Shown here: piece after piece, positions 1 to 18,578 of the stretch
How the letters are laid out: every line of letters starts with the position of its first letter
Position numbering within the stretch: position 1 is the stretch's first letter
Source of the DNA: Clostridiales bacterium
GTDB lineage: Bacteria; Bacillota; Clostridia; Oscillospirales; Oscillospiraceae
Assembly (NCBI GenBank): GCA_021201475.1
Contig: JAJQEV010000079.1
Coordinates: 1-18,578 of the forward strand
Direction of reading: 5' to 3'
Length of the DNA stretch: 18,578 nt
Notes under the pieces: generated by a model
Databases searched by the model: none
What the model was told of the DNA's origin: nothing
The model's input: the letters and a program-made list of their open reading frames with translations, nothing else
Made by a program: the position numbers and the translations under genes

Positions 1-982
1 TCCTACGTCAATCAGGACATCGTCCCGGAGCGCACTCCGCTGAACGTCCACTTCATAAGAATTCACATAAAAGCGCGCAAGAGCTTTTTATGTGAATTCT
101 ATAAGACGGGAATTTGAGGGCAATGCCCTCAAATTCAGGCTCGGAACGAGCCGGAATTACCCGAAAAGGCAACGCTTTTTCGGGTAATTAGTATTAAAAC
201 ACCGTCCGGCTCCTATCAGGAAATTTTTGATGAGATGATCAAGGAAAAGACCATCTCCACCCGTGGGCTGAAATCGGATGCCCATCTTTTTGGGGAGCTG
301 ATTTTCGATGTCAATTCCGCTTATTTCCACAATCACGGCGGCTATGAGTATGCAAAACAATTCTATGCTGATGCTTACCAGGCAGCCGTGGAAATCGTGG
401 GCGGTGAACAGTATATCCTCTCCGCCGTCATGCACGCCGATGAGCGCAACCGGGCCATGTCTGAAGCTCTGGGGCAGGACGTATATCACTACCATCTCCA
501 CGTCGTTTATATTCCTGTAGTAGAGAAGCAAATTCTATGGTCGAAGCGGTGTAAGGACAAGTCGCTGGTCGGCACCGTCAAGGAGACGATCATGCAGGTC
601 AGTAGCAGTAAGAAGTGGCTGTCCAAGCCTGCGCTGGACGAGGCGGGAAACCCTATCCTCCAGAAGAACGGCAAGGCTTATCCAAACGGGAGAAGGACAC
701 GGAGCTGTTTTACAATGCCGCCGACCCTGTCGCCCATATCCGCACACACGATCTCCGGCTGATTAAGCGGCTGGAGGAGTTCAACGCCAGGCATCCCGAT
801 CTCTGCCGGTTGGTGGAGGATGATGAGTACAACGGGAAGTATTATGACATTGACCGTGCAGGGTGTCCATTCGTATTACGGAGCCCTACTCCCAGGAACG
901 GCGTCAGAAGCAGAGCGAGTGGGCGAAGGTGAATGGGTTGAAGGGAAGCTACAAAGAGGAAGCAGGGACAGTTAAATACTAA
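1..982 (+). pseudogene. MobV/Pre-family plasmid mobilization relaxase remnant. The 5' end lies outside the window. The frame is interrupted by an in-frame TGA at 115-117 inside a palindromic insertion, by a frameshift near 685-700, and by a further frame change near 930.
   Basis: Frame 1 translates 1-114 as SYVNQDIVPERTPLNVHF.. and resumes after the TGA with ..SYQEIFDEMIKEKTISTRGLKSDAHLFGELIFDV. This parallels the MobM(pMV158) N-terminus (NKDINPSRSHLNYEL ... SYEKQIKDYVNENKVSNRAIRKDAVLCDEWII). A later HADE...HYHLHVVYIPV block matches the Mob_Pre His motif (HxDE..PHxH). The C-terminal part continues in frame 3 (615-932) and then in frame 2 (to 982). Confidence 0.6.
58..189. repeat. Cluster of three consecutive hairpins or palindromes (58-100, 110-136 and 155-189) inserted in the mob reading frame.
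   Basis: Direct base-pair check: agaattcacataaaagc / gctttttatgtgaattct forms a stem of about 17 bp. gaatttgagggca a tgccctcaaattc is a perfect 13-bp stem and a 27-bp palindrome. aattacccgaaaag / ctttttcgggtaatt is a 13-bp stem. All three arms begin with gaatt or aatt. The pMV158 protein has about 7 residues at this position, whereas about 51 codons are present here. Confidence 0.7.
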
Positions 983-997
983 TGCTAATTATGTACT

Positions 998-1028
998 ATC
1001 GCCCGTGGATGTTTCCGCGGGCGATTTT
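998..1028 (+). terminator. Rho-independent terminator after the mob remnant.
   Basis: Stem atcgcccgtgg / ccgcgggcgat with a 7-nt loop, followed by TTTT. Confidence 0.45.
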
Positions 1029-1084
1029 AGCGCTTAGATTAGCCAAGAAATTGCGAAAATCTGATATAATCTTTGCATTTCCTA

Positions 1085-1113
1085 TTGACTTCTTCTGCAT
1101 ATATCGATAAAAT
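1085..1113 (+). promoter_or_regulatory. Sigma-70-type promoter for the XRE regulator gene.
   Basis: TTGACT at 1085-1090, a 17-nt spacer, then TAAAAT at 1108-1113. A palindromic tatcgata lies in the spacer and could be an operator. An alternative extended -10 TGaTATAAT is at 1062-1070. Confidence 0.5.
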
Positions 1114-1154
1114 ATAGTTGTGTTCAAATATTGATCTCGTATGAGGTATAACGG

Positions 1155-1367
1155 ATGAAGATTAGCTATAAAAAGCTGTGGTTGCTGCTGGTTGAAAGAG
1201 AAATATCAGCAGCAACACTTCGCAAGGATTTGAATATTGCCACTGGCACAATGACAAAGCTCCGGCGGAACGAAGATGTTGCGCTTTCGGTTTTGCTTCG
1301 TATCTGTGGGTATCTGGATTGTAATATTGGGGATATTTGCGATGCGGTGCGGGTAGAATCCGAATAA
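1155..1367 (+). CDS. XRE/Cro-C1-type helix-turn-helix transcriptional regulator, 70 aa.
   Basis: ATG preceded by GAGGT. The sequence is a typical small HTH: LRKDLNIATGTMTKLRRNEDVALSVLLRICGYLDC. Confidence 0.85.
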   Translation: MKISYKKLWLLLVEREISAATLRKDLNIATGTMTKLRRNEDVALSVLLRICGYLDCNIGDICDAVRVESE

Positions 1368-1409
1368 ATTTGGGGCTTTCTTGCACATAGTTTGAGTGGA
1401 GGGAAAGAG

Positions 1410-2132
1410 ATGGCGTTTTGTAGTAATTGTGGGAATGAGCTGGCACCTGGTGCTAAATTCTGCTCTGAATGTGGAATGCCGGTTGATGCTACAAGCCAAG
1501 CAAATAACCGTCGGAGGACAATCTATGATGGCGTAATTCATAAGTGCCCAAATTGTGGAGAAACGCTTAGCTCATTCATGGTAGCCTGCCCTGCTTGTGG
1601 GTACGAGTTACGGGATATCAAAACAACAAACTCTATAAAAAAGTTTGCATCAAAAATTGAGCAGGCAGATTCTGAGGAGCAAAAAGCAAATTTAATAAGG
1701 AATTTCCCTGTACCTAATACTAAAGAGGACACTTTCGAGTTTATGATTTTGGCTTCAAGTAATATTACAGGTGAATATAATGAAGCTGTATTTAATGCAT
1801 GGTTGGCAAAGTTTGAACAGTGCTATAAGAAGGCATCCTTATCTTTTGGCACAGATTCCGACTTTTCTAAAATCCAGATTTTGTATGAACAAACTGTCAA
1901 AAAGGTCAACAAAGAAAAAGTAGCGCATGGAGCTAATAAGGTTGGTAACGCAATTTCAAAATTTACTGCTACATTCCCAAATCCAATATTTGGAATAATT
2001 GTAGTTCTTCTCATGATCTATGAGGTTAGAAGAATTGCAAACGGATTTTTTAGCGCATTAGACATCATAATGGTTGCCTTAATTTTATGGCCTGTTTACA
2101 AAATTACAGATAAAAAGGGCAAAAAGAAATAA
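1410..2132 (+). CDS. Double zinc-ribbon membrane protein.
   Basis: The ATG at 1410 has a GGAGGG RBS. The ORF track uses a TTG at 1392 instead. Two CxxC...CxxC ribbons are present (FCSNCGNELAPGAKFCSECG and CPNCGETL..CPACG). A C-terminal hydrophobic segment (IFGIIVVLLMIY...IIMVALILWPV) is present. It is AT-rich relative to the core region. Confidence 0.8.
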   Translation: MAFCSNCGNELAPGAKFCSECGMPVDATSQANNRRRTIYDGVIHKCPNCGETLSSFMVACPACGYELRDIKTTNSIKKFASKIEQADSEEQKANLIRNFPVPNTKEDTFEFMILASSNITGEYNEAVFNAWLAKFEQCYKKASLSFGTDSDFSKIQILYEQTVKKVNKEKVAHGANKVGNAISKFTATFPNPIFGIIVVLLMIYEVRRIANGFFSALDIIMVALILWPVYKITDKKGKKK

Positions 2133-2146
2133 GGAGGTAGCTAAAA

Positions 2147-3466
2147 ATGGGCTTGTTCGAAAGAACCAACCGCAAAGGTGGTTTCATGGACGAAATCCGC
2201 TGTGACGAGTCGTCCTATCTCATTTGGAAATGGTACCCGTCCGGCGTGCAGGCGGGCACAGGAAACCGGGAGAATGCCATCCGCTGGGGTTCTTCCCTCC
2301 GCGTGAAGGATGGCGAAGTGGCTGTATTTGTATACAAGCAAAAGAACGGAACCATGCAGGATTTTATTGAGGGACCCTTTGACCAGACAATCAAGACAGC
2401 GAACCTCCCTGTGCTGGCGAGTATCATTGGGTTAGCCTATGAAGGCGGCACGCCGTTCCAGGCGGAGATTTATTTTATCAACTTGGCTCGTATCATTCAG
2501 GTCAGGTTTGGCGTTCCGTTTTTTGATGTGTACGATCCGAGATTTATGGATTTCGGCGTGCCTGTTGCGGTTCGGGGCACGATCAGCTTTCGCATCTCGG
2601 ATTATCGAGAATTTATCAAGCTACATCGGCTGAGTACATTCCAACTGGAAGATTTTCAGCGGCAAATCCGTGACGCGGTCAGCAGATATGTGAAAGACAC
2701 GGTAGCAAATGCACCGGCTGCCCATAACATTCCTGTTGTCCAGATTGAGAGCAAGACATCCATTATCAATGATGCGGTCGAATATGATGTTGCGCAACGC
2801 CTGAGGGAAACGTTTGGAGTGTCTGTATCCGGCGTTGACATCAGCGCAATCGAGATTGATAAGACCAGCGACGGGTATCGGCATCTTATGGCCGTTACCA
2901 GAGACATTGCTGCTACAAGGGTCGAAGCAGAGACGCTGGATTACACGGAGCGCCTCCGCATTCAGCGTGAAGAAGGGCAGTATGCCGTGCATAAACAGAC
3001 CCAATCTGCCAATCTCGGTGCTTTCCAAACCGAGAAGCAGGCAGAGGTTGGTGTCGCAGGGGCACAGGCGCTCGGTCAGATGGGCGCCAACAATGCGGGC
3101 AGTGTGGACCTGGGCGGCGCCGGGTTCAATCCGGCCGCTATGATGGCAGGTGTTGCTCTGGGCGGCGCTGTTGGGCAAAACATTGCCGGGGCCATGAACG
3201 GTGCGATGGCAGGGACATCCCAAACGGCACATCAAAGCGTTACACCTCCGCCAATTCCCTCTCCCTCCTATTACGTAGCAGTAAACGGACAACCGACCGG
3301 CTCGTTTGAGTTGTCTGCTTTGACACAAATGGCTTCTGCAGGTCAGTTCACTGCTGACAGTTTGGTTTGGAAAAACGGGATGGAGCAGTGGGAGAAAGCC
3401 GGCTTAGTTAATGAACTCAAGTCAATTTTTAATGCAGTACCACCAATACCAACGGACAAATTCTAA
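2147..3466 (+). CDS. SPFH/Band-7-like protein of the COG4260 (B. subtilis YdjI-like) type, with a Gly/Ala/Met-rich linker and a C-terminal DUF4339 (GYF-like) domain.
   Basis: It has a perfect RBS (AAGGAGG) 14 nt after the upstream gene. The N-terminus resembles YdjI-like proteins. The low-complexity linker is GANNAGSVDLGGAGFNPAAMMAG.... The C-terminus YYVAVNGQPTGSFELSALTQMASAGQFTADSLVWKNGMEQWEKA matches the DUF4339 signature. Confidence 0.85.
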   Translation: MGLFERTNRKGGFMDEIRCDESSYLIWKWYPSGVQAGTGNRENAIRWGSSLRVKDGEVAVFVYKQKNGTMQDFIEGPFDQTIKTANLPVLASIIGLAYEGGTPFQAEIYFINLARIIQVRFGVPFFDVYDPRFMDFGVPVAVRGTISFRISDYREFIKLHRLSTFQLEDFQRQIRDAVSRYVKDTVANAPAAHNIPVVQIESKTSIINDAVEYDVAQRLRETFGVSVSGVDISAIEIDKTSDGYRHLMAVTRDIAATRVEAETLDYTERLRIQREEGQYAVHKQTQSANLGAFQTEKQAEVGVAGAQALGQMGANNAGSVDLGGAGFNPAAMMAGVALGGAVGQNIAGAMNGAMAGTSQTAHQSVTPPPIPSPSYYVAVNGQPTGSFELSALTQMASAGQFTADSLVWKNGMEQWEKAGLVNELKSIFNAVPPIPTDKF

Positions 3467-3483
3467 ATGAAGAAGACTTAACA

Positions 3484-4020
3484 ATGCAAGACAACACGAT
3501 TAGGGAGTTGGCAGTTAAGTTTCGAAATGCTATAGAAAAAGCTTGTGATAAGGGTTTATTTGCTAACGATACCTTTAATCGTTTCCCGCGTGGGTGTTGT
3601 GGGGATACAAGCTATCTATTAGCTGAATATTTTTGCGAAAATGGGATTGAAAGTATTTACGTAAACGGAACAGACGCTTATGGTCAAGGTCATGCATGGC
3701 TAGTAATTAAGGATATGCGAATTAGAACACCAGTTCCAGAATACTTCGAGATGCCGGAATATATAAAAATCGTCTTAAACAGATATGGCAATGAAAAATG
3801 GAATGATTCCCCTAACACTGTATATTATTCTTCAAGTGATTTAGAGAACGGCTTGATTGTTGACCTTACAGCAGACCAATTCGGGGAAGCACCTGTGTAT
3901 GTTGACTGCATTAACGATTTTTATAGGAAATTTGAGTTTCGCTCTGCAGATGATTACATATGCTTGGGTAACGAAAGAATGTCTAGTCTATACCAAACGA
4001 TACTATCGTGCTTGGAATAA
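3484..4020 (+). CDS. Hypothetical 178-aa protein with a Cys/His motif. The function call is tentative: putative papain- or transglutaminase-like cysteine peptidase or amidase.
   Basis: The start lies 17 nt after the SPFH gene stop, so probably the same operon. The motifs are RGCCGD (Cys), GQGHAWLVI (a transglutaminase-core-like HAW) and later acidic residues (IVDLTADQF). There is no signal peptide. Confidence 0.55.
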   Translation: MQDNTIRELAVKFRNAIEKACDKGLFANDTFNRFPRGCCGDTSYLLAEYFCENGIESIYVNGTDAYGQGHAWLVIKDMRIRTPVPEYFEMPEYIKIVLNRYGNEKWNDSPNTVYYSSSDLENGLIVDLTADQFGEAPVYVDCINDFYRKFEFRSADDYICLGNERMSSLYQTILSCLE

Positions 4021-4068
4021 GCCGTGGGTAGGTCAAGATGACAGATGACTAGCTTGTCCATTTATTGC

Positions 4069-4317
4069 TCAATCAGTTAATCCATGTGTCCCGGCCATAT
4101 CCCTTGCATACTGCTCCAATTCACCAGAGAACACCAGGTTGACGTAGGTCGCAGGTTTGTTGTAAATCAGCCAGTCAATTTCCGTCTGCATGGGGACAGT
4201 GGGGCAAATCTCATCATCCACCCCTGGGGTATAGATGATGATTTGGCTTCCATCCGTGTACCTGATCTCTACGCTGGCGGTGTTGATATTGAATCGGCAG
4301 GAAAGTAATTTCTTCAT
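4069..4317 (-). CDS. Hypothetical small protein, 82 aa.
   Basis: The ATG at 4317 (MKKLL) is preceded by AAGGAG with an 8-nt spacer. The longer track ORF to 4458 starts on GTG with no RBS and its 5' extension looks non-coding. The gene is convergent with the upstream operon. Confidence 0.6.
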   Translation of the reverse strand: MKKLLSCRFNINTASVEIRYTDGSQIIIYTPGVDDEICPTVPMQTEIDWLIYNKPATYVNLVFSGELEQYARDMAGTHGLTD

Positions 4318-4507
4318 TGTCGGGACTCCTTTGAAATAAAATCGCTCACAAGTTTCTCCATAATGTGCGTGAAAATAATAATCGCAACTGGTTTTGAGGT
4401 GAACCAGACGGACAATTTCATGCGCATTATTGGAGGGAATAATGCCCGGTAAGGCCACAAATTGTTGCCTGAGGCCATTGTGAACGGATAGTTCGCATAA
4501 AATCGTT

Positions 4508-4529
4508 GGCTACAAAACGGCTACAAAAT
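4508..4529. repeat. Tandem direct repeat ggctacaaaac / ggctacaaaat, 2 copies with an 11-bp period, upstream of the WG-repeat gene.
   Basis: Seen directly in the divergent intergenic region 4318-4542. Confidence 0.6.
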
Positions 4530-4542
4530 TCGTAAAGACGCT

Positions 4543-5229
4543 GTGAAAAGCCTGGAATACGTGGATTATTTGGACAAAAAGCGAATTGAGAGTGCATTTT
4601 ATCACCCTAAATCAAAGCCTGAAACTAGAGTGGGAATGATTTCAGAGGACGAAAAAAGCCTGAAATACTATGATGAGCTTAGAGACCCGCAACTTGGCGA
4701 GTATCTAAACGTCGGCACGTTCCAGGATGGTATTGCGGCAGTCGAAACCGAGGAAGGCTGGATACTGATCGATACCGCCGGAATTGCGGTGTCGTCCGCC
4801 GTTTACGAGAACATCAAACTAAACGCGGATGGTTCCTGGCTGAAAAACGGTGTCATGCTTGCAAAGCTGGATGGCGCATACCATCTCTATGACAAGGATG
4901 GCGAGCAGTTCAGCGCTCTCAGCTGTGATGATATTGACTGCATAGCGGACAGCGGCTCTCTGATTGCCTTTGAGCGAGATGGGCTGTGGGGATTTGCTGA
5001 TTTGGAGGGCAATGAGATCATTGAACCGGCTTACGTAAAGGCGAGGAACTTCTCGAATGGGCTGACCGCAGTCCAGGAGGAAACCTACTGGGGCTTTATC
5101 AATACTGAGAACGCTTTAGTCATTGAGTATACTTTTTTGGATGCGGACTATTTTGATGACGATGGTACCTGCATGGTGACGACGGCTTCCGACACCTATC
5201 AGTTGCTGACCCGAAACATCCTTGACTGA
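4543..5229 (+). CDS. WG-repeat (KWG-type) protein.
   Basis: Repeated GxWGFxD/N modules (DGLWGFADLEGNEIIEPAY, ETYWGFINTENALVIEY, EEGWILIDTAGIAV). The start is uncertain: GTG at 4543 or ATG at 4636, and neither has a strong RBS. Confidence 0.65.
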   Translation: MKSLEYVDYLDKKRIESAFYHPKSKPETRVGMISEDEKSLKYYDELRDPQLGEYLNVGTFQDGIAAVETEEGWILIDTAGIAVSSAVYENIKLNADGSWLKNGVMLAKLDGAYHLYDKDGEQFSALSCDDIDCIADSGSLIAFERDGLWGFADLEGNEIIEPAYVKARNFSNGLTAVQEETYWGFINTENALVIEYTFLDADYFDDDGTCMVTTASDTYQLLTRNILD

Positions 5230-5260
5230 TGGGGCGGCTTGGGAAAAGGAGTGTGTCGTG

Positions 5261-5713
5261 ATGGGTACGAATGAATATACGATCAGCGAACTCCTTCTCA
5301 TGGGGATTCGCAACTGGCGGTCAGGCATCCCTGTTGTAGTTCTGATTTTGTCCTATGTCCTGATTTTCTCCTTCATGCGGAAGCGAGGTATCAGTATCGA
5401 CAGCGAAGAAAAGGTGCGCAAGCGTGCGAAAGAAGCGGGAAGATATGCCATTGCTGAGCTGCGCAACAGTAGTTTTTCGTGGACAAAAGACAATGAGCGT
5501 CGCTACTGTGGAAATTATGAGTTTGAGGTAAATGGGCGACATTACCGTAAAAGCGCATGGTTTTGGCATAACCCGCCGCAGCATCTTATGTTCTATTGGA
5601 AACGAACGCCTGCTCGTGCAAAATCGGAAAGTGTTATGGGCAAAGGGAACCTGTGGGTCTATGCGGTCCCGTGGGTTTTGGCTGTTATCGTTTACAGTTT
5701 CATCGCAAAATGA
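5261..5713 (+). CDS. Small membrane protein of unknown function, 150 aa.
   Basis: ATG at 5261 with an AAAGGAG RBS and a 9-nt spacer. The N-terminal helix is GIPVVVLILSYVLIFSF and the C-terminal helix is VYAVPWVLAVIVYSFI. Confidence 0.7.
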   Translation: MGTNEYTISELLLMGIRNWRSGIPVVVLILSYVLIFSFMRKRGISIDSEEKVRKRAKEAGRYAIAELRNSSFSWTKDNERRYCGNYEFEVNGRHYRKSAWFWHNPPQHLMFYWKRTPARAKSESVMGKGNLWVYAVPWVLAVIVYSFIAK

Positions 5714-5732
5714 AAGAATTTGGTGAAAAACT

Positions 5733-6592
5733 ATGAAAACAAAGCATTTTTTTCGTTGTTGCTGGCCGCTGCATAGTTACTGACGCTCTGTGCCTGCGGC
5801 GGGAACAGCAATGCGGCCACAGAAGCGACAACTGACAACAATGAAGCATCCAACGCCTCTGTAGCAAACGAAGATTATTTCGAGTGGGACATCTACGGCT
5901 CCAACGAGAACTATATTAGTGGTCTGACTGAAAACGGCGCAAAGCAGACTGCACTGGTGATTCCGGAACGCTGCGAAGGATTTTCCGGTTCTCCCTTCTT
6001 CGGGGAGGACATCAGTGTGGAAACAGTTACCTTTGAGGGGGAACACGATCTCGTTTTGGGTTCCGGTTTTGCCAGCTCCAGTAGTTTGAAAACCGTTGTG
6101 CTACCGGAGGGGCTGACCGAGATCGGCAGCCAGGCATTCTACGGTTCCTCGGTGGAAAGCGTCACCATTCCATCTACGGTCACAGTGATCGGTGCAAATG
6201 CGTTTCAATCCTGCTCTTCCCTGCGTGAGGTAATCATTGAAGGGACGAGTTTGGTTGAGATCGGCGATGGCGCATTCAATTATTGCACCAGCTTGGAGAG
6301 CATCAATTTGCCGGACAGCATCACGATCATCGGTGAACAGGCGTTTGAACGGTGTTCCGCACTGACAGAGATTACATTACCGGAGTCTCTGACCACATTA
6401 GGGACGGGCGCTTTTTTGACCGCCGGACTAACAGACATCTATATGCCGGAAGGCATGGAGTTGGAGAAATACGACGCGACTTCTTCCCTGAACACGGATG
6501 CAACCACCACAGTACATGTGGTCAGCGGTTCCTGGGCCAATGAGCAACAGTCCGTGTGGGAGGAAATGGGGCATACTGTCTCCGTAGAATAA
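5733..6592 (+). pseudogene. BspA-type leucine-rich-repeat (LRR_5) surface lipoprotein gene with a disrupted N-terminus.
   Basis: The ATG at 5733 encodes MKTKHFF. The T7 tract at 5747-5753 then puts the signal peptide (SLLLAAA) one frame off. An in-frame TAG at 5774-5776 precedes the lipobox LLTLCACGG in the frame that stays open to 6592. There is no ATG, GTG or TTG in that frame between 5777 and 5957. LRR repeats follow: VTIPSTVTVIGANAFQSC, SINLPDSITIIGEQAFERC, EITLPESLTTLGTGAF. Confidence 0.6.
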
Positions 6593-6884
6593 GGAGCGCA
6601 AAATGAGAAAACTGGCATAGATTATATCATCGTGTCCAATTTTTGCACCCCCGTGTCCAGTTTTAGTTTACCGCTTCAGCCTTGACTACGCCTTAACGCC
6701 GACAGGCACGGAAATCAAGGGCGGCGATTTCAAAGTCAATTTCTGCGCAGGCTTGGGGCAGTTCAGAATTTGTGAAAATTACCCCTGACAACTCTCATCC
6801 CATCAACCGCACGATACGCAGCCACGTTAGGCATAAACGTGACAGCGCGGCTATATCACCGGTGTTCCACGTTGGGTTAACAAT

Positions 6885-6925
6885 AAAACGCACAGACGGA
6901 GCCCTTCCGCCTGTGCGTTTTATTT
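6885..6925. terminator. Bidirectional rho-independent terminator serving sigA on the minus strand.
   Basis: aataaaacgcacag acggagcccttccgc ctgtgcgttttatttg. The stem is about 11 bp and is flanked by an A-run and a T-run. Confidence 0.7.
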
Positions 6926-6985
6926 GTGTATCACTGTCAGCGGCTCCTCTGCGCCGCCAGCGTCCCGGAGGGTATGTCAGTGCGG

Positions 6986-8232
<1,247 letters not shown>

Positions 8233-8236
<4 letters not shown>

Positions 8237-9975
8237 GGTGCATCCTCCGTTCGTTTCCGGCTGCTGACCGCCAAAAGGTCGCGGTCGTCCGCAATGCCGT
8301 CCTTCGTATGTTCTGTCTGGATGGTTCTGATATAATCTGCCAGCGCCGCCTCGCTGTTTTGCAGCGACTCCGGCTTCTGGGCAATGGTGGCAATATGGCT
8401 CATCTCCTGGTTGTCCAGCAGGGAGCCCAGCACCTCGATGGGGGTGTCCTTCCCCTCTTCCCAGCGGCTTTGCAGGATGCCGAACACCTTGCCCAGCACC
8501 TGGGAGGAGAACTCCTCCTGCCGCAGCCCCTCCGTCTGGGCCAGCAACTCCGGTGCCAGCAGCAGCAGGCGGATGACGCCCTCCTCCGCCATGGCCGAGC
8601 GCACGTTCCGGTAGCGGAACTGCCGCTCCGTGGGCTGGTTCTCCGCCGCCGGGGTCAGGGCCTTCCGGTCGGCCTGCTTCTTCTGCTGCCAGCCCAGCCG
8701 ACTGCGCTGCCGCTCCACCTCGGAGAGCATGGCCGCCTTATCGATGCCCGCCGCCTCCGCCGCCTGAGCGCCGTAAATCTCCCGCTCCACCGGGCTGCTG
8801 AGCCGAGCCAGCAGGTCTGCCGCCTCCTGGAGGTACTGCACCTTCTGGTCGTCCGCAGTCAGGTCGTACTTCTGCTGGATTTGGCCGATGCGGTAGGGTA
8901 TCTGCCCCGCCGCCCCGTCGATGAGCCGCTGGAAGGCGTTATGTCCATACTTCTTGATATACTCATCCGGGTCCTTGGCGCCCGTGACCCGCAGCACCCG
9001 GACGTTCACCCCCGTCTTGTTTAAAAGGCCGATGGCCCGCTGGGCGGCGTTGATGCCTGCCTGGTCGCCGTCGTAGGAGATGACCACCTCTTTCGTGTAC
9101 TTGGCCAGCAGCCGCGCGTGGTTCTCTGTCAGGGAGGTACCCAGGGAGGCCACCGCGCAGTCGAATCCTCCCTGGTGCAGGGCGATGGTGTCCATATAGC
9201 CTTCGGTGAGAATGAGATATCCCGCCTTGGACTTCTTCGCCAGGTTCAGGGCGAACAGGTTCTTGCTCTTGTTGTAAATCACAGTGTCCGGCGAGTTCAG
9301 GTATTTCGGGGTGGAATCGTCCAGCACCCGCCCACCGAAGCCGATGACGTTGCCCCGCAGGTCGATGATGGGGAACATGACCCGGCCCCGAAACCGGTCA
9401 TACACGCCGCCCTTCTTGGACTGCACCGCAAGCCCCGCGTCCAGCAATTCCAGCTTGGAGTAACCCAGTTCTGTCATAGCCCGTATCAGCCCGTCCCATT
9501 CCGGGAGGGAGTACCCCAGGCCGAAGTTCGTCACCGTCCGCCTGGAGAGGCCCCGCCGGGCGAAGTAGTCCTGCCCCTGCTGGCCCTGGGGGCCGGTCAG
9601 GTTGGCGTGGAAGTACCGCGCCGCCTCTTTGTTCAGGCTCAGCAGCCGCTCCCGCTTCTTCGCCTCACCCCGGTCTCCGTTGTCCTCCGGCATGGGCATC
9701 CCCGCCCGCTGAGCCAGGATGCCCACCGCGTCCACAAAGCCGACACCCTCCGCCTCCATGACGAAGTTAATCAGGTGGCCTCCCTTGTGGCAACCGAAGC
9801 AGTAGTACATCTGCTTCTCCGGCGTGATGGAGAAGGAGGGGGTCTTTTCACTGTGGAAGGGGCAGCAGCCCCAGTAGCGGTTGCCCTTCTTTTGCAGCGT
9901 GGTGTAGCCGGAGGCCACGTCCACCAAATCGACCCGCTCATTCAGCTCCTCCAAAAAGGCTTCCGGGATTGCCAT
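8233..9975 (-). CDS. dnaG: DNA primase DnaG.
   Basis: N-terminal zinc-binding domain ([23 protein letters not shown]), TOPRIM core ([14 protein letters not shown]) and a GGAGGGGG RBS. The dnaG-sigA operon arrangement is conserved. Confidence 0.97.
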
Positions 9976-10144
9976 GTTCCCCCTCCATTCTGCTATTTTA
10001 TCTATTTTGGGCGATTCCCTGCGCGATATACCAGACGTGCGTGAAATTTCCGCGCAATTCCACCTCTATCAATAGAATACGCGACCCGCCCCGTTTTTCC
10101 TCTTACATTCCGGGGAAATTTTCAAATTTTTCTGCCCAGGGACA

Positions 10145-10176
10145 AAAAGCGGAACAGACGCCGGATACACGGCGTC
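10145..10176 (-). terminator. Possible terminator downstream of mgtE.
   Basis: Minus-strand stem gacgccg / cggcguc with a 6-nt loop. The U5 run sits about 8 nt after the stem, so it is weak. Confidence 0.3.
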
Positions 10177-10206
10177 CATTCCGATTTTGGGTGCGCTCCA
10201 GCCGGA

Positions 10207-11580
10207 CTATAGCACGTCCAGCAGCGTCTTCGCCAGCTCAAAGTAAATCAGCAGCGAGACCGCGTCCACAATGGTGGTGATAAAGGGGGAGGCCATCACG
10301 GCCGGGTCAAAGCCCAGCTTGTTGGTCAGCATGGGCAGGGTGCAGCCAATCAGCTTGGCACAGATGATGGTCAGCAGCAGCGTCAGGCACACCACGGCGT
10401 CCACCGCCAGGGTGATATCCGTCCGGCCAAACAGCGTCCGGTCCACCAGCCAAATCTTCACAAAGTTCACCACGGCCAGCGTTACGCCGCAACACAGGGC
10501 TACCCGCAGTTCCTTCCAAATGACCTGAAGGAGGTCCCGGAACTCGATCTCCCCCAGGGACAGGCCGCGAATCACGGTGACGGAAGCCTGGGAGCCGGAG
10601 TTGCCGCCGGTATCCATCAGCATGGGAATGAAGCCGGTCAGCGCCACGCAGGCGGCCAAGGCGGCCTCAAAGCTGTCAATAATCAGCCCGGTGAAGGTGG
10701 CGGACACCATCAGCAGCATCAGCCAGGGGATTCGGGCCTTCCAGGTGTCAAACACGCCGGTACGCAGATAGGACTGCTCATTGGGGACGATGGCGGCCAT
10801 CTTCTGGATGTCCTCCGTAGCCTCTTCCTGCAAGACGTCCACGGCGTCGTCCACCGTGATGATGCCCACCAGACGGTTCTCCTTATCCACCACGGCAAGG
10901 CTCATCAGGTCGTACTTCTTCATCAGGTTGGCGGCCTCTTCCTGGTCGTCCGTGGTGTAGCAGTTGATGACGTTGGTGTTCATAATATCCTGAATGTGAT
11001 CCTCATACTTGTGCATGAGCAAATCTTTCACCGAGACAACGCCCTCCAGGTGGCGGCTCTTGTCGATGACAAACAGGATATAGATGGTTTCCTTATTCTG
11101 CCCGTGGGCGCGGATATAGTCGAAGGACTGACTCACCGTCATGTCCTTGTGGAGGGCGATATATTCGGCAGTCATAATGCTGCCGGCCGAATTATCCGGG
11201 TAGTTCAGGAACTGGTTAATGGTCTTGCGGGTGTCCGGTTTGGCGTTCTCCAGCACACGGCGCACCACGGAGGCGGGCAGTTCCTCCAGCATATCCACCG
11301 CATCGTCCACAAACAGATCCTCCACGATGTTCTGAACCTCGTTATCGGTCATGCCGTTAATTAGTTCCCGCTGCACCTCCACCGGAAGATAGGCGAACAC
11401 ATCGCTGGCCAGGTCCTTGGACAGCATCCGAAACACGAGAGTGGCCTGCTCGCTGCTCAGATCCTCCAAAAAGTCGGCAATGTCTGCCTCATTTAACTTT
11501 TCTAACACGAATTTCAGCTTCCGGAACTGTTTCGTCTCCACCAGTTCCTTCAGCTCTTCTATATGGATTTCAATATTCAA
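10207..11580 (-). CDS. mgtE: Magnesium transporter MgtE (N-domain, CBS pair and TM domain).
   Basis: Sequence features: CBS pair region, GGNSGSQASV motif and C-terminal TM helices. The start is a TTG preceded by AGGAGG. Confidence 0.95.
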   Translation of the reverse strand: MNIEIHIEELKELVETKQFRKLKFVLEKLNEADIADFLEDLSSEQATLVFRMLSKDLASDVFAYLPVEVQRELINGMTDNEVQNIVEDLFVDDAVDMLEELPASVVRRVLENAKPDTRKTINQFLNYPDNSAGSIMTAEYIALHKDMTVSQSFDYIRAHGQNKETIYILFVIDKSRHLEGVVSVKDLLMHKYEDHIQDIMNTNVINCYTTDDQEEAANLMKKYDLMSLAVVDKENRLVGIITVDDAVDVLQEEATEDIQKMAAIVPNEQSYLRTGVFDTWKARIPWLMLLMVSATFTGLIIDSFEAALAACVALTGFIPMLMDTGGNSGSQASVTVIRGLSLGEIEFRDLLQVIWKELRVALCCGVTLAVVNFVKIWLVDRTLFGRTDITLAVDAVVCLTLLLTIICAKLIGCTLPMLTNKLGFDPAVMASPFITTIVDAVSLLIYFELAKTLLDVL

Positions 11581-11869
11581 TTTCCTCTACCTCCTAAACA
11601 TCAAAACATCAAAGAAACGTTGTGTCGGGAGGCAGGCGGCGAACGATCACTCCTTACGCCTTTGCTCTAAAAACTGGTTGCGCTGTATTGGACTGACAGT
11701 TAGAGCCGGGTCAGCACAGCGCCTCAGCCCGCAGGTGACTGAGACCTTTGACTGTGACCCACAAGGGAACCGGAGCATCCGTTCCGTCAGACCTGCAACT
11801 TCGACCGCTTGCGTCCATCAAATTCTCATCACCTTTCCATGAAAAAATACAGAAAACGCCACTATATTT

Positions 11870-11898
11870 ATTATGCCAGAAAACCCGCCCCGCGTCAA
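11870..11898 (-). promoter_or_regulatory. Sigma-70-type promoter on the minus strand, giving a leader of about 280 nt for mgtE.
   Basis: In minus-strand sense: TTGACG, a 17-nt spacer, then TGgCATAAT. The extended -10 is the same as at the carA promoter. Confidence 0.5.
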
Positions 11899-12084
11899 AT
11901 AAAAAAAGCCGTTTTTTCCTGTTTTCTCCCGGAAAATCTTCGTCATTTTGCCATAGGGAATCGACAGAGACAGTATGGCCGACTGCGCCCTGTTACAGCT
12001 TTCCCGAGAATGGGGCGTTCATACATGGCAGAAGGGATTGCCCGCTCGGCGGGCAAAACATTGTTCCTTCTAATATCTTTATCC

Positions 12085-12130
12085 AAAGAAAGAAAAGCCT
12101 CCGTTTGAGGGCTTACCCTCAAACGGAGGC
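12085..12130 (-). terminator. Rho-independent terminator of carB.
   Basis: Perfect 15-bp stem gcctccgtttgaggg / ccctcaaacggaggc with a 4-nt loop, followed on the minus strand by UUUUCUUUCUUU. Confidence 0.8.
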
Positions 12131-12163
12131 TCAGGACGTTCATGTGGGTTATGCGCACCGGGG

Positions 12164-15100
12164 TCAAATCTCGGTGATGTCGATGGGTACCAGCTCCTCG
12201 CTGCGGCCCTGCTCCCGGGCGGTGAGGATGGCGTGGGCGGTGTCGATGGCAGTCAGGCACAGCACAGAGTGCTCCACCGCCATCCGGCGAATCTTCACAC
12301 CGTCACCGTCCTCCCGCTTGGAGCGGCGGGGGGTGTTGACGATGACGTTCACCGTGCCGGACTGAATCATATCCCCGATGTTGGGGTGGGCGGCCCCCAG
12401 CTTATGGATGAACTTCACGTTTACGCCTCGCTCCTTCAGGTAGGCGTAGGTACCACGGGTGGCGAACAGCTCGATGCCCAAATCCTCCATCTCCTTGGCA
12501 ATGGAGATGATTTCGGGCTTGTCCTCATCCTTCACCGTCAGGATGGCACGGCAGCCCCGCTTGGGCACCTTCATGTTGGCCCCCTTGAAGGCCTTCATCA
12601 GGGCCTGGGGGAAGCTCTCCGCAATGCCCAGGCATTCGCCTGTGGACTTCATTTCAGGGCCAAGGTTGATGTCCACATCGGTCAGCTTCTCAAAGGAGAA
12701 CACCGGCATTTTCACGGCGTAATAGTTGGCCTCCGGGTACAGGCCGGTGCCGTAGGGCAGATCCTTCAGCTTCTCCCCCAGCATGACCCGGGTGGCCAGG
12801 TCGATGATGGGGACGTTCGTCACCTTGGAGATATAGGGGATGGTACGGGAGGAACGGGGGTTGGCCTCGATGATATACACCGTGTCGTTATAGATGATGA
12901 ACTGCACGTTGATGAGGCCGATGACCCCCAGGTGCTTGGCCAGATTCTTGGTGTGCTGCAAGATGGTCTGCTTGTGCTTCTCCTCCACATGGAGGGGGGG
13001 ATAGACGGCGATGGAGTCGCCGGAGTGGATACCGGCCCGTTCCACGTGTTCCATAATGCCGGGAATGAGGATATCCTCCCCGTCGAACACGCCGTCCACT
13101 TCCACCTCACGGCCCATCAGATACTTGTCCACCAGGATGGGATGCTCCTGGACGGTCATGCTGATGATGTTCATAAAGGAGCGGATGTCCTCGTCTTTGT
13201 AGGCAATCTCCATGCCCTGGCCGCCCAGCACATAGGAGGGGCGCACCAGCACGGGGTAGCCCACCTCGTTGGCGGCGCGGAGGGCCTGCTCGGTGGTGAA
13301 CACGGTGCGGCCCTCGGCCCGGGGGATGCCGCACTTGCGGAGGATGACATCGAACCGCTCCCGGTCCTCCGCCGCGTCCACGCCGTCAGCGTCGGTACCC
13401 AGAATCTTCACGCCCATATCGGTAAGGGCCTGGGCCAGCTTGATGGCGGTCTGGCCGCCGAACTGCACCACCGCCCCGTCGGGATGCTCCAGCTCTACCA
13501 CGTGCTCCACGTCCTCGGCGGTCAGCGGCTCGAAGTACAGCCGGTCGGCAATGTCAAAGTCGGTGGAGACGGTCTCCGGATTATTGTTGATGATGATGGT
13601 CTCGTAGCCCTGGCGTTTCAGCGCCCAGACGGAGTGGACGGAGCAGTAGTCAAACTCGATGCCCTGGCCGATACGGATGGGGCCGGAGCCCAGCACCAGC
13701 ACCTTCTTCCGGTCGGTGGGGATGGACTCGTTTTCATCGTCATAGGTGGAGTAGTAATAGGGGGTCTGGGCCTCGAACTCCGCCGCGCAGGTGTCCACCA
13801 TCTTGAAGGAGGGGTGGATGTTGTACAGCTTCCGCAGGTCGCGGATGTGGGTGCGGGTGGTACCGGACAGCTCGGCGATCAGCGTATCGCCAAAGCCCAG
13901 CTCCTTGGCCTGGCGCAGCACCTCCCGGTTGGGGACGCCCTTTTTCAGGGTGTTCTCCATCTCCACGATGTTGTTCAGGCGGTCCAGGAACCAGATGTCG
14001 ATTTTGGTGATGTGGTTGATTTCCTCCGCGGAGATACCCCGGCGCAAGGCCTCGGCGCAGACGAAGATGCGCTCGTCGTCAATGACATACAGCTTGTCCC
14101 GAATCTCGTCGGTGTGCATCTGGGCCAGCTTGGGCAACTGGAGGGAGGAAACGTGCTGCTCCAGGGAGCGGATGGCCTTCATCAGCCCGGCCTCGAAGCT
14201 GTTGCCGATGGCCATGACCTCGCCGGTGGCCTTCATCTGGGTACCCAGGGTGCGGCTGGCGGTGACGAACTTGTCAAAGGGCAGGCGGGGGATTTTCAAC
14301 ACACAGTAATCCAGCGCCGGTTCAAAGCAGGCGGTGGTCTTGCCGGTGACGGCGTTGGGTATCTCGTCCAGGGTGTAGCCCAGGGCGATTTTGGCGGCTA
14401 CCTTGGCGATGGGGTAGCCGGTGGCCTTGGAGGCCAGGGCGGAGGAGCGGCTGACACGGGGGTTCACCTCAATGACCGCGTACTCGTAGGAGTCAGGGTT
14501 CAGGGCGAACTGGCAGTTGCAGCCGCCTTCGATTTCCAGGGCGGAGATGATGTCCAGCGCGGCGGTGCGGAGCATCTGATACTCCTTGTTGGCCAGGGTC
14601 TGGGTGGGGGCCACCACGATGGAGTCGCCGGTGTGGACGCCCACAGGGTCGATGTTCTCCATGCCGCAGATGGTGATAACGTTGCCTGCGGAGTCCCGCA
14701 TGACCTCGAACTCGATTTCCTTCCAGCCGGAGATGCACCGCTCGATGAGGCACTCGTGGACGCGGCTCAGGTTCAGGCCACGGTCGCAAATCTCCCGGAG
14801 CATGACCTCGTCATAGGCGATGCCGCCGCCGGTGCCCCCCAGGGTGTAGGCGGGGCGGACGATGACCGGGTAGCCGATGGTGTTGGTGAAGTCCACGGCG
14901 GCCTGCACGTCATGCACCACCTCGGAGGTGACGCAGGGCTGGCCGATGGATTCCATGGTGTCCTTAAAGCCCTGGCGGTCCTCCGCCTTATGGATGGAGG
15001 CGGCGCTGGTGCCCAGCAGCCGGACGTTGAACTTGTCCAGCGTGCCGTCCTCATACAGGTTCATGGCCAGGTTCAGCCCTACCTGACCGCCCAGGGTGGG

Positions 15101-15361
15101 CAGCACGGCGTCGGGGCGCTCCTTCTCAATGACCTCGGCCAGGGTGAAGCAGTTCAGCGGCTCGATGTAAACGTGGTCGGCCACGTCCTTATCCGTCATG
15201 ATGGTGGCGGGGTTGGAGTTGACCAGCACCACCTCGATGCCCTCCTCCTTCAGGGAGCGGCAGGCCTGGGTGCCCGCGTAGTCAAACTCGGCGGCCTGGC
15301 CGATGATGATGGGGCCGGAGCCGATGACCAATACCTTTTTTAAGCTCTTATCCAGCGGCAT
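12164..15361 (-). CDS. carB: Carbamoyl-phosphate synthase large subunit.
   Basis: Two ATP-grasp halves and an MGS-like C-terminus (KKVLVIGSGPIIIGQAAEFDYAGTQ...). The preferred start is ATG at 15361 (MPLDKSLKK), which has a GGAAGGAG RBS and lies 1 nt after the carA TGA. The track's longer ORF to 15400 is an upstream extension. Confidence 0.96.
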   Translation of the reverse strand: MPLDKSLKKVLVIGSGPIIIGQAAEFDYAGTQACRSLKEEGIEVVLVNSNPATIMTDKDVADHVYIEPLNCFTLAEVIEKERPDAVLPTLGGQVGLNLAMNLYEDGTLDKFNVRLLGTSAASIHKAEDRQGFKDTMESIGQPCVTSEVVHDVQAAVDFTNTIGYPVIVRPAYTLGGTGGGIAYDEVMLREICDRGLNLSRVHECLIERCISGWKEIEFEVMRDSAGNVITICGMENIDPVGVHTGDSIVVAPTQTLANKEYQMLRTAALDIISALEIEGGCNCQFALNPDSYEYAVIEVNPRVSRSSALASKATGYPIAKVAAKIALGYTLDEIPNAVTGKTTACFEPALDYCVLKIPRLPFDKFVTASRTLGTQMKATGEVMAIGNSFEAGLMKAIRSLEQHVSSLQLPKLAQMHTDEIRDKLYVIDDERIFVCAEALRRGISAEEINHITKIDIWFLDRLNNIVEMENTLKKGVPNREVLRQAKELGFGDTLIAELSGTTRTHIRDLRKLYNIHPSFKMVDTCAAEFEAQTPYYYSTYDDENESIPTDRKKVLVLGSGPIRIGQGIEFDYCSVHSVWALKRQGYETIIINNNPETVSTDFDIADRLYFEPLTAEDVEHVVELEHPDGAVVQFGGQTAIKLAQALTDMGVKILGTDADGVDAAEDRERFDVILRKCGIPRAEGRTVFTTEQALRAANEVGYPVLVRPSYVLGGQGMEIAYKDEDIRSFMNIISMTVQEHPILVDKYLMGREVEVDGVFDGEDILIPGIMEHVERAGIHSGDSIAVYPPLHVEEKHKQTILQHTKNLAKHLGVIGLINVQFIIYNDTVYIIEANPRSSRTIPYISKVTNVPIIDLATRVMLGEKLKDLPYGTGLYPEANYYAVKMPVFSFEKLTDVDINLGPEMKSTGECLGIAESFPQALMKAFKGANMKVPKRGCRAILTVKDEDKPEIISIAKEMEDLGIELFATRGTYAYLKERGVNVKFIHKLGAAHPNIGDMIQSGTVNVIVNTPRRSKREDGDGVKIRRMAVEHSVLCLTAIDTAHAILTAREQGRSEELVPIDITEI

Positions 15362-15362
15362 T

Positions 15363-16457
15363 TCAGTTCGCTCCTTCCTGCTCCGCTTTGGCGGCGGCAA
15401 TCATGGCGTCAAACTCGTCAAACAGATAATCGGTGTCCACCGGGCCGGGGGAGGCCTCCGGGTGAAACTGGACGGTGAAGATGTGCTTGCCCTTATAGCG
15501 CAGGCCCTCCACGGTGCCGTCGTTCACGTTGACGTGGCTGATTTCCGCCACATTGGGGTCGATGCTGTCCGCCTTGATGACGTAGCCGTGGTTCTGGCTG
15601 GTGATGAAGCAGCGGCCCCGGGCCAAGTCCTTCACCGGATGGTTGGCCCCCCGGTGACCGAAGGGCATCTTCTCACTCTTGGCGCCGGTGGCCAGGGCCA
15701 TGAGCTGGTGGCCCAGGCAGATGGCGAAGATGGGCAGGTCGGAGTCGTACAGCTTCTTCACCTCGGCGATGATTTCTGTGCAGTCCGCCGGGTCGCCGGG
15801 GCCGTTGGACAGCATGACGGCGTCAAAGTTGCCATTCAGCACGGTCTCCGCCGGGGTGTGGGCGGGGAACAGGGTGATGTCCATCCCCCTGGCGTTCAGG
15901 CGGCGAATCATATTCAGCTTCTGCCCGAAGTCGTACATAGCCAGGCGGTAGCCGTCTCCAGCGAAATGCTCCACATGGTCGGTGGAGGTCTTTTCCACCG
16001 TGCCGGAGACCCGGTAGGCGCGGATTTTCTCCAGGCACTCCTCCATAGAAAAATTCTCCGCACAGGTAATCATGCCGTTCATAACACCCTGATCGCGGAG
16101 AATACGAGTGACAGCCCGGGTGTCGATGTCCTGAATACCGGTGATGTCATGCTCCTTTAAATAGTTGTTCAACGTGTCCTCACAGCGGAAGTTGCTCCCC
16201 CTGGTGGCCAGATGGCGCATCAGGAAGGCGTCCGCCCAGGGGCGGCGGCTCTCATTGTCCTCATGGTTCACGCCGTAGTTGCCAATCAGGGGATACGTCA
16301 TAATCACGCCCTGGCCCGCATAGGAGGGGTCGGTCAGAATCTCCTGATAGCCCACCATGGACGTGTTGAACACCATCTCACAGATACAGTCCTTCGTGCT
16401 GCCGATGCTGCTGCCCTCAAAGGTATCGCCGTTTTCCAGGATTAAGGTCGCCTTCAT
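15363..16457 (-). CDS. carA: Carbamoyl-phosphate synthase small (glutamine amidotransferase) subunit.
   Basis: The start MKATLILENGDTFEG is the canonical CarA N-terminus. The GATase catalytic residues are Cys (ICLGHQL) and His (FHPE). The RBS is AAGGTGG. The track ORF extends upstream to 16640 across the leader. Confidence 0.94.
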   Translation of the reverse strand: MKATLILENGDTFEGSSIGSTKDCICEMVFNTSMVGYQEILTDPSYAGQGVIMTYPLIGNYGVNHEDNESRRPWADAFLMRHLATRGSNFRCEDTLNNYLKEHDITGIQDIDTRAVTRILRDQGVMNGMITCAENFSMEECLEKIRAYRVSGTVEKTSTDHVEHFAGDGYRLAMYDFGQKLNMIRRLNARGMDITLFPAHTPAETVLNGNFDAVMLSNGPGDPADCTEIIAEVKKLYDSDLPIFAICLGHQLMALATGAKSEKMPFGHRGANHPVKDLARGRCFITSQNHGYVIKADSIDPNVAEISHVNVNDGTVEGLRYKGKHIFTVQFHPEASPGPVDTDYLFDEFDAMIAAAKAEQEGAN

Positions 16458-16541
16458 ATCCCGCATTCCACCTTTCTGATTTCTAACTCCTTCGGGGATA
16501 CACCGCAGCCCTGTCCGGCGGCGGGCCTTCCCACAGGCTTG

Positions 16542-16572
16542 AAAAAACAGGAAGTGCCGCGCGTCACATTCC
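16542..16572 (-). terminator. Putative leader attenuator or terminator in the carA 5' UTR.
   Basis: The minus-strand RNA reads ggaaugug acgcgcgg cacuucc ug UUUUUU. The stem is 7 bp with one bulge, followed by a U6 run, about 85 nt upstream of the carA start. Confidence 0.35.
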
Positions 16573-16610
16573 GTACCCGCGTAGAACTTCCCTGCATTCA
16601 TTCTTCGCTC

Positions 16611-16639
16611 TATTATGCCACAAAACGAAGGGGAATGCA
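16611..16639 (-). promoter_or_regulatory. Sigma-70-type promoter of the carAB operon.
   Basis: In minus-strand sense: TTGCAT, a 17-nt spacer, then TGgCATAAT (extended -10). Confidence 0.55.
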
Positions 16640-16746
16640 ACTAGAGAATTTTGCATTTTTCGATTTCTCCAACCCTGCCAAGGAAGCACCCATATTTTCC
16701 GCCCCCTTGGACACAATAACGGGAAAGAGGAAGGGGGAGCAGCGCT

Positions 16747-17424
16747 GTGGCGATTTGCATTTTGCGCACGGTGATTTTATATCTGCTGCTGGTGGTGAGT
16801 ATGCGCCTCATGGGGAAGAAGCAGGTGGGGGAGCTGGAGCCTGCGGAGCTGGTGCTGGCCATGGTGCTGTCCGACCTGGCCAGCGTCCCCATGCAGGACT
16901 TCGGCATCCCGCTGCTGTACGGGGTGCTGCCCATCCTGATTGTGGTGTGTCTGACGATGATGGTGTCGGTGCTGACGCTGAAAAGCGTCCGGTTCCGGGG
17001 GCTGGTCTGCGGCACCCCCAGCGTCATTGTGGAGAACGGCGTCATCTGTCAGCAGGCCATGGCGAAGAACCGGTTCACCGCCGATGAACTGCTGGAGGAG
17101 CTGCGGCTCCAGGGGGTCACTGACCTGAACACGGTGCGCTACGCCATTTTGGAAAACTCCGGCCAGGTGTCCGTCCTCCTGAAGGCGGACGAGCAGCCCC
17201 CCACCGCCCGCCAGCTGGGGTTGACGCCGGAGGAGGGCGGCCTGCCGGTGATGCTGGTCAGCGACGGCGCGGTGCTGGAGCAGAACCTCCGCCGCCGGGG
17301 GCTGACCCGCGCCTGGCTGAACGCCCAGCTGGCGGCCTGGCATGTGGCGCTGCGCGAGGTGTATCTGCTGACCATAGATCAGTCCGGCCAGCTGTATTTT
17401 GCCAGAAGGGAGGGGAAGACATGA
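16747..17424 (+). CDS. DUF421 (YetF/YdfS-like) membrane protein.
   Basis: GTG start with a GAGGAAGGGGGAG RBS. The N-terminal TM helices are ILYLLLVVSMRLMGKKQVGELEPAELVLAMVLSDLA, as in B. subtilis YetF-family proteins. Confidence 0.8.
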   Translation: MAICILRTVILYLLLVVSMRLMGKKQVGELEPAELVLAMVLSDLASVPMQDFGIPLLYGVLPILIVVCLTMMVSVLTLKSVRFRGLVCGTPSVIVENGVICQQAMAKNRFTADELLEELRLQGVTDLNTVRYAILENSGQVSVLLKADEQPPTARQLGLTPEEGGLPVMLVSDGAVLEQNLRRRGLTRAWLNAQLAAWHVALREVYLLTIDQSGQLYFARREGKT

Positions 17425-17801
17425 AACGGTTTTGGATCTGCGGGGGGCTGGTGCTGGCCCTGTTCGGGGGCGCGCTGCTGAACCTCTGGTATGTGGAAAC
17501 GGTGACGGGGTGCATTGTGGGCGACCTGAACCGGGCGGAGGCGGCGGTGGCTCAGGGGGATTGGGACGCCGCCCGCACCCTGACCGCCCAGGCCCAGGAG
17601 GTGTGGGAGGGCAGCCAGCTGTGGCTCTCCGTCACCCTGAGCCTGTGCGACACCGACGAGGTCAGTACCGGCTTCCAGGAGGTGCAGGGCTTCCTGCAAT
17701 GGGAGGCCGGGCCGGAGTATGACGGAGCCAACGGGACGCTGGTAGCCTATGTGGAGCATCTGGCGGAAACGGAGCGCATTACCATCCGCAACCTGCTGTA
17801 G
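17421..17801 (+). CDS. DUF4363-like small protein with an N-terminal membrane anchor.
   Basis: ATGA overlap with the DUF421 stop, which indicates translational coupling, plus a GGGAGGGG RBS. DUF421 and DUF4363 are typically encoded as a pair. Confidence 0.65.
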   Translation: MKRFWICGGLVLALFGGALLNLWYVETVTGCIVGDLNRAEAAVAQGDWDAARTLTAQAQEVWEGSQLWLSVTLSLCDTDEVSTGFQEVQGFLQWEAGPEYDGANGTLVAYVEHLAETERITIRNLL

Positions 17802-17868
17802 CCCGGAAGCCGGTAGTAATCCGGAGGTAACAATTTGTAACTTTTTTAATTTTTTGTCATTTTTTGCA

Positions 17869-17898
17869 TTGACAGTTCGGCCCTGCCTCTGCTATAAT
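17869..17898 (+). promoter_or_regulatory. Strong sigma-70-type promoter with an AT-rich UP element, driving the Big_2 gene.
   Basis: TTGACA at 17869-17874, an 18-nt spacer, then TATAAT at 17893-17898. The UP element is the A/T tracts ttttttaattttttgtcatttttt upstream. Confidence 0.6.
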
Positions 17899-18014
17899 AG
17901 GGAAGGTTCTGGCAAGTCTCTCTTTTTTGGAGCAAATTTGACGGACACTTTTTAAAAATAAATGTGGGTTCTTGCCACATCATGATAACTCTATGATACA
18001 GAGAGGAAGCAAAG

Positions 18015-18578
18015 CATGAAAAAGCGGATGGTAGATACGATCAATGCCGTCAATGATGGCCGGAAAAAGCACGCCCTTCTGTTCAGCGTTTGCGCCGCTG
18101 CGGCAATGGCGCTGGTGCTCGCCGTTGGCATTTGGCTGGCGATCCCCAAGATTCCCAGCCTGCTGGCGGACGAGGATACGGACAGCAGGTTATATGTGGG
18201 TGAGACTCTGAGCCTGCTCAAGGAGGATGTGACGGAAGGCCAGGTGGCCCGTGTGGAGGAACAGGTGGTTTGGACCTCCTCCAACGAAGCCGTGGCGGCG
18301 GTTGACAGCGACGGCACCATCACGACCCTGAGCGCGGGCACCGCCACCATCACCGCCCAAGTGAAGGATAACAGCTATACATACCTGATTTCCGTCAGCA
18401 AGGTGCCTACCATCGTGGCGGAAACGGAAGAGGATGAGGATGAGCTGCTGGATGACAGCGGCATTGAGGACGACGGCATTGCGGATGAGGCCGGGGACGC
18501 ATCGGAGGAAGCCGAAGCTGAGGAATCCTCTGAAGCCGAGCCTGAGGAAACCGATGAGGCCGAAGCCGGGGAATCCTC
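18015..18578 (+). CDS. Membrane-anchored Big_2 (bacterial Ig-like group 2) domain protein with an acidic, low-complexity C-terminal region. The 3' end lies beyond the window.
   Basis: ATG at 18015 with an AGAGGAAG RBS. The TM helix is LLFSVCAAAAMALVLAVGIWLAI. A Big_2-like segment (ARVEEQVVWTSSNEAVAAVDSDGTITTLSAGTATITAQV) is present. An E/D/A-rich tail follows. The frame stays open to the window end, which is why it is missing from the ORF track. Confidence 0.75.

Follow-up and report, generated by a model that had tools for sequence, protein, structure and literature searches.

A probably mobile three-gene cassette encoding an HTH_26 regulator, a zinc-ribbon membrane anchor and an SPFH-GYF protein, with an optional gene for a Cys-His-Asp protein

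A widespread cassette of three genes, encoding an HTH_26 regulator, a zinc-ribbon (ZnR) membrane anchor and an SPFH-GYF_2 protein and accompanied by an operator, was identified as the conserved unit in a stretch of 18,578 nucleotides of clostridial DNA (the window), and comparison with related loci suggests that it spreads horizontally. A fourth gene at its end, encoding a 178-aa protein with a Cys-His-Asp arrangement, is an optional add-on and only one of several alternative genes which fill slots of the cassette. The four co-oriented genes lie in a low-GC island beside a fragment of a Mob_Pre relaxase gene, and the gene positions, plus-strand orientation and gaps of 14 and 17 nt given in a first-pass annotation were confirmed (Table 1).

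Table 1. Positions of the genes, domains and sites of the cassette and its surroundings in the window.
Feature	Residues	Nucleotides	Strand	Basis
Mob_Pre/MobV relaxase gene fragment		1-762	+	Pfam Mob_Pre E 2e-18, profile positions 62-181
Probable operator, GCCAAGAAATTGCG		1042-1055	.	window copy of palindrome CGCAA-N4-TTGCG
Sigma-70-type promoter-like site, TTGACT-17-TAAAAT		1085-1113	+	10/12 consensus matches
HTH_26 (Cro/C1, XRE-type) regulator, 70 aa		1155-1367	+	Pfam HTH_26 E 3e-16
Zinc-ribbon membrane anchor, 240 aa		1410-2132	+	Pfam Zn_Ribbon_1 x2 E 2e-14, DZR E 4e-10
Anchor, ZnR1	3-25	1416-1484	+	
Anchor, ZnR2	45-67	1542-1610	+	
Anchor, predicted five-helix cytoplasmic head	70-188	1617-1973	+	AF2 model
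Anchor, predicted C-terminal two-helix membrane hairpin	192-237	1983-2120	+	hydropathy and AF2 model
Soluble SPFH scaffold with GYF tail, 439 aa		2147-3466	+	Pfam
SPFH, Band_7_1	42-237	2270-2857	+	Pfam E 6e-23
SPFH, Ala/Gly/Met-rich low-complexity linker	291-362	3017-3232	+	
SPFH, Pro-rich motif TPPPIPSP	366-373	3242-3265	+	
SPFH, GYF_2 (former DUF4339)	375-424	3269-3418	+	Pfam E 7e-16
SPFH, C-terminal PPIP	432-435	3440-3451	+	
Facultative accessory gene, predicted 178-aa cytosolic transglutaminase/papain-like Cys-His-Asp protein		3484-4020	+	
Candidate triad of the 178-aa protein	C38/C39; H70; D127	3595-3600; 3691-3693; 3862-3864	+	

The gene order was analysed in a survey of 60 species-representative genome loci, 55 of which contained enough upstream DNA to be informative. 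An anchor homologue was found directly upstream of the SPFH gene, ending at most 60 nt from its start, in 53 of the 55 informative loci, and in locus L021 a different zinc-ribbon ORF fills the anchor slot. An HTH_26 homologue precedes the cassette in 45 of the 60 loci, and the order HTH_26, zinc-ribbon protein(s), SPFH-GYF_2 was recovered in all three independent neighbourhood look-ups. Co-occurrence, which the first-pass annotation had proposed to check for the anchor, SPFH and Cys/His proteins, is almost invariable for the regulator, anchor and SPFH genes but does not extend to the Cys/His protein, which was found in 3 of 60 loci counted from the SPFH side, or about 5% of the cassettes. Relatives with 50-89% identity are present in Clostridia, Erysipelotrichales, Bacteroidales, Mollicutes-like MAGs and Adlercreutzia.

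Upstream of the cassette, the relaxase remnant noted earlier was verified by Pfam and tblastn. The ORF is open at the left window edge, terminates at a premature stop at position 762, and is overlapped at its end by an out-of-frame ORF (615-932). It corresponds to residues 36-213 of the Mob_Pre query from locus L012, with 64% identity; this query comprised 393 residues of a gene which is annotated at 429 residues and runs past the end of the locus. The cassette-bearing element of L011/L012 has the same relaxase type as the window. The proposed mobile-element setting was borne out, since mobilizable elements of the Mob_Pre type often carry the cassette in other loci. On the other hand, a limited probe set revealed recognisable mobile-element genes within 6 kb in only 8 of the 60 genome loci. 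The description of the module as AT-rich applies to three of the four genes, with a GC content of 37-44%, but not to the SPFH gene with 52%; the host genes have 60-64%.

No other protein of the cassette is as well conserved as the HTH_26 regulator, which shows a sub-threshold similarity to VanU and has a median identity of 84% to the window copy. In front of the HTH_26 genes, the palindrome CGCAA-N4-TTGCG was identified in 43 of 47 distinct regions when at most two mismatches were allowed, while shuffled controls averaged 0.9 and never exceeded 5. The window copy has a degenerate left half-site, and its centre precedes the predicted transcription start by about 71 nt. TTGAC.../TATAAT boxes occupy the equivalent place in most loci. 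The probable operator is found on the upstream side of the -35 box, a location more typical of activators, and the small repressor-type regulator may repress or activate.

For the anchor, the true start is ATG 1410, which follows GGAGGG and gives an N-terminus, MAFCSNCG, that fits the family consensus. The start at TTG 1392 in the mechanical ORF list was ruled out by these features. Conservation in the family extends from residue 1 to about residue 170, and includes the motifs NFxIPNTKEDIxEFMILAxSNI and AWxxKxEQxYQKA. The conserved cytoplasmic head, made up of both zinc ribbons and the helical domain, thus precedes a membrane or extracytoplasmic part that varies. By hydropathy and an AF2 model of moderate confidence (pLDDT 74, pTM 0.46), the window anchor is practically devoid of an ectodomain. 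The C-terminal parts vary among the loci, being DUF6591, TM2, LRR_5, a tail anchor or a hairpin, and in 8 of 60 anchor homologues simple hydropathy revealed no TM segment. One or two membrane proteins are encoded per cassette, with the anchor sometimes duplicated. The median identity to the window protein is 48% for the anchor head and 74% for SPFH, the anchor being less conserved than SPFH in 44 of 44 loci, and the anchor and SPFH distance matrices correlate with r of about 0.3, compared to about 0.7 within SPFH. In the window, GC3 is 33% for the anchor gene and 56% for the SPFH gene. The low identity, the weak matrix correlation and the GC3 contrast together suggest that anchors differing in their C-terminal parts are swapped as modules, and point to an anchor whose evolution is much faster than that of SPFH and which is often exchanged. 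A mirror-tree analysis identified no specific co-variation of the zinc-ribbon head with the GYF tail (partial r about 0), and only a weak signal to the SPFH core.

The SPFH gene follows the anchor gene after a 14-nt gap, GGAGGTAGCTAAAA, with a strong RBS. No TM segment was identified in its product by hydropathy (maximum KD19 1.26). Both Pro-rich motifs flanking the GYF domain are kept in about 45 of 55 homologues, and the domain itself matches the GYF domain of GltJ/AglX (7z3c) with an E value of 0.003, the sole relative of solved structure by sequence. The architecture of this protein is not rare: at least 8000 homologues with the same SPFH+GYF_2 arrangement exist, mostly in gut Clostridia.

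The closest known system is that of Bacillus subtilis PspA-YdjGHI, to which the cassette was likened on the basis of published descriptions. PspA-YdjGHI has been renamed PspA-SamGHI. YdjI (SamI), which is a soluble SPFH protein and contains a low-complexity region, requires the membrane proteins YdjG and YdjH for its localisation and restrains their signalling (PMC8581546; bioRxiv 10.64898/2026.02.06.704340). In the cassette, likewise, the gene for a membrane protein that begins with two zinc ribbons is directly followed by one for a soluble Band-7/SPFH protein whose linker is of low complexity. The first-pass annotation interpreted this as a split YdjI, which does not hold, because B. subtilis already has YdjG, with two zinc ribbons and a TM segment, as a separate protein upstream of YdjI (PMC11237479); the window anchor is therefore the positional counterpart of YdjG. 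Several differences to PspA-SamGHI were identified. As had been noted before, the window yielded no PspA homologue, and a gene like that of the TPM-domain protein YdjH was not seen among the recurrent neighbours of the cassette. The SPFH tail consists of GYF_2 and Pro-rich motifs instead of the zinc ribbon of YdjI, and the middle domain of the anchor is modelled as all-helical, in contrast to the NTF2-like domain of YdjG (PMC11237479). Control is predicted to be exerted by HTH_26 and a palindromic operator in place of sigma-W, and the cassette differs further in being horizontally mobile and in its swappable anchor.

In bacteria, GYF domains bind proline-rich sequences and often occur together with zinc ribbons, to which flexible linkers connect them (PMC11135422). 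The ZnR-linker-GYF switch of Myxococcus GltJ/AglX resembles the cassette in its GYF_2 domain, zinc ribbon(s), low-complexity linker, proline-rich sequence and membrane association (PMC11135422). However, zinc ribbons and GYF are divided between two proteins in the cassette, the GYF domain is C-terminal to SPFH while in most bacterial GYF proteins it is N-terminal to a membrane module, and neither an MglA/MglB/AglZ context nor a co-variation of ZnR head and GYF was identified. HflK/C-FtsH and stomatin-NfeD share with the window an SPFH gene beside a putative peptidase-fold enzyme, an arrangement found in a minority of the cassette loci; the first-pass annotation had drawn on such pairs for its reading. 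In these pairs the enzyme is an AAA+ metalloprotease or a ClpP-like serine protease, whereas the cassette has a facultative soluble Cys-His-Asp protein and an SPFH protein which itself lacks a membrane anchor. Staphylococcus TcaA, from the teicoplanin-associated locus, is like the anchor in its N-terminal zinc ribbon and TM segment, and its large extracytoplasmic domain is like that of the long anchor variants. The NCBIfam match of the anchor to the TcaA N-terminus is weak and far below the cut-off (E 4e-5), and the likeness is limited to the ribbon, the window anchor being without ectodomain. For TcaA, no pairing with an SPFH protein is known.

The 178-aa protein is predicted to be a transglutaminase/papain-like enzyme, namely a protease, deamidase or transglutaminase. 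Pfam gave no family above the cut-off (best, CEP76 peptidase-like, E 0.019), no sequence-level match to Pfam, NCBIfam or PDB families and no significant Foldseek match were obtained, and hydropathy revealed no TM segment. The catalytic-type fold suggested earlier is nevertheless supported by residues conserved throughout the family: an invariant Cys at the N-terminal end of a helix, a His-x-Trp located on a strand and, on the strand that follows, an Asp. This layout is common to protein-glutaminase, LapG, SseI, the Cif/OspI deamidases and arylamine N-acetyltransferases, from which the 178-aa protein differs by a double Cys (CC), a long N-terminal helix and, as a long form, an insert at residues 75-118, besides the missing sequence match. 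In L018-20, L058 and L076, a short form is encoded between the HTH_26 and anchor genes. The Cys/His protein, which the first-pass annotation had counted as part of the module, is not a core component, given its rarity in the cassettes and the unrelated contexts of most family members.

Whether the 178-aa gene has any functional relation to the cassette can be questioned. It may be a promiscuous small accessory gene of mobile DNA that lands in permissive slots at operon ends, with a true unit of three genes, a reading which we consider rather doubtful. It is consistent with the absence of the gene from 57 of 60 genome cassettes, its GC3 of 34% compared to 56% for the SPFH gene, the weak RBS in the purine-rich 17-nt gap in front of it, ATGAAGAAGACTTAACA, and the many unrelated genes found in the same slot in other loci. 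Furthermore, about 70 of 80 metagenome loci with family members have no SPFH gene and mixed upstream neighbours, and divergent homologues on long contigs occur in unrelated contexts in 4 of 4 cases. However, no other single gene adjoins the family nearly as often as SPFH-GYF, its neighbour in 10 of 80 loci, of which about 8 are distinct, and in these loci the Cys/His gene is always co-oriented and located 5-25 nt downstream. Since family members account for only about 2200 of 1.8 billion clusters, chance adjacency is negligible. The SPFH-linked members fall into at least four clades and two cassette positions with catalytic residues conserved throughout, so that the linkage is recurrent and polyphyletic.

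An unlikely reading, put forward in the first-pass annotation, is that of a defence or abortive-infection system against phages or mobile elements, in which diversifying anchors would sense an envelope perturbation by the invader and SPFH-GYF would keep the anchors or an effector, such as the Cys-His-Asp enzyme, in check until triggered. As had been claimed, no described defence system matches, and the support for defence is weak and circumstantial. It consists of the location on mobilizable elements and low-GC islands, the fast-evolving, swapped and sometimes duplicated anchors with variable ectodomains, as expected under conflict, and ThsB_TIR or Macro genes that occasionally fill the slot downstream of SPFH. 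In addition, a few flanking genes are strong PADLOC matches (PDC-S01, AbiLi, PtuA/AriA-type ATPases, MADS), and elsewhere the Cys/His family adjoins AAA_15/AAA_21 ATPases, Mrr_cat-nSTAND3, MmeI and DUF1016 nucleases. On the other hand, no PADLOC model matches any of the four proteins, flanking genes are mostly ordinary with no consistent defence neighbour, and the putative enzyme is missing from about 95% of the cassettes. The commonest minimal cassette, including that of the window, has no obvious effector and an anchor without ectodomain, viral contigs yielded no relatives (the one 'phage' record is bacterial chromosome), and the closest characterised relative is a stress/homeostasis system rather than an immune one. 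It is more improbable still that the cassette serves the mobile element itself, by membrane remodelling or exclusion during transfer or by establishment in a new host. In favour of this, Mob_Pre, TnpV, a DnaG-like primase with DUF5906 and AAA_25 adjoin the cassette in the window as well as in several other loci, DUF6061, also present on the window island, adjoins it in L027/L028, and sequence identity is high among distantly related hosts. Yet in many loci the context is plainly chromosomal with no mobile-element genes nearby, the cassette being flanked, for instance, by an alanine symporter and bioY, or accompanied by ABC transporters and two-component systems. Moreover, it carries a regulator and an operator of its own, which do not depend on transfer genes.

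By analogy, there is in our judgement about an even chance that the cassette is a SamG/SamI-like membrane module which is independent of PspA and has an optional Cys-His-Asp enzyme. In such a module, the zinc-ribbon membrane protein would recruit soluble SPFH to the inner membrane face, where SPFH would oligomerise and organise or restrain the anchor and any clients. What is sensed or organised would depend on the variable outer part of the anchor, and HTH_26, acting at the palindrome, would set the expression of the operon. The 178-aa enzyme, when present, would most likely act on the SPFH assembly or be regulated by it. The module may serve membrane or envelope homeostasis or stress tolerance without the involvement of PspA. 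If this is true, mobilizable elements in gut Firmicutes would carry the cassette as a portable cargo that benefits fitness.

The GC content of the window is 36-53% over bases 1 to about 6880 and 55-68% over the remainder, where housekeeping genes, including mgtE and carA, are located on the minus strand. The hairpin downstream of rpoD is probably the terminator of this gene and the right edge of the low-GC island. Within the island, the four co-oriented ORFs described in the first-pass annotation were found at the coordinates given there, and Pfam agrees with each of the domain calls. The gaps were also as described, the 14-nt gap upstream of the SPFH gene containing a strong RBS (GGAGG), and the 17-nt gap upstream of the gene for the 178-aa protein merely a purine-rich stretch.

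Features identified in the window, with strand and the basis of the assignment or a remark
Feature	Position	Strand	Basis or remark
Palindrome, window copy	1042-1055		degenerate left half; upstream-region comparison
Promoter-like TTGACT-17-TAAAAT	1085-1113	+	promoter search
HTH_26	1155-1367	+	Pfam
Two zinc ribbons / DZR, product N-terminus	1410-2132	+	Pfam
Band_7_1 (residues 42-237) and GYF_2 (residues 375-424; formerly DUF4339)	2147-3466	+	Pfam
178-aa product	3484-4020	+	Pfam: none above threshold
Inverted repeat, 19-nt arms, then T-run on the minus strand	6882-6924	-	just downstream of rpoD
rpoD	6986-8236	-	housekeeping gene, high-GC part
dnaG	8233-9975	-	housekeeping gene, high-GC part
carB	12164-15400	-	housekeeping gene, high-GC part

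No credible terminator was found between 1155 and 4020; terminator-like matches inside the cassette were rejected, being weak and located within coding sequence. Because a promoter-like sequence precedes the genes, no credible terminator separates them and a convergent DUF6061 gene ends at 4069 on the minus strand, the four genes most simply form a single transcription unit. The remainder of the island (4069-6592) contains the DUF6061 gene on the minus strand and genes for a WG_beta_rep protein, a 163-aa membrane protein and an LRR_5 (BspA-like) fragment. In the genome loci L027 and L028, DUF6061 likewise has a homologue directly upstream of the cassette. Neither tRNA genes nor Rfam families were found in the window. 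A 1036-aa ORF at 12233-15343 on the plus strand, antisense to carB and without a family match, is not a gene but a shadow ORF of the kind typical of high-GC coding DNA.

For the SPFH-GYF_2 protein, a homology search gave at least 8000 matches. The best 120 of these at least 8000 matches all show 76-83% identity and the same arrangement of two domains; their sole annotation is 'SPFH domain-containing protein'. In all three neighbourhood look-ups on long contigs, the gene order was HTH_26 (70-71 aa), one or two zinc-ribbon proteins, and SPFH-GYF_2. Here, the zinc-ribbon slot was occupied by a DZR-TM2 protein together with a 368-aa DZR protein, by a 716-aa DZR-LRR_5 protein, or by a 282-aa DZR protein. 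A scan with one genome per species identified 60 loci (L021-L080) at 35-89% identity. Most of these belong to Clostridia, and others to Erysipelotrichales, Bacteroidales (Alistipes, Prevotella and Muribaculaceae), Acholeplasmataceae/Izemoplasmatales and Adlercreutzia MAGs. When the ORFs of the 60 loci were searched with the window proteins, an anchor homologue whose end lies at most 60 nt from the start of SPFH was found in 53 of 55 loci with enough upstream DNA, and an HTH_26 homologue was identified in 45 of the 60. The two exceptions for the anchor are L021, with a different zinc-ribbon ORF in the slot, and L060, with none. In ten loci (L027-29, L031, L038, L043, L049, L055, L074 and L078), two tandem paralogous anchors precede a single SPFH-GYF gene. 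L021 contains the closest relative of the window SPFH gene (83% identity); its single-zinc-ribbon ORF in the anchor slot (637-1304) is apparently split in two frames of 90 and 113 aa, and a gene for a GNAT acetyltransferase extends over the stop codon of SPFH.

Upstream of HTH_26, a palindrome CGCAA-N4-TTGCG with the consensus aaTTCGCAAGAAGTTGCGAAtt was identified in 43 of 47 distinct upstream regions; shuffled sequences gave 0.9 on average and 5 at most. The centre of the palindrome lies 78-117 nt before the HTH_26 start codon, upstream of the -35 box. This site, CGCAAGAAGTTGCG, is a candidate operator and likely to be bound by the HTH_26 protein. The conserved unit best supported by the comparison of loci consists of three genes and one candidate operator.

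The SPFH protein was assigned to Band_7_1 (PF13421) with a score above the Pfam gathering score (81.9 bits versus a cut-off of 24), and it has no TM segment, the maximum 19-residue hydropathy being 1.26. The SPFH domain is followed by a linker rich in Ala, Gly, Met and Gln (residues 291-362; 25% Ala, 22% Gly) and by the C-terminal GYF_2 domain (58.1 bits versus a cut-off of 25.8; E 7e-16), which also matches the GYF domain of GltJ/AglX (PDB 7z3c; E 0.003). The domain is flanked by two Pro-rich motifs: TPPPIP precedes it, and (M/V)PPIPP forms part of the C-terminus. Each of them is kept in about 45 of 55 homologues. TPPPIP and PPIPP are candidate ligands of the GYF domain. In a mirror-tree analysis, the head of the anchor, that is, its conserved cytoplasmic part, gave a weak signal with the SPFH core and no signal with the GYF tail. 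Since the partial correlation in the latter case was about 0, binding of the head to the GYF tail in trans is not claimed.

For the zinc-ribbon anchor, the stretch kept across the loci covers about the first 170 residues of the window protein, with the two ribbons and, in the helical region, the motifs NFxIPNTKEDIxEFMILAxSNI and AWxxKxEQxYQKA. The AF2 model (pLDDT 74) consists of two ribbons with a disordered linker between them, a five-helix head (residues 70-188), and a two-helix hairpin (192-237) with a Lys-rich tail at the end. Because the model ends in this way, the window protein is predicted to be a minimal anchor without an ectodomain. Elsewhere, the anchors are tail-anchored, hairpin or single-TM proteins with 100-360 extracytoplasmic residues, and their extracytoplasmic or membrane parts include DUF6591, TM2, LRR_5 and tetraspanin-like domains. 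A fold search with the anchor model gave merely generic helical-repeat and designed proteins.

The anchor head is less conserved in all 44 loci compared, the median identity to the window being 84% for HTH_26, 74% for SPFH and 48% for the head. The distance matrices of anchor and SPFH correlate with r = 0.29-0.35, and those of parts of SPFH with each other with 0.68-0.76. GC3 in the window amounts to 56% in the SPFH gene and to 33-34% in the genes of the anchor and the 178-aa protein, which suggests that the donor of the latter two was richer in AT than that of the SPFH gene. Together, the identity gap, the low matrix correlation and the GC3 difference point to an exchange of anchors between cassettes.

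The closest characterised system is PspA-YdjGHI of B. subtilis, now named SamGHI. YdjI is an SPFH protein without a membrane anchor of its own, followed by a low-complexity region (PMC8581546). The membrane proteins YdjG and YdjH are needed for its localisation, and SamI restrains SamGH signalling (PMC8581546; bioRxiv 10.64898/2026.02.06.704340). YdjG contains two zinc ribbons, an NTF2-like domain and a TM segment, and YdjH contains a TPM domain (PMC11237479). The window SPFH protein likewise has a low-complexity linker and no membrane anchor. The protein encoded upstream of it, which carries a pair of zinc ribbons at its N-terminus as well as a TM part, resembles the described architecture of YdjG, and by this analogy would be the counterpart of YdjG. 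The first-pass reading of the cassette as a split YdjI does not hold, since a separate two-ribbon membrane protein is already present in B. subtilis as YdjG (PMC11237479). However, the tail of YdjI is a zinc ribbon, whereas that of the window protein is GYF_2 without a ribbon, and the middle domain of the window anchor is helical in the model, while that of YdjG is NTF2-like (PMC11237479). The window cassette further differs by its dedicated HTH_26 regulator with an operator and by its mobility.

The absence of a PspA homologue, which had been reported for the window, was supported with E. coli PspA as a phmmer probe (E<=10) for the window and 161 loci, at the limited sensitivity of a single-sequence probe. 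PspA_IM30 was also absent from the Pfam annotation of L011-L020, a group of comparison loci, and TPM_phosphatase, as expected for a YdjH-like partner, from the neighbour families listed, the set scans covering the 25 commonest. In contrast to HflKC-FtsH and stomatin-NfeD, no gene for an NfeD or FtsH-type partner was listed among the neighbours of these cassettes. Bacterial GYF domains bind proline-rich sequences, and in about 44% of cases they form 'switches' with zinc ribbons, to which they are joined by flexible linkers (PMC11135422). GYF_2 is shared with the ZnR-linker-GYF arrangement of GltJ; here, however, the ribbons are located on a separate upstream protein, with the GYF domain in trans. 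No paper on an SPFH-GYF_2 cassette was found in a literature search that covered few of the subscription journals.

The close family of the 178-aa protein comprises 45 matches, none with a Pfam annotation, and 2204 clusters, for the most part standalone proteins 140-200 aa in length, were identified by a profile search at E<=1e-3. F34, P35, C38, C39, G40, H70, A71, W72, D127, D131 and Q132 are invariant; for C38/C39, H70 and D127, this holds for 41 sequences as well as for the short subfamily. In the AF2 model (pLDDT 90.4), the Cys pair is located at the N-terminus of helix 39-52, His70 on strand 69-75 and Asp127 on the next conserved strand, 125-127. No curated family profile, such as Transglut_core, was matched, with CEP76 peptidase-like (E 0.019) and YunG (E 0.04) remaining below threshold. 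NCBIfam gave no match, single and profile sequence searches of the PDB gave only noise, and Foldseek of the model against the PDB gave nothing significant. It was concluded that the protein is a putative distant member of the transglutaminase/papain-like Cys-His-Asp superfamily with a candidate triad; its chemistry may be that of a peptidase, deamidase, transglutaminase or acyltransferase.

The first-pass annotation had joined this protein to the other three. Their co-occurrence was borne out for regulator and anchor, but among the 60 genome loci a full-length homologue is encoded directly downstream of SPFH only in L033. A 160-aa short form, which retains FPxGCC, HxWL and DxTxDQ, is encoded between HTH_26 and the anchor in L058, L076 and the metagenome loci L018-20. 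Among 25 tightly coupled ORFs downstream of SPFH (alignment A3, L021-L080), nine code for DUF6591, mostly with a zinc ribbon, four for DUF4839 and two for an extra GYF_2, the others including single cases of Macro, ThsB_TIR, GNAT or SWIM. In L136 (4538-4891) and L153 (2728-3081), two further comparison loci, a small GYF_2-only ORF is located between SPFH and the short-form Cys/His gene. Seen from the SPFH side, the enzyme is mostly not part of the system.

Viewed from the enzyme, all four divergent homologues on long contigs lie outside the cassette: one follows an AAA_15/21 ATPase, another is flanked by serine recombinases and Mrr_cat-nSTAND3, a third by VanZ and an amidase, and the fourth is found among unknown genes. 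In 10 (about eight distinct) of 80 metagenome loci with family members, retrieved with alignment A1, the gene is located 5-25 nt downstream of SPFH-GYF, and any other neighbour recurs at most three times in this set. In a neighbour-joining tree, SPFH-linked genes are found in at least four clades, interleaved with unlinked ones. As the family is rare, chance adjacency is negligible, and the linkage of enzyme and cassette is real, and both recurrent and facultative. The best-supported assignment of the Cys-His-Asp enzyme is that of one of the optional slot genes of the cassette. In other contexts, a Cys/His member is encoded together with a 757-aa ATPase (AAA_15/AAA_21) and a 101-aa protein, with overlapping stops and starts, in the comparison loci L001-L003 (3440-6546), possibly as a three-gene unit within a polysaccharide-synthesis locus; AAA_21 is the upstream neighbour of the family in three other loci. 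In L004-L006 (L004, 4076-9050), the gene lies between large serine recombinases and a gene for a 776-aa Mrr_cat-nSTAND3 protein, and by these neighbours at the edge of an integrative element, adjoining a defence-type gene.

The ORF at 1-762 is 64% identical to residues 36-213 of a Mob_Pre query from L012, of which 393 residues were used, the gene being annotated at 429 and running off the locus end. This ORF is open at the left edge of the window and stops early; a near-perfect hairpin with 16-nt arms (94% complementary) and a 3-nt loop, which may have an oriT-like or some other role, is present in its frame at 155-189. The position of the module behind a relaxase remnant, given in the first-pass annotation, was confirmed for the window. 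In the genome loci, probes for mobile elements, taken from annotated loci, had matches at a distance of up to 6 kb in just 8 of 60, so a strict tie of the cassette to mobilizable elements was rejected, while Mob_Pre/TnpV/primase surroundings are clear in several loci. Among known plasmids, megablast of the island gave no match, and the sole tblastn matches were SPFH proteins of less than 30% identity. A phage origin was rejected, since no SPFH relatives were found on IMG/VR contigs and the single match in a phage collection is a bacterial chromosome. This entry, 'UNVERIFIED: Bacteriophage sp.' (L161, MT835670.1, 8466-21503), holds the full cassette flanked by ABC transporter/FtsX, LytTR two-component and GGDEF genes, and thus seems to be bacterial chromosomal DNA recovered in a virome preparation. 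With protein identities of 50-89%, the cassette moves from one family to another and even across phyla.

The region is best described as a mobile, self-regulated SPFH module independent of PspA, in which the zinc-ribbon anchor is exchangeable and the slot genes are optional. By analogy, the anchor would recruit the soluble SPFH oligomer to the membrane, where the oligomer would organise or restrain membrane partners, and the module may have a role in envelope homeostasis. An alternative is that the cassette represents a new, very common, mobile membrane-surveillance immune module of gut bacteria with sensors, brake and effectors. Rapidly swapped zinc-ribbon-anchored sensors would detect phage, bacteriocin or incoming DNA attacking the envelope, a cage of SPFH-GYF would serve as the brake, and optional effectors, such as the Cys-His-Asp enzyme, TIR or Macro proteins, would plug into defined slots. 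A fast-evolving, swappable anchor fits such a conflict system, but equally well a sensor or organiser adapting to different envelopes. The first-pass statement that no described defence system has this composition is consistent with PADLOC-DB v2, in which no match was obtained for HTH_26, the anchor and the 178-aa protein, and merely a spurious PtuA match (E 0.004) for SPFH; the lack of relatives on viral contigs argues against its suggestion of a defence function. A few strong defence matches (PDC-S01, AbiLi, PtuA/AriA-type ATPases and MADS) were found among 141 flanking proteins from 48 loci, and most flanks are unrelated; only further zinc-ribbon/DUF6591/DUF4839 membrane proteins recur as neighbours. 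Defence is a possible, minority view and less likely, and the full immune module of sensors, brake and effectors is improbable; if defence were the right reading, the cassette would be a very abundant new immune system. Overall, the earlier observation was confirmed and its interpretation partly supported.

SPFH proteins are universal membrane organisers. Few bacterial members are known to have a defined partner logic besides HflKC-FtsH, stomatin-NfeD and, recently, SamGHI. The preferred reading adds a compact SPFH module that regulates itself, is independent of PspA and occurs in thousands of genomes of gut bacteria. Besides a candidate operator for a common HTH_26 regulator, two families that had no annotation are defined, one being the head domain of the anchor and the other a transglutaminase-like family with about 2200 clusters. 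The module would combine a conserved scaffold and regulator with a fast-evolving, exchangeable zinc-ribbon anchor and slots for optional genes. This division of labour makes three questions directly testable: what brings a soluble SPFH protein to the membrane, what role a Pro-flanked bacterial GYF domain has, and why mobile elements carry such a module.
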